52,761 nt of DNA from a virus. Lineage: Duplodnaviria > Caudoviricetes. This document shows positions 1 through 52,761 of this stretch, one piece after another (position 1 is the first letter of the stretch; the number at the start of each line of letters is the position of its first letter). The notes under the pieces were generated by a model, which ran no database searches, was not told the origin of the DNA, and was given only the letters and a program-made list of their open reading frames with translations. The DNA lies in the IMG/VR virus record IMGVR_UViG_3300014492_000001, positions 1-52,761 of that record, one strand, 5' to 3'. The position numbers and the translations under genes are program-made.

Positions 1-123
1 AACTCGCGCTCGTTTAGCGACGGCTGCAGACCTTGTCGAAAAGGCTGGTCCGATTACCCCGTTTGATGATGAAAATCGTTTCGAGGACTGACCTTAGGGC
101 TTTATTCGGGGAGTTCGAAGGGT
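1..123. repeat. Terminal direct repeat, copy 1 (circular assembly overlap)
   Basis: 1-123 is identical to 52639-52761. Confidence 0.97.
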
Positions 124-130
124 CATAGAG

Positions 131-159
131 AGCCTCGGGAGAAATCTCGGGGCTTTTTT
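131..159 (+). terminator. Rho-independent terminator after the head operon
   Basis: AGCCTCGGGA-GAAA-TCTCGGGGCT hairpin followed by a T-run. Confidence 0.8.
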
Positions 160-173
160 ATTGAGGGATTTTT

Positions 174-791
174 ATGGGACTGTACTGCGCACTAATAGAC
201 GTTCAAAACCGACTCCAGAGCAAGGTGAAGTTCGCCGCTGCGGGTGTTACGGACCCTAACCAGATGACGACAACGCTCGCGAACTCGCTGATTCAAGAAG
301 CCGAAAGTCAGCTTGAGATCGACCTAATGGACCGCTACTCAACCCCTTTTGTGAATATGGCTGGGGCGGCTTTCGGTCCTAAAAGCCTTCCTACGACTAC
401 CTGGGTGACGATTAAGAACCTTGCTGAACTCCTCAGTATGATCCGAATCATGGAGACGGACTTCGGTCGCGGAACCTCCTCGAACTCGGACAAGTACACG
501 GAGAAGTGCCAGAAACGCTACGACGACGTGATTAAGAAGCTCATGACCCGTAGAACGGTGAACGGAGTCGAGACTCGAGAGTGGAATACGCGTCCTTTAG
601 ACGGTCTCATGGTGGCGTACAACAACACGGGTGACAACGGGTTCAGGGGTCGGGTCCATAATACGACGACCATCACTCACGAGGCTGATTACGCTACGAA
701 GCAGATTAACTCTCCTGGGGAGACGATCTTTAACGGGCTCTTAGACCATCTCCAATTCGGTCAAACGCAAGAGGGTGGAAGTGTCAACTGA
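174..791 (+). CDS. Head-tail adaptor, Mu gp36/DUF1320-like
   Basis: First gene after the capsid region; 'IQEAESQLEIDLMDRYSTP' resembles gp36-type adaptors; SD GAGGG. Confidence 0.6.
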   Translation: MGLYCALIDVQNRLQSKVKFAAAGVTDPNQMTTTLANSLIQEAESQLEIDLMDRYSTPFVNMAGAAFGPKSLPTTTWVTIKNLAELLSMIRIMETDFGRGTSSNSDKYTEKCQKRYDDVIKKLMTRRTVNGVETREWNTRPLDGLMVAYNNTGDNGFRGRVHNTTTITHEADYATKQINSPGETIFNGLLDHLQFGQTQEGGSVN

Positions 792-1329
792 GCTCGTTCA
801 GATCGACTTCAAGTTCCCTAATCTCTTGGAGCGCTATAACCAGCACTTTCGAAGAATCCTCATTGGTATTGCCTCAGACATTCAGACGAATCGGGGGCTC
901 TTATTCGACGCCGAGGGTGCCTACAACGGACACGAAAAGTGGCAGGATCTAAAGTCTAAGAAGAACTTAAAGATTGCTAAGAACGGACTTCAGACTCGGC
1001 AGATCCTTCGTAAGACCGGGGCTCTAAAGAACTCTATCGGGCCTACGGCACCCACGGGAGAACCTGGCCCAGACGGTTACGTGAAAATCGAGGGCGATAA
1101 GAAACTCGCAGTCGTGAAAATTGGGACCTACCTCAAGTATGCTCGTATTCACGATCAGGGAGGAGAGATCAACCACCCTGGGACGGATAATGGCTTCGGT
1201 CGTGGGATTAAGATCAAGGCTCATACAATTAAAATGCCTAAGCGTAACTTCACGGATTGGAATGAGACCGACGGGAAGAATATGAAACTGTTTCTAAAGA
1301 ACCTAACGGACGTGCTCAATGGTAAGTGA
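775..1329 (+). CDS. Virion morphogenesis/neck protein (Mu gpG / P2 S-like)
   Basis: Motifs ILRKTGALKNSI, YARIHDQGG, MPKRNF. Confidence 0.8.
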   Translation: MEVSTELVQIDFKFPNLLERYNQHFRRILIGIASDIQTNRGLLFDAEGAYNGHEKWQDLKSKKNLKIAKNGLQTRQILRKTGALKNSIGPTAPTGEPGPDGYVKIEGDKKLAVVKIGTYLKYARIHDQGGEINHPGTDNGFGRGIKIKAHTIKMPKRNFTDWNETDGKNMKLFLKNLTDVLNGK

Positions 1330-1972
1330 GAAGCTCGATAACGCCACTCCCAGTCTCTTCCTAGATGGCCCTGGAGAATTCCTGGCTATGCAGCTTGCCG
1401 CTCAAATCAACCTCGAGCCCCACTTTAACGAGATCTTTCAGGGTTCGGTTTTCGACTACCAGAGAGAAGACATATCTTACCGAGAACTCCCCGCGCTGAG
1501 AATTTACACACTGGATTATACTAAGGAGCAGGAATCGCATTACATTAACGGAGACGTTCACGCTGACGTGATTTTTCCTCCTAACATCCGCAGAGAGAAT
1601 ATCGAGACGCTTTCTAGCCGGATCGCTTCTGCGCTTCTTCAACAGTTTCGTAGGCCGCCTTTCTTCGCAACGATGTGCGATCTCGTTCCTGGATTGAATG
1701 AGTTGGGTAAGGTCTTCAATATTAACAAAAGCATGGTCTTTCAAAACACGGAGCAAACCGATGAATGCCCCGTAGTCAAGATCACTTTAAATTTTCGATT
1801 GGACCTAAAGGTCTGGGACCAGTATCTTATTGATAATGGAAGAACTAAGGACGATCCTTTCGATGTGACTCTAAAGAACCTTAAGATTATCGCTGGGATT
1901 ATTCAGGCGATTCGCGAAGAGGTTGGAGAGGTTCCGCAGGACATCCAATTGGGGATTTTAGATAAAGTTTAA
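1319..1972 (+). CDS. Putative tail terminator/completion protein
   Basis: Position between neck and sheath; size. Confidence 0.5.
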   Translation: MVSEKLDNATPSLFLDGPGEFLAMQLAAQINLEPHFNEIFQGSVFDYQREDISYRELPALRIYTLDYTKEQESHYINGDVHADVIFPPNIRRENIETLSSRIASALLQQFRRPPFFATMCDLVPGLNELGKVFNINKSMVFQNTEQTDECPVVKITLNFRLDLKVWDQYLIDNGRTKDDPFDVTLKNLKIIAGIIQAIREEVGEVPQDIQLGILDKV

Positions 1973-1983
1973 GGGAGATTCAA

Positions 1984-3183
1984 ATGGCAGCGAATTTAAC
2001 CACTATCGGTTCACAGCTTACCCCAGGTACTCCGACGGAGATCACGTTTGCTCCAAACACTTCCCCGCCTGCTGCCGTAAACGCAGTTGTACTTATCGGT
2101 CGTCAATCCGCAAGTGCTGGCTCTGCCTCTGGAGCTAACTACGTACCAGTTCAAATCTCGAACGTAGCTGATCCAATTGCTTGCTCAGGTGAAGTCGCTG
2201 GTCTGTTCGGACAGGGCTCTGAAATGGCGAAGATGGTGATTGCAGCCGTTCAAGCAAATCAACTTCAAGGAACAACTTTCCCTCCTCTGACTGCGATCCC
2301 TCTCGCTTCTACGGATACGGATCACGGACAGGCTCTGGTCGCTGTGGATAAACTTCCTGGAATTGCATACGTGGTTTCCCCGTTCGATGCCAATACCCAG
2401 TCCCTCATGAATCCTTTGCTCGCAGAGACTACCGCGATGTCCTTGCCTCAGCGTGTGGATAACGGTCAGTATGGAACGATTGCAATTGCAGCAAATCAAA
2501 GCGCTACGACCTTCTCGTCCCTTACAAAGTACAACACTCCTTATGGTTCCTTTCAGTGGTTGCGTAACTCTGCACCGACTCAATTAAACGGTGAGATCGC
2601 TGCTTCTGTTGCGGCTCAACTCGCTGCGAATGCGGTTCCTTTCAACCCTGTTAAGAACCTTGTTATTCCAAACATTGTAGCTCCGTCCCAAGCGGATCAA
2701 ATCACTGTTGGAGCGGGAATGGATTCGGAAGGGGCTTTGGCTGCAGGTTGGTCCCCGCTCCGGCTTCTTTCGACCGGATCGGTGGCTCAGCTTCGTGCTA
2801 GAACTCTCCGCATCTTCCTCGCAGACGGTGTGACCCCTGTGACTGATTACTTCGACGTGATGGACTTTAACGTCCTGTTCTACTGGAGACAGACTCTAGT
2901 GACTCGTTATAACCAACCAGACTTCGCAAACGCTAAGGCGTCTCAAGGTCCTGGAAGCACGGGCCAGCTTCTTCTTTCGGAAGTCATTCGTCTCGGGTTC
3001 TTGTTTCAGACGAATGGAATGTTTCAAGGAATGGATCAAGCTGCGAAGAGCTTCTTGGTTCAACGAAACGCTACGGATCGCAGCCGCTTCGACGTGCTGA
3101 CTCCTGTAGACGTGATCCCGATCCTTGCAGTGATCGCAACCAATATTCAAGCCACTGCGGCTTACGACACCATTACTGTTTAA
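1984..3183 (+). CDS. Contractile tail sheath (Mu gpL-like, compact)
   Basis: 'VAGLFGQGSEMAKM' and C-terminal 'RNATDRSRFDVLTPVDVIP' are typical of Mu-like sheaths. Confidence 0.88.
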   Translation: MAANLTTIGSQLTPGTPTEITFAPNTSPPAAVNAVVLIGRQSASAGSASGANYVPVQISNVADPIACSGEVAGLFGQGSEMAKMVIAAVQANQLQGTTFPPLTAIPLASTDTDHGQALVAVDKLPGIAYVVSPFDANTQSLMNPLLAETTAMSLPQRVDNGQYGTIAIAANQSATTFSSLTKYNTPYGSFQWLRNSAPTQLNGEIAASVAAQLAANAVPFNPVKNLVIPNIVAPSQADQITVGAGMDSEGALAAGWSPLRLLSTGSVAQLRARTLRIFLADGVTPVTDYFDVMDFNVLFYWRQTLVTRYNQPDFANAKASQGPGSTGQLLLSEVIRLGFLFQTNGMFQGMDQAAKSFLVQRNATDRSRFDVLTPVDVIPILAVIATNIQATAAYDTITV

Positions 3184-3188
3184 GGAGA

Positions 3189-3695
3189 TTGATAGTGGTT
3201 TGTAATAGGTGCAGTTCAGATAAGCCAGAATCTAATTTTGGAACCTATTCAAACGGTAATGGTAAAGGTCGTATTTACACAAGAAAACAATGTCTTAAGT
3301 GCAGAACGGCCTTTAGGAATAAAGAAAAAAATTCGGAATGCTCTCTAAGATGTTGGAGGAAAAAGTTCTCTAAAAATAAAGAAGCTTGGAACTCGAAGGT
3401 AAGGGAATACAGATTAAAAAGAAAGCTATCTGGAAACCCAATCAAGAGAAACTGTGCTTCTGATAAATACAGGTCTAACTCTAGGATTAATATTTTTTTT
3501 CGGGCAGAGGTTAGAAGAATTTATGGAACGATTTGCTCTTACTGCTTCTTAGAGGCAAAAACCATAGATCATGTGGTCCCGTTAAATAAAGGCGGGTTAA
3601 ATGAGATTGAAAATCTCGTTCCAGCCTGTAACTCTTGTAATAGTTCAAAACAAGACCAGCACTTGACTTTTTGGCTGGCACGAAAGGCTGGGTAA
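3189..3695 (+). CDS. HNH endonuclease with Zn-finger N-terminus (likely start GTG 3195)
   Basis: CxxC...TIDHVVPLNKGG...NLVPACNSCNSSK; visibly AT-richer than flanking genes. Confidence 0.9.
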   Translation: MIVVCNRCSSDKPESNFGTYSNGNGKGRIYTRKQCLKCRTAFRNKEKNSECSLRCWRKKFSKNKEAWNSKVREYRLKRKLSGNPIKRNCASDKYRSNSRINIFFRAEVRRIYGTICSYCFLEAKTIDHVVPLNKGGLNEIENLVPACNSCNSSKQDQHLTFWLARKAG

Positions 3696-3699
3696 CTAT

Positions 3700-4116
3700 A
3701 CGGCGACTAAATACGCGGATCGCGCTTTTCTGAGTGTAAACGGTGCAAAGATCGCTGATCTTCAAAGCGCTACAATGAACCTGAACTACAACGCCAAGGC
3801 GGTTCCGAATATGACCCCAGACGGTTTTAATACTGGGTTCGTTCAAGGAAACTTAGATTGTGATATCGACTTTGAAATCGCAGTCGAGAATCTCAATGCC
3901 ACCCCGAAAATCGAAGAGCTTCCCTTCGATACGGCAGATGTCGCATTGAACTTCGTTTGCGGAGCTGACCAGTACATCTGTAGCGGTCTTTTCTGTAAAA
4001 CCATGAAAGAAGCAGCTTCTGGCATCGGTCAGGAAGCTAAAAAGAATTGGACCTTCGGGGCCCTAAAGGCAACAGATGCCGTGGGTAACTCCGTCTTGTT
4101 CAATTTAAGCCTGTAG
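3700..4116 (+). CDS. Tail tube protein, apparent non-canonical ACG start at 3700
   Basis: Sits between sheath and chaperone; frame is open upstream of ATG 3775 and reads (T)ATKYADRAFLSVNGAKIADLQS. Confidence 0.72.
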   Translation, partial: TATKYADRAFLSVNGAKIADLQSATMNLNYNAKAVPNMTPDGFNTGFVQGNLDCDIDFEIAVENLNATPKIEELPFDTADVALNFVCGADQYICSGLFCKTMKEAASGIGQEAKKNWTFGALKATDAVGNSVLFNLSL

Positions 4117-4123
4117 GTAGAAA

Positions 4124-4648
4124 ATGAAACCAACCCCGAATGAGTTTCCAAACCTTGCCCTAATCCGTCAGGGCGTAGATTACCGTTTTAAAGTAAAGCT
4201 GCGCGCTAAAGAACTAGAGATGCGCCCGCTCTCGGTCTCTGAAGAGGATCAGATAACCCAAGAAGTGGTTACCGAGATGGCTCGTCTCCCAGAGATTCAG
4301 AGGACTAGCTTAAGGCAGTCTCTTCTTCTCTCGATTAAGAAGCTGGAAAAGGCTCAGACCTCCGCTCCAGGCGAATATGATCCTGAAATATTTGCAGCGG
4401 AATTAAACCAGCTCACGCCTGGCGAGATTGAGTTTATCTTTAAAGAGTGGAATGCGGGTAACGACAAGCTAAATCCTATTCTCGACAAGATGCCGGTCAA
4501 AGACGTTGAGCTATGGGTCGAAGGATTAAAAAAAAATTCCAGCGACAGGGAGATGACCTTGATCGGATTATCTTTCTTTCAATTGGTAAATATCTGTCAC
4601 CACTTGCTAGCCCAGGAAGAATTACAAGCGGACAAATTACCTGGCTGA
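4124..4648 (+). CDS. Tail assembly chaperone (G)
   Basis: Between tube and tape measure; 'MRPLSVSEE'; contains slippery A9 run. Confidence 0.75.
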   Translation: MKPTPNEFPNLALIRQGVDYRFKVKLRAKELEMRPLSVSEEDQITQEVVTEMARLPEIQRTSLRQSLLLSIKKLEKAQTSAPGEYDPEIFAAELNQLTPGEIEFIFKEWNAGNDKLNPILDKMPVKDVELWVEGLKKNSSDREMTLIGLSFFQLVNICHHLLAQEELQADKLPG

Positions 4649-4701
4649 CGATTCATCAACTTGTTTCTGGTGAGCGCAGCCTTATAGGAAACGGAAGATA
4701 G
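4528..4701 (+). other. -1 programmed frameshift site (A9 at 4528-4536) and GT extension frame
   Basis: GGA TTA AAA AAA AAT; the -1 frame stays open to 4701, 3 nt before the tape measure gene. Confidence 0.75.
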
Positions 4702-4704
4702 AAT

Positions 4705-6396
4705 ATGTCGGTCGAGGTAGAAGTCAGATCACAACTCACAAAGATCGTAGACGACCTCCAAGCTATTCAAAAGGCTGCTCAGGCCCTTTCTGCTCAGATG
4801 GGCGATACTGCCGAGAACGTAGGGAAGAAAGCTAAAGAGCAAACTAGATCCGTTAAAACCGCCATGCAGGAAATGCAGGACTTCGGTCGGCGCGTCGCAG
4901 ACCAACTTAAGAATGACTTCAAGTCTCTCGCCTCCATTGGCTCTCTCACTGCTGGGCTCAAGCTTTCTAATCAATTCGCAGGATCAGCCAAGGAAGCAGT
5001 AGACCTTTCCGACACGGTTCGACGCCTTGGGTCGGTATTCGGGATAGCCGGGAAGGACTTTGCCTCGTTTCAGTCCCTTCTTCAATCAGGTTTGGGCCAG
5101 ATCGGTCTTTCCTCGGAGAGCGCCGCAAATGCCCTCAAGGGCCTCGCAGAGACTCCGGTAAGGGGTCAGGCTAATCTTCTGGCTTACGCGAAGACTGCGG
5201 GCGAGCTGGCTAGTATTAGCGGGCAGAAGGGGCAGGAGGGAGAGATCGCCAAGGGTGCTGCCGGAATTATTACGGCGCGTGGCGGCAATGTAAATGATAC
5301 TAAACAGCTCGACGCTGTAAGTCGCGAGATCCTTCAGATTCGTCAAGCCACGGGTAAGTCGGTTACGGACATCACCTCGGCGCTGCAGAATATTTACTCC
5401 AAGACCAATAAAGACTTCCAAGGCAACCTCAAAAACGGGGGTTCAACCAGCTTGGCTTCCGCCTCTCTTTTGGGTGGCCCTCAGGCTACGACCTTCCTGG
5501 AGAAGTACCTCGGGATGAACCGCATCGAGCGGAAGGGTTTAGAGGCCCAGGGGTTTAAGGGGATTGTCGGATCTAACGGCGAGCTCAACGTAAAAGCTAT
5601 CCAGGCCACGATGCAGGAAGCAAAAGGCCGCGGTCTCGGGGATGCTCAGGCCGGGCTCAAAACTTTCGGACTAGGGGATGAGGAAGCCAAGGGCTTCATT
5701 CGTCTCGCCGAAGCTCTTCAACAAAACGAGAAAGTCATCAACGGGGCCTCCAAGAGTGTGGTCGACCTCAACGATGAATATCGCAAGACTATGAGCCTTG
5801 GGGATTCTTTCAGGGCGAGCATCAATAAGGTCAAAGGGATCTTTTCCGCACCCATCGCTGGGGCTACGCAGGGGCTCTCAAATCTTCTCGGTAAGGCCAG
5901 CGGATCGACCTCTGGGGCAATCGGCGTGACTGCTGGAGCCGGAGTTCTTGCCGCTGTTTTGGCTGGTGGTGGGATTCGTGGCCTCCTCGGTGGCGCGATC
6001 GGCGGTGAACTTAAGGCTAAAGCTATTGAAGCCGCGACTGGTGAAAAGGTTCAAAAGGTCGAGGTTATCAACTTCCCTGCGAGTTTTGGCGGTGCGAGCG
6101 GATTGGCAAGCAAGGCGGGAGGGCTTTTAAGTGGAGGCGCGCTAGCTACGGCGGGAACTGTTGCGGCTGGTGTTGGGGCTCTGGCTGCCGGTGCTTACGC
6201 TGGGACAAAGCTCGAGCCACTAGCAGATGCTGGACTTAAAAAAGTTGCTCCGGGTGTGGACGCCGGTATTCAAAGCTTCGTGGACATGCTCTATCAAAAG
6301 TTCTCTGGATTCCAACCCGTTCAGAGGGTTCACGTAGAAATGAAGAGCAAAGACCTTAGACAAGCAAAACCACCAGGAAGAGGGGTATCTAGCTAA
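4705..6396 (+). CDS. Tape measure protein
   Basis: Ala/Gly-rich helical 563 aa after the chaperone; hydrophobic C-terminal stretches. Confidence 0.88.
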   Translation: MSVEVEVRSQLTKIVDDLQAIQKAAQALSAQMGDTAENVGKKAKEQTRSVKTAMQEMQDFGRRVADQLKNDFKSLASIGSLTAGLKLSNQFAGSAKEAVDLSDTVRRLGSVFGIAGKDFASFQSLLQSGLGQIGLSSESAANALKGLAETPVRGQANLLAYAKTAGELASISGQKGQEGEIAKGAAGIITARGGNVNDTKQLDAVSREILQIRQATGKSVTDITSALQNIYSKTNKDFQGNLKNGGSTSLASASLLGGPQATTFLEKYLGMNRIERKGLEAQGFKGIVGSNGELNVKAIQATMQEAKGRGLGDAQAGLKTFGLGDEEAKGFIRLAEALQQNEKVINGASKSVVDLNDEYRKTMSLGDSFRASINKVKGIFSAPIAGATQGLSNLLGKASGSTSGAIGVTAGAGVLAAVLAGGGIRGLLGGAIGGELKAKAIEAATGEKVQKVEVINFPASFGGASGLASKAGGLLSGGALATAGTVAAGVGALAAGAYAGTKLEPLADAGLKKVAPGVDAGIQSFVDMLYQKFSGFQPVQRVHVEMKSKDLRQAKPPGRGVSS

Positions 6397-7592
6397 TGGC
6401 CTTAGACCTGGGTAACGCTCAAGATTTCGCAACCGCAACACTCTCTGGAGCGTCGAGTATTTTAAATCAGTTCGCTGGTTTGAGTAACGAAACATGGGAT
6501 ATTCAGGAGAGCGCTTACGGGCACCCTCCGAATAACCTAGTTCTATTTCACGTCTTCAAAACACCAGAGAATTACGACGCAGCTGTGGATGAGGTTCAGG
6601 ATAATATTTCTCGCCGCGTTGCTGTTTTTGGTTTTCCTTATGTGGACGGTCAAACCACGGAAGATCTTGGAAAGAACGGATCAACCTACGATTTTAACAT
6701 CCTTATCCACGGACCAAATTACTACGCCGCCTACCTTGCGCTTCTAGACGAATTTGATAATCCAGTTCCAGGAACATTAGTTCACCCAGTTTACGGACAG
6801 CTCACGGTTAAGTTCGAAAAGGCAACGGTCACGCATCGAAGCGATAAGCGCAAGGCGATTGCTTTAAGGGCCACCTTCATTGACCACACTTTTGAAGTTA
6901 GCTTCGACGAGTCCAACCCAACCACTAAGTCTGCGCTAGCAAATGCGGTTGGATTCATTTCTAAGATCGCTGGAGTTCTTACTGACATTCAATCGAATGA
7001 GAACGTACTTTCGCAGATTAAATCCATACTTACGAATAAAACGCAGTCTTATCAAACCGCCTATCTCCAGGCCCTAGTTTCATTGAACACTACGTTTAAT
7101 CTAGGGAGTTCTTCAGATATCCCAGGACTTGTTGCAACGAACCCAGGAAACGCTAGCGCCTTCCCCTCTGCCGAGTCCCCAACCGACCCGCTGTCAAATA
7201 TCGACCCTTCACAGGTTCAGGCGTTGGCTAGCCCAGTTCTTTCTGCGAACCAAGCGATCGACATGGTAAGTGCTCTCAGAACTCAAACTCTTACTCTTGT
7301 TGAGGCCATTGAGGGCGCCAATAGTGGTCAGGGTGCTCTGATCTTCTACGCTGATGTCCTAACGATCAAACAATCTGCGATTGCGATGCAGCAGGTTTTA
7401 GAGCTTGGTCTTCAAACCTCGAACAATACGATCGTAAACTACACCACGCCAAGGCTAATGAGCGTTCGAGAGGTCTGCTTCGCGGTCGGCCTATCGCCGG
7501 ATGACTCGCAGGGTATAATCACACTCAATCCACTGATACTCTCTGCTAACTATATCCCAGCAAATACGCTTCTTCAGGTGCCTTCGTCGTGA
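6396..7592 (+). CDS. DNA circularization / baseplate protein (Mu gpN-like)
   Basis: 'FPYVDGQTTEDLG', 'PGTLVHPVYG'; LysM-like C-terminus. Confidence 0.85.
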   Translation: MALDLGNAQDFATATLSGASSILNQFAGLSNETWDIQESAYGHPPNNLVLFHVFKTPENYDAAVDEVQDNISRRVAVFGFPYVDGQTTEDLGKNGSTYDFNILIHGPNYYAAYLALLDEFDNPVPGTLVHPVYGQLTVKFEKATVTHRSDKRKAIALRATFIDHTFEVSFDESNPTTKSALANAVGFISKIAGVLTDIQSNENVLSQIKSILTNKTQSYQTAYLQALVSLNTTFNLGSSSDIPGLVATNPGNASAFPSAESPTDPLSNIDPSQVQALASPVLSANQAIDMVSALRTQTLTLVEAIEGANSGQGALIFYADVLTIKQSAIAMQQVLELGLQTSNNTIVNYTTPRLMSVREVCFAVGLSPDDSQGIITLNPLILSANYIPANTLLQVPSS

Positions 7593-8809
7593 GCGCACTA
7601 CTCGATTTTATTCAGAAGAACGGTCGGGCTCCGTCGATTGGTTTGAATATTTATCCTATTAACAATTCGCGTCCTCAATTCGCCTTAAATCAGTTTCTAA
7701 ATTATAAGTTCTCTTCTTCGATTCTAATTCCAGTTGATTCGTTTTCATTCCAATTCACAATGCCAAGCAACATCTCTGGTTCAATCACAAATTATATCCA
7801 AGAGGGTGATATAGCGGAATTAACAGGGGCTGGGAGTACAATCTGTACTGGCATTATTGACGTAGTTGATATCGAGACTACATCAGATGGTGGTGACGTG
7901 GTTTCAATTCAGGGTAGAAACCTTCTCTCTCAACTAGAAGATCAAAGCACTGTGAACACACTAGATAATCCAATGTGGGGGAATAACATCCCGCTTCCTA
8001 GCGCAGTTGGAAGTGTCATTCAAAACACAAGAATCCCCTACTACATTGCCCAGGGCGCCCCAGCTGGTAATTTTCTTTTCGCCACATCTCCAGGGGAAAG
8101 CAAACTAACCGCGCTCCAGCGTTTTTGTGAGCCATTGAATTGTTTAATTTGGGGAGATCCGCGCGGTGGGGTTGTAGTTGGAAGGCCAAATCAGGGATCG
8201 CCCGCCATCGGATCGTTCTTTTGTGATCGAGATAATCGGGTTGCTAACGTGATGTCTATTAAGGCAATTAGGGCCTCGACTCAGATACCGAATATTATCC
8301 TACCCGTTTGGAATGGTCAGGAGACGGTTCAAAAAAGAGTTGCTGCTGAACAGGCCCTTTATAATCCCGCCTACGGGCCGAAGCGCCTAAGGCTCGCGAA
8401 CCATAACGTGCAGAGATGCGTAGTCGTTTCGAACCCAGATTCTTCTGATCCGCAATCGCTGTCAGATATCAATGCGATAAAGGTGGGTGGCTCGAATATT
8501 CTTCAGGCTTACGCCCTTCGGGAGATGGCTCGGGATAATATGCAGGAGCTGAACGTCCAGGTAAACGTTAAGAGTCACTACAACGACGACCTTCAACCCA
8601 TACTGATTGATCAGGTTTACCAGATAAAATATCCTAGAGCCGGTGTTGATGAGGGGATGTATTGCTACCAAGTAGAGTATACTTGCGACGCCTCTCAGGG
8701 CCCAAAAACCTCGGCTTACTTCTGCAAACTAGGAACGATCGTTGTCGGAACAAGCCTCACGATTGCTGCTAGACAACAAACGAACTCTGGAAATCTTCAG
8801 AAGTTATGA
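7589..8809 (+). CDS. Baseplate hub (Mu gp44/gpP-like)
   Basis: 'TGIID...SIQGRN', 'SPGES' motifs; synteny. Confidence 0.8.
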   Translation: MSALLDFIQKNGRAPSIGLNIYPINNSRPQFALNQFLNYKFSSSILIPVDSFSFQFTMPSNISGSITNYIQEGDIAELTGAGSTICTGIIDVVDIETTSDGGDVVSIQGRNLLSQLEDQSTVNTLDNPMWGNNIPLPSAVGSVIQNTRIPYYIAQGAPAGNFLFATSPGESKLTALQRFCEPLNCLIWGDPRGGVVVGRPNQGSPAIGSFFCDRDNRVANVMSIKAIRASTQIPNIILPVWNGQETVQKRVAAEQALYNPAYGPKRLRLANHNVQRCVVVSNPDSSDPQSLSDINAIKVGGSNILQAYALREMARDNMQELNVQVNVKSHYNDDLQPILIDQVYQIKYPRAGVDEGMYCYQVEYTCDASQGPKTSAYFCKLGTIVVGTSLTIAARQQTNSGNLQKL

Positions 8810-9402
8810 AGGACCAATCAGATCTCCGAAGATTCATTGGTAAAGAGATCGAGAGGCAGCTCAATATTATCCTCTCTGGTGAGGCTGGAAACGCAACCGA
8901 GCAATCTGAGGATATCCAAAACTCTTACCCAGGTATGCCAGGTATCGTTTCGCGCCCAGTGATGCACCCATACGGATTTGCCTCTAAGGCACCAGATGGA
9001 ACGATAAGTGTCGTCGCGCAGCAGGGTAGCCACCCTGGGAATAAATTGGTACTGGGTCACAGAGCTTCTGATCGTCCTACAGACCTTGCCTCTGGAGAGG
9101 TCGTTCTTTATAACGAATTCGGCCAGGCGATTTACGTTAGAGATGGCAAGATCCAAGTAGGTACGTCGGCTTCTGCAAGCCCAATGGTTCTTGGTGACGT
9201 GCTGATGAACTTCATCACCGACTTGATAAATGCGTTCTTAAACGCCCCAGATATCACTCAGGGGGCCTTCGGACCTGGCTTCTTGGAGCCTCAAATCAGA
9301 CAAGCTCTGACGGATGCACTTCAGAAGTACGTGACTACCACTTCCACTAATGTTGTTTCGCAGCTAACCTATACGGAAAGAGGGGGAACAAATGGCTCTT
9401 AG
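8806..9402 (+). CDS. Baseplate spike (Mu gp45-like)
   Basis: 'HPYGFASKAP', 'RPTDLASGEVVLYN'. Confidence 0.85.
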   Translation: MKDQSDLRRFIGKEIERQLNIILSGEAGNATEQSEDIQNSYPGMPGIVSRPVMHPYGFASKAPDGTISVVAQQGSHPGNKLVLGHRASDRPTDLASGEVVLYNEFGQAIYVRDGKIQVGTSASASPMVLGDVLMNFITDLINAFLNAPDITQGAFGPGFLEPQIRQALTDALQKYVTTTSTNVVSQLTYTERGGTNGS

Positions 9403-9676
9403 CGCAACAAGACTAAATGCTAATCGTTTCACTTCCATCTACGCCGACCTTCAGGCTCAGTTCCCAATTCCAGGCGGTCTTCTCGCGGCGGAACAAGCGC
9501 AGTGTACTGCGGACCAACAGAAGCTCGCTCACGCAATCGCAGACAATGAGGGCTCCGACGTAGTTACTGAGTTTGTCGACAACGGAACAGTTCCTGCCGG
9601 AATTGCCCTAGACGTTACCTCTGGCCCTGGCGCCGGAAGCACTGGAAATACCGTAGCCCCTGGGGGGATTTTATGA
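9392..9676 (+). CDS. Small baseplate/spike-associated protein
   Basis: Translationally coupled between spike and wedge genes. Confidence 0.45.
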   Translation: MALSATRLNANRFTSIYADLQAQFPIPGGLLAAEQAQCTADQQKLAHAIADNEGSDVVTEFVDNGTVPAGIALDVTSGPGAGSTGNTVAPGGIL

Positions 9677-10041
9677 GCTCTTGGAATTTGAACCCAGCTA
9701 CCGGCGATTACATCATGGTAAACGGGGCGCCTCAGCCAACGGAATCACTAACCATTCCATGTTATTACAGGATTAAGATTCCTAGAAAGCAATGGATGTA
9801 CGCACCAAATACCAGCTACGGTTCTGACTTAAATACGATTAAAAAGAAAACGGGAACCGCTTCACTTAAGATGATTGAGGCCGCATGCCAGCCGATCGTA
9901 ACAGATGGCCGTGCTTCTTCTGTTTCCGCTTCTTACCAAAACGTGCAACCATCTTCTCGAAATAGCGGAGCGGTTCAGGTCGCGATCGTAGATGCGCAGG
10001 GTACGCCCCAAAATCTTAACCTTCCTCCGGTAGGAGACTAA
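9673..10041 (+). CDS. Baseplate wedge (Mu gp46 / gp25-like)
   Basis: 'W...YGSDL', 'CQPIVTDGRA'. Confidence 0.7.
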   Translation: MSSWNLNPATGDYIMVNGAPQPTESLTIPCYYRIKIPRKQWMYAPNTSYGSDLNTIKKKTGTASLKMIEAACQPIVTDGRASSVSASYQNVQPSSRNSGAVQVAIVDAQGTPQNLNLPPVGD

Positions 10042-10042
10042 A

Positions 10043-11257
10043 ATGGCGACTACGCTACCAACACCAACAGACATCGCGGACGATTACCTCGTTTATTTAA
10101 GTAGCCTTCAACCCGACTTGAATGTCGATCAAGAGGATTCTGACTGGTGGATTCGTTCTCGCGTAACGGGTGGGGTGGTTGCTGGCGTTTATGCAGATAA
10201 TTATTTAATCTCTCAAGACGCTTTCCCTCAGAACGCGCGCCAAGACGCCATTGCCCAATGGCTGATTACCCTTTTCGGAAACGATCCAGTTCAGGGTAAC
10301 TTTCTTCCGGCGACGATATCTCAAGGATTCGCGTCAGTAACAGGAAACCCAGGGCAAGTTGTTTCCGTTTCTCTTCAGGCTATCTATGGTCCTAATGGAA
10401 ATGCCTATACGGTTCAGGCTGCCACCACCCTTGATTCTATAGCTGGAACAGGTCTTGTCCCCTTTCAATCAGTTGGGACTGGTCAAAACCAGAACCTTAA
10501 CGCGGGTGCGATCATTACCTTTCCATCCCCACCAGCAGGATTAAACTCTACCGCGGTTGTTGCTTCTGGTGGTTTCTCGGACGCCACCGACCAAGAATCT
10601 CTGACTGCAGCGCGTGCGCGCGTTTTAACTCGAATTAGAACTCCTCTTGGTGTTGGAAGAGTTTCAGATTATATACAGTACGCTGAAGAAGCAGACCCCT
10701 CGGTTACCTCGGCCTCCGTATCGCGCTATCCATTTGGTCTTGGGACCGTAGGGGTCTACATTACTTCCGGGACAAATAATATTGATGCCGCCGTAGATGC
10801 GGGTGAGCCAATCAACGTAATCCCATCACAGCAACTTATTGATACGGTTCAGGCTTATCTAGATATCAATAGTCCGGCTACTGACTGCGTAACTGTTTTG
10901 GCTCCTTCCGCTGTAGCTATTGACGTGAATGTTCAAGTCTCTTTATCTCAGGGAACCCTGGACACGATTCTTGCCGGTCAGAGCTTATCCCAGCGTCAGT
11001 TAATTCAAAGAGAGGTCTCGAGAGCACTGTATAAGACTCCAGTTGGGGGAAGAATCCTTGGAGCTTCTGGGTATGTTTTAGCGTCTGATATTGAACAGAG
11101 TATCGACGTAACTCTTTCCGCAGAAGCTACGGAAACGGGGACTATCCCGATCCTTCTAGATCGCCGCGTATTTCCGCTTACGGCTACTGGATACAATAGA
11201 ACGATCCTGCCTCAAGAAGTTCCAATACCAGGTACGATCACGGTCACGGTGTTCTGA
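10043..11257 (+). CDS. Baseplate J / Mu gp47-like
   Basis: 'DQESLTAARARVL', 'GRVSDYIQYA', 'GLGTVGVY'. Confidence 0.9.
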   Translation: MATTLPTPTDIADDYLVYLSSLQPDLNVDQEDSDWWIRSRVTGGVVAGVYADNYLISQDAFPQNARQDAIAQWLITLFGNDPVQGNFLPATISQGFASVTGNPGQVVSVSLQAIYGPNGNAYTVQAATTLDSIAGTGLVPFQSVGTGQNQNLNAGAIITFPSPPAGLNSTAVVASGGFSDATDQESLTAARARVLTRIRTPLGVGRVSDYIQYAEEADPSVTSASVSRYPFGLGTVGVYITSGTNNIDAAVDAGEPINVIPSQQLIDTVQAYLDINSPATDCVTVLAPSAVAIDVNVQVSLSQGTLDTILAGQSLSQRQLIQREVSRALYKTPVGGRILGASGYVLASDIEQSIDVTLSAEATETGTIPILLDRRVFPLTATGYNRTILPQEVPIPGTITVTVF

Positions 11258-11955
11258 TGCCAATTTTTCTTCAGGCTCAGGACGTATATCGGATCATACA
11301 GCGAGAGCTGCCGCCCGATGACGTGTATCCAGATGGAGCGCCAGATGCCTTTTATTCAACGTCCGACAGCTTTGCGACCGCGAAAATCATCGCCGACTAT
11401 TATTCGGTCCTTCAGAATACTTACGAGAATAACTACCCTAATACGGCTGTTGACCGACTCGCGGACTTTGAGTTTCTTTATTTTGGCTATACTTTGGATG
11501 CTTCTCTTTCGGTGGATGAGAGGCGGTCCCGGCTTTTAGCGAAGATCCGCACTCAAAGAAGAACCACTTCTGCGGATCTTCTTGCTGCGGTTTACACCGT
11601 GATCGATCCCAGCATTTTGGCTGAAATCGTTCCTTGGGGTTGCGGTTGTAATGGTTGGGTTCTGGATGTTTCTCAATTAGAAATCTCGACCATCCTCAAT
11701 GAGTTCAACGGTCTTGAGCGAGTCGGACCAAATCTTTGTCAGTTGGACGCAGCGGATTATGGATTCACTCAACAACAATTTGAAGATCTTCAAGCGCAAG
11801 CTTATACCTACGAAGTGAGAATTTACGGCTATACTCTCAGTGAGACGGAGAGATTCAACCTTGACCAGACGCTTCTTCAAGCTGAAGATGCAAGAGACCT
11901 GCACATCATCGTGGATGGCCTTAACCCGAATGATGCGATAGGGGGAGACACATAA
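11257..11955 (+). CDS. Baseplate wedge (Mu gp48 / DUF2313-like)
   Basis: 'SVDERRSRLLAKIR'; follows baseplate J. Confidence 0.75.
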   Translation: MPIFLQAQDVYRIIQRELPPDDVYPDGAPDAFYSTSDSFATAKIIADYYSVLQNTYENNYPNTAVDRLADFEFLYFGYTLDASLSVDERRSRLLAKIRTQRRTTSADLLAAVYTVIDPSILAEIVPWGCGCNGWVLDVSQLEISTILNEFNGLERVGPNLCQLDAADYGFTQQQFEDLQAQAYTYEVRIYGYTLSETERFNLDQTLLQAEDARDLHIIVDGLNPNDAIGGDT

Positions 11956-13865
11956 TGGCGAACGATTCCACAGCTTTCCTGTATTGGTACAGACGTTACA
12001 AAGTCCGCGCTGTGGATATGACCAACTTCCAAGAAGCGATGGTTGAAACCGCTCGTGGTGTAGCTGAGGCCGGTTTTGGCGCTGCGGTTCTTAAAGGTTT
12101 TCAAGTTACTCCCGGATCTGGCTCTTCCGTTAATGTGAGCGCTGGTATTGCTTCTGCTCCGAGCGGTTACCTAGAAGTCATCAATGAAGCCACAGTCTTA
12201 GACGTTTCTGAAGCCGTCTCGGGGGCCTTCCCTTGCCGCTCTCTCGTCGTAGTCACCGCTGTCCCGACTGACGCAAACAACATCAACTCGCCAACCGACC
12301 CAAGCCTTCAAGTTCCGTTGAACAGTCTTCAAGAAGCTGAGATCTTTTTAATTCCAGGAACACCTTCTCAAAATCCTGTCTATCCTTCAAAGGGTCCAAA
12401 CGACACGATTCTGTGCGGACTTATTGTTCCTCCAGGCACGACTCAAATCACAACTTCCATGTTTGATTTCGAAGTGCGTGACTCCCTCGGGGTGAACTCT
12501 CTCATCGCTCAAAACCAAGTCCGCTTTGACGATAGACTTAGACCTTACAGAAACACTCCCACCGTTTTGGGTGTGAAGCCTTCTCAGAATGTGGGATCTG
12601 GTCCTTTCGGATTTACTTATCCTGGTCGCTTAAACCCAAGCAAGTACCCTCTCGCTGGTGGAAATTATTCGAGCGCAGACTCATTTTATGACTTCGCTAC
12701 GGGAGTGATTACTGGCGGTGACTCTACAACCCCAATGTTCTCCCCCTTTATCCCAAGCGGAAACAAAAGCGTTGTCTGCCTCGTTGTTCTGACTTCTGCT
12801 GACGTTCTTAAATTCAATTTCGGAAATGCTGGCGGATACGCTCAGTGTTTGGCCGCGATTCAGAATCAAGACTTCTCCGGGGGGGCCGGAAGTCTACCCG
12901 CTCAGGATGGGAATTTTCCTGTTGCCTATGTAATCATCAGCTCTTTCGGTGGTGCGATCTCCGATATTCAAGTCATCGACTCTCGCGCGTTCTTAGGATC
13001 TGGCGCAGGGGCTGCGAAGTTTCAAAAGGAAGTACCCGTTGGTTTGGTTAACGGAAGCAATAACCTGTTCGCTCTTTCAAGTGCTCCTGTAGACCCATTG
13101 AGTTTAGATTTCTACGTCGGCACGAATCTTTTAGAAAAGTCTGACTACACCCTTAACGGAAACGAAGTCACGATCACGAACGCCTCTTTGATCCCCTATG
13201 CGGGTCAATCGGTTTACGCGAGCTATTTAATTTCTGGAGCCGTAGCAAACGCCGGTGGTGCCGGCACTGTAGGCGCTAAGTTCACTTCTGAGGTTCCTTC
13301 TGGAACAGTAGACGGCACTAATAACGTGTTTACTCTAGCGAACACTCCAATTGATCCCGAGAGCGTCTTCTTTTTTGTTGGGGTGAACTGCCTAGAGTCA
13401 ACCGATTACTCGATTAGCGGGACTACTATTACGATTAGTAATTCTGATTTTATTCCGGTCCCAGGTCAAAGCGTTTACTGCAAATACCTCTATTCTGGGA
13501 TTATTCCTGGGGGTGGAGGAGGCGGCGGTGGGAGCGGTTCGTCGGGATACGTGGCTCACGGTTCCCCAGGCTCACCAATTCTAGTCGTCTCGATGACGGC
13601 TGTATCTGGATCGAATGACCCACTTCAGACCCTTTTCCTAGCGACTGCAAGCGGATCTTTTAATGTGGGTTCCAATCCACAGATTAGACCTGGTGTGTCC
13701 GTCGGTCAGGTTATTAAGCTTAAAGGCGTTGACCCTGTAAACTACCCGATTTTCCAAGACGGAAGCGGCCTCGATTTGAATGGGGCTCTTTATCTAAAAC
13801 AAGGACAGGCTGCCGAACTCAGCTGGAACGGCTCCGTCTGGAGCGAAGACTCAAGGAGAATGTAA
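11955..13865 (+). CDS. Proximal tail fibre / baseplate-anchored fibre (no signal peptide)
   Basis: Follows gp48-like gene; two internal repeats (EVPxGxVxGxNNxFxLxxxP); Gly linker; C-terminal 'LSWNGSVWSE'. Confidence 0.8.
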   Translation: MANDSTAFLYWYRRYKVRAVDMTNFQEAMVETARGVAEAGFGAAVLKGFQVTPGSGSSVNVSAGIASAPSGYLEVINEATVLDVSEAVSGAFPCRSLVVVTAVPTDANNINSPTDPSLQVPLNSLQEAEIFLIPGTPSQNPVYPSKGPNDTILCGLIVPPGTTQITTSMFDFEVRDSLGVNSLIAQNQVRFDDRLRPYRNTPTVLGVKPSQNVGSGPFGFTYPGRLNPSKYPLAGGNYSSADSFYDFATGVITGGDSTTPMFSPFIPSGNKSVVCLVVLTSADVLKFNFGNAGGYAQCLAAIQNQDFSGGAGSLPAQDGNFPVAYVIISSFGGAISDIQVIDSRAFLGSGAGAAKFQKEVPVGLVNGSNNLFALSSAPVDPLSLDFYVGTNLLEKSDYTLNGNEVTITNASLIPYAGQSVYASYLISGAVANAGGAGTVGAKFTSEVPSGTVDGTNNVFTLANTPIDPESVFFFVGVNCLESTDYSISGTTITISNSDFIPVPGQSVYCKYLYSGIIPGGGGGGGGSGSSGYVAHGSPGSPILVVSMTAVSGSNDPLQTLFLATASGSFNVGSNPQIRPGVSVGQVIKLKGVDPVNYPIFQDGSGLDLNGALYLKQGQAAELSWNGSVWSEDSRRM

Positions 13866-14716
13866 TGAAAAAGTATTTGCTCTTATTATTAGCTTTATCG
13901 ACAGTTGTTTTTGCGAGTTCTACTCGAACGGTAACGGATGACCAACTCACATCCCCAGACGGTTCTAAAGTTTGGTCTATGCCCGCTGCGACCGATACAA
14001 TTCTTGGACGTGCCACTACGGATACGCTCACGAATAAATCAATGTCCGGTGCGAGTAATACCTTTACTCTCATTCCTGTTGGAGCGATCGGGGATGGAAG
14101 CGTCCTTTCCGGATCTAATACAGGGGACGTTACGCTGGGAACCGCGAATGGACTTTCTCTTACAGGACAGGCCCTTTCTCTCGGTACTTCAAGCACCTCA
14201 ACTACTGGGGCCCTCACTTCGACTGATTGGAACACTTTCAACGGAAAGCAATCAGGACCACTCACTGGAGACGTGACCACGAGTGGCGCGGCTGCGACTC
14301 TAGCCACCGTGAACTCTAACGTGGGATCATTCACGAACGCAAATATCACCGTTAATGCAAAGGGATTAATTACTGCAGCAGCTAACGGAACCGGAAGCGG
14401 GACGACCGTTGTTGGGTCCACTGGAACCCCTACTTCGATTACCGCTGCAGGTGGTATCTCTTTCAGTGCTGCGAATGACACACTGAACTTCATTCAGGGT
14501 TCTGGCGGAGCTGTGACTGTAACGGCGAGCCCTCAGATTGCTGCTGGGACCGCTGTAGGACAAAAACTAGAACTCATCGGTCGTAGCGCAACCAACACGG
14601 TTACTCTCGCAGATGGTACGGGACTTTCTTTAAACGGAACTTGGGTGGGTGGACTTCAGAGCGTGATCGGTTTACGTTGGGACGGAACCGTATGGACTGA
14701 GCGCTACAGGAGATAA
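13865..14716 (+). CDS. Tail-fibre-like protein with Sec signal peptide
   Basis: MKKYLLLLLALSTVVFA|; fibre motifs 'LTSTDWNTFNGKQ' and 'ITVNAKGLIT'; C-terminal domain paralogous to 11955..13865. Confidence 0.75.
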   Translation: MKKYLLLLLALSTVVFASSTRTVTDDQLTSPDGSKVWSMPAATDTILGRATTDTLTNKSMSGASNTFTLIPVGAIGDGSVLSGSNTGDVTLGTANGLSLTGQALSLGTSSTSTTGALTSTDWNTFNGKQSGPLTGDVTTSGAAATLATVNSNVGSFTNANITVNAKGLITAAANGTGSGTTVVGSTGTPTSITAAGGISFSAANDTLNFIQGSGGAVTVTASPQIAAGTAVGQKLELIGRSATNTVTLADGTGLSLNGTWVGGLQSVIGLRWDGTVWTERYRR

Positions 14717-14719
14717 CCC

Positions 14720-15088
14720 GTGAAACTAATATCGCTTCTGCTTCTCTTCTCTCTGAGTGCGTTTGCAAGCTCTACAAGGCTTCAGCAGGGCGACGTATTA
14801 ATTTCGTCCGATACTACTAAGACCTGGACTCCCGGAGGACCTACAGGGACCCTGATGAATTCCTCCGGGATAGTTCAAGAAATCCCCGCTGGCACCTGTA
14901 ACGGGTCCACAACCACCTTTACCTTGGCGAACACCCCAAACGTGGCGTTAACCGTTTCTCTCTATCTGGACGGTTTACTTTTGCTGCAAGGAGCCGGTAA
15001 GGATTACACCATTTCAACTGCAACCATAACTTTAACAACCGCTTGCGCGACTGGACAAACCCTAACCGCCAGCTATTCTAAGTACTGA
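14720..15088 (+). CDS. Small fibre-domain protein with Sec signal peptide
   Basis: MKLISLLLLFSLSAFA|; 'EIPAGTCNGSTTTFTLANTP' is paralogous to the fibre repeat. Confidence 0.75.
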   Translation: MKLISLLLLFSLSAFASSTRLQQGDVLISSDTTKTWTPGGPTGTLMNSSGIVQEIPAGTCNGSTTTFTLANTPNVALTVSLYLDGLLLLQGAGKDYTISTATITLTTACATGQTLTASYSKY

Positions 15089-15095
15089 GGAAAAT

Positions 15096-17129
15096 ATGAA
15101 ACTAATCTCCCTGATCTCAATCTTCGCCCTTCTGGCTTCGAACGCTTTCGCGGTCTCCAAGATCCAACAACAAGATATTACGACTCACGCGATTTGCTCG
15201 GCTGCAGGTGCGACCGACGCGAACTGTCTTCCTCTGGATTCTCAGGTTTATGTGGGAGCCTTAGGGATCAACCAAACTTTAAATTCCGCGATCACGGCTG
15301 GTCTCATCGGCGGATCGGGCGGCGGCGGTGTTCAGCTCCTCTCGAACGCTAGCTTTGAAAACGGAACCGCTGCGACGGGTTGGACTTTCACCACGATTAC
15401 GGGCTCTGCCAATACAACTTCCGTCTCGGCTGGAAAACAGTCTGAAGATCTGACTTATTCTTCTTCGACGGGGAGCATCGCTCAGAGCGTAACTCCGACT
15501 CCGATCAGTACCTTGAACATCCCCATGGAAGCGTCTTGTAAGGTCAAGACGACCGTTGGAGTGGCTGAAGTTTGTGCTTTGGTGAACGGCGTGAAGAGCG
15601 GATGTACTGCGGCTTCGGCCTCTGGTGCTTTCACTTATGTTCCTGTTAATTTTCAAGGTCCTACAGATGGAACCACCATCGGCGTGATGGTCGATGTGAC
15701 CAGCTCGACTTCTGGAATCGTAACGATCGATGATTGCTACGTGGGTCCAGCTCGAAATGGGGGAAGCGTTCAGCAGGCTCAGCTCGTAGGCGGGGTAACG
15801 ATCACGGGTTGCGCTTCAGGTTGGACTACGACCGGCACTTCTTATGCCGATTTTTCTACGGTTTCTGGTTGCACTTATACTCCTTTCGGTTCTGCCGTTG
15901 CTCCATCAACCAATCTTCCTGCCGTAAAGTTTCCTTCTCTCGGTGCCGGAAACTATGTCATCCAATATGAGGGGCAGTATCGTATCAACGGATCGTCTAC
16001 TGACACGGCTTATGTTCAGTTTTGGGACGGAACGAATACTGCGATTGAAAATTCGCAGGTTATTACAAATGCAAACTTCGTGGGTGTTCCTGGAATTAAC
16101 CAGTCGATTACCTACGCTTCCGCTCAAAGTAACGTAACTTTATCCCTTCGCGGAAAAGTTTCGACAGGCACGGTGACTGCCTCCATTTATGGGACCAACA
16201 CGTTCCCAGGCGTAATTAAGGTTTATTATTTTCCAACTCAATCTCAGCAAGCCTACAACCCTTCTCAGAACCCAGCGAGCTGGAGCGGAGTTCATCAGAA
16301 CTGCACAAACTGGGCGTTCACAAGCTCTACTTACGCTGATCCTGGAAACCCATCAAGCGGATCTTGCGCGTTAGTGCAAAGAACGAATAGAAATTTTGGA
16401 ACAGTAACTGGATACGTTGCTACCTCTGGCTCTACCGCCTTACCTGGGATTGTTTTTAATCCTCCAAGAACTGGAAGGTACTTAGTTACGGCGTCAACAG
16501 CCCTAGAGAGCGCAGCGGCATCTTCTTCCGGAGCTGTGTTAACGGACGGATCGGGTAATATTCTTTCCGGCTCCTCTAGAACGGGGGGGTCTGTCGGAGC
16601 TGTTTCTGCCTCGGTTTCTCTAATCGCATATTTGGATGTCACGACGACATCAAGTCCTTACACCGTAAAAATTCAAGTCGCGACTACGGGTGGAACCGGG
16701 TTCATATCCGATACTAATTTTACCAATCAGACTAACGTAGAGTGGGCCATTACTGAGCTAGATGCCCCCCAGTCGATGCCATTCCTTCAGGGAAACGTGA
16801 CTAGTAATACCCAGGGTTCAGAGCATATTGAGCGGGCTTCGATCGCTACTTCGTGCACCTCTACCCCTTGCACGATTACGAGTCAGTCCGGTTCTTGGTT
16901 GACATCTGTTAGTCGCGCATCAGCCGGAACTTACACGATGAACATTCTTTCTGGAGAGTTCTCTGCGACTCCAACATGCACGGTGGTCAATGGGGACGGG
17001 AACAACGTGGCTTATGGAGTGATCCAGGCGTCGGCTACATCTACGTCGGTTCCTTTCGATTCCTACGCCTCTTCTTCGAGCACGCTAACTGATTCTCGCT
17101 TTAATATTATCTGCATGGGAAGTCATTGA
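15096..17129 (+). CDS. Large Ser/Thr-rich receptor-binding-like protein with Sec signal peptide
   Basis: MKLISLISIFALLASNAFA|; CBM-like 'LLSNASFENG...GW'; 14 Cys; fibre-tip-like C-terminus. Confidence 0.72.
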   Translation: MKLISLISIFALLASNAFAVSKIQQQDITTHAICSAAGATDANCLPLDSQVYVGALGINQTLNSAITAGLIGGSGGGGVQLLSNASFENGTAATGWTFTTITGSANTTSVSAGKQSEDLTYSSSTGSIAQSVTPTPISTLNIPMEASCKVKTTVGVAEVCALVNGVKSGCTAASASGAFTYVPVNFQGPTDGTTIGVMVDVTSSTSGIVTIDDCYVGPARNGGSVQQAQLVGGVTITGCASGWTTTGTSYADFSTVSGCTYTPFGSAVAPSTNLPAVKFPSLGAGNYVIQYEGQYRINGSSTDTAYVQFWDGTNTAIENSQVITNANFVGVPGINQSITYASAQSNVTLSLRGKVSTGTVTASIYGTNTFPGVIKVYYFPTQSQQAYNPSQNPASWSGVHQNCTNWAFTSSTYADPGNPSSGSCALVQRTNRNFGTVTGYVATSGSTALPGIVFNPPRTGRYLVTASTALESAAASSSGAVLTDGSGNILSGSSRTGGSVGAVSASVSLIAYLDVTTTSSPYTVKIQVATTGGTGFISDTNFTNQTNVEWAITELDAPQSMPFLQGNVTSNTQGSEHIERASIATSCTSTPCTITSQSGSWLTSVSRASAGTYTMNILSGEFSATPTCTVVNGDGNNVAYGVIQASATSTSVPFDSYASSSSTLTDSRFNIICMGSH

Positions 17130-17473
17130 TGAAACAGGTGAGACCGAGAACCATTGACGGATATAGAGAGAAGCTTAATCAGCTTTCTGTTTCTAGTAGC
17201 AATGGTTGCGTAGAGTTTTCTGGACAAAGAAACAAAAAAGGATATGGGAAAATTAAGTTCTTTCGCCGCGATGTCCGAGCACATCGTCTCGCATACGAGT
17301 TAAAGTTCGGCCCAATCCCCGAGGGTTTGTATGTCCTTCACCGGTGCGACAATCCGCCATGCATAAACGTAAATCATCTTTTTCTAGGAACCGCTAGGGC
17401 TAACGCCGTTGACCGAATGCTAAAGGGTCGCGGAAATAATCAATACACCGTGGTCCTCACTAAGGAGGTCTGA
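17126..17473 (+). CDS. HNH endonuclease (likely ATG 17129)
   Basis: 'RAHRLAY...VLHRCDNPPCINVNHLFLGT'. Confidence 0.9.
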   Translation: MMKQVRPRTIDGYREKLNQLSVSSSNGCVEFSGQRNKKGYGKIKFFRRDVRAHRLAYELKFGPIPEGLYVLHRCDNPPCINVNHLFLGTARANAVDRMLKGRGNNQYTVVLTKEV

Positions 17474-17662
17474 GTGGTTAGAAAATCTCACGAGTTAACT
17501 GATCGAGAGCTTCTCATTCGGATCGACGAGAGGACCATCTCTCTTCCTAAGGACCGCGCTAGGATCGCCCGTCTTGAGGTCTTCGCGATTGTCGTCGTCG
17601 TCATAGCCTGCCTTACGATCCCTAAGCTCGCTGACTTAGTCGCAAAGTTCCTCTTCGCATGA
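17474..17662 (+). CDS. Small membrane protein, holin candidate
   Basis: Strong SD AGGAGG; one hydrophobic segment; precedes the putative lysin. Confidence 0.5.
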   Translation: MVRKSHELTDRELLIRIDERTISLPKDRARIARLEVFAIVVVVIACLTIPKLADLVAKFLFA

Positions 17663-18039
17663 CCAGGTACCTAGAACGAATAAGGCAAGACGACTCCAGT
17701 CTCTACGGCCTCATGAAAGGCGACGGTTACGTGAAGCTTGGGGTTACCCTAGAGCGCCTCTTTTACGGGAAACCAAAGATCCCTGCCGGTACCTACGTCT
17801 GTAAGCGCCGGTTCTCTGGAAGATTTCAGTGCGATGTTTTCGAAGTGACTGGCGTCCCGTTTTGCACTTTTATCGAAATTCACCCCGCTAATTACGTCAC
17901 TCAACTCGAGGGCTGCGTAGGAATCGGTACGGCGTTCGGTCCCGATATGATCACTCAGAGCCGCCTTGCGTTCGACAAGTTCATGGCGGACCTTCAAGGA
18001 GTTGACGAATTCAACCTCATAGTCTCGGACCCATCTTAG
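17659..18039 (+). CDS. DUF5675-family protein, candidate endolysin
   Basis: 'TLE...IPAGTY...VP...IEIHPAN....LEGCVGIG'. Confidence 0.75.
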   Translation: MTRYLERIRQDDSSLYGLMKGDGYVKLGVTLERLFYGKPKIPAGTYVCKRRFSGRFQCDVFEVTGVPFCTFIEIHPANYVTQLEGCVGIGTAFGPDMITQSRLAFDKFMADLQGVDEFNLIVSDPS

Positions 18040-18118
18040 GGTTCTTAAAGGCATTCTGGCACTGGATCTTGACGGCGTTGTGGCTTCCAGTAGAGTGGTG
18101 GCTGTACCGGAGATCTGC

Positions 18119-18127
18119 TGGTATAAT
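18119..18127 (+). promoter_or_regulatory. Extended -10 promoter
   Basis: TG-G-TATAAT about 40 nt upstream of ATG 18168. Confidence 0.55.
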
Positions 18128-18167
18128 TTTCTGGATAGTTAAAAAACTTTTAAAAAGGGGTTCTCAA

Positions 18168-18443
18168 ATGTCTGTAGATAAAGTGATTAAAGTTGGTTCT
18201 GCTGGTCAAATCGAAATCGTAGTGGCTGCTGGAGTAGCAACCGTGAAGGTCTCTCTCGCTGCTGCTGCCGGTGGTGGTGAGTTTGCTGGAGTTCTTAAGG
18301 GTTCTGCTTCTATCGAAGTAGACGTGAGTGAGAAGGAATTGGTTGACGCTTTGGCCGCTTTGGCTGAAAAAGCTGTTCCGGCTCTTGCTCCTGAAATCGC
18401 AGCGGCAGACGCGATGGTTGACGCCAACCTTGCAGCTCAGTAA
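18168..18443 (+). CDS. Ala/Val-rich hypothetical protein (lysis region)
   Basis: ATG 18168 with AAGGGG SD; followed by hairpin 18450-18477. Confidence 0.6.
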   Translation: MSVDKVIKVGSAGQIEIVVAAGVATVKVSLAAAAGGGEFAGVLKGSASIEVDVSEKELVDALAALAEKAVPALAPEIAAADAMVDANLAAQ

Positions 18444-18483
18444 TTCTTAGGGCTCGTCTTCCCCAGAGGGCGAGCCCAATCTT

Positions 18484-18858
18484 ATGACGACCTCAGTATC
18501 TCCTACACTCACCCAAGCCGAACAAATCGCCTACGACCTATTCTGGAAGCCCATGATTGATGCCGGGAAGGCCGCTCTATTCGTAGCGGTGCCAGAGCTC
18601 AACGCTCCTATCCTTGGGACTATTGATAACGCGATTATTGACGTCATCTCTAACGTGGTGTTTAACCAACTAAGACTCTTCATTGATGTAACGGAAATTA
18701 AGTTTGTAAGCGCGGCTCATATGAAGGCTTATACGACTGAAAACTTAAAGCTCGCGCTGATCGCGAAACAGGATGGGGTAAACTCGAATGCCTACCAGAC
18801 CGAAAAAGCAGTTTCTCTTCAGACTCTCTCTGTGTTTCTCCGCATGCCTGGCTCTTAA
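18484..18858 (+). CDS. Hypothetical protein (lysis region)
   Basis: ORF overlapped at its 3' end by a lipoprotein gene. Confidence 0.55.
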   Translation: MTTSVSPTLTQAEQIAYDLFWKPMIDAGKAALFVAVPELNAPILGTIDNAIIDVISNVVFNQLRLFIDVTEIKFVSAAHMKAYTTENLKLALIAKQDGVNSNAYQTEKAVSLQTLSVFLRMPGS

Positions 18859-19150
18859 TGCCTGCGTGACGGTTCATAACTTCTTCGGGTGCAAGCAAAC
18901 TCCTGACGGAAGCGGCCAGTGCGCGGAAACTAATACGGGTTTCGCTAAGAATATTACTCAGGACGAGTACGTGAATCTCCTCGTCGGTAACACGGCTTTA
19001 GGGGATGGCCCTGCGATTTGCTTCCCGCCGTCTCAAGTGAATGAGATGCAGAAGGAATTAGCACTAGCCTGTCGTGAGCTGGGGAATAAATGTAACTACG
19101 ATCATACGCCCGTACTGATAAGTTTTATTTTCCAAGGAGTTCAAAAATGA
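18788..19150 (+). CDS. Cys-rich lipoprotein, o-spanin-like candidate
   Basis: Basic N-terminus, hydrophobic core, lipobox LNAC; overlaps the upstream gene. Confidence 0.55.
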   Translation: MPTRPKKQFLFRLSLCFSACLALNACVTVHNFFGCKQTPDGSGQCAETNTGFAKNITQDEYVNLLVGNTALGDGPAICFPPSQVNEMQKELALACRELGNKCNYDHTPVLISFIFQGVQK

Positions 19151-19986
19151 ACGGTGAAGTGACTTTTCAAGAGATATCGACCTTAGGTACCCCGCGATTA
19201 CAGCAGACGGGGATTCAGCAGTGGGACGAAGAAGGCGTTCTTCATCTAAAGGACTTCATCCCTCACGATTTGATCGAGGCGTATGTTCAGGAAAGAACCA
19301 ATTTAATTGGCAGTACAGACAAGTGGCGTCCGGGTTGGAACGATGCAGTTCCGTATCTTCGTGTTCAGTCCATGAAGGAACTGGCTTGTTTTCGTCCGCT
19401 GACTGAAGCCATTCGTCCGCTAATTGGTGGCCACGAACCGGGTCTCCATTTGTGCTTAACAGGCTTTCAGTCCACGGAGAGGGCTTGGCATCAGGACAGG
19501 TATCTAAATCCTGAGTATGTGGGGGAGAGATATATCGCTGCCTGGATAGCTCTAGAAGATGTGCACGAAGATGCCGGCCCCTTCGAATACGTTCCTGGTT
19601 CGCATCGCTGGCCCGTAATCGAGCGGTCCAAAGTCTGGAGTCGGATGCGGCAGGTGGGACAAAATCCAGATCTACCGACCTGGCCAAGTGATTCGCAATC
19701 ATGGGTGGGAACCGCATGCGAAAATGAGATTCAAGAGCGTGGAATAAAAACTGCTCGATTTCTTGGTAAGAAGGGAGATGTGTTGCTGTGGCATGCTTCT
19801 CTAGTTCATCGTGGATCGAAACCGAAAAATCCGGAACTTGAACGTCGAAGCCTAATCTCACATTACAGCAGCATTCACGCCCGTCCCGACATGCAGAGCA
19901 TGCGCAGGATGGAGAACGGTTCATTTTATTTCTTCTTTCCCGAAGGACTTAAAGAGCCCTCGAAGTCTACTCATAAACCCGCATAG
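19147..19986 (+). CDS. 2-oxoglutarate/Fe(II) dioxygenase, PhyH family
   Basis: WHQD (HxD), 'AAWIALED', 'GPFEYVPGSH', 'GDVLLWH...HRGS'. Confidence 0.9.
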   Translation: MNGEVTFQEISTLGTPRLQQTGIQQWDEEGVLHLKDFIPHDLIEAYVQERTNLIGSTDKWRPGWNDAVPYLRVQSMKELACFRPLTEAIRPLIGGHEPGLHLCLTGFQSTERAWHQDRYLNPEYVGERYIAAWIALEDVHEDAGPFEYVPGSHRWPVIERSKVWSRMRQVGQNPDLPTWPSDSQSWVGTACENEIQERGIKTARFLGKKGDVLLWHASLVHRGSKPKNPELERRSLISHYSSIHARPDMQSMRRMENGSFYFFFPEGLKEPSKSTHKPA

Positions 19987-20876
19987 TGCCTCACTGTTCT
20001 TCCTAGGAGTTCGCAGAAGTCTTGCGGCGTTCCCCCTATTGAACTGAGTCGGCTGCAATCAAGTAGGTACGCCTTTTCGTGTCCAGGTCTGTCTGCCTGT
20101 CCTGGTTTTATTTTTGCCTTTACGTTGAGGATCTGAGCTATCAGACAAACCAATTCCTCGTTCGGCAGCTTCTCCCCGGCGGCGTGTATCTTAAATCTGG
20201 GTGTTGCCATTGGGATTCCTGCGACCATGAGCATTATTTTAGAGAGGCTTTCTGCGTGAATCCACTTCCGATAGCAATCGTGAACTTCGATCTCTTCCCC
20301 CTTGAGTAGCTTCTTCACGGTAGAGGGGATGAACTTATTCTCAGGCTGGTACTCACCGAAAATGTTCTGGGTGTTCATGATCGTGATCGGAAGCTTGTAG
20401 CTTTTGGCATAGGAGGTTGCGATGGCCTCCTGGGCGCACTTTGAAGCTGCGTAAGGGTTGGTCGGCATAAAGCGGTCGCCCTCGTACCACTCCGAAAAAT
20501 CGTTATGACTGGTGTTCGGCCCGTAAACTTCCGCAGTCGAAACGTGAATGAATCGCTGTAGGTCTGGGAGGTCTCGCGCGAAGTCCAGCATCGTAATGAC
20601 CATCTCCACGTTGTCCCTGATGAAGGATCTCGGGTCTTCTAGGCTTGCCGATACGTCTGCCCTGGATGCGCAGTTGAAGATGATGTCCGGCTTTACCCAG
20701 TTCATCCGTAATTGCATTCTCAGGTCCCTTTCTGTCTGAAGGAACCTCTCGGAGCTGATCCTCTTGTTCTCGAAGTAGTCCAGACCGAAGACCTGCCAGT
20801 CCGTTTTATCGAGGATGAACTGAACGAGGTGATGCCCCAGAAGTCCTGCTGAGCCGGTTACGATTACGCGTTTCAC
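19971..20876 (-). CDS. NAD-dependent NDP-sugar epimerase/dehydratase (RmlB-like paralogue)
   Basis: GSAGLLG, STAEVYG, YAASK. Confidence 0.88.
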   Translation of the reverse strand: MKRVIVTGSAGLLGHHLVQFILDKTDWQVFGLDYFENKRISSERFLQTERDLRMQLRMNWVKPDIIFNCASRADVSASLEDPRSFIRDNVEMVITMLDFARDLPDLQRFIHVSTAEVYGPNTSHNDFSEWYEGDRFMPTNPYAASKCAQEAIATSYAKSYKLPITIMNTQNIFGEYQPENKFIPSTVKKLLKGEEIEVHDCYRKWIHAESLSKIMLMVAGIPMATPRFKIHAAGEKLPNEELVCLIAQILNVKAKIKPGQADRPGHEKAYLLDCSRLSSIGGTPQDFCELLGRTVRHYAGL

Positions 20877-21610
20877 GTTACGCCTTTCTCTTTCAGATAA
20901 GCTTCGAAGTCGCCCTTGAACCCGTTAAAGTCCGCGTGAGCTTTCTTCCATTCGTTGTAGAGAGGGTCAGCTTGGAACCAGAGGGAGTTGTCCTCCCAGT
21001 AGTCCCGAAGGATTGCCCACTTCTTTCCTCGCTCAACGATCTTCGGCCACATCCAAGCTTCGATACCGCCGTAAAACTCAAACGGTTCAGTGAGTCCGCC
21101 GACCTCTCGGATAAAACCTACCTTCCAAGCGATGATCGACATGACGACGGCCTTGTGCGTGTAGCGAAGGACGAGCCCGGATTCTAGGAAACGGTCGTGA
21201 TGCCCACGCTCAATGAGTTCACGGTCGATACACTCGTTGTTCAGGCCGACCACCACCAGATCAGGATCACTCTCGAAAGCTTCTCGGATCTTCGGGAGCC
21301 AGCCGGTGTGTTTTACCATCGCGTCCGGGTCGTAGTTGATCAGGATGTCTTCATCTGGGAGCGTCTTTGCAACGAGATTGATCCCCTCGTGGTAGCCAAC
21401 ATTTTTTCTAGCGTCGAGGTAAAGTATTTTGTAATTGCTCGCTGTCATCTCGGTGTGAGCCATGTGAGATTTGACCGAAGGCAATGGGTAGTGTTGATCT
21501 AATAAGACGTGCGTCTCTGGGTCTTCTCCGCAGGTAACGTAAAAAGAATTTAGAGCCTCGTCGATCAATTCGCTCTTGTTGTAACTCATCGTCATAGCGT
21601 GAATTTTCAT
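20873..21610 (-). CDS. Glycosyltransferase, GT-A fold (GT2-like)
   Basis: 'MSYNKSELI', 'NVGYHEGIN', DxD 'YDPD', 'VGGL.E.F..YGG'. Confidence 0.8.
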   Translation of the reverse strand: MKIHAMTMSYNKSELIDEALNSFYVTCGEDPETHVLLDQHYPLPSVKSHMAHTEMTASNYKILYLDARKNVGYHEGINLVAKTLPDEDILINYDPDAMVKHTGWLPKIREAFESDPDLVVVGLNNECIDRELIERGHHDRFLESGLVLRYTHKAVVMSIIAWKVGFIREVGGLTEPFEFYGGIEAWMWPKIVERGKKWAILRDYWEDNSLWFQADPLYNEWKKAHADFNGFKGDFEAYLKEKGVT

Positions 21611-21795
21611 TTCCCCTCGGCTTTCTTCATGGCTTCTCTGAGTCTTTGATAATCCTCAAAAACAGGATGTGGTGTTCCGTTTAGACAAGCGGTATCGGCT
21701 TTTCTTAGAAAGTTTTTAATGGCCTCGTACATGTCTGGGACAGCCGCTTCCTTTTTTTCTTTATTCACAGTTTCCATAACACAACCATTCCGCAA
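21607..21795 (-). CDS. Small hypothetical protein
   Basis: 'AAVPDMYEA...AMKKAEG', a common small phage protein pattern; coupled to the GT gene. Confidence 0.55.
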   Translation of the reverse strand: MRNGCVMETVNKEKKEAAVPDMYEAIKNFLRKADTACLNGTPHPVFEDYQRLREAMKKAEGK

Positions 21796-21973
21796 TGAAC
21801 TTGCCTTCGTGCTCGTAGGTTTTAAATCGATAAAAAGAATAGCCCATGACGGGGTATCCGAGTCGCTCTTGTTCGCGCTTCGCGTCTTCTTCGGAGATCG
21901 GGCGATCTGACTCCGCTTGGAACTTTTGATTTGAGAGTTTGTGGGATGGCTGAAAAAGGATTTTCGTTTTCAT
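21761..21973 (-). CDS. Small hypothetical protein
   Basis: SD AAGGGAG; upstream TTTAAA-17-TATAGT promoter candidate. Confidence 0.6.
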   Translation of the reverse strand: MKTKILFQPSHKLSNQKFQAESDRPISEEDAKREQERLGYPVMGYSFYRFKTYEHEGKFIAEWLCYGNCE

Positions 21974-22085
21974 ATTGCTCCCTTCTTGAAGCGTCTAAGT
22001 ATGGGAATACTATACTACATTTATAGAGTAATTTAAAGCGTAAACGCCCGTTGACCTAGGTCCGCTCCTCAGAGACTATCGGCAC

Positions 22086-22727
22086 ATGATTCGTGAGCAG
22101 CTTGCGGGAAAGCATATAAGGGGTTCTGGCTGCGAAATAGGCGGTTTGCACGTTCCCACCAAGGTTTTACCTGGGGCCAAAGTGACCTACGTTGACAGAC
22201 TCCCCCCTGGAGAGGCCCACCCAGACGTACAAACCAGGGTTCACGATCTCGTAGTGGACGACGCTGAATTTCTAACCCACTTTCATAACGACACTCTCGA
22301 CTTCGTAATTGCTAACCACGTACTGGAGCACTGCCACGATCCGATTGGAACGTTGAAGAATTGGTGCCGAGTCCTTAAGCCAGGAGGGATTGTTTACTGC
22401 GCTCTCCCTGATAAAGAACAGACCTTTGATAAGCCGAGGGCCACCACTACTTTGCTCCACCTGATTGACGACCATGAAAACGGTTCTGGGCGAGGAGACA
22501 TAATTCATCTTTCAGAATGGCACTATCATATTGATGGTTTGCGTGGCCAAGCCCTTGAGGACCGGGTGAAATTCGGTTTGGATTCGAGGTCAAATATTCA
22601 CTTTCATTTATGGGACGAAGAGGGCATGCAATTGCTGTTTAATTACGTGGGTAAAGAGCTTGAGATTTTAGAAAAAAAACGTAACGGAGCAGAAATAATA
22701 TGGGTTCTAAGAAAAATTCCCGCTTAA
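22086..22727 (+). CDS. SAM-dependent methyltransferase (type 11, small-molecule/glycan type)
   Basis: 'GCEIGG', 'DFVIANHVLEH', 'RVLKPGG'. Confidence 0.88.
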   Translation: MIREQLAGKHIRGSGCEIGGLHVPTKVLPGAKVTYVDRLPPGEAHPDVQTRVHDLVVDDAEFLTHFHNDTLDFVIANHVLEHCHDPIGTLKNWCRVLKPGGIVYCALPDKEQTFDKPRATTTLLHLIDDHENGSGRGDIIHLSEWHYHIDGLRGQALEDRVKFGLDSRSNIHFHLWDEEGMQLLFNYVGKELEILEKKRNGAEIIWVLRKIPA

Positions 22728-23152
22728 AGTGGCCAACTAATTATCGGATCTCTTCTTCTGGTTGTTGGATCTATCTTGGTTGCAAAAAAGAAAACGGCAA
22801 AGGATACGGGGTGATAAGCACCGGGGAGCATGCCCATCGAGCGTTTTACGCTCTCCATAAGGGCGAAATTCCAAAGACCCTTTGGGTTCTCCATCGCTGC
22901 GACAACCCTCCGTGCGTTAATCCGGACCATCTGTTCTTGGGAACCCATAAGGATAACATGCGCGACATGGCTGAAAAAAACCGAGCCTGGAATCCAAAAG
23001 CCAAAGCTCTTAAAAGCCAGACCTCTTGTAAAAACGGACATCCTTTTGACGAAAAGAACACCTACTACAGAAAAGACAGGCCTGAAAAAATGGGCAGGAT
23101 TTGCAAAGCTTGCCGAGGCATTAGGCTCAAAGTTTACGCAGAAAAGAGGTGA
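22700..23152 (+). CDS. HNH endonuclease
   Basis: 'VLHRCDNPPCVNPDHLFLGT', 'CKNGHPF', 'CKAC'. Confidence 0.9.
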   Translation: MGSKKNSRLKWPTNYRISSSGCWIYLGCKKENGKGYGVISTGEHAHRAFYALHKGEIPKTLWVLHRCDNPPCVNPDHLFLGTHKDNMRDMAEKNRAWNPKAKALKSQTSCKNGHPFDEKNTYYRKDRPEKMGRICKACRGIRLKVYAEKR

Positions 23153-23712
23153 CTATGGAATCTACGAAAATTGTCCGTATCGAATGCCAAGGTGTTGCGT
23201 CTGCTCCTGTAGATGAGTTCTCTCCGCTTCAAGGAGATTTAAAAAGTCTCTCAGATATCGACTACGAAGCTTTTAAAAAAGAAATTATCGAGATCGGATT
23301 TAAGTTCTCCCTTCACGTCTGGGAGAATGAAGATAAGAAATGGATAACCGACGGACATCAAAGAATTACTGCTCTCAAAAGAATGCGGGCTGATGGCTGG
23401 GAGATTCCTAATATCCCTTATTCCCTAGTATTCGCTGCGGATATCAACGAGGCAAAACAAGCTCTCTTGGGTGCCGCAAGTCAGTACGGTAAAGTAACTG
23501 AGACCGGACTGAAGAACTTTTTGAATGACGTTCAGATCGATCCGATCCGTTTAGAAAACTTCCGGCTTCCTGATATTGAAATGCCCATCTTCATCGAGAC
23601 ACATCTCAGAATGCCAGAATTTCAGGAGCCAGATAAAAAAGCTGATCCTGTTTTAAAAGAACCGGACCTTAAGCAATGTCCTAATTGTGGTGTGATCCTC
23701 GACAATGGGTAA
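23149..23712 (+). CDS. ParB/Srx-like N-terminal domain protein
   Basis: 'ITDGHQRITAL'; C-terminal CPNCG; directly upstream of a DNA MTase. Confidence 0.75.
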   Translation: MTMESTKIVRIECQGVASAPVDEFSPLQGDLKSLSDIDYEAFKKEIIEIGFKFSLHVWENEDKKWITDGHQRITALKRMRADGWEIPNIPYSLVFAADINEAKQALLGAASQYGKVTETGLKNFLNDVQIDPIRLENFRLPDIEMPIFIETHLRMPEFQEPDKKADPVLKEPDLKQCPNCGVILDNG

Positions 23713-24703
23713 TTATGGAATTCCCTATATGGGGTCGAAGGATTCTCTGATTCAAAAAATAGGGCACCTTTTCCCTGCTGCTGAAAACTTTTACGATTTG
23801 TTTGGTGGCGGTTTTTCGGTCTCTCATTTTATGCTTTTGCATAAGTCTGAAAAATATAACCGTTTTTTTTACAACGAAATAAAAGCTGACATCGTTCGGC
23901 TGGTTTCGGACGCCATCGCTGGGAAGTACAATTACGATGTGTTTAAACCTAAGTGGATCAGTAGAGAAGACTTCGAGAGAAACAAGACCAATTGTGCTTA
24001 TACTCGTTGCATCTGGTCATTTGGAAATAACCAAAAAAGCTATCTTTTCAGCGCTGAAAACGAGACGAACAAAAAATCACTTCACAATGCGGTTGTTTTT
24101 AATGAATTTGATTCGCTCGCCGAAGATCTTTTAAAGATAACTTCTTTTCCTGGGCATCTGTCTATTCGTGGCAGAAGGCTAATGTGCCGGTCTATTGTTT
24201 GCGACCGCAAGGGTGAGTTAGAGCAGTTAGAGCGGTTAGAGCGGTTAGAGCGGTTACAGCAGTTACAGCAGTTAGAGCGGTTAGAGCGGTTACAGCAGTT
24301 ACAGCAGTTAGAGCGGTTAGAGCGGTTACAGCAGTTAGAGCAGTTAGAGCAGTTAGAGCAGTTAGAGCGGTTAGAGCTTTCTAGTAAAAGCTACGAGTCC
24401 ATAACAATTTTGCCGCGTTCGGTGGTTTACTGTGACCCGCCCTATAAGGGAACTGCCGGTTATATCGATTCGTTTGATCATGATATTTTTTGGGACTGGG
24501 TGAGGAATCAAAGTGAGCCCGTTTTCGTATCGGAATATAACGCCCCCAAAGACATCCGTGTCCTGGCGGCATTTAACCATAAAAAATCATTATCTGGTTT
24601 AGGGAGCTCGACTGGCTCGGTGGAAAAGCTATACATTAACGCCGCAGCGGAGTCCATCCTTGCCGAATCAAAAATCATCGCCGCTCAACCAGTCTTGCGG
24701 TAA
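23705..24703 (+). CDS. DNA adenine methyltransferase (D12/Dam class)
   Basis: PYMGSK, DLFGGG, catalytic DPPY. Confidence 0.9.
   Translation: MGNYGIPYMGSKDSLIQKIGHLFPAAENFYDLFGGGFSVSHFMLLHKSEKYNRFFYNEIKADIVRLVSDAIAGKYNYDVFKPKWISREDFERNKTNCAYTRCIWSFGNNQKSYLFSAENETNKKSLHNAVVFNEFDSLAEDLLKITSFPGHLSIRGRRLMCRSIVCDRKGELEQLERLERLERLQQLQQLERLERLQQLQQLERLERLQQLEQLEQLEQLERLELSSKSYESITILPRSVVYCDPPYKGTAGYIDSFDHDIFWDWVRNQSEPVFVSEYNAPKDIRVLAAFNHKKSLSGLGSSTGSVEKLYINAAAESILAESKIIAAQPVLR
24221..24373 (+). repeat. In-frame 9-bp tandem repeat x17, (G/C)AGC(A/G)GTTA
   Basis: Encodes ERL/QQL/EQL units inside the MTase. Confidence 0.95.
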
Positions 24704-24942
24704 TTCCGATAGTACGCCCGCGCGACCACATTCCGACGTGCCGCCAGCCGCTCCAGTTTCGCTTTAGGCAGCCGATAATGCCTGGCGAGGGCTCCGACTA
24801 TTCTCGGGCTCACCGGGACCGTCCTAGACGATTCTAGGTGCTTTACAAACCCCTCTGAAATCTTCAAATATGTGGCAAGGGCCTTTTTGCTCTCGCCTCG
24901 TTTTTCGCGACTCATCCTGACAACTTGTCCAAAATTAGGCAT
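24685..24942 (-). CDS. XRE-family HTH transcriptional regulator
   Basis: 'FGQVVRMSREKRGESKKALATYLKISEGFVKHLE'; SD AGGAGG. Confidence 0.85.
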   Translation of the reverse strand: MPNFGQVVRMSREKRGESKKALATYLKISEGFVKHLESSRTVPVSPRIVGALARHYRLPKAKLERLAARRNVVARAYYRNYRKTG

Positions 24943-24962
24943 GGTGCCTCCTTATGACTCTC

Positions 24963-24991
24963 AGCGTAACCGTTAATGTGCCCCGCGTCAA
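24963..24991 (-). promoter_or_regulatory. Sigma70-type promoter of the XRE gene
   Basis: TTGACG-17-TACGCT on the minus strand. Confidence 0.7.
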
Positions 24992-25101
24992 CCATTATCT
25001 GCTTCCTGAAGATCAGCTCCTGTTCTCGGTCTTAAGACAATCGTGCATCGGATAGCAAAAAGCGCTTTACCTTTTGCACGACCGGCTATAAAACGATTTT
25101 C

Positions 25102-25186
25102 AATCGACTTTCCAAGAGACATTCAAAGCGGTGGGGGTCTCCTCCACCGCGTCTCTCCTAAGTCGAAATTCACGGGGAAGTCGATT
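25102..25186 (+). other. Nested inverted repeats / structured leader of the replication operon
   Basis: AATCGACTTTCC/GGGAAGTCGATT, AGAGAC/GTCTCT, GCGGTGGGGG/CCTCCACCGC. Confidence 0.6.
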
Positions 25187-25279
25187 TTCCCAAGAGAGTA
25201 AAAAGCAGTGCCCGAATAAAACGCTGGTGTGGCGTGGTGCGATCTTGCGCGTTCGGAACAGAGTTTGAGGGGGGTAGAA

Positions 25280-25525
25280 GTGGAACCAGTAATTTACACA
25301 ATCGAGATAGACAGAGATGGTGTCATAAGGGCACTCCCGTTTAAACGCTCAGAAATGCCCCAGGGTGCGCCGGAACTAGAAAGAGTCTATTCCCTAGCCC
25401 AGGTGGAGAAAAAAGCAATCCAGACCGCTTTGCGGTTGTCTCCTTCGCTTCGGGAAGCATCTGAGGGTCTTGGAATTAATCTGTCGACGCTCTGGCGCTT
25501 GCGCAGACACTATGGGTTAGACTGA
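25280..25525 (+). CDS. Fis-family HTH protein
   Basis: 'SLAQVEKKAIQTAL...REASEGLGINLSTLWRLRRHYGL'; GTG 25280 after GAGGGG. Confidence 0.8.
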   Translation: MEPVIYTIEIDRDGVIRALPFKRSEMPQGAPELERVYSLAQVEKKAIQTALRLSPSLREASEGLGINLSTLWRLRRHYGLD

Positions 25526-26256
25526 TGGCTAGCAAGTACGATGGCGCAACCCTCACGGTCGCAAACTGGGAGAAGTATAATCCCCGAAATGACGCTAAGG
25601 CTCACACCTGGTTTAGGATCTCAAATGACATGCCGTTCGGCCCGTCGTTTTTTAGGTTCAATTGTGAGCAACGTTGGATGTGGATCGTGATTCTCTCGCT
25701 AGTGTCGAAGAAAAAAGGTCAACCAATCGTCTGGGAGAGTGGTTTTATAGAGAATACTAACCACGTTTCGCCCTCAACTCAGGACCGCGCGATAACAATG
25801 TTCATTGATTACGGCATGTTAACTTTTGTAACTTCAAGTAACATGAAGTTACATGAAGTAACATTAAGTAACATTTTAGTCACGTGCCCTACAGACATAC
25901 AGACAAACAAACAAACACACGAACAAACGAAACCCGGGAACAGGAAAACTTCGTCGAACAAGTTCGACTATTCAGTTGGATTTTTAGAAGTCTATGACGC
26001 ATACCCACGCAGAGAGGGCAAACAAGCGGGTTATAAAATCTACCAGAGAGAAATAATCACCCAGGAGCTTCGAACGGATTTACTCACCGCAATACAAAAC
26101 TATCGAAAACGAAAGTCAGGAACCGAAACTAGGTTCTTACTCATGTTTGGAACTTTCATGAACCAGTGGAAAGACTGGCTCGATGCCGAAACTGGTTCTT
26201 CTCAAGAAATTAAAAAGAAAGTCCCCTTTTACGATTTTCGGGAGACCTCCGAATGA
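25525..26256 (+). CDS. Phage replication initiator
   Basis: 'NWEKYN..WFR' N-terminus; 'FLEVYDAYPRREGK...TFMNQWKDWL' C-terminus; internal iterons. Confidence 0.75.
   Translation: MASKYDGATLTVANWEKYNPRNDAKAHTWFRISNDMPFGPSFFRFNCEQRWMWIVILSLVSKKKGQPIVWESGFIENTNHVSPSTQDRAITMFIDYGMLTFVTSSNMKLHEVTLSNILVTCPTDIQTNKQTHEQTKPGNRKTSSNKFDYSVGFLEVYDAYPRREGKQAGYKIYQREIITQELRTDLLTAIQNYRKRKSGTETRFLLMFGTFMNQWKDWLDAETGSSQEIKKKVPFYDFRETSE
25818..25933. repeat. Putative replication origin: six 10-bp iteron-like repeats plus an A/C-rich tract
   Basis: GTTAACTTTT GTAACTTCAA GTAACATGAA GTTACATGAA GTAACATTAA GTAACATTTT, then ACAGACATACAGACAAACAAACAAAC. Confidence 0.7.
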
Positions 26257-27101
26257 GTCAAGGTTTATACCGGATGCACGACGTTACCCCAAGCGGGATG
26301 ATTTCAGTGAACCCCAAAGAAGCTCACGAATGGAATAAGCAAGGATTTGGAATATTTGTATCGGTAAATTCTTTCAAGGGACCGAGACGCAAAGAAAATC
26401 TAAAACGGATCGTAGCCTGGGCAGTGGATCTTGACACTGGAACCAAATCAGAGATGGAGATTAAAATTCAAAGTGGGCTGACTCCTTCTTTGGTCGTAGA
26501 GAGTAAGCGTGGATACCACGTCTGGTGGAGATCGAAGGATGGGGAACCGCAATACTGGGACGCAGTAATGTTAGATCGATTAGTTCCGTTTTATGGGGCT
26601 GATAAGAACGCGAGAGATATCTGCAGAGTTCTCAGAATGCCGGGATTTAATCACATGAAAAATCCAGCAGAGCCATTTTTAATAAAAAAAGTTTTCGAGT
26701 ACAACGTATCTTACACGCAAAACCAGATGGCGAATTTCTATCCTGACGTTTCAAAACCTGAACGTGAAGAATTTAAACGAGAGATTACGGAACTGAAAAC
26801 AGGAGCTAACTTCTGGGAGAAAGTTTGGAGACTCGACTGCATTGATGGGCTTGAGAGACTTTCTGGAAGTCCCTACGTGAACAACGAGACTTATTCTTTC
26901 AGTAGAAATGCAAACGGGAAGTTTAATATTTCAGTCAACGGGAAGGGCACAAGTTGTTTTATAGATCATGAGTTTAGAATCGGATCTTCCTCAAAAGGCG
27001 GTCCTACGCTCTTTAGTTGGCTTCGTTGGTACGGACACAGTGGGAAAGAAGCAGTAAATATTTTAAAAGAAATGTTTCCAGAACTTGAGACATCCAAATG
27101 A
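26253..27101 (+). CDS. AEP/RepB'-type DNA primase
   Basis: 'AVDLD', 'VVESKRGYHVWW', 'DICRVLRMPGF'. Confidence 0.82.
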   Translation: MSQGLYRMHDVTPSGMISVNPKEAHEWNKQGFGIFVSVNSFKGPRRKENLKRIVAWAVDLDTGTKSEMEIKIQSGLTPSLVVESKRGYHVWWRSKDGEPQYWDAVMLDRLVPFYGADKNARDICRVLRMPGFNHMKNPAEPFLIKKVFEYNVSYTQNQMANFYPDVSKPEREEFKREITELKTGANFWEKVWRLDCIDGLERLSGSPYVNNETYSFSRNANGKFNISVNGKGTSCFIDHEFRIGSSSKGGPTLFSWLRWYGHSGKEAVNILKEMFPELETSK

Positions 27102-28177
27102 CAGATCAGAAAAAATTTAGCACGAACGTACTCGACGAAATAAAAAAGCTGAGCGAGCGATTAAAAACAGAAGCCGCAGGGAGACAGCCCCAGAAGCCGC
27201 TCAGTTTTGGAATTAAATATTTGGATGACTGTCTTGGAGGAATTAGAACAAGCGACTTTATTGTTCTCGGATCGAAGACCGGAGTAGGAAAGACCCAGGC
27301 AGCAACCATTTGTGCCCTTGCAAACGCAGATCACAAGAGGATTCATTTCTTTGCACTCGAAGCGGAAAAGGACGAAATTGAGCGCCGGATCAAATACGCG
27401 ATGGTTGCTCATCACGTTTACGGATCAATGAAGAGCAAATTCAAAGACAAGCATTTCAACTACATGGATTGGATGAATGGAAAGTTTAACGAAATCTTAG
27501 ATCCACTCAATCCAGAATTCGACGCTCTCTTGTCAGAAAAATATCCAGGGTTAAATACTTACTACCAAGGCAAGAGCAACTTGAACGAAAACAACATCTC
27601 GCAGGTAATTCTTTCGATTCAAGACCAGACGGATTTAATCATTATCGATCATCTGCATTACTTCGACTTTGAAAACGAGAATGAGAACCTCGCTATGAAA
27701 ACTTTAGTCAAGAATCTCAAAACACTTTCGCAAGACTGTTCCAAGCCTATTTTGATGCTGGCACACCTCAGAAAATCAGACAGGAGATTTCAATCGATTG
27801 TTCCAAACATCGAAGATTTTCACGGCTCCAGCGACATCACCAAGATAGCAACGAAGGTCGTTTTGCTCGCACCCTCAGACGGGGAGACCGGAGATCTCTA
27901 CAAATACCCGACTTATATTTCAGCCGTAAAAAACAGGTATGATTCATCGCGGGCCAGGTATACGGCTGTCTGCGCCTACGATGTGAAAAGGAACGGATAT
28001 GAAGAAAAGTACCACATCGGCAAGGTTAACTCCGCGCAGGATGAGTTCAAAGAATGTGAAGAAAAAGAGATCCCCTACTGGGCGGTTAGCGCAAACAGGC
28101 AGGCTAGAGAAGTACCTAAAGTGGAAACTAAAGACCGGCGTAGTATTCAAAGATCATTCTATGAACCGAATGATTAG
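27098..28177 (+). CDS. DnaB-like replicative helicase
   Basis: Walker A GSKTGVGKT, 'FALE', 'IIIDHLH', 'GSSDI'. Confidence 0.88.
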   Translation: MTDQKKFSTNVLDEIKKLSERLKTEAAGRQPQKPLSFGIKYLDDCLGGIRTSDFIVLGSKTGVGKTQAATICALANADHKRIHFFALEAEKDEIERRIKYAMVAHHVYGSMKSKFKDKHFNYMDWMNGKFNEILDPLNPEFDALLSEKYPGLNTYYQGKSNLNENNISQVILSIQDQTDLIIIDHLHYFDFENENENLAMKTLVKNLKTLSQDCSKPILMLAHLRKSDRRFQSIVPNIEDFHGSSDITKIATKVVLLAPSDGETGDLYKYPTYISAVKNRYDSSRARYTAVCAYDVKRNGYEEKYHIGKVNSAQDEFKECEEKEIPYWAVSANRQAREVPKVETKDRRSIQRSFYEPND

Positions 28178-28287
28178 GACGCTTTTATCGGAGTTTAAAA
28201 CGATGAAAAATAGAACAGATTTATTTTAAAAACAGCTTTACAAACAACGAACAAGAAGTAATACAAAAAGAACGGGGAATTTCCAGA

Positions 28288-29196
28288 ATGGAAAACAAAG
28301 AATACGATTTCAAAAAATATCTTAAATCTTGGAAGGAAGAAAAGTTCGTCGAGAACCTTCCTGAAGAGATCTACCACGCAGAAGAGGCCCTCAGCTCCGG
28401 TCAGCTTTCAGCGATTATCAATCCCGATTACGGAATTCATCGTCTCTTCGCAGAAAAGACACTAGGCTTAAAAAAAGAAGCCACTGAGGCGCAAAGCTTT
28501 GGGAGCAAGTTTCATAAGGCAGTTTTAGAGCGCGACGAATTTCTAAGACGCTACAAAGTTGTTCCAGAATTTACAGGCCTAACGAAAGATGGAAGACCCT
28601 CCACACAATCAGCCGAAGCAAAAGCAAAGAAGGCAGCCTGGTACGCGGACCAGCCCAAAGATGCGATTATCGTAGAGAGCGCCGAAGAACGGGACCAACT
28701 TTCTGGAATGCTTGAATCACTTTTGAAACACAAAGAGGCGGCGGACTTGTTGAAGGGCGGGATTACAGAGCTTTCGGGGTTCTTTAATTTGAACGGCTTT
28801 CGATGCAGAACTAGGGTCGATATTTTCCGCGAAGATATTAATACGATCATCGATCTCAAGACGACTAGGAATGCCTACAGTCAGGAGTTCGAGAAGCAGA
28901 TAGTAAAGAATTTTTATTTCATCCAAGCGTGGCTCTACCTAGCGGGAGCGATCAAGATTACGAAGCGCAAGAACATGAAATTCAAGTTCATCGCGGTCGA
29001 AAAAGAACCGCCGTATCTCGTTACGGTTCAGGAGATCGGAGAATCTATGTTGACCTGCGGAGATATTCTAGCGAACCAAGCGATGTCTAAACTCAATGCT
29101 GCGATCAACAGCGGAGTTTGGCTCCCAGAACCCCAGATGACCTACATGGCAGAAGCCCCAGAATGGATGCTCAAGAAATTGGAAGGACAAGTATGA
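28288..29196 (+). CDS. RecE/ExoVIII-like PD-(D/E)xK exonuclease (DUF3799-like)
   Basis: 'YHAEEALSSG', 'GSKFH', 'RTRVD...IIDLKT', 'FIAVEKEPPY'. Confidence 0.88.
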   Translation: MENKEYDFKKYLKSWKEEKFVENLPEEIYHAEEALSSGQLSAIINPDYGIHRLFAEKTLGLKKEATEAQSFGSKFHKAVLERDEFLRRYKVVPEFTGLTKDGRPSTQSAEAKAKKAAWYADQPKDAIIVESAEERDQLSGMLESLLKHKEAADLLKGGITELSGFFNLNGFRCRTRVDIFREDINTIIDLKTTRNAYSQEFEKQIVKNFYFIQAWLYLAGAIKITKRKNMKFKFIAVEKEPPYLVTVQEIGESMLTCGDILANQAMSKLNAAINSGVWLPEPQMTYMAEAPEWMLKKLEGQV

Positions 29197-30350
29197 CCAC
29201 GCAAGGAGTAACAGATGCAACTAGGGGAAAGATTTTGGTCAAAGGTAAAGAAAACGGAGACGTGTTGGATATGGACGTCGGCGAAAAACAAGGCGGGGTA
29301 CGGGTGTTATCAGATTTATCCAAAAACGCACCTATCTCACAGGCTCAGCTACCAGGAAAAACACGGAGCAATTCCACAGAAAATTGGAGTTCTGCACCAG
29401 TGCGACAACCCTCCTTGCGTGAATCCGGACCATCTGTTCCTGGGGGATCAACTAGCAAACATGAAGGATGCGGCTCAGAAGGGGAGGGTCAGAAACGGCC
29501 ACATGAACCAGAAGGAATGCCACAGAGGGCACCTACTATCGGGGAGCAATATCTACACGAGCAAAAAGGGAATGAGAATGTGCCGCAAGTGCAGCAGAAA
29601 ATGGAAGGCAGAGTACTACCGGAAGACAGTAAATCCAAACGCCAAACCATACAAGCGCAGGGGAACGGAGTACTAGTTGGAACTAGTTTTGAGGATCAAT
29701 ACCGAATTGCTAAGGCATACCACGCCTCTGGTTTAATGCCGAAATCTTTAAACTCAACTGAGAAGGTGCTAGTTGCCATGCAACTTTGCAGGGAGCTTGG
29801 CCTTCCAGTGATCTCTTCTCTCGGAAAGATTATGGTTGTGAACCAAGTCCCAGCGATATTCGGAGACCTACCTCTGGCGCTAGTTTTAAGCTCTGGGAAG
29901 GTGGAGGATTATCGAGATGATTTTGAACAAAAAGACGGTAAGCCTTACGCTTCTACGTTTACGGTGAAGAGGAAAAACCTATCACCAGTTATTCGAAGAT
30001 TCACGCTTGACGACGCAAAGAACGCCGGTCTTTTCAGGAATGATATTTGGAGCAAATACCCACAGAGAATGCTCCAATGCCGAGCCAGGGCTTGGGCACT
30101 TAAAGACGCATTTCCAGATGTTCTCTCGGGCGTCTTTATCGCAGAATACGACTTTAACACAGTCGTAGAGCAAGCGAGCGAATCAACACCATCTACGAGA
30201 GCAATGGATCGCCTTAACTCTCTCGCAGAACCAGATCCAATTGTTTTACCGAAAGAAGAAATTGAAATGAGCAGTGAACCAGAGTTCGATCCGAGCTTTG
30301 ACATAATAGGAGAAGAGAATGAGCCAGCAGCCCCTAGAATTGGAAGTTGA
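29193..30350 (+). CDS. RecT/Bet-like single-strand annealing protein; N-terminal part overprinted with an HNH gene
   Basis: 'WSKYPQRMLQCRARAWALKDAFPDVLSG'; ATG 29193 overlaps the exonuclease stop (ATGA). Confidence 0.82.
   Translation: MTTQGVTDATRGKILVKGKENGDVLDMDVGEKQGGVRVLSDLSKNAPISQAQLPGKTRSNSTENWSSAPVRQPSLRESGPSVPGGSTSKHEGCGSEGEGQKRPHEPEGMPQRAPTIGEQYLHEQKGNENVPQVQQKMEGRVLPEDSKSKRQTIQAQGNGVLVGTSFEDQYRIAKAYHASGLMPKSLNSTEKVLVAMQLCRELGLPVISSLGKIMVVNQVPAIFGDLPLALVLSSGKVEDYRDDFEQKDGKPYASTFTVKRKNLSPVIRRFTLDDAKNAGLFRNDIWSKYPQRMLQCRARAWALKDAFPDVLSGVFIAEYDFNTVVEQASESTPSTRAMDRLNSLAEPDPIVLPKEEIEMSSEPEFDPSFDIIGEENEPAAPRIGS
29215..29676 (+). CDS. HNH endonuclease nested in another frame of recT
   Basis: 'ERFWSKV..TETCWIW', 'VLHQCDNPPCVNPDHLFLG', 'CHRGH'; SD AGGAG. 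Confidence 0.92.
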   Translation: MQLGERFWSKVKKTETCWIWTSAKNKAGYGCYQIYPKTHLSHRLSYQEKHGAIPQKIGVLHQCDNPPCVNPDHLFLGDQLANMKDAAQKGRVRNGHMNQKECHRGHLLSGSNIYTSKKGMRMCRKCSRKWKAEYYRKTVNPNAKPYKRRGTEY

Positions 30351-30807
30351 AGAGAGGAAAGTTACGCGTTTAGTTCAGGTTGAATTAAGCGTAGCAGATC
30401 ACGCGCAACTTCATAAAGACAGTTGTTCCAAGAAAGCCGAGATCCATGATTTGGAAACCGCTTTCAAAGTAAAGCAAGAAGAACATAAAGCAGCCCTCAG
30501 GGGCTTAGAGGCCGAACTTGATTCGATCATCGACAAGCAAAGCGAAAGCAGAGAAGAAGAGTGCATCCAAAAAACCTTCTTCGAAAACAACCTTGTCCAA
30601 GTCTGGCACGGAGATAAGCTCATCGAAGAAAGAGCGCTCACGGCAGAAGAACGGCAAATGCACCTTGGACCAATTCAACACGGGACGGTTGTTGGGGCTG
30701 AAGAAGACACAGCAGAAGTTACTCCAGAAGAGTTTAACGAAGATCTTTCCGAAACAATGAGAGAAGAACGTAAAGCAACGAAAATGAGTTTGGTGGATTT
30801 AAGATAG
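30319..30807 (+). CDS. Acidic coiled-coil hypothetical protein
   Basis: SD AGGAG; plausible composition. Confidence 0.65.
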   Translation: MSQQPLELEVEERKVTRLVQVELSVADHAQLHKDSCSKKAEIHDLETAFKVKQEEHKAALRGLEAELDSIIDKQSESREEECIQKTFFENNLVQVWHGDKLIEERALTAEERQMHLGPIQHGTVVGAEEDTAEVTPEEFNEDLSETMREERKATKMSLVDLR

Positions 30808-30897
30808 TTTCGCTGTATCCCCGAAATGCGCGAAACGGAAGGTAGGGAATCGGAGCACTGGGTCGTACCCGGAGGTTGACTGACCCTACCTTTTTTT
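30808..30897 (+). terminator. Two-hairpin structured element ending in a T7 tract
   Basis: TTTCGC/GCGAAA stem; AAGGTAGGG/CCCTACCTT stem with inner CTGGGT/ACCCGG. Confidence 0.6.
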
Positions 30898-30913
30898 AAA
30901 AAGGAGAAATGAA

Positions 30914-31150
30914 ATGGCAAAGTCAAAGTACAAAGTTGGAATGATGATTAACTACGCGGCCAAGGACACCCCCGAAGCCTATGGGAGAGTTACCGGAATT
31001 CTCACAACGAGAGAAGGCTACTACTACCAGGTTTTGGGAGCAGCCACGATGATCGACGAGGGAGACGTCAGAGCAGCTTATCGTCCGATTCATTCCAGAG
31101 CGAAGCGGAAGAAAGTTTCTAAGCCGGTAGAAGAACGGGTTGCACAGTGA
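30914..31150 (+). CDS. Small basic hypothetical protein (SH3-like 'KYKVG')
   Basis: SD AAGGAG. Confidence 0.6.
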   Translation: MAKSKYKVGMMINYAAKDTPEAYGRVTGILTTREGYYYQVLGAATMIDEGDVRAAYRPIHSRAKRKKVSKPVEERVAQ

Positions 31151-31497
31151 GCACGATGGAACCTGATCTAGTAGAAAGTACGGTTAAGAAATGGGAAGAG
31201 CGTCAAAAGAACAAGCCGGAGTCTATGCTTGCCCAAAACGAGGAAGAAATCGCCGCCCAAAGAAAACGAAACAGGAGCGCGACGATCAGCGCAGCGAAAA
31301 GCTTGTTCTGGAAAGAGCTAGGAAAGGGGTCTGTGCTGCGTGCGGCAAAATTGGCGGTCTTGATCCTGATCACCAAGTTACAAGAGGTGCCGGCGGTGGG
31401 GAGGAGTATTGGAACATTATGCCTTTATGTCGGAAAGAGCATGTACAAAGGCACTCTAAAGGGGTCCTCTGGCTCTCGGAAAAATACCCAGGAGTAA
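31147..31497 (+). CDS. Hypothetical protein overlapping the HNH gene
   Basis: GTGA-coupled start; charged helical N-terminal half. Confidence 0.4.
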   Translation: MSTMEPDLVESTVKKWEERQKNKPESMLAQNEEEIAAQRKRNRSATISAAKSLFWKELGKGSVLRAAKLAVLILITKLQEVPAVGRSIGTLCLYVGKSMYKGTLKGSSGSRKNTQE

Positions 31498-31562
31498 AGG
31501 CTTGGCTAATTCAAAATGGTTGGGAGTTTTGTGATTTACGAAAACGTTGGGTGCATAATTAA
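31191..31562 (+). CDS. HNH-like nuclease (HNHc/DUF968-like)
   Basis: 'CAACG...DPDHQVTRGAGGG....NIMPLCRKEH..RH'. Confidence 0.8.
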   Translation: MGRASKEQAGVYACPKRGRNRRPKKTKQERDDQRSEKLVLERARKGVCAACGKIGGLDPDHQVTRGAGGGEEYWNIMPLCRKEHVQRHSKGVLWLSEKYPGVKAWLIQNGWEFCDLRKRWVHN

Positions 31563-31663
31563 TGACAATCGAACCGACGACGTTTCTATTCTTAAGGGAT
31601 CTGCTAGCCGCCCTTTGCATTATCGGCCTTTTGAAAATCTAAAACTAAACAAGGAACCTAAAA

Positions 31664-31825
31664 ATGAAATTACTATCCCTCCTCCCCATAATTCTCCTGG
31701 CAAGCTGCTCGACTCTAACCGTAGTACCGAGTCCTAGCCCCTCAGCTTCACCCCAGGCGAGCGCTTCTCCCTCTCCGAGCACTGCCATGGAGATGGTCAA
31801 CACGGGAACGATTACGAATAAGTGA
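31664..31825 (+). CDS. 53-aa Pro/Ser-rich lipoprotein (absent from the ORF track)
   Basis: MKLLSLLPIILLASC (lipobox LASC), then PSPSPSASP; SD AAGGA. Confidence 0.7.
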   Translation: MKLLSLLPIILLASCSTLTVVPSPSPSASPQASASPSPSTAMEMVNTGTITNK

Positions 31826-31862
31826 CAACCTCAAAACGTAGCTTTAAATAGGAGGAGTTGAA

Positions 31863-32534
31863 ATGCAAGCACAAGAGCTTAAAAATATTTTAGAGAAACA
31901 TCGCAAATGGGTGATGGGCGAGACCGGCGGCGAGAGGGCGGACCTCCGCTCTGCGGACCTCCGCTCTGCGAACCTCCGCTCTGCGAACCTCCGCTCTGCG
32001 GACCTCAGCTATGCGGACCTCAGCTATGCGGACCTCAGCTATGCGAACCTCAGCTCTGCGGACCTCCGCTCTGCGGACCTCCGCTCTGCGGACCTCAGCT
32101 ATGCGAACCTCAGCTCTGCGGACCTCCGCTATGCGAACCTCCGCTCTGCGGACCTCAAAGAAATTAAAGAGGACTTTTTCAAAGTTCTTTCGATTTCTAA
32201 GAATGAGGTGGTTGGACTTTACGATGCTCTGATGCGCGGAAAGATAGATGGCTCTCAGTATCAAGGGGAGTGTGCGTGTCTCGTTGGAACCGTCGCGAAT
32301 ATTAGAAACGAGAAATACGACAACCTTGGAATTGATCTCAGACCCAATTCGGATCGTCTCGCTGAGAGATGGTTCCTCGGAATATCTAAGGGCGACATTC
32401 CAGCGAATAACGAGGTTTCCCGCGTAACCGTGTCTTGGGCAGAAGAGTTTATGACTGAGAATGGCCTGTCTGTTCCTCAGTACAAGCTTATTTCTAATCT
32501 TGAGCGTCTGGAACTTTTCAAAACGCATCTTTAA
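31863..32534 (+). CDS. Pentapeptide-repeat protein
   Basis: About 15 A(D/N)Lxx repeats (15-bp DNA unit, ~31937-32157); SD AGGAGG. Confidence 0.92.
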
Positions 32535-32548
32535 ACAGGAGGAGTTGA

Positions 32549-32758
32549 ATGAATAGCGAAATAAAAGCCCAAATATCATTTGGTCCAGAAATAACAATTC
32601 ATCTAATTGGTGGACACAGCCCATACATTTGGGTTGGGAGCGATGAAAATAATGGTTTTATTAGCGACCGCTCTATCAGAAAGCTCAAGCGATTTTGTGA
32701 TCATATTTTGGCCAAGAAGAAAAAGAAAACCTCAAAACGTAACCGGGTAGCGGGATAA
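32549..32758 (+). CDS. Small hypothetical protein
   Basis: SD AGGAGG. Confidence 0.6.
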   Translation: MNSEIKAQISFGPEITIHLIGGHSPYIWVGSDENNGFISDRSIRKLKRFCDHILAKKKKKTSKRNRVAG

Positions 32759-32768
32759 AGGGGAGTTT

Positions 32769-33374
32769 ATGATAGCGGCCTTGTTTGTTCTCAAAAATGG
32801 TCCTTACTTTGGAATTGACCAGGTCGATCCATGGGATGAGGACAGGGATGCTAAAAAATACCGGGGGCCTTTTAAGGTTGTCGCACATCCACCCTGCGAG
32901 CGATGGGGTCGTTACTGGTTTGGGGGGCCTAGCGTTACTATTCGAAAGAAGCTCGGGGATGATAACGGCTGTTTTGAGTTCGCCTTAGCGTGTGTAAGAA
33001 AATATGGCGGCGTTTTAGAGCACCCCGAAGCCTCTCACGCGTTTAAATATTACAAGCTTCCCATCCCGAAATGGAATGGAGGCTGGACTGACCCAGATGA
33101 GTTTGGAGGGCGCGCATGTTGCGTCGCTCAAGGGCACTATGGACACGCAGCTCGCAAGATGACTTGGCTCTATGGCGTAAACATCGACTTTCGTGAACTC
33201 ACATGGGGACCCTCAAAGAACGGCCTTCGTCTAGACGAAGGCTTTCACTCCAAGGAGGAAAGAGCTCGGGCCATAAAGACAGGTGTCTGCCAACGCTTGT
33301 CTGCAAGACAACGTAAACTCACCCCCGAGCAGTTTAGAGATTTGTTGATTGAGCTAGTGAACCCCAAATCGTAA
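32769..33374 (+). CDS. C5-cytosine-methyltransferase-like protein (minimal)
   Basis: 'VVAHPPC' (PC motif), 'VLEHP' (ENV-like), 'GHAARKMTWLY'. Confidence 0.6.
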   Translation: MIAALFVLKNGPYFGIDQVDPWDEDRDAKKYRGPFKVVAHPPCERWGRYWFGGPSVTIRKKLGDDNGCFEFALACVRKYGGVLEHPEASHAFKYYKLPIPKWNGGWTDPDEFGGRACCVAQGHYGHAARKMTWLYGVNIDFRELTWGPSKNGLRLDEGFHSKEERARAIKTGVCQRLSARQRKLTPEQFRDLLIELVNPKS

Positions 33375-33392
33375 CGCAAGGAGATTAGTTTT

Positions 33393-33524
33393 ATGAACTG
33401 CAAACACCCCCCTTGTCCCGAAGGATATCTGCAATGGCACTTTTGGGCAGAAGAGATGAGAAAGATGCATAAGCAGCTTAGGTGTGAGGGTTGCGGGCTT
33501 TATTCTATTTGGGTGAGAAGATGA
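33393..33524 (+). CDS. 43-aa Cys/His-rich small protein (absent from the ORF track)
   Basis: MNCKHPPCPEGYLQWH...CEGCGLY; SD AAGGAG; ATGA-coupled to the next gene. Confidence 0.6.
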   Translation: MNCKHPPCPEGYLQWHFWAEEMRKMHKQLRCEGCGLYSIWVRR

Positions 33525-33745
33525 AAAGCGCGAGGGTAGTGGCGGAAGCATTAGCAGAGCTATGTAGTTTACTAATGTCTCGGCAAGAGAAGATTGACTC
33601 AATAGAGCGAGTGTTGAACGAGTACGCGGATGCGAAGCTGGATGAACTTGTAAAGCTCGCTGTTATGACAGATCACGCCCATATGAATTATAGCTCGTTT
33701 CTACAGAGTGTTCACGCCCTGAAATCCCCCGCGCCCCAGACCTAA
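33521..33745 (+). CDS. Hypothetical protein
   Basis: ATGA overlap start. Confidence 0.5.
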   Translation: MKSARVVAEALAELCSLLMSRQEKIDSIERVLNEYADAKLDELVKLAVMTDHAHMNYSSFLQSVHALKSPAPQT

Positions 33746-33768
33746 AGTGAAAGAAGGAGAGGAAGAGA

Positions 33769-34011
33769 ATGACCCACGTATTAAAAATTTATTATGAACA
33801 CTATAAAAGAGTTGCTGAAGGCACAAAGACTTTCGAGATTCGAAATAATGATCGCGCCTTTCAGAAGGGCGACCGGGTCCAGCTAAGACCGTATGACCCC
33901 CATGGGGGACAAGACTATTCAGACTGTCTCCCGTTAGATCGAATTATCGGGGATGTTTATCCAATCGATGCCGACAGAGTCGTGTTTAGTCTTCTTGAGG
34001 TTTCCAAATGA
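33769..34011 (+). CDS. ASCH/PUA-like (DUF3850) protein
   Basis: 'HVLKI...GTKTFEIRNNDRAFQKGD'. Confidence 0.85.
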   Translation: MTHVLKIYYEHYKRVAEGTKTFEIRNNDRAFQKGDRVQLRPYDPHGGQDYSDCLPLDRIIGDVYPIDADRVVFSLLEVSK

Positions 34012-34391
34012 CCCAATCCCGCAGAATGCTGAAGATGAATTTAGAGCTAAAGAAGTCAGGACTATGGCCCATGAGTAAGAAGCTGTCGCCCGAAAGGCTG
34101 CAAGAAATTAGAGAATGGACGGGTAGTTCGAATCAATATTATCAGCAAGAACTCCTTGACCACATCGCGGCTCAGGATGCGGAGATAGAGACTTGGAAAC
34201 AGCGCTCAGTGATAAATGGGAAAGAAGCGTTTAAGTTGCAGGATGAGCGCGACTCCCTCCGAGCTCAGATCGACAAGGCGAAGGGAGCTTTAAAGAAAAT
34301 GGAAAACGAGTTCGTACAAAAACACGATGGTCCTGTGGTTACGAGGCACTATTATGCTCGTGACGTTCTCGCCGAACTGGAGAAGAAATGA
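34008..34391 (+). CDS. Coiled-coil hypothetical protein
   Basis: 'ERLQEIRE...ELLDHIAAQDAEIE'. Confidence 0.55.
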   Translation: MTQSRRMLKMNLELKKSGLWPMSKKLSPERLQEIREWTGSSNQYYQQELLDHIAAQDAEIETWKQRSVINGKEAFKLQDERDSLRAQIDKAKGALKKMENEFVQKHDGPVVTRHYYARDVLAELEKK

Positions 34392-34489
34392 TCATCTTTT
34401 CCTTTTCTTTCCCTTTTCAAACCCAGGTGGAGTTGGATCATACCCACTCGGACGTTCAAACTCATCGTCATCCATAGAAAGAGGTTAGC

Positions 34490-34951
34490 TTGATTTTATC
34501 GATCGACCCCGGAACCTTTGAAAGCGCTTTCGTCTTATTTGAGAAGGAAGGTACGAGAATCGTAAACTTCGCGAAGGTAAAGAATGAGATCCTCTTGGAA
34601 TCCTTAAGAATACCGAATCTCGATTTAAGTCTGTTGGCTATTGAGACGATGGAGAATCATGGGATGGCGGTGGGTGCCACAACCTACGACACTTGCCGCT
34701 ATATCGGAATGCTTCAGGAAGCCGGAAGACGGGTCCCTCAGCTCTTGATTAAAAGATCTCAGGTGAAGATGCATATCTGCAGAACGATGAAAGCCAAGGA
34801 CCCTAATATTCGCCAGGCACTCATAGACCGCTTCGGCGAGCCAGGGACTAAAAAGAAGCCGGGCAAGCTTTATGGTTTTAGCGGGGACTGCTGGAGCGCC
34901 CTAGCTATTGGATTGACGGCAGTGGAGACGATTACTAATATTCAGGCTTGA
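34490..34951 (+). CDS. RuvC-like Holliday junction resolvase
   Basis: 'ILSIDPG', 'LAIE', 'DCWSALAIG'. Confidence 0.8.
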   Translation: MILSIDPGTFESAFVLFEKEGTRIVNFAKVKNEILLESLRIPNLDLSLLAIETMENHGMAVGATTYDTCRYIGMLQEAGRRVPQLLIKRSQVKMHICRTMKAKDPNIRQALIDRFGEPGTKKKPGKLYGFSGDCWSALAIGLTAVETITNIQA

Positions 34952-35086
34952 GGATTGGGTCATCCAATCGGGGTGGGTACCATCTGCCCTTCAACCGGGA
35001 ACTTATCGAGCTAGCAGCTCATTCACATGGATAAGATTGCGGTCTGACACTTGACTGAAGATTAAAGACCGTAATACGCTCACAGT

Positions 35087-35341
35087 ATGACTGAACTCGA
35101 ACTCCCCGAAACCAACCTAGCCCCAGAAACCACCATCCACGATTGCCTAGAAGCAGCCGCAGACTCTAAGAGAACCCCAGGGGCTACTCCCGTGTTCTCA
35201 GTACGCATCCCAGAGGACGTAAAGAAGAAGGCAATGTTTATCTGCGAGCGGAATGTCACAGATCTAGGCTCTTACCTCAGACAATGCACGCTCGCCCTTG
35301 TTGAAGACTACGGCGTCCAAGTCGAACCCGATCAGGTGTAA
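35087..35341 (+). CDS. Ribbon-helix-helix-like small DNA-binding protein
   Basis: 'VFSVRIPEDVKKKA....DLGSYLR'; upstream TTGACT-18-TACGCT. Confidence 0.55.
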   Translation: MTELELPETNLAPETTIHDCLEAAADSKRTPGATPVFSVRIPEDVKKKAMFICERNVTDLGSYLRQCTLALVEDYGVQVEPDQV

Positions 35342-35344
35342 TCT

Positions 35345-35854
35345 ATGCCCAGCGAGGGGCCAGATCCAGAAGTGCTCCCACCAGAAGAGGAGCGGCCACA
35401 AACCGAAAAGGAATACCGTCAACAGGGACGGAGACCTAAACAGATCAATAAGGGGGACTTCGAGTCTCTCTGCTCCTATCATATGACTTTGAATGAGGTT
35501 TCTTCGTTCTTTAAGGTTCAGCCAGACACACTGCAGCGATGGTGCGTTAACACCTATGGTCAGACATTCGGTAAGGTTTACATAGAGTTATCTTCATTCG
35601 GTAAGCTCTCGCTAAAACGCAAGATGTGGACGAAGGCATTGGACGGAGACAACATGATGCTCATTTGGCTCTCCAAGAACATGCTTGGGTTTAGTAACGA
35701 GCCAAGGGAGAGCGACGCGGAGAAGAACCCAGCAGTAGTAAATATCATCTGGCAGGACGCACAGCCTCAGATTCCTAAAGACGCATTTTACGATAAGCCC
35801 CAAGTAGACGAAGAAGCCCCTGAAGTTCTCCCGGCTGAAGAGTTCGAGGACTGA
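35345..35854 (+). CDS. terS: Terminase small subunit
   Basis: HTH followed by 'GKLSLKRKMW..A..GD..MLIWLSKNMLG'; directly upstream of terL. Confidence 0.8.
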   Translation: MPSEGPDPEVLPPEEERPQTEKEYRQQGRRPKQINKGDFESLCSYHMTLNEVSSFFKVQPDTLQRWCVNTYGQTFGKVYIELSSFGKLSLKRKMWTKALDGDNMMLIWLSKNMLGFSNEPRESDAEKNPAVVNIIWQDAQPQIPKDAFYDKPQVDEEAPEVLPAEEFED

Positions 35855-37248
35855 TGGACTTAAAGATCATCCCGCTTCAATCCTGGCAGCGGAACGCGAT
35901 TAACAACCCCTACACACACTTTGCCTTTTATGCTGGTGTGAGCTCTGGGAAGACGTTCACCGGCTCCCACTTCGTGATTAAGCACGTCCTAGAGAAACCA
36001 GGCCTCACGGGGATCATCGGGGCGAATAACTACATCCAGCTCAGCACAGCGACTCTCCGGGAGCTGTTCTATTGGCTGAACGAGTATGGCTTCGAGTTCG
36101 TGATTGATAGACAGCCTCCAGCGAGATGGGGAGTGACCCGAGCCTTCAAGGATTACGCGAACATTCTTCTAATTAGATCCCCCTGGACCGGGGCAGTGAC
36201 TACGATCTTTACTCGTGTGATGGCAGACCCGGCCCCTATTCGGGGTATCGAAGCGTCCTGGTACTGGCTTGATGAGGTTCGGGACACCCCTCAAGAAGCT
36301 CACGACGTGGTTCTCTCTCGTCTGCGGGAGTCGGACTATATCAAAGGCCTAGTCACAACCACCACGAATGGCGAGGATTGGTCCTACAAGCGTTTCAAGT
36401 ACAAGGAAGGCTCTAACCTCTACGGGTCCATGCACGTTCGTACAGAGGAAGCCGTGTTCGCTGGGATCATTTCCAGAGAGTTCTATGAAGGGCTCAGACA
36501 ATCCTATTCGGAGCTGATGGTGGCTCAGGAGTTAGATGCGCAGCACGTCAACGTCTACGGGGGTAAAGCTTATTACTCTGCTGGCGGGGAGAACTGTAAA
36601 CCGAGAGCTCCTTGGGGCTTTAAGTACCCAGATCCCAATAGGCCCCTCATCGTGGGGTGTGACTTTAACTTCGACCCAGCTCCTCATGTTTGGGTGGTCG
36701 GACAGATGTCCCAGGACAGGAAGAAGATTCATTGGTTTAAGGAAGTGTCTGGAAACAGGATGAGCACTGTATCTATGACGCTGAAGCTCATAGGTCTCTT
36801 CCCAGGCTTTCACTACAGAGTATTCGGGGATAGGTCGGGTGCGAGAGCAACCACTTCGAACGCTGGAAAGCCAGACTACGACCAGATGGCGATGACATTC
36901 CGGGAGCACGCCTGCTCTTTCACGATCGACCAGGACCAGGGGAACAATCCTTTAGTTAGAAACCGAGTCGAGAACATGAACCGAATGTTTAAGAACGGAC
37001 TCGGGGAAATGAATCAGACCTACGATCCAGAAGGATGTCCTTACCTTCACGGGGACTTAAAGATCGTGGGTTGGAAGCAGAACGTGAACAAGGGACAAGG
37101 TAAGCTCGACTCCTGTGGTGATATGAATAGAACCCACGCTTCGGATGCCGCTGGTTATGCTGTGTGGAAACTCTTCCCCCCAGGCAGTCGCGGTTCGATC
37201 ATCAAAGGCGTTCCCTCTCTCGCATCAACTTTACTTGGACCGAAATAG
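35854..37248 (+). CDS. terL: Terminase large subunit
   Basis: Walker A GVSSGKT, Walker B 'WLDE', 'TTT', nuclease 'GCDFN...HASDAAGY'. Confidence 0.93.
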   Translation: MDLKIIPLQSWQRNAINNPYTHFAFYAGVSSGKTFTGSHFVIKHVLEKPGLTGIIGANNYIQLSTATLRELFYWLNEYGFEFVIDRQPPARWGVTRAFKDYANILLIRSPWTGAVTTIFTRVMADPAPIRGIEASWYWLDEVRDTPQEAHDVVLSRLRESDYIKGLVTTTTNGEDWSYKRFKYKEGSNLYGSMHVRTEEAVFAGIISREFYEGLRQSYSELMVAQELDAQHVNVYGGKAYYSAGGENCKPRAPWGFKYPDPNRPLIVGCDFNFDPAPHVWVVGQMSQDRKKIHWFKEVSGNRMSTVSMTLKLIGLFPGFHYRVFGDRSGARATTSNAGKPDYDQMAMTFREHACSFTIDQDQGNNPLVRNRVENMNRMFKNGLGEMNQTYDPEGCPYLHGDLKIVGWKQNVNKGQGKLDSCGDMNRTHASDAAGYAVWKLFPPGSRGSIIKGVPSLASTLLGPK

Positions 37249-37299
37249 TTATTGCTCTCTGAATCTTCTCGTGGGACGAATCTCACAGAGGTTCAATGA

Positions 37300-37515
37300 A
37301 TGGACAAGAAAGAGAACAAGAGGGGTGGCTTAGTGATCACCCGATATACGCAACAATCAGTCATGCTTCACACATCCGACGGAATCATAGAAGTCACTGT
37401 CAGCTCGATCATGGGCCGTAAGTGCAGACTTCTCTTCCGATGTGATAAGCGAATCCCAATTCATAGATCAGAAACAGCTACGAAGCCCCAGGACGACAAT
37501 GGACCAGCTAACTGA
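37300..37515 (+). CDS. CsrA/RsmA-like RNA-binding protein
   Basis: 'LVITRYTQQSVML....IEVTVSSIMGRKCRLLF.CDKRIPIHRSE' matches the CsrA pattern. Confidence 0.75.
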   Translation: MDKKENKRGGLVITRYTQQSVMLHTSDGIIEVTVSSIMGRKCRLLFRCDKRIPIHRSETATKPQDDNGPAN

Positions 37516-37795
37516 GCGCCGTTGTCTTAAGAGCCTAAAGATACTTCTCCAACACGCGCGGAGATTCCCCAAAGAAACTCACGCGATGATGACCAAGATG
37601 TCTCAATGCGAACCCGTATACACAGACCCAGCAAGTGCTTGGTTTCTCCTCGGGATGGTTTACGGGTCTCTCGGCACGATCATGACGGATGATTTTGTTC
37701 TTTATCTAAAAGTCATAGAGGTTGCCTGCAAAGAAAAAGACTTTAAACCCGGTGATTTCATCGGACCGAAAAGATTATACGGGAGAGCGACATGA
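37442..37795 (+). CDS. Hypothetical protein (start uncertain, possibly 37499)
   Basis: Fills the operon; ATGA-coupled to the next gene. Confidence 0.5.
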   Translation: MISESQFIDQKQLRSPRTTMDQLTERRCLKSLKILLQHARRFPKETHAMMTKMSQCEPVYTDPASAWFLLGMVYGSLGTIMTDDFVLYLKVIEVACKEKDFKPGDFIGPKRLYGRAT

Positions 37796-38055
37796 GCAAG
37801 GTTCTTTGGCGAGTGATTTACAAACAAGGAGCGCGTCTTAAGGATCGCTGCTTTAGTGAGGAAGCTGAAGCGAGAGAGTTCGTGCTGAAGCAACGCAAGT
37901 ACCTGAACGACTACCGATTGGAGAAGATCAGCCACATTCCTATTTGGGACCGATGGCTCCGCACTCGAATCACTTGGTTCAATCTTGAAGTTCCAATCCT
38001 CTTTATCGTTCTTTGTGCATTCATGGGCTACGGCCTCTGGGAGATCCTAAAATGA
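37792..38055 (+). CDS. Small protein with a C-terminal TM segment
   Basis: 'VPILFIVLCAFMGYGLW'. Confidence 0.55.
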   Translation: MSKVLWRVIYKQGARLKDRCFSEEAEAREFVLKQRKYLNDYRLEKISHIPIWDRWLRTRITWFNLEVPILFIVLCAFMGYGLWEILK

Positions 38056-39128
38056 TTAACGTTCTACTTATTATCCCGAATAGAAACGACGCGACCTCAC
38101 TCTATCGAGGCATGGGACCATTCGCCTTACTGCGGAAAGAATTTAATTTTAACATAGTAACCTCTGACACGGTGGACGAGTCGATCTTAGATCTCGTGGA
38201 CTTCGTGTTCATGCAGAGACCCAGTACGGACGGGCACGCCAAAGTAGCGGAGATGTGCAAGATCAACGGAACACCGCTCTGGATTGATTACGACGACTTC
38301 CTATTCGAAGTTCCTCAAGATAACCCAGCTTACGACGCATACATGAAGCGCGAAGTGCATAACAACATCGTTAAGATTATTCGGATGGCAGACGTGGTGA
38401 CCGTATCCACGGAACAGCTCAAGCGTTGCCTTCAACCTAAAGGCCACGTTTTGAATGAGCGAGTCTACGTGGTTCACAACGCTCTTCACGATAAGTACTT
38501 GCGTCTGAAGCAGCCGTTTAAATTTAAGCCGCACATCAACTGGCGCGGATCAAGAACGCACATGCGAGACATCATGGAGTACGCACCAGAGGTTGCGGAG
38601 TTTGCTAACAAGCATCAGGAGTCCACGTTTACCTTCATTGGGGATAACCCGTGGTACCTGACTCAGAACATGCCTCGCAAGCAGGCCATCGTTGTACCTC
38701 CAATGGGAATAAACGATTACTTCCAGTTCATCACGAAGACGAACCCATCTATTCAGATCGTGCCGCTTCACGACTCCATGTTTAACCGCTGCAAGTCGAA
38801 CATCGCTTGGATCGAAGCTTCTCTCGCTGGGGCAATCTGTATCGCTCCGAGATGGCAGGAGTGGGAAGATAAACCCGGATGCCTCACCTATTCCACACCA
38901 GAGGAATTTAGGGACTGCCTCGAATACGCTATCGCTAATCCAGATGAGATGGCACAGCAGCACGCGCTTGGGTTCGAATACATTCAGAAGAATCTATTGC
39001 TCTCGAACATTAATGTGTTTCGTAATGTACTGATGCAATGTCTTTACGCCTTAGTTCGCGGAGCAGAAGTAACATTTCCAAGGGACGGAGAAGCGCTCGA
39101 GGAAGAAGCTGTCATGGAGCTGGAATGA
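38052..39128 (+). CDS. Glycosyltransferase, GT-B fold (GT4-like)
   Basis: 'IDYDD', 'ADVVTVST..L', 'PLHDSMFNRCKSNIAWIEASLAG'. Confidence 0.85.
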   Translation: MINVLLIIPNRNDATSLYRGMGPFALLRKEFNFNIVTSDTVDESILDLVDFVFMQRPSTDGHAKVAEMCKINGTPLWIDYDDFLFEVPQDNPAYDAYMKREVHNNIVKIIRMADVVTVSTEQLKRCLQPKGHVLNERVYVVHNALHDKYLRLKQPFKFKPHINWRGSRTHMRDIMEYAPEVAEFANKHQESTFTFIGDNPWYLTQNMPRKQAIVVPPMGINDYFQFITKTNPSIQIVPLHDSMFNRCKSNIAWIEASLAGAICIAPRWQEWEDKPGCLTYSTPEEFRDCLEYAIANPDEMAQQHALGFEYIQKNLLLSNINVFRNVLMQCLYALVRGAEVTFPRDGEALEEEAVMELE

Positions 39129-40108
39129 AAGTTCTAATCACAGGATGGGCTGGGTTCATCGGCTCGAACCTTACTCGGATGATCCTCAGTGATACTGACT
39201 GGGATATCTACGGAATGGACTCCCACACCTACGCAGCAAGGCCGCTCTGGGTTTACACGGTGGTCCAGTCGAACCAAAAACTTAAAGATAGATTCTTCGC
39301 TCTGCCGAATGATATCCGCACATTCCCCCTCGAGGGCTTAGTATTCGATGTGGTCATACACCTTGCCGCTGAGTCCCATGTTTGTAGATCAATAGAGGGA
39401 CCAGAGAAGTTCATCGATACGAATATCCTTGGGACGTTCAATCTTCTCGAGGGTCTTCGCAGGTCAAAAAGCAAAGCAATCTTCCATCACGTATCAACAG
39501 ACGAGGTTTACGGTGTCGCGCAAGAAGGATCAAAGTTTAAAGAAAGCACTCCGTACGATCCAAGGAGTCCTTATTCAGCAAGTAAAGCAGCAAGCGACCA
39601 CCTCGTATCCGCTTACCACCACACCTACGGGCTCAATACGAGAATCACGAACTGCTCGAACAACTTCGGTGCGAACCAGCATTCAGAGAAGCTCATCCCC
39701 AAGACGATCAAGAGAATCCTCAAAGGAGAGCCGGTCACTCTCTACGGACCAGGCAATCAAGTTAGAGACTGGATCTGGGTTGACGATCACTGCCGAGGAA
39801 TCCTCGCAGCTATTGCTAATGGCAGCCCGGGAGGTACTTATTTACTTGGGGGAGAGTGTGAAAGAACAAATCTCGAAGTCGTACAAGACTGCTGGATTGC
39901 TTGCCAAGAAGTCGCGGAAGAACAAAAGATCAAACTCCCGACGGACCTCGTAATAGAACATACAAACGACCGCCCGACCGATGACCAGCGTTACGCCATT
40001 GATTGCTCACATGCCAAGAAGATGCTCAACTGGAAGCCGTTACACGAGCTGTACTTCGAAAGGTTGAAGGAGACCGTTAGATGGTATCTGAAACACGAGC
40101 CAACGTAA
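39125..40108 (+). CDS. rmlB: dTDP-glucose 4,6-dehydratase
   Basis: GWAGFIG, HLAAESHV, STDEVYG, YSASK, 'RDWIWVDDH'. Confidence 0.92.
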   Translation: MKVLITGWAGFIGSNLTRMILSDTDWDIYGMDSHTYAARPLWVYTVVQSNQKLKDRFFALPNDIRTFPLEGLVFDVVIHLAAESHVCRSIEGPEKFIDTNILGTFNLLEGLRRSKSKAIFHHVSTDEVYGVAQEGSKFKESTPYDPRSPYSASKAASDHLVSAYHHTYGLNTRITNCSNNFGANQHSEKLIPKTIKRILKGEPVTLYGPGNQVRDWIWVDDHCRGILAAIANGSPGGTYLLGGECERTNLEVVQDCWIACQEVAEEQKIKLPTDLVIEHTNDRPTDDQRYAIDCSHAKKMLNWKPLHELYFERLKETVRWYLKHEPT

Positions 40109-40356
40109 TCGTAGACGCGGACTTCGTAGAATCGGTTTCGGACGTAAAGGACATCACGCTTGCTTATGTTAGAGCAGCGATGGAAGCAGGGGACGATAAC
40201 AAAGAGACCTACCTTCGGGGAATGCTTCGAGGGGTTGAGATCTGCATGGAGAACTACCAGATATGTTTAGACGCGATGGCGAAGGATCAGAGAGAGCAGG
40301 CGCTGAAAGATCTTCAAACGAATCTCAACTTAACCACAATGGACAGCAGTACTTAG
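40081..40356 (+). CDS. Hypothetical protein
   Basis: ORF between rmlB and rmlC, overlapping both. Confidence 0.5.
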   Translation: MVSETRANVIVDADFVESVSDVKDITLAYVRAAMEAGDDNKETYLRGMLRGVEICMENYQICLDAMAKDQREQALKDLQTNLNLTTMDSST

Positions 40357-40898
40357 TTCACGGGTTCGGTAAAGGCGGGCCCAAGCTTATTACCTTACCC
40401 AGGTATATCGACGATCGCGGCTCATTCATGGAGAGCTTCAACAAGAGGGTGTTTGAACTCTTAGCGCTACCTACGGAATTCCCACAAGACAATATAAGTG
40501 AATCTAAGGCGAACGTGATTCGCGGGATGCACCTACAGAAGAACAACCCCCAAGGGAAACTCGTTACCGCGATCCGTGGGCACATTCAGGATGTATGTAT
40601 TGATCTTCGACCTGGCGAGACCTTCGGCCAAACCTACTCAGTAAAGCTCGGTCCTACGAAGGAAGGCTTTAGACAGTTCTTCTACATCCCTCCAGGGTTC
40701 GCTCACGGGTTCAGAAGTCTGACTGATTGCATCGTTCAATACAAATGCACCACTCTTTACGACAAGGAGTCTGATGGTGGGATTAACCCAATGGAGTCAG
40801 GAATAGACTGGGGATTAAAAGAAGAACAAGGCGTGACGATCTCCGAGAAGGATCGAATGCTGCCATCCCTGCTGGACTACTACAAAGCTTGCCATTAG
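40263..40898 (+). CDS. rmlC: dTDP-4-dehydrorhamnose 3,5-epimerase
   Basis: 'DDRGSFMES', 'IRGMHLQ', 'QGKLV', 'PPGFAHGF', 'YKC'. Confidence 0.93.
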   Translation: MFRRDGEGSERAGAERSSNESQLNHNGQQYLVHGFGKGGPKLITLPRYIDDRGSFMESFNKRVFELLALPTEFPQDNISESKANVIRGMHLQKNNPQGKLVTAIRGHIQDVCIDLRPGETFGQTYSVKLGPTKEGFRQFFYIPPGFAHGFRSLTDCIVQYKCTTLYDKESDGGINPMESGIDWGLKEEQGVTISEKDRMLPSLLDYYKACH

Positions 40899-40907
40899 GA
40901 TTAGTCC

Positions 40908-42554
40908 ATGGCCGATCCGCATATCAACGACCTCGATAAAGACAATCCACTGCCTGAGTACGAGGATGTAGACGACGCCTTAGAAGACGTTCTCTATGCG
41001 CGACACGCTGAGATTGAGACCTTCGAAGACCTAGAGAAGCAGCGCGGGACATCGATCCCAGCCCTCTTTAACCAGCTCTATAAGTTCGTTCAGAACCCCA
41101 GCACTGTATCGGTCGAGACCTACAAGCGGATGGTCGACACAGACGACACGATCGGCTCCGGCGTGGACTTCCTGACTTCCTGCCTGGCAGCTCGCCTTGG
41201 GCGCTATCAACATAAGTCGAAAGAAATTACAGAGTTTGTTAATATGGCCCTCGAGGGGATCGAAGGCGGTCAGACGAACCTGATAAAGGAACTTCTCTCC
41301 GCTACTTGGGCAGGCTTCTCCGTTGGAGAGCAGGTCTGGGCGAACAAGGATGTGGGATTCGTTCCCCAAAAAGTTATCGTCCTACCACCGAACACGGTTC
41401 TATTCGAAACGGAGCGCACTGGTGAGCTTACCCCCGATGGCATCATGCAGTACCAAAGAAACTACAACCCGTATCTTCAAGGTAACGGCCTCGGTTATAC
41501 GATGGGCGGTATGGGCTCTGGTTTCTATGGCGCTGATCGTCCTGATGCTTACGCTAAGCTTGGTGATTTACCTTTTCCTCTCCGTACAGCTAACAGCTTC
41601 AACTACCTTTCGATCCGCATCCCCCGCCAGAAGTGCATTCATTACTCCTTCAATGCTCAAGGTCAGTTCGGAAATCCTTACGGAAGATCACTCTTAAGAC
41701 GGATTTATAAATACTACGTCATGAAGGACGCGATCCTTCAGATGCAAATGATCGCCCTGGATCGTAAGGGAACCGCTTTGACTGTCGTGTTCTGCGATCC
41801 GAATGCAATGCTAGAAGACGGAAACCAAGACGACGGATCTGGTCTTCAACAGTTCAGGGGTCAGGCCAAGAAGGGCATTCGTGCCGACTTTGCTGCGAGA
41901 GACGCCTTTAAGAACGTGCATAACGATTCCACGATCCTTCTTCCTGGTAAGAAAGGCGAAATGTATGACGTTGAGTTCATGCCTCAAGCTTCTAATATTC
42001 AGGACTTTATTGCGGCTGCTCAGTTCTGTAACCAATCGATTCTCCGAGGATTACTCCTCCCAAGCCTCATCTTTGGTAATGGTGATGGAACCGGCTCTTA
42101 CTCTCTGGGGCAGGAGCACGCCAAGACTTTTGATAAGATTTGTGACTCCGTTAACTCCGGGCTCGAGAACGTACTCCTTCAGCAATTGGTTAAGCCGATC
42201 ATTGCCTATAACTTCCCTCGCTCCGCATGGGAGAAGGACGGCCTCGGTTCTTTCTCCAAGCGCAACCTAAGCCAAGAAGAGATCGAAAAAGAGATGGCGA
42301 TGTACGAGTCCGGTATTAATGCTGGAGTTATCGACGCGAACGACCTGAACGATCTCAATAAGATGCGCGACACTCTTGGGTTCGACCCTCGGGATGAGAT
42401 CATCGAGAAGCCTATGCCTACTATGCCAGGAGAAGAAGGCGCGGAAACAACTGAGCAAGATCCAGCCGAGAAGCCCGAAGCTAAGGACGCGAAGAAGGAG
42501 GACAAAATGAAACGGTTGTTCTCGAAAATTAAAAGCATTATCCTGGGTGGGTAA
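40908..42554 (+). CDS. Portal protein (DUF935 / Mu gp29-like)
   Basis: 'GNPYGRSLLR', 'GSYSLGQEH', 'QQLVKPIIAYNF'. Confidence 0.9.
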   Translation: MADPHINDLDKDNPLPEYEDVDDALEDVLYARHAEIETFEDLEKQRGTSIPALFNQLYKFVQNPSTVSVETYKRMVDTDDTIGSGVDFLTSCLAARLGRYQHKSKEITEFVNMALEGIEGGQTNLIKELLSATWAGFSVGEQVWANKDVGFVPQKVIVLPPNTVLFETERTGELTPDGIMQYQRNYNPYLQGNGLGYTMGGMGSGFYGADRPDAYAKLGDLPFPLRTANSFNYLSIRIPRQKCIHYSFNAQGQFGNPYGRSLLRRIYKYYVMKDAILQMQMIALDRKGTALTVVFCDPNAMLEDGNQDDGSGLQQFRGQAKKGIRADFAARDAFKNVHNDSTILLPGKKGEMYDVEFMPQASNIQDFIAAAQFCNQSILRGLLLPSLIFGNGDGTGSYSLGQEHAKTFDKICDSVNSGLENVLLQQLVKPIIAYNFPRSAWEKDGLGSFSKRNLSQEEIEKEMAMYESGINAGVIDANDLNDLNKMRDTLGFDPRDEIIEKPMPTMPGEEGAETTEQDPAEKPEAKDAKKEDKMKRLFSKIKSIILGG

Positions 42555-42784
42555 TGACTAAGAAGACCGTCACACAGTTGTTCATTCTTCTTACCTGCCT
42601 GATCTGGGTGGTTTGGGACGTTCTCGTTTATCTCAAGTGGGGAACTCCCACGACGATTAGTGCGGTGATCTGGAGATGGTCCTGGCACTGCCCCGGTATC
42701 CCGTTCTTCGCAGGTATTCTCTGCGGTCATTTGTTCTTTCAGATCGAAGGACCCACGGCCCTACCTAACCAGGGGAATACGTAA
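42554..42784 (+). CDS. Small two-TM membrane protein
   Basis: Two hydrophobic segments; 'TIS...GILCGHLFF'. Confidence 0.6.
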   Translation: MTKKTVTQLFILLTCLIWVVWDVLVYLKWGTPTTISAVIWRWSWHCPGIPFFAGILCGHLFFQIEGPTALPNQGNT

Positions 42785-43240
42785 ATGCTTTGCGCTCTAG
42801 TTCAAAACAGCATGGTCGTTTCAATCGTGACGATCCCCGACGATGGTGGAACGTCTTATTCTGAGGTCGCCTCTCAATACCAGGCCGCAATCGACATTAC
42901 CCAGGCCGTCCCACAGCCTCAAGTAGGGTGGACTTTTAACGGAAGCTCTCTCGTCTCAAACGGTTCTGCGTCCATGAAGATAACGAAGCTTGCTCTAAAG
43001 AACAGGTTTACCCTTACTGAACTCGTGGAGATACAGGCCGCATCCTCGGTCGCAAATACCGAGGGGTTTACTCTCCAAGTTCTTGAGAGTGAGGAGTCAG
43101 TCGCAACATTCATTGACCTCAGCGACCCCAATACGATTCAAGGAATTTACTATCTAGTCAGTGTTAATCTCCTGACCTCTGATCGGGCTAACACGATTTT
43201 AACAACGCCGCCCACGGCTTTTGAGGCATACACGGGATGA
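42785..43240 (+). CDS. Putative fibre-assembly/chaperone-like protein
   Basis: 'PQVGWTFNG', 'ITKLALKNRFT..E', 'IDLSDP'. Confidence 0.45.
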   Translation: MLCALVQNSMVVSIVTIPDDGGTSYSEVASQYQAAIDITQAVPQPQVGWTFNGSSLVSNGSASMKITKLALKNRFTLTELVEIQAASSVANTEGFTLQVLESEESVATFIDLSDPNTIQGIYYLVSVNLLTSDRANTILTTPPTAFEAYTG

Positions 43241-45483
43241 AAACATTTCAAGTCGGTTTACAAAACGCGATTCAAACAACCTACTCTAACAACGGCGTCA
43301 CGACTCTTTTAGGCCGCGTGTTTCAAAAGACTCTTCAAGGGCAACAAGCTTTAGGGCCTTCTAGAACTCAATTCATCGACGTGCAAACTCTTGCCGGGTT
43401 CTCGCCGCTCATGTCGTTCTATAACCCTACGACTCAGCATTTATTCGTCGTGAGTGGGGCAAGCGCTAATCCTTCGATCGCTTTATTTAATTTCAATAGT
43501 TCTAACGGCACTTATTCCTATGTAGGGAAAGTGATCATGTCCCTCGCAAACTCTGCTGTGACTACCTATACGTTCCGTGGGTTTAAGGTTTACGAGTCGG
43601 GTGGAGTGATTAACCTTCTTTTGTCCACCGGGGGGTCTGTCGCTACGAACGGTGGAACTTATGCTGCTCTTGGTCTCTCGACTGCAGATTTCACAGTGGG
43701 ATCGACCACTATTTACTCTGCCTCTGGTCCGAGTCAAAAGGCAGTTTACTTCCTTCAAGACCCTGCAAACGTGGGAGTTGCTCACGTTGCTACGACTGCA
43801 TGGGGAGTGGCACTTCCGTATTCATCTTCAAACTCTGCACTCAACACGAAGGTTTATCAATTAAACGGAACGATTGCTCTTCCACAGGTTTTCTCTTGGG
43901 ATTTAGCCGGAACTCCATCCGTCGATGGAACGGTTACCAATGGAGTGAGCGCCAAGACTACGACTTACGCAGGGACTTCTCCTGCAGCTTTTTATCAAAT
44001 GGCTTCTCAGAATGGGTACAACGTAACGAACGGGGATGCAGTTGTTTTGATGAATGGCACCGGAAACGTTCCGACCAACACCACTCCTTGGGCTCCTGGG
44101 ACTAGCCAAACGGCAGCGAACGTCTACTTTGTTCGTGATCTTCAGAACGTCTCTGGCGCATGGCAGTTCAATCTCTCTACTACTTTGGGAGGAGCAGCGG
44201 TTACTCCAACATCTACAACTTCTAACTTTACCATGATGAGAGCATTCGGTATTTCAAGCTCTCTCTTTAATATTAAAACTGGGATTCTCCCTGCGTTTAC
44301 TCTCGGAACGCTTTTAACGAATAACTCCTCTGGTTACTGCAAACCAGTGAACGCTCCAGCAAGCTCGGCCTTGAATGGACAGGACTGCATTTACTTCATG
44401 ACGACTACAGCTCTGTACATAGGGAAAATTACAGATCTTACATCTCTAGGCACTACTTGGGCCTCAATGACCTTTTCTGGGATTAATATCACAGGAACGG
44501 GTGTCGATATCACAACACCAGCCGTGGCTAACGGTACATACTCGGGTCAAGGGAATGCGTCCGATATCGACCAGTTCATCTATTCGGTGACCGGATCTAT
44601 TTTTGTTCTCAAGCCTTACCAGCCCTCGAACATCACTTCTGTCTTTGGAGGATCTAACAACCAGTACTTCGAAACCCTTAACCCAATCACGGTTCCTCCT
44701 GGGGCTGTGACGATCACCGATGTAAGTTGCTACGGGGGCTGGATGTTTATCTCTAGCGGCGCTACAGGGCAAAGAGGGATTATCTTTACTGATCTTTTCT
44801 CTGCGGGTTCTTTTGGGAACTCAGCAATCATCAGCGCGGTTCAAAGTGTTCCATCTGGCACTACGCTTAAATATATCAACAACACAGCCGCAATCTTTTC
44901 TCTAACTAACGAGCCAGCTTTCTGGATTCGAAGCGCCGCCACTTCTACGGATGCAAGCTTTAACTCAGCAACTCTTCCTGTAGGGGTTCCTATTACTTCC
45001 GGGGTTGTTTCAAACGGATGGACGAGCATCGTAAAGGGTTCAGATCTCAGCGGAATGGGAATTGGGCCTTACTTCCAACTCTGCGTTACTTTCCCCCTTA
45101 CGAGCCAGGGGATCGGAGTACCCGCTCAGATCATTGATGCTCAATACTCGTGCTATCCCCCAGGAGAACAGTCTGATAACTGGTCCGTTGATCAAGACCA
45201 AACTACTCAAGGGACCGGATCTCCAAACTATACCGCTTGGTATATGACTCAAGTTTACGCGAGCGTCGTCCCTACTCTTTACGCAAGAGTGATCGATACG
45301 AACGGCAACTTGATCTTTAGCGCCAATACTTCTGCGAACCCCACGGCATTCCAGTACTCGACGAATAACGGAACCAGCTGGACATCGCTAGGAACGATCC
45401 CAAATACTGTAGGGACTTTGGTTAGAGTGCTTGTGACGCCAACTCCTTCTGTACTCGCTTCGCCTTCATTAAGGGAGTCTTAA
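43237..45483 (+). CDS. Large Ser/Thr/Gly-rich beta protein, putative virion appendage
   Basis: 748 aa with very low charge; Asp-box-like 'YSTNNGTSW'. Confidence 0.6.
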   Translation: MKTFQVGLQNAIQTTYSNNGVTTLLGRVFQKTLQGQQALGPSRTQFIDVQTLAGFSPLMSFYNPTTQHLFVVSGASANPSIALFNFNSSNGTYSYVGKVIMSLANSAVTTYTFRGFKVYESGGVINLLLSTGGSVATNGGTYAALGLSTADFTVGSTTIYSASGPSQKAVYFLQDPANVGVAHVATTAWGVALPYSSSNSALNTKVYQLNGTIALPQVFSWDLAGTPSVDGTVTNGVSAKTTTYAGTSPAAFYQMASQNGYNVTNGDAVVLMNGTGNVPTNTTPWAPGTSQTAANVYFVRDLQNVSGAWQFNLSTTLGGAAVTPTSTTSNFTMMRAFGISSSLFNIKTGILPAFTLGTLLTNNSSGYCKPVNAPASSALNGQDCIYFMTTTALYIGKITDLTSLGTTWASMTFSGINITGTGVDITTPAVANGTYSGQGNASDIDQFIYSVTGSIFVLKPYQPSNITSVFGGSNNQYFETLNPITVPPGAVTITDVSCYGGWMFISSGATGQRGIIFTDLFSAGSFGNSAIISAVQSVPSGTTLKYINNTAAIFSLTNEPAFWIRSAATSTDASFNSATLPVGVPITSGVVSNGWTSIVKGSDLSGMGIGPYFQLCVTFPLTSQGIGVPAQIIDAQYSCYPPGEQSDNWSVDQDQTTQGTGSPNYTAWYMTQVYASVVPTLYARVIDTNGNLIFSANTSANPTAFQYSTNNGTSWTSLGTIPNTVGTLVRVLVTPTPSVLASPSLRES

Positions 45484-45484
45484 G

Positions 45485-46528
45485 ATGGGTTATCTGTTTT
45501 CAGAGGCAGTGAAGACCTTTCCTCAGACAGCGGTACAAAATACTACCGCCCCGACCTTCTCTGGCGTTTCGAGCGTTGTTCCTAACAACGATGGATCGAT
45601 AACCGCAAACTGGTCAGTCGCTACTGGAGCTGCTGCTACACCTATTCGATACAAGGTTTATATTGCGTTAGGGGCAAGTGTGGCTCCTACAACTCTTTTC
45701 GTCGGGGCAAACATCGCTGGAGAAGTGCAGTCGGGTTCCACATTCGCAAACATTTTTCAGCTCGGCGACAAGGCGACCTATCTCATCAACGGCTTGACAT
45801 ACACCGTGGGTGTCCGCGCTTACAGTGCCGAGAACATCACAGAGACCAACAACGCTACTTTAAACGTAACTGCGGTTGCTTCTGGGAATATCGGCGGTGT
45901 TATTCAAGCAACTTCGTCGGCTCTTATCGCGACTCAGCTACTACTTCAAACTGACCACTCTAATTTTCAAGCGGATCATACCGCCTTCCAGGGAGACCAC
46001 ACGGCGTTCCAAGGAGATCACTCCAACTTCCAAACCGACCACACGAACTTTGGAACGGATCACTCTAACTTTCTTACTGACCATTCGAACTTCCAGAGCG
46101 ATCTATCTACCTTCGCTGCAGACCTCGCTACGTTCGCTACAGGGCTCACGGCGTTCGCGAATAGCAATACGGCCTTCGCCTCTTCCCTTACTACGCTAGC
46201 GGCTAACCTGAGCACTCTGGCGGGGCAACTTACGACGTTCGCAACTAATAATACGAACGCGGCGACAAATAACTCGACCCTCGCTGGCTACGTCGCCACG
46301 CTTTCATCTCAACTTACCGCACTGGCAACGACGGCCGCATCTCTGGCTTCTTCGGATGCTGGGATCGCAGCTTCTATCGTGGAGCTGAATAACACGGTGG
46401 ATTTATTCGAATCCTTAACGGACACCCTAGAGGCTCTAGTTTCGACCTTAAGCTCTGCCGTGATTCCTACTGACGTTTTAGGCGCAGTAGTTGATGATGA
46501 TGAGATTACGGGACTCGTAGAAGGATAG
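45485..46528 (+). CDS. Fn3-like domain plus long heptad coiled coil (putative fibre/whisker)
   Basis: 'APTFSG...ITANWS.A...YTVGVRA' followed by xDHxxFx heptads. Confidence 0.65.
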   Translation: MGYLFSEAVKTFPQTAVQNTTAPTFSGVSSVVPNNDGSITANWSVATGAAATPIRYKVYIALGASVAPTTLFVGANIAGEVQSGSTFANIFQLGDKATYLINGLTYTVGVRAYSAENITETNNATLNVTAVASGNIGGVIQATSSALIATQLLLQTDHSNFQADHTAFQGDHTAFQGDHSNFQTDHTNFGTDHSNFLTDHSNFQSDLSTFAADLATFATGLTAFANSNTAFASSLTTLAANLSTLAGQLTTFATNNTNAATNNSTLAGYVATLSSQLTALATTAASLASSDAGIAASIVELNNTVDLFESLTDTLEALVSTLSSAVIPTDVLGAVVDDDEITGLVEG

Positions 46529-46536
46529 GAGAGAAG

Positions 46537-46902
46537 ATGCCATCACAGATCATTCAAGGTGCGGATAAGGCTTTAGCGGTCAGACTCTCTAGCGAGTCAA
46601 CCGGAGATCCGTTTGATCTTTCTTCTGCAACCGAGATCGAGGCTAGATTCTTAAACGCAGACGGATCTTGCCAACATTACGACCTCAGTACTGGGGGAGT
46701 GACCATCCTAAGCGCAGGAGCAGGAAAGTTTCAGGTTAACCTTCCAGCCAGTGGTACCTCTCTTCTCGCTCCTACGGATAACACCCAGGACCCGCTTCTT
46801 TATCAGGGTGTCGAAATCCACGTTGAGATCGCGGGTAAGGAGACGATTATCAACCTCCCGTCTACGATCGACGTACAACCACCTCTCTTTCCTGGCTGCT
46901 AA
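46537..46902 (+). CDS. BppU-N-like / Ig-like virion attachment protein
   Basis: 'IIQGADK...PFDLSSAT...GKFQVNL....T'. Confidence 0.5.
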   Translation: MPSQIIQGADKALAVRLSSESTGDPFDLSSATEIEARFLNADGSCQHYDLSTGGVTILSAGAGKFQVNLPASGTSLLAPTDNTQDPLLYQGVEIHVEIAGKETIINLPSTIDVQPPLFPGC

Positions 46903-47177
46903 TGGCTAAGTTCGAAGAAGATTTAGACGAGCAGACTGGGGTAACTCCGAAGAAGAAGAGCCCTGCAGATATGCAGAAGTCTCCACTCGACCTCTTGAAT
47001 GACGCCGTCGACGAAACCGCCGAGAAGCGCCAAGACGACTTAAACGACACCTGGGGAGTGGTAAACGGAGAACCTCACCACGGGCACGACAACACGAATA
47101 ATAGAACTCCAGGGTCTAATGCCAGCGAAGGTCGCGGAGACCACAAATGGGGCATCAACGATAACGGTTCCAAATAA
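46902..47177 (+). CDS. Acidic, disordered small protein
   Basis: TAATG-coupled ORF. Confidence 0.5.
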   Translation: MAKFEEDLDEQTGVTPKKKSPADMQKSPLDLLNDAVDETAEKRQDDLNDTWGVVNGEPHHGHDNTNNRTPGSNASEGRGDHKWGINDNGSK

Positions 47178-47204
47178 TCAAATACGCATTTAGACTTTTA
47201 AATA

Positions 47205-48149
47205 ATGGATGTTCAACACGAGATCGTGTCGCTTTTGAAGCAGCTAGCATCTGAGCTTGGCTATACTCCCAGCATGAGGGAGTTTCATCAAAAATCAGGC
47301 ATATCGGAAAGAAGACTCTTTAAGGCTTTCGGAGCCTATAGCGTAGCCGTTCAAGCGGCGGGACTAGAACCAAACAAGCCCGGTAAGAGAAAGATTACAA
47401 ACTCTATTTTCGAAGTTTCGATCGAGCAACACCTCGAAGATTATCAACCGAATGAACATAAAGAGAGAAAGCCCTATTCTACGATGGCGGTTATTTCAGA
47501 CATCCACTGGCCGTTTCACTGCCAAAGGGTGATTGACAAGTTCTACGAACACATTAAAGAACATCAACCTGCGTACGTTATCCTCGATGGCGATGCTAAA
47601 GACATGTACTCTCATTCTAAGTTTCCAAGGTCCCATAACATCTTCACTCCTATCGAAGAAGAGAAGATGGCGAGAAATCTAAATGAGACGTTCTGGAAAG
47701 AAGTGAAGAAGCGTTGTCCTAAAGCGAAGTGCATTCAGATCCTCGGTAATCATGACGTTCGTCCCCTTAAGAGAACCCTGGAAACCGCTCCCACAATGGA
47801 GCATTGGATCGAGAAGTATTTCGAGGAGCTATTCACCTATCCAGGTGTGGAGACCATCTTTGATTCTCGTCAGGAGCTTCTGTTTGATGATGTGCTTATA
47901 TTCCACGGTTACAGAGGCGCTGTAAATGCTCACAGGGATTACACGCTCTTAAATTGCATCACCGGCCATACTCACGTCGGCGGGACTTCTTTCCGTAGAA
48001 TCCGTGGTCAGGTTCTCTGGGAGTTGAAGACCGGATACGCAGGAGATCCGGAAGCAAAGGGGCTTACCTACACACCTCAGAAGACGACGCATTGGACGCA
48101 TGGATTCGGATACGTCTGGGCTTGGGGCCCTCAGTTTATTCCTGCTTAA
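47205..48149 (+). CDS. Calcineurin-like metallophosphoesterase with N-terminal homing-endonuclease-associated repeat
   Basis: SDIH, GD, GNHD, HG and GHTH motifs; 'LASELGYTPS..EF......FGAYS.AV.AAGL' N-terminus. Confidence 0.85.
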   Translation: MDVQHEIVSLLKQLASELGYTPSMREFHQKSGISERRLFKAFGAYSVAVQAAGLEPNKPGKRKITNSIFEVSIEQHLEDYQPNEHKERKPYSTMAVISDIHWPFHCQRVIDKFYEHIKEHQPAYVILDGDAKDMYSHSKFPRSHNIFTPIEEEKMARNLNETFWKEVKKRCPKAKCIQILGNHDVRPLKRTLETAPTMEHWIEKYFEELFTYPGVETIFDSRQELLFDDVLIFHGYRGAVNAHRDYTLLNCITGHTHVGGTSFRRIRGQVLWELKTGYAGDPEAKGLTYTPQKTTHWTHGFGYVWAWGPQFIPA

Positions 48150-48168
48150 GCTGTGTTACGGTGAGCAC

Positions 48169-49059
48169 ATGGATCTGATTACTTACAAATCTCTGCCGGC
48201 TTCAGATCAAATCAGACTTAAGAACTCTTCAAAGGTGGCAGACTCGCTCGAGATTTACTGGGCGAGAAAGATATCGGGCCACCTTGAAGATCTCACTCCA
48301 ATAGTCTTAGAAAGTCTTAGACACACTGGCAGGGTTCCTCAAATCAATCTGGATGATCTATTCATAGAACACTTCTTTGACGTATCTACTAAGGCGATGC
48401 GTTACGCGATGACCGAAGTCGAGGAGCGGGGAAAGGTTAAAAAGGTCGTAAAGGCCGCCAAGTTTCCAGTAGCTCGGATTCCAAAGAGTCTCGAAGGACT
48501 CATGAAGCTCTATGATCTTTGGCGCAAGGGGAAGTACAAGCCTAAGCGTGCAGTAAAACAAGCTAAGGCAATCAAGGACCTCTATCTCAAAAAGGTTCGA
48601 TCTGTTTGGGAAGAACACTCCGAGGACTTTCGCAAGGGCAATGTAGCGACTCAGGAACTTGTAGTTCAAGAGATCAAAGAGGCTGCGAATACAACCATAT
48701 CCAGGGCGAAGAACATTGTACGCACCGAATCCACTTCGTATTACAACCAGGCTCGCAAGGAATTCTATGACGAATCTGAAGACATCACTCATTACCTTTT
48801 CCTGGCAATACGGGACGCTGCTACTTCACCTTGGTGTACTCCTCTTACAATTCGCGGTTACCGTGGTCGTAGTGGTTTGGTTTATGCGAAGACCGATCCC
48901 CTCTGTGATAAAGAGAGACCCGCATGCCACCCAGGGTGCCGGAGCGAGTATCTTCCGCTCAACAGATTGAACCCGGCGCATCTCAAGTACATCCAAAACC
49001 TGAGCATTCAACGTCGCGAGAACACCTGCTTCCCTCTCTTGAAGGGATGGCGTTCCTAA
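48169..49059 (+). CDS. Minor head protein (Mu gpF / SPP1 gp7-like)
   Basis: 'RAKNIVRTE....YN', 'AIRD..TS.WC', 'PACHPGCRS'. Confidence 0.88.
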   Translation: MDLITYKSLPASDQIRLKNSSKVADSLEIYWARKISGHLEDLTPIVLESLRHTGRVPQINLDDLFIEHFFDVSTKAMRYAMTEVEERGKVKKVVKAAKFPVARIPKSLEGLMKLYDLWRKGKYKPKRAVKQAKAIKDLYLKKVRSVWEEHSEDFRKGNVATQELVVQEIKEAANTTISRAKNIVRTESTSYYNQARKEFYDESEDITHYLFLAIRDAATSPWCTPLTIRGYRGRSGLVYAKTDPLCDKERPACHPGCRSEYLPLNRLNPAHLKYIQNLSIQRRENTCFPLLKGWRS

Positions 49060-49101
49060 AACCTGATGACAAGGGATTAGATTCCACTTACGATCTTCTC
49101 T

Positions 49102-50691
49102 ATGTCAGTAAAGAAACTCATCGCTGGTAAACACTCATGCGTAGGACATCTGTCCTCTGGGGATGCTATCGGAGAGAATAAAGCGCGTCTTGAGAAGAAG
49201 GCGATGCTCGTTTACTGCGGTTCTTTTGATTCTATGGATGGCCCGGTCGAGATCACGGAAGATCATATTGACCAACTCATCCTGAATCATAACCTAAGAC
49301 TAGAGAAATTGACTCAGCTAGCTAGCGATCCCGCTCATATAGAGAAATCGATGCCACCGCTTCAACTAGATCACAGCACCTCCGCTAGAGATACGGTGGG
49401 GAGAGTTGTTGGAAAGCTGAGCAAGGGCCAGTACACGCGCCCCGACGGTGAGACCGTGCCCTGCCTAGAGTGCGACAAGGTGATCGTTCTCGGGTCCGAT
49501 AATGCGGAAAAGGTTGCCGATGGCCGCTGGTCGAACGTGAGCATTGGAGCTGATCTAGATAAGGGAGTTCTTAGTGAGCTCTCGATTACCCCTTTCCCTG
49601 CCGCCGAGAATGCTGCCCTGTTGGCGGCTAAGAAGAATTCTGAATTGTCACAAGGAGACGCTATGCACGAGAAACTGAAGAAGCACTTAATGAAAGAACA
49701 CGGAATGGAAGAAGGCTCTGCTGAAGAGATGTGCCATGCGATGCATAAGCACCTCGTAGAAAAGCTCGGCATGGACCACACCAAGGCCGCAGAACACCTT
49801 TCCTCAATGAACGAGTACGAGACCAAGGCGTTAATGAAGCACCTCGCAGAATCTACTCAGGTTCCTAGCGCTGAAAAACTCTCTGCCGAAGAAGAAGAGA
49901 AGAAAAAGCTTGCCGAGAAGGAAGAGGAAGAAAAGAAGAAGTTGGCCGATGACGTGAAGGAAGACGAGAAAAAGAATCTCGCTGACGACGTTAAAGAGAA
50001 GGAAGAAAAGCTTTCCGCCGCTCGCGCCAAGATTATTACCCTCTCCAAAGGATTGAAGACCGGACTTAAGGAAACCAAACTTAAAACCCGCGAACAGTCT
50101 ATTATTGCTCGCGTAGCACGTCTTCGTTCGATGGCGAAGATTACCCCAGCAGAGCAAAAAAAGATCAACCTTGCTGAGCTTTCTACTAAGCCAGAGGCTG
50201 AATTAGACGCGTTCTTCAAGGGCTATGAGATCCGCGAGAACGTAATCGATGCGCGCGTGATCGGTACGACCCGCGCTCTTAGCCTCGCTGCCTTGAAGAA
50301 AGAAACTAAAGAAGTCCGCATGAGCCGCCTTGAAGCTGAAGGCCGTAAGGATATGGGAATGCCGATGGACGAGGAGCAAAAGAAAGCTCTCGCCGATGCA
50401 GATCCTCATAAAGAAATGGCTCAAGAGACTCAAGTTCCGCACGACGAAATGTTGAAGCATCTCGGAGATATGCTCGCGTCTTACGATCAACGCGACGCTG
50501 TCATGGCTCACGTTCAGAAGATGATGGAAATGAAACACATGAGTGACATGGCTCCGGAGCAAGCCGAGAGCACCGAAAAACAAATGTCTGCACTTGCGGA
50601 AAACGTAAACAGGCTTCAAACTCAATTCCAAGACCTCATCTCGTTGATCGGGGATACCGCCGGAATTAAGTCTGAAGACTTAGCTGAGTAA
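49102..50691 (+). CDS. Prohead protease-scaffold (Mu gpI-like)
   Basis: 'LQLDH', 'GRV', 'VSIG', 'ITPFPA', then a charged helical tail. Confidence 0.8.
   Translation: MSVKKLIAGKHSCVGHLSSGDAIGENKARLEKKAMLVYCGSFDSMDGPVEITEDHIDQLILNHNLRLEKLTQLASDPAHIEKSMPPLQLDHSTSARDTVGRVVGKLSKGQYTRPDGETVPCLECDKVIVLGSDNAEKVADGRWSNVSIGADLDKGVLSELSITPFPAAENAALLAAKKNSELSQGDAMHEKLKKHLMKEHGMEEGSAEEMCHAMHKHLVEKLGMDHTKAAEHLSSMNEYETKALMKHLAESTQVPSAEKLSAEEEEKKKLAEKEEEEKKKLADDVKEDEKKNLADDVKEKEEKLSAARAKIITLSKGLKTGLKETKLKTREQSIIARVARLRSMAKITPAEQKKINLAELSTKPEAELDAFFKGYEIRENVIDARVIGTTRALSLAALKKETKEVRMSRLEAEGRKDMGMPMDEEQKKALADADPHKEMAQETQVPHDEMLKHLGDMLASYDQRDAVMAHVQKMMEMKHMSDMAPEQAESTEKQMSALAENVNRLQTQFQDLISLIGDTAGIKSEDLAE
49663..50691 (+). 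CDS. Nested in-frame scaffolding protein
   Basis: Internal SD AAGGAG plus ATG at the protease/scaffold boundary. Confidence 0.6.
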   Translation: MHEKLKKHLMKEHGMEEGSAEEMCHAMHKHLVEKLGMDHTKAAEHLSSMNEYETKALMKHLAESTQVPSAEKLSAEEEEKKKLAEKEEEEKKKLADDVKEDEKKNLADDVKEKEEKLSAARAKIITLSKGLKTGLKETKLKTREQSIIARVARLRSMAKITPAEQKKINLAELSTKPEAELDAFFKGYEIRENVIDARVIGTTRALSLAALKKETKEVRMSRLEAEGRKDMGMPMDEEQKKALADADPHKEMAQETQVPHDEMLKHLGDMLASYDQRDAVMAHVQKMMEMKHMSDMAPEQAESTEKQMSALAENVNRLQTQFQDLISLIGDTAGIKSEDLAE

Positions 50692-50700
50692 GGAGAAGAA

Positions 50701-51150
50701 ATGGGAACTCAAGACGCACGGTTTAGTAATCAGATTTTTCGCTACGATAACCCCATCATCTTGGCATGCCGCCGAGATCAAGCAGTATTCATCGGTGTTC
50801 GTATTCCATACGACGCTACTGGATACCTGCCGGGACAAGTCCTAGCTTATAACCCTACCGATGGGCTCTACTACAAGTACAGCGCATCCCTTCCTTCGGA
50901 TCAGGGTGGTGGAGCTGTCTCCGGCACTCTTACCGCATCCGTTGTTCTGTTCGACCAAGCAAACCAAGATCAACAGCTTGCTGATGGAAGTGGTTTGGCT
51001 GGTGTTTCCGGCGCTTCGCTGGTTCGCGCTTTGGCTGGTGCGGTTGTCTACACTGCAAATCTTATCGACTACACTTCACAAGCGAAGTCCCAACTCGGCG
51101 GAAAAGACCGTGTTGATGCTGGTGGTGTTGGCTTAACTCGGTTCTACTAA
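50701..51150 (+). CDS. Head decoration protein
   Basis: Between scaffold and MCP; 'GQVLAY...GLY'. Confidence 0.7.
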   Translation: MGTQDARFSNQIFRYDNPIILACRRDQAVFIGVRIPYDATGYLPGQVLAYNPTDGLYYKYSASLPSDQGGGAVSGTLTASVVLFDQANQDQQLADGSGLAGVSGASLVRALAGAVVYTANLIDYTSQAKSQLGGKDRVDAGGVGLTRFY

Positions 51151-51160
51151 GGGGGATTTT

Positions 51161-52273
51161 ATGGCTAATGAATTTTTTACTGATGAGTACACTGCAGTTA
51201 TGCAGAAGCTCATTTTCGAAGTGGTGAATGATCCGAGTACCTACCAAGGATCTCGTATCCTTCCAGCAGTGGCGATTCCTGTTAAGAAGATTCGTACCGA
51301 AGTGGTCGAAGCTTCCGGTGGGTTGACTCTTGAGCATGTTCGCGGAACTGATGTCCAATACGTTCAGTCTTTCGGCAGCCGCGTTCAAGAGTACGTCGCT
51401 CCAGAGTACAAGGAAGCGATTCACTACGACGAAGACAAGATCTTGAACTTCCGCGAATTGGGGCAAAACGATGTCTCTAAGCGCGGTATCCGTATGCTGA
51501 TCAATGAAGACATCAAGCGTTTGAATAGACGCCTTGAAGCCCGCATCGAGAAGCTTCGTTGGGATAACATCTTCAACGGCGGTTTTAGCTACCAAGGGAA
51601 GACTTTCTCCTTCGGTATTCCTGCACAGAACAAGGTGGCTCCGATTACTGCCCTTTGGTCTACGGACGGGATCAACGCTAACGCTGCTGCAAACCCATTG
51701 ATCGACATTCGATATTGGTTGCAAGGTGGATACGCTCCTTACCGCAAGTACAACATCTTGCGCATGATCATGAACCCTAATACCGCTCGTTGGATCTTGG
51801 ACAACGCGAACACTCGCTCGTTCTTGACCTCTTATGGTGCGAATCCTTTGCTCGGTGAATACACCGTTCAGAAGGTTCTCGGGCTCCTCGTGCCAGGCGC
51901 ACCCGAGGTCTTGATCTATAACGGTTGGTGGCAGCAAGAGTCCATCGGCAGCGGAACGACCAATACTGGTCTTCCTGCGGTCGCTGGTCAGATCACTGTC
52001 GCAAACGCAACCTACTTCATCCCAGATGGCTCGATCTTCTTCGAAGCGGCCCTTCCTGGTGGTGACAAGATTGGTGAGTTCGTGGAAGGCATTCACTTGG
52101 CTTCCGGGACTGTCGACAGCCCAGGCTACGGTAAGTTCATCGTCCCAGAAGAGAATATCGCTCCTGGTACGAAGGGCGGACCAGGTAATCCATACATCGA
52201 CGTTATCGCGGGTGTCCGTGGTGGCGTAAAGTTGGATCGTGCATGGGACGTGTTGACCGCTCAAGTTAGCTAA
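51161..52273 (+). CDS. Major capsid protein (lambda gpE-like family)
   Basis: 370 aa; 'LNRRLEARIE', 'W......NPLIDI', 'FIPDG'; followed by a terminator. Confidence 0.9.
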   Translation: MANEFFTDEYTAVMQKLIFEVVNDPSTYQGSRILPAVAIPVKKIRTEVVEASGGLTLEHVRGTDVQYVQSFGSRVQEYVAPEYKEAIHYDEDKILNFRELGQNDVSKRGIRMLINEDIKRLNRRLEARIEKLRWDNIFNGGFSYQGKTFSFGIPAQNKVAPITALWSTDGINANAAANPLIDIRYWLQGGYAPYRKYNILRMIMNPNTARWILDNANTRSFLTSYGANPLLGEYTVQKVLGLLVPGAPEVLIYNGWWQQESIGSGTTNTGLPAVAGQITVANATYFIPDGSIFFEAALPGGDKIGEFVEGIHLASGTVDSPGYGKFIVPEENIAPGTKGGPGNPYIDVIAGVRGGVKLDRAWDVLTAQVS

Positions 52274-52286
52274 GCTGCTCCGTATT

Positions 52287-52318
52287 GGGGGGAGGGATAA
52301 AATCCTCCCCCTTCTTTT
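52287..52318 (+). terminator. Terminator after MCP
   Basis: GGGGGAGGGAT-AAA-ATCCTCCCCC followed by TTCTTTT. Confidence 0.75.
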
Positions 52319-52339
52319 AACCCGAAAGGACTCCCCGAA

Positions 52340-52729
52340 ATGGAAACTCAGACTGAAAAGACTAAAATGACGAACCCTCCTCAATCTCAAACCCAAATGG
52401 TTGCCGCAGAGAAGACGAAGAAGATGTACAAGCTCGTTGCTCTCCAGCCTTTTAACGTTGGCGAGGTAGAGTGGAAGGAAGGCCAGATCGTTCGCGACGG
52501 CACGAAGACTATTTTCCCAGGCGAGATTATCGAAGTAGACGGAAGACGTGCTCGTGACCTCTGCAAGAAGATCGAAGGCGGCTATGCTTTCTCAGGAGAG
52601 CGTTACAATGCCGATCAGGATCTTCCTAAACACAATTTAACTCGCGCTCGTTTAGCGACGGCTGCAGACCTTGTCGAAAAGGCTGGTCCGATTACCCCGT
52701 TTGATGATGAAAATCGTTTCGAGGACTGA
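52340..52729 (+). CDS. Hypothetical head-associated protein
   Basis: SD AAGGA; lies between MCP and the adaptor gene. Confidence 0.6.
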   Translation: METQTEKTKMTNPPQSQTQMVAAEKTKKMYKLVALQPFNVGEVEWKEGQIVRDGTKTIFPGEIIEVDGRRARDLCKKIEGGYAFSGERYNADQDLPKHNLTRARLATAADLVEKAGPITPFDDENRFED

Positions 52730-52761
52730 CCTTAGGGCTTTATTCGGGGAGTTCGAAGGGT
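52639..52761. repeat. Terminal direct repeat, copy 2
   Basis: Identical to 1-123. Confidence 0.97.

Follow-up and report, generated by a model that had tools for sequence, protein, structure and literature searches.

How can a phage recombinase gene carry a complete endonuclease gene within its own coding region and still give rise to its protein? The question is raised by a 52,761-nt Caudoviricetes sequence (IMG/VR record IMGVR_UViG_3300014492_000001), which is referred to here as the window, meaning the whole stretch of DNA that was analyzed. A gene for an HNH endonuclease is located entirely inside the recT open reading frame (ORF), in another frame, and the recT frame runs without a stop across all 462 bp of it. 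An earlier note on this DNA had described both this unbroken frame and an ATGA that couples the recT start to the end of the upstream exonuclease gene, and both are confirmed in the sequence: the recT frame is open from 29091, ends with a stop at 30350, and specifies 385 amino acids (aa) from the ATG at 29193, which shares letters with the exonuclease TGA at 29194 to 29196. The open recT frame across the HNH gene is more than chance. We consider it likely that a homing-type HNH gene is dual coded with recT and that RecT is translated through it from the ATG at 29193. The features of the locus are listed in Table 1.

Table 1. Features of the exonuclease-recT locus, with positions in the window.
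Feature	Coordinates	Strand	Remark
Exonuclease gene, PD-(D/E)XK, RecE/exonuclease VIII-like	28288..29196	+	Upstream partner of recT
Shine-Dalgarno-like GGAAGGA	29181..29187	+	5 nt 5' of recT ATG 29193; start scan
Long recT frame, 385 codons, without a stop	29193..30350	+	Begins at exonuclease-coupled ATG
N-terminal 158 codons of recT frame, the host-frame readout of the HNH gene	29193..29666	+	Predicted disordered
Shine-Dalgarno AAGGAG of HNH gene	29203..29208	+	6 nt 5' of HNH ATG; within recT codons 4 to 6
Left copy of imperfect direct repeat	29205..29224	+	Covers HNH Shine-Dalgarno site and start
HNH_3 endonuclease gene, 153 aa, +1 frame relative to recT	29215..29676	+	Pfam, PHROGs
In-frame ATG, candidate internal start, 249-aa product	29601..29603	+	Without Shine-Dalgarno match
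Right copy of imperfect direct repeat	29667..29686	+	Covers HNH stop and first codons of conserved RecT core
RecT-like single-strand annealing core (residues ~159 to 320 of 385), then acidic C-terminal tail	29667..30350	+	Alignment, AlphaFold2
ATG chosen by source gene call (204-aa RecT, P0001)	29736..29738	+	Conserved helix 166-178 lost from here

The recT gene is paired, through overlapping stop and start codons, with an upstream gene for a PD-(D/E)XK/DUF3799 exonuclease in a RecE/RecT-type module. The exonuclease matches PF12684 (DUF3799; 3.7e-23) and PF12705 (PDDEXK_1; 3.8e-6) in Pfam and phrog_412 (exonuclease VIII; 1.9e-56) in PHROGs. No Pfam family matched the 385-aa protein at E ≤ 0.01, and its name rests on PHROGs (phrog_561, RecT-like; 1.8e-19 over residues 147 to 347) and on its homologues. 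We found 157 homologues of the RecT frame, many of which, at 40 to 63% identity, carry a precomputed PF03837 assignment, and P0125 and P0127 match this family. Invariant columns of the RecT alignment (A1) begin at G159. AlphaFold2 predicts that residues 1 to 150 are disordered (block-mean pLDDT, 42 to 58), with no helix or strand modeled before residue 166, and that the RecT core is well folded (block-mean pLDDT for residues 151 to 320, 77 to 98).

The product of the overprinted gene scores 31.0 bits against PF13392 (HNH_3, I-HmuI-like homing type; gathering cutoff, 24.8), matches phrog_826 (“HNH endonuclease”) at 1.4e-34, and has a weak match to PF05551. An alignment of four embedded HNH proteins shows H61, C63, D64, N65, C68, H73, N82, and H96 to be invariant, and we take these His, Asn, and Cys positions to be the catalytic and metal-ligand residues. 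The TAG stop of the HNH gene falls within the codons of the conserved RecT motif G-V-L-V-G.

The codon choices of the HNH gene indicate that the recT frame is kept open. A stop arises in the recT frame where an HNH codon ending in T precedes a codon starting with AA, AG, or GA, and T-ending codons occupy 0 of 50 such places in the window gene but 19 of 103 places elsewhere in it (one-sided Fisher test, 0.0003). Synonymous codon shuffles within the gene give a mean of 4.6 stops, with a probability of 0.0014 for zero stops, and sequences drawn from the codon usage of the window give a mean of 9.8 stops and were stop-free in 0 of 5,000 draws. The same pattern is found in three other loci discussed below, with T before AA/AG/GA codons in 0 of 39 places in L049, 0 of 45 in L057, and 0 of 66 in L015; pooled over the four genes, the count is 0/200 versus 79/469 elsewhere (Fisher test, 7e-14). 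Shuffles of each gene's own codons give P values of 0.0088 for L049 and 0.0024 for L057, and 0 of 5,000 shuffles were stop-free for L015. The remaining alternative frame of these four HNH genes carries 8 to 18 stops. Actinophage DNA is GC-rich; the cases described here have a GC content of 49 to 56% and are not GC-rich, so that an open frame can be demonstrated statistically. The four loci may share ancestry, and thus the cases of stop avoidance are not fully independent.

A frame of this kind is uncommonly open in related nucleases. Among 174 loci with a homologous HNH gene, the corresponding host frame is stop-free in seven (the window, L049, L087, L015, L106, L110, and L166, with L015 and L106 being one contig), and 77 carry at least 10 stops in it. 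We did not include L110 and L166 (0 stops) or L045 (1 stop) among the cases, as they have a GC content of 0.64 to 0.67 and readouts that resemble off-frame junk. The -1-frame stop rate is 0.0585 per codon over 52 hand-picked window ORFs, a set that includes one wrong-frame pick (39429 to 39953). This pick, a candidate for another long open -1 frame, is a wrong-frame ORF inside a dehydratase gene (39038 to 40108) and was rejected.

The same +1 arrangement recurs in two diverged recT loci for which DNA is available, both of which also have the exonuclease-recT gene order. In L049, a recT ORF (2932 to 4053) encloses an HNH gene (2996 to 3460) with the same offset. In L057, the recT-frame ORF (3040 to 4014) overlaps 409 of the 474 nt of the HNH gene; here, the start coupled to the exonuclease gene belongs to the HNH gene, within which the recT frame opens. 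In P0016, P0018, and P0003, the called ORF starts within the readout, a hint from sequence that the recT frame may open inside an HNH gene there too. Thus, complete overprinting is not universal.

Among the 120 RecT homologues listed, 96 to 219 aa precede the core in only 7, all 7 of which resemble the window readout, whereas the other 112 listed have at most 81 aa before the core. Judging from the likeness of their sequences to the readout, an embedded HNH gene is probable in each of 11 further RecT proteins. An N-terminal motif, [DNT]F[ED][EN]F, is kept upstream of the readout in 4 of 12 HNH-bearing RecT proteins versus 7 of 112 HNH-free relatives, which is weak evidence for use of the original start. 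No match to the exonuclease-recT block was found among GenBank phages in a nucleotide search, and a search with the 385-aa protein returned 232 records, all of which cover only residues 171 to 369 at <60% identity, with 0 covering at least 80% of it; by these nucleotide and protein searches, no cultured phage with an HNH gene in recT was found. Single-protein scans of viral contigs with the window RecT and with P0005 likewise found nothing.

In the RecT tree, HNH-bearing rows are interspersed with HNH-free rows, and nine HNH-bearing rows need five changes (shuffled mean, 8.6). Of the sequence comparisons made, it is this disjunct distribution alone that speaks for mobility of the HNH gene, and we infer that the HNH homes to recT. 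In the HNH tree (FastTree; 154 rows), which is poorly resolved, the five embedded HNH proteins need five changes, equal to shuffles, so that it does not firmly tell a single origin from multiple origins. The HNH proteins of L049 and L057 fall in one starred three-row set of this tree.

The ends of the element are marked by a direct repeat. The earlier note had reported GGAGTA at both 29205 to 29210 and 29667 to 29672, exactly 462 nt or 154 codons apart, and had read the pair as the bounds of an insert. The repeat is present and longer than noted, as 16 of 20 positions agree between its two copies; the chance expectation is 0.0011 in the 23 × 36 box at the HNH ends, given the window rate of 28 such 20-mer pairs in 20.9 million. 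A repeat-bounded insert inside recT is, however, not general among the relatives, as L057 illustrates, and no comparable flanking repeat is listed for L049 or L015. A second, 25-nt imperfect repeat (29174 to 29198 and 29596 to 29620) is probably due to chance, since part of it lies in the C-terminal coding sequence of the HNH gene, a stretch conserved in L049.

Taken as a mechanism, the favored reading would have a homing-type HNH_3 gene settle in the variable 5' part of recT, abutting the conserved core, in the +1 frame. Translation of the HNH protein would start at the ATG at 29215, served by a strong ribosome-binding site of its own (AAGGAG), while RecT would be made from the original exonuclease-coupled ATG by plain translation through the HNH gene. 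Residues 1 to ~158 of the 385-aa product would be a disordered by-product and the remainder a normal RecT core, and selection would purge those HNH codon choices that give TAA, TAG, or TGA in the recT frame. With a stop-free host frame, such an element needs neither RNA splicing nor protein splicing. The proposal in the earlier note that a mobile-type nuclease spares its host gene by dual coding is supported by the significant stop avoidance, the recurrence, and the published examples of this kind. Of the routes that it had offered to RecT, read-through yielding a long disordered stretch (~154 aa) is the one that the stop avoidance, the start scan, and the AlphaFold2 prediction favor. We infer that the 385-aa protein is really made and active.

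The alternative that survives best, although we regard it as unlikely, is that RecT is initiated only internally, from the ATG at 29601 or from a GTG at 29580 or 29589, so that the HNH gene is free-standing with an overlap of ~75 to 100 nt and the open frame upstream is functionless. A restart at 29601 had been proposed in the earlier note, and an in-frame ATG does exist there. In-frame GTG, TTG, or ATG codons are found at comparable places, 75 to 105 nt before the HNH stop, in the window (29580, 29589, and 29601), L049 (3355 and 3364), and L057 (3352 to 3361), and L054 and L055 have a conventional layout, with the HNH gene just 5' of recT, a 193-nt overlap, and 6 to 8 stops in the -1 frame. 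The internal candidates derive from codons for conserved Cys residues in the zinc motif of the HNH protein, and no in-frame ATG, GTG, or TTG occurs between 29601 and 29736. None of these candidates has a Shine-Dalgarno match in the start scan, unlike the starts at 29193 and 29215. Furthermore, internal initiation leaves unexplained why stops are also absent from the recT frame 5' of the candidates (P = 0.021, 0.018, and 0.005; moderately significant) and why an HNH gene lies in mid-enzyme in a PolA, as described below; the retention of the N-terminal motif argues weakly in the same direction. Restart at 29601 is thus disfavored relative to translation from 29193.

It is very unlikely that recT is simply broken, leaving a 204-aa remnant from 29736 or nothing, or that the HNH protein is joined to the core by a -1 frameshift near 29670. 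The source annotation does call the 204-aa RecT, and a -1 shift at the 3' end of the HNH gene would link the two frames. However, the RecT core is conserved and predicted to be well folded, the 204-aa form is without a conserved helix, and no slippery heptamer of the form X XXY YYZ was seen by eye in 29640 to 29676. Stop avoidance across the whole HNH gene would also remain unexplained. Sequencing error is unlikely, as the junction is identical in DNA contigs from another study, where X3 record 10 spans 29539 to 29801 with zero differing letters. Contigs from RNA libraries, which can contain DNA, cover 29108 to 29346 with 1 differing letter (X14) and 28871 to 29031 (X16).

HNH genes are often carried by group I introns and inteins, and removal of the HNH block as an mRNA intron or a protein intein was considered for this reason, but we judge it highly improbable. 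The absence of intron and intein signatures reported in the earlier note is confirmed: Rfam, which holds models of known ribozymes, gave 0 matches at the gathering score in the window, L015, L049, and L057, Pfam gave no family on the 385-aa frame, the readout is predicted to be disordered, and the HNH gene is out of frame with its host. The HNH ORF takes up the whole 462-nt interval, so that a ribozyme core would have no space there, and introns do not require an open host frame. No HNH-free or spliced joint was seen in four public runs, a weak argument, given that it covers contigs only and the region in part. Least credible of all is the translational bypass suggested in the earlier note, in which ribosomes would take off at the GGA at 29205 and land at the GGA at 29667, skipping the HNH gene to give a product of ~231 aa as in T4 gene 60: the matched GGA-GTA pair within the 16/20 repeat is unlikely to be there by chance, but the codon after the take-off GGA is GTA and not a stop, 462 nt would have to be skipped, RNA of the take-off region (29196 to 29255) is folded no more stably than shuffled sequence (MFE, -4.4 kcal/mol; z, +0.69; equal or better folding in 149 of 200 shuffles), hopping does not need the stop-free gap that is nevertheless kept, L057 is without the upstream take-off part, and L049 and L015 have no flanking repeat listed.

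Translation through an HNH gene is also indicated in a second host gene. In L015, an HNH gene (2923 to 3615) is located inside an 888-aa PolA ORF, in mid-enzyme, with 0 stops in 230 codons at a GC content of 0.49, and the insert stands in place of ~21 residues of a solved PolA. With the window readout alone, no longer protein was found at E ≤ 0.01 in a set of 5.8 billion proteins; a profile of four readout sequences was required, and this matched 47 proteins at E ≤ 1e-3 in 1.84 billion. These include 8 RecT-like proteins, 8 PolA proteins, matched in the stretch that separates their exonuclease domain from their polymerase domain, and a small number of others. The 8 PolA genes probably contain embedded HNH genes, judging by the likeness of their products to the readout.

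We lean, with some reservation, toward the broader view that HNH_3 genes form a widespread and largely overlooked guild that is translated through within phage replication and recombination ORFs, lying in a shifted frame with host-frame stops purged, so that the host enzyme carries a disordered loop or linker. RecT and PolA are certain hosts of such a guild, and helicases, PD-(D/E)XK exonucleases, and others may be further ones. In recT, the HNH target may be the conserved first core motif, directly 3' of the element. If this view is true, it adds a third route, besides introns and inteins, by which a selfish nuclease can reside within an essential gene without killing it. Gene callers drop the HNH gene or truncate the host gene at such loci, as with the shortened RecT called here, and the lack of a third-position T before AA/AG/GA codons provides a statistical signature for finding these elements. 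RecT is also a tractable test case, being an annealing protein of small size whose activity is easily read out by recombineering, for the tolerance of a disordered insertion and for two-frame expression from one mRNA.

Several known systems share parts of this arrangement. In the bypass of T4 gene 60, a stop comes directly after the take-off codon, with a gap of ~50 nt and a mobA homing endonuclease cassette. The window has in common with it a mobile nuclease whose interruption of a host ORF is overcome at translation and, at both ends, matched GGA codons; it differs in having no stop after the take-off codon, a far longer gap, no predicted take-off hairpin, and a gap that is open under stop avoidance. 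The mobE genes of T4 and of Aeromonas phage Aeh1, the latter in nrdA, are reportedly free-standing homing endonuclease genes of the kind that interrupts a host gene or lies directly beside one. As here, an HNH-family nuclease without an intron or intein lies within or beside a conserved DNA metabolism gene, but the hosts there are in separate pieces or untouched, whereas here a single uninterrupted host frame passes through the nuclease gene. Inteins with an out-of-frame nuclease ORF likewise have a nuclease ORF overlapping translated host-frame sequence; there, the overlapped sequence is a splicing intein, whereas the locus described here has no intein domain and a readout that is predicted to be disordered.

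The closest precedent is the “hidden” out-of-frame HNH insertion in mycobacteriophage DNA methylases, as in ShiLan (Arsenault, Gosselin and Gogarten 2025, Genes 16:178, PMC11855218), so that the out-of-frame HNH kind is already known. That paper describes, as we do here, an HNH gene wholly in an alternative frame of a host ORF whose own frame is stop-free, no intron or intein signature, a host-frame readout that is predicted to be loose or disordered, and a disjunct distribution among relatives of the host gene. It also reports a likeness between the beginning of the insert and the sequence just 3' of the insertion site, which corresponds to the 16/20 repeat here, and free-standing HNH genes just 5' of the host gene, in Tiff81/Sashimi there and L054/L055 here. 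The differences are that the hosts are methylases there but RecT and, in L015, PolA here; that the offset is the “third frame” there but +1 here; and that the HNH gene starts there with GTG, no ribosome-binding site, and a proposed leaderless initiation but here with ATG and a strong Shine-Dalgarno sequence (PMC11855218). The window element is, moreover, N-terminal, 4 codons after the host start, and not inside a conserved domain. The text of PMC11855218 contains “RecT” 0 times and “polymerase” once, in the reference list. If RecT and PolA are truly translated through, selfish HNH genes would use this strategy generally, in unrelated phages of moderate GC content, and not just in the two actinophage methylases for which it was described in 2025. 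What is new relative to the text of that paper is the use of RecT and PolA as hosts, the +1 offset, an HNH start led by a Shine-Dalgarno site, and the statistics on stop avoidance.

The overlap of the HNH and recT genes is surrounded by a block of replication and recombination genes in the window (GC content of the 52.8-kb record, 48.7%), and the earlier note's description of this locus proved right in every detail with respect to sequence, open reading frames (ORFs), and domain matches. RecT itself is identified by a match to phrog_561 (1.8e-19 over residues 147 to 347) and by 157 homologues.

Coordinates of the features in the window and in viral loci with a homologous HNH gene
Locus	Feature	Coordinates	Remarks
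Window	RepB-type primase-like gene	26253-27101	
Window	DnaB-like helicase	27098-28177	
Window	PD-(D/E)XK/DUF3799 exonuclease	28288-29196	TGA stop 29194-29196 overlaps recT ATG 29193
Window	recT frame	ATG 29193 to 30350	385 codons without a stop; final ~230 codons, RecT-like annealing protein
Window	AAGGAG, Shine-Dalgarno site of HNH gene	29203-29208	HNH start 22 nt after recT ATG
Window	HNH_3 gene	29215 to TAG 29674-29676	153 aa; +1 frame relative to recT
Window	Pentapeptide-repeat protein	31863-32534	PF00805, 5e-21
Window	NAD-dependent 4,6-dehydratase	39038-40108	PF16363, 1.9e-71
Window	dTDP-4-dehydrorhamnose 3,5-epimerase	40263-40898	PF00908, 4e-44
L049	HNH gene	2996-3460	Wholly enclosed by recT 2932-4053 (373 aa); same +1 offset, 0 stops
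L057 (matches P0016)	HNH gene	2963-3436	Uses exonuclease-coupled start; recT-frame ORF opens at 3040 inside HNH
L015 (same contig as L106)	HNH gene	2923-3615	230 aa; inside 888-aa family-A DNA polymerase ORF 1839-4505; +1 offset as in recT

The open recT frame across the window HNH gene is not due to chance. A stop arises in this frame only where T is the last base of an HNH codon and the next codon begins with AA, AG, or GA; T precedes such codons in 0 of 50 cases, compared with 19 of 103 elsewhere (Fisher test, 0.0003). Within-gene synonymous codon shuffling, a conservative test because it retains the low T3 content of the HNH gene itself, gives a mean of 4.6 stops, with a probability of 0.0014 for none; codons drawn from the usage of the window give a mean of 9.8, and none of 5,000 draws is stop-free. 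The other alternative frame of the gene contains 8 stops, and the corresponding frame in 52 window ORFs (one of them a wrong-frame pick) has 0.0585 stops per codon. Among 174 control loci that carry a homologous HNH gene, 77 have at least 10 stops in this frame and 7 have none (the window, L049, L087, L015 and L106, which share a contig, and L110 and L166, both GC rich). When the window, L049, L057, and L015 are pooled, T precedes AA, AG, or GA codons in 0 of 200 cases versus 79 of 469 elsewhere (Fisher test, 7e-14).

The same arrangement is found among RecT relatives. Of 120 homologues listed, 7 (P0002, P0003, P0004, P0005, P0010, P0016, and P0018) have 96 to 219 residues preceding the conserved core, and all of these N-terminal stretches resemble the readout (the host-frame translation of the embedded HNH gene) of the window. 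The HNH motif HQCDNPPCVNP, for instance, reads as VRQPSLRES in the host frame. In the remaining 112, at most 81 residues precede the core, and 2 of them matched the readout weakly (E values of 0.015 and 3.8). Comparison at the DNA level covers two such relatives, L049 and L057, in the latter of which 409 of the 474 nt of HNH overlap the recT-frame ORF. Their HNH proteins are 43 to 50% identical to that of the window, so that synonymous sites are long saturated, and despite this the frame is stop-free (shuffle P = 0.0088 for L049 and 0.0024 for L057). In both the window and L049, the codons of the conserved RecT motif G-V-L-V-G contain the HNH stop, which in L057 falls five residues further in. 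In a 71-row tree of RecT cores (P0002 to P0070, the window, and L049, with P0071 to P0120 left out), the nine HNH-bearing rows cluster but do not form one clade (5 changes versus a shuffled mean of 8.6; 1 of 500 shuffles as low), a pattern that would fit either repeated gain or repeated loss. In L054 (1126-2285) and L055, a conventional arrangement forms the counterpart to embedding: an HNH gene belonging to this family sits immediately upstream of a more distant recT and overlaps it by 193 nt, and the recT frame contains 6 to 8 stops.

The host gene in L015 encodes a family-A DNA polymerase (PolA). Its HNH gene has no host-frame stop in 230 codons at a GC content of 0.49 (0 of 5,000 shuffles stop-free), and PolA residues 344 to 580 stand in place of ~21 residues of a solved PolA structure, which makes this a true internal, in-frame insertion. 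This enzyme cannot be rescued by restart. A profile of the readouts from the window, L049, L057, and L015, searched against 1.84 billion representative proteins, gave 47 matches at an E value of ≤1e-3. Eight are RecT-like, with the core beginning at residues 156 to 174 in the five examined, and eight are PolA cluster representatives, with the readout at ~385 to 577, between the exonuclease and polymerase domains. Two are long proteins without a Pfam family, and five carry other domains; the Pfam survey covered 23 of the 47, and 21 of the other 24 are ≤260 aa. Except in P0121, which equals the L049 ORF, and P0016, which belongs to the L057 locus, we infer the embedded HNH gene from the protein match. 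The five with other domains are a PD-(D/E)XK nuclease (P0160) and a metallophosphatase (P0142), both with a C-terminal extension, two UvrD-type helicases (P0159 and P0146, the latter also with an intein), and a GNAT protein (P0143); these may be additional hosts of the element or gene calls that run on past their true ends. We also found that the HNH gene of L087 (3501-3947) lies within a stop-free stretch of 1,130 codons (2474-5866; −1 frame; GC content, 0.54) whose flanks resemble low-complexity phage proteins. A new protein may begin right after this HNH gene, and the stretch may be one host ORF or two.

With regard to how RecT is made, the ATG at 29193 is preceded by a Shine-Dalgarno-like GGAAGGA and is coupled to the exonuclease stop. 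Plain translation from this codon straight through the HNH gene would yield a RecT whose N terminus carries a disordered by-product; the HNH protein would be initiated at a ribosome-binding site of its own. AlphaFold2 (26-row alignment) predicts no secondary structure for residues 1 to 150 (block-mean pLDDT, 42 to 58), compared with block means of 77 to 98 for core residues 151 to 320. On sequence and structural model, such read-through is the simplest reading and most likely the correct one. Two RNA libraries contain contigs that reach into the region, which is no proof of transcription. Internal initiation, including the restart at ATG 29601 proposed in the earlier note, is a much less likely but live rival: none of the three candidate codons (29580, 29589, and 29601) is preceded by a Shine-Dalgarno match, and the frame upstream of the internal candidates is likewise stop-free in three recT loci (P = 0.021, 0.018, and 0.005). 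A scan for in-frame ATG, GTG, or TTG codons between ATG 29601 and ATG 29736 found none. The source's own 204-aa call (P0001; 29736-30350) would remove helix 166-178, which is conserved among RecT homologues and confidently modeled by AlphaFold2, and is probably a gene-caller artifact forced by the overlap. Splicing out of the HNH block finds no support, since there are no Rfam matches and no Pfam family on the 385-aa frame, in agreement with the lack of intron or intein signatures noted earlier, and since the HNH ORF fills the whole 462-nt interval. Ribosome hopping between GGA codons, also proposed in the earlier note, is unsupported: the take-off codon is not followed by a stop, ribosomes would have to cross 462 nt, folding predicts no hairpin at the take-off site, L057 lacks the upstream part, and a hop could equally cross a gap containing stops.

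The two GGAGTA copies, at 29205 and 29667, are as described and belong to an imperfect repeat (16 of 20 positions) that is real, with a chance expectation of 0.0011 at that place (two HNH ends). The left copy overlaps the HNH N terminus M-Q/K-L and the right copy the RecT motif G-V-L-V-G, so that both lie in sequence constrained for other reasons. The repeat may be an insertion scar; a repeat search listed no flanking repeat in L049 or L015. Another imperfect direct repeat, matching at 19 of 25 positions (29174-29198 and 29596-29620), pairs the ribosome-binding site and start region of recT with the surroundings of ATG 29601 at an out-of-frame spacing of 422 and is probably due to chance.

Downstream of the recombination block, a small ORF (31191-31562) with C..C ... 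H ... C..H motifs resembles by eye another HNH-type nuclease, distinct from the embedded one, with no Pfam family at an E value of ≤0.001, and L049 has a similar ORF in the same relative place (3980-4294). The long opposite-strand and other-frame ORFs at the pentapeptide-repeat gene are probably spurious and repeat driven. The phage also carries a sugar-nucleotide gene cluster (38013-40898), in which a 371-aa ORF without a Pfam family precedes the dehydratase and epimerase genes.

Out-of-frame HNH genes with an open host frame have been described in mycobacteriophage DNA methylases by Arsenault, Gosselin, and Gogarten in 2025 (PMC11855218). In that account, neither intron nor intein signatures are reported, the readout in the host frame is predicted to be loose, the start of the ShiLan insert likewise resembles its downstream flank, and Pacc40 gp60 is a second case; RecT is absent from this text, and "polymerase" occurs in its reference list only. 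One further methylase case is reported to be annotated in a genome announcement (PMC12613952). A literature search for recT or PolA hosts of such elements found none. On this reading of the published account, the elements in the window, L049, L057, and L015 are of the same kind as that of ShiLan. Relative to that account, what is new is the host genes (RecT and PolA), the occurrence in unrelated phages of moderate GC content, the offset of +1 instead of +2, the Shine-Dalgarno-led HNH start, the N-terminal position of the element in the window, and the quantitative demonstration of selection keeping the host frame open.
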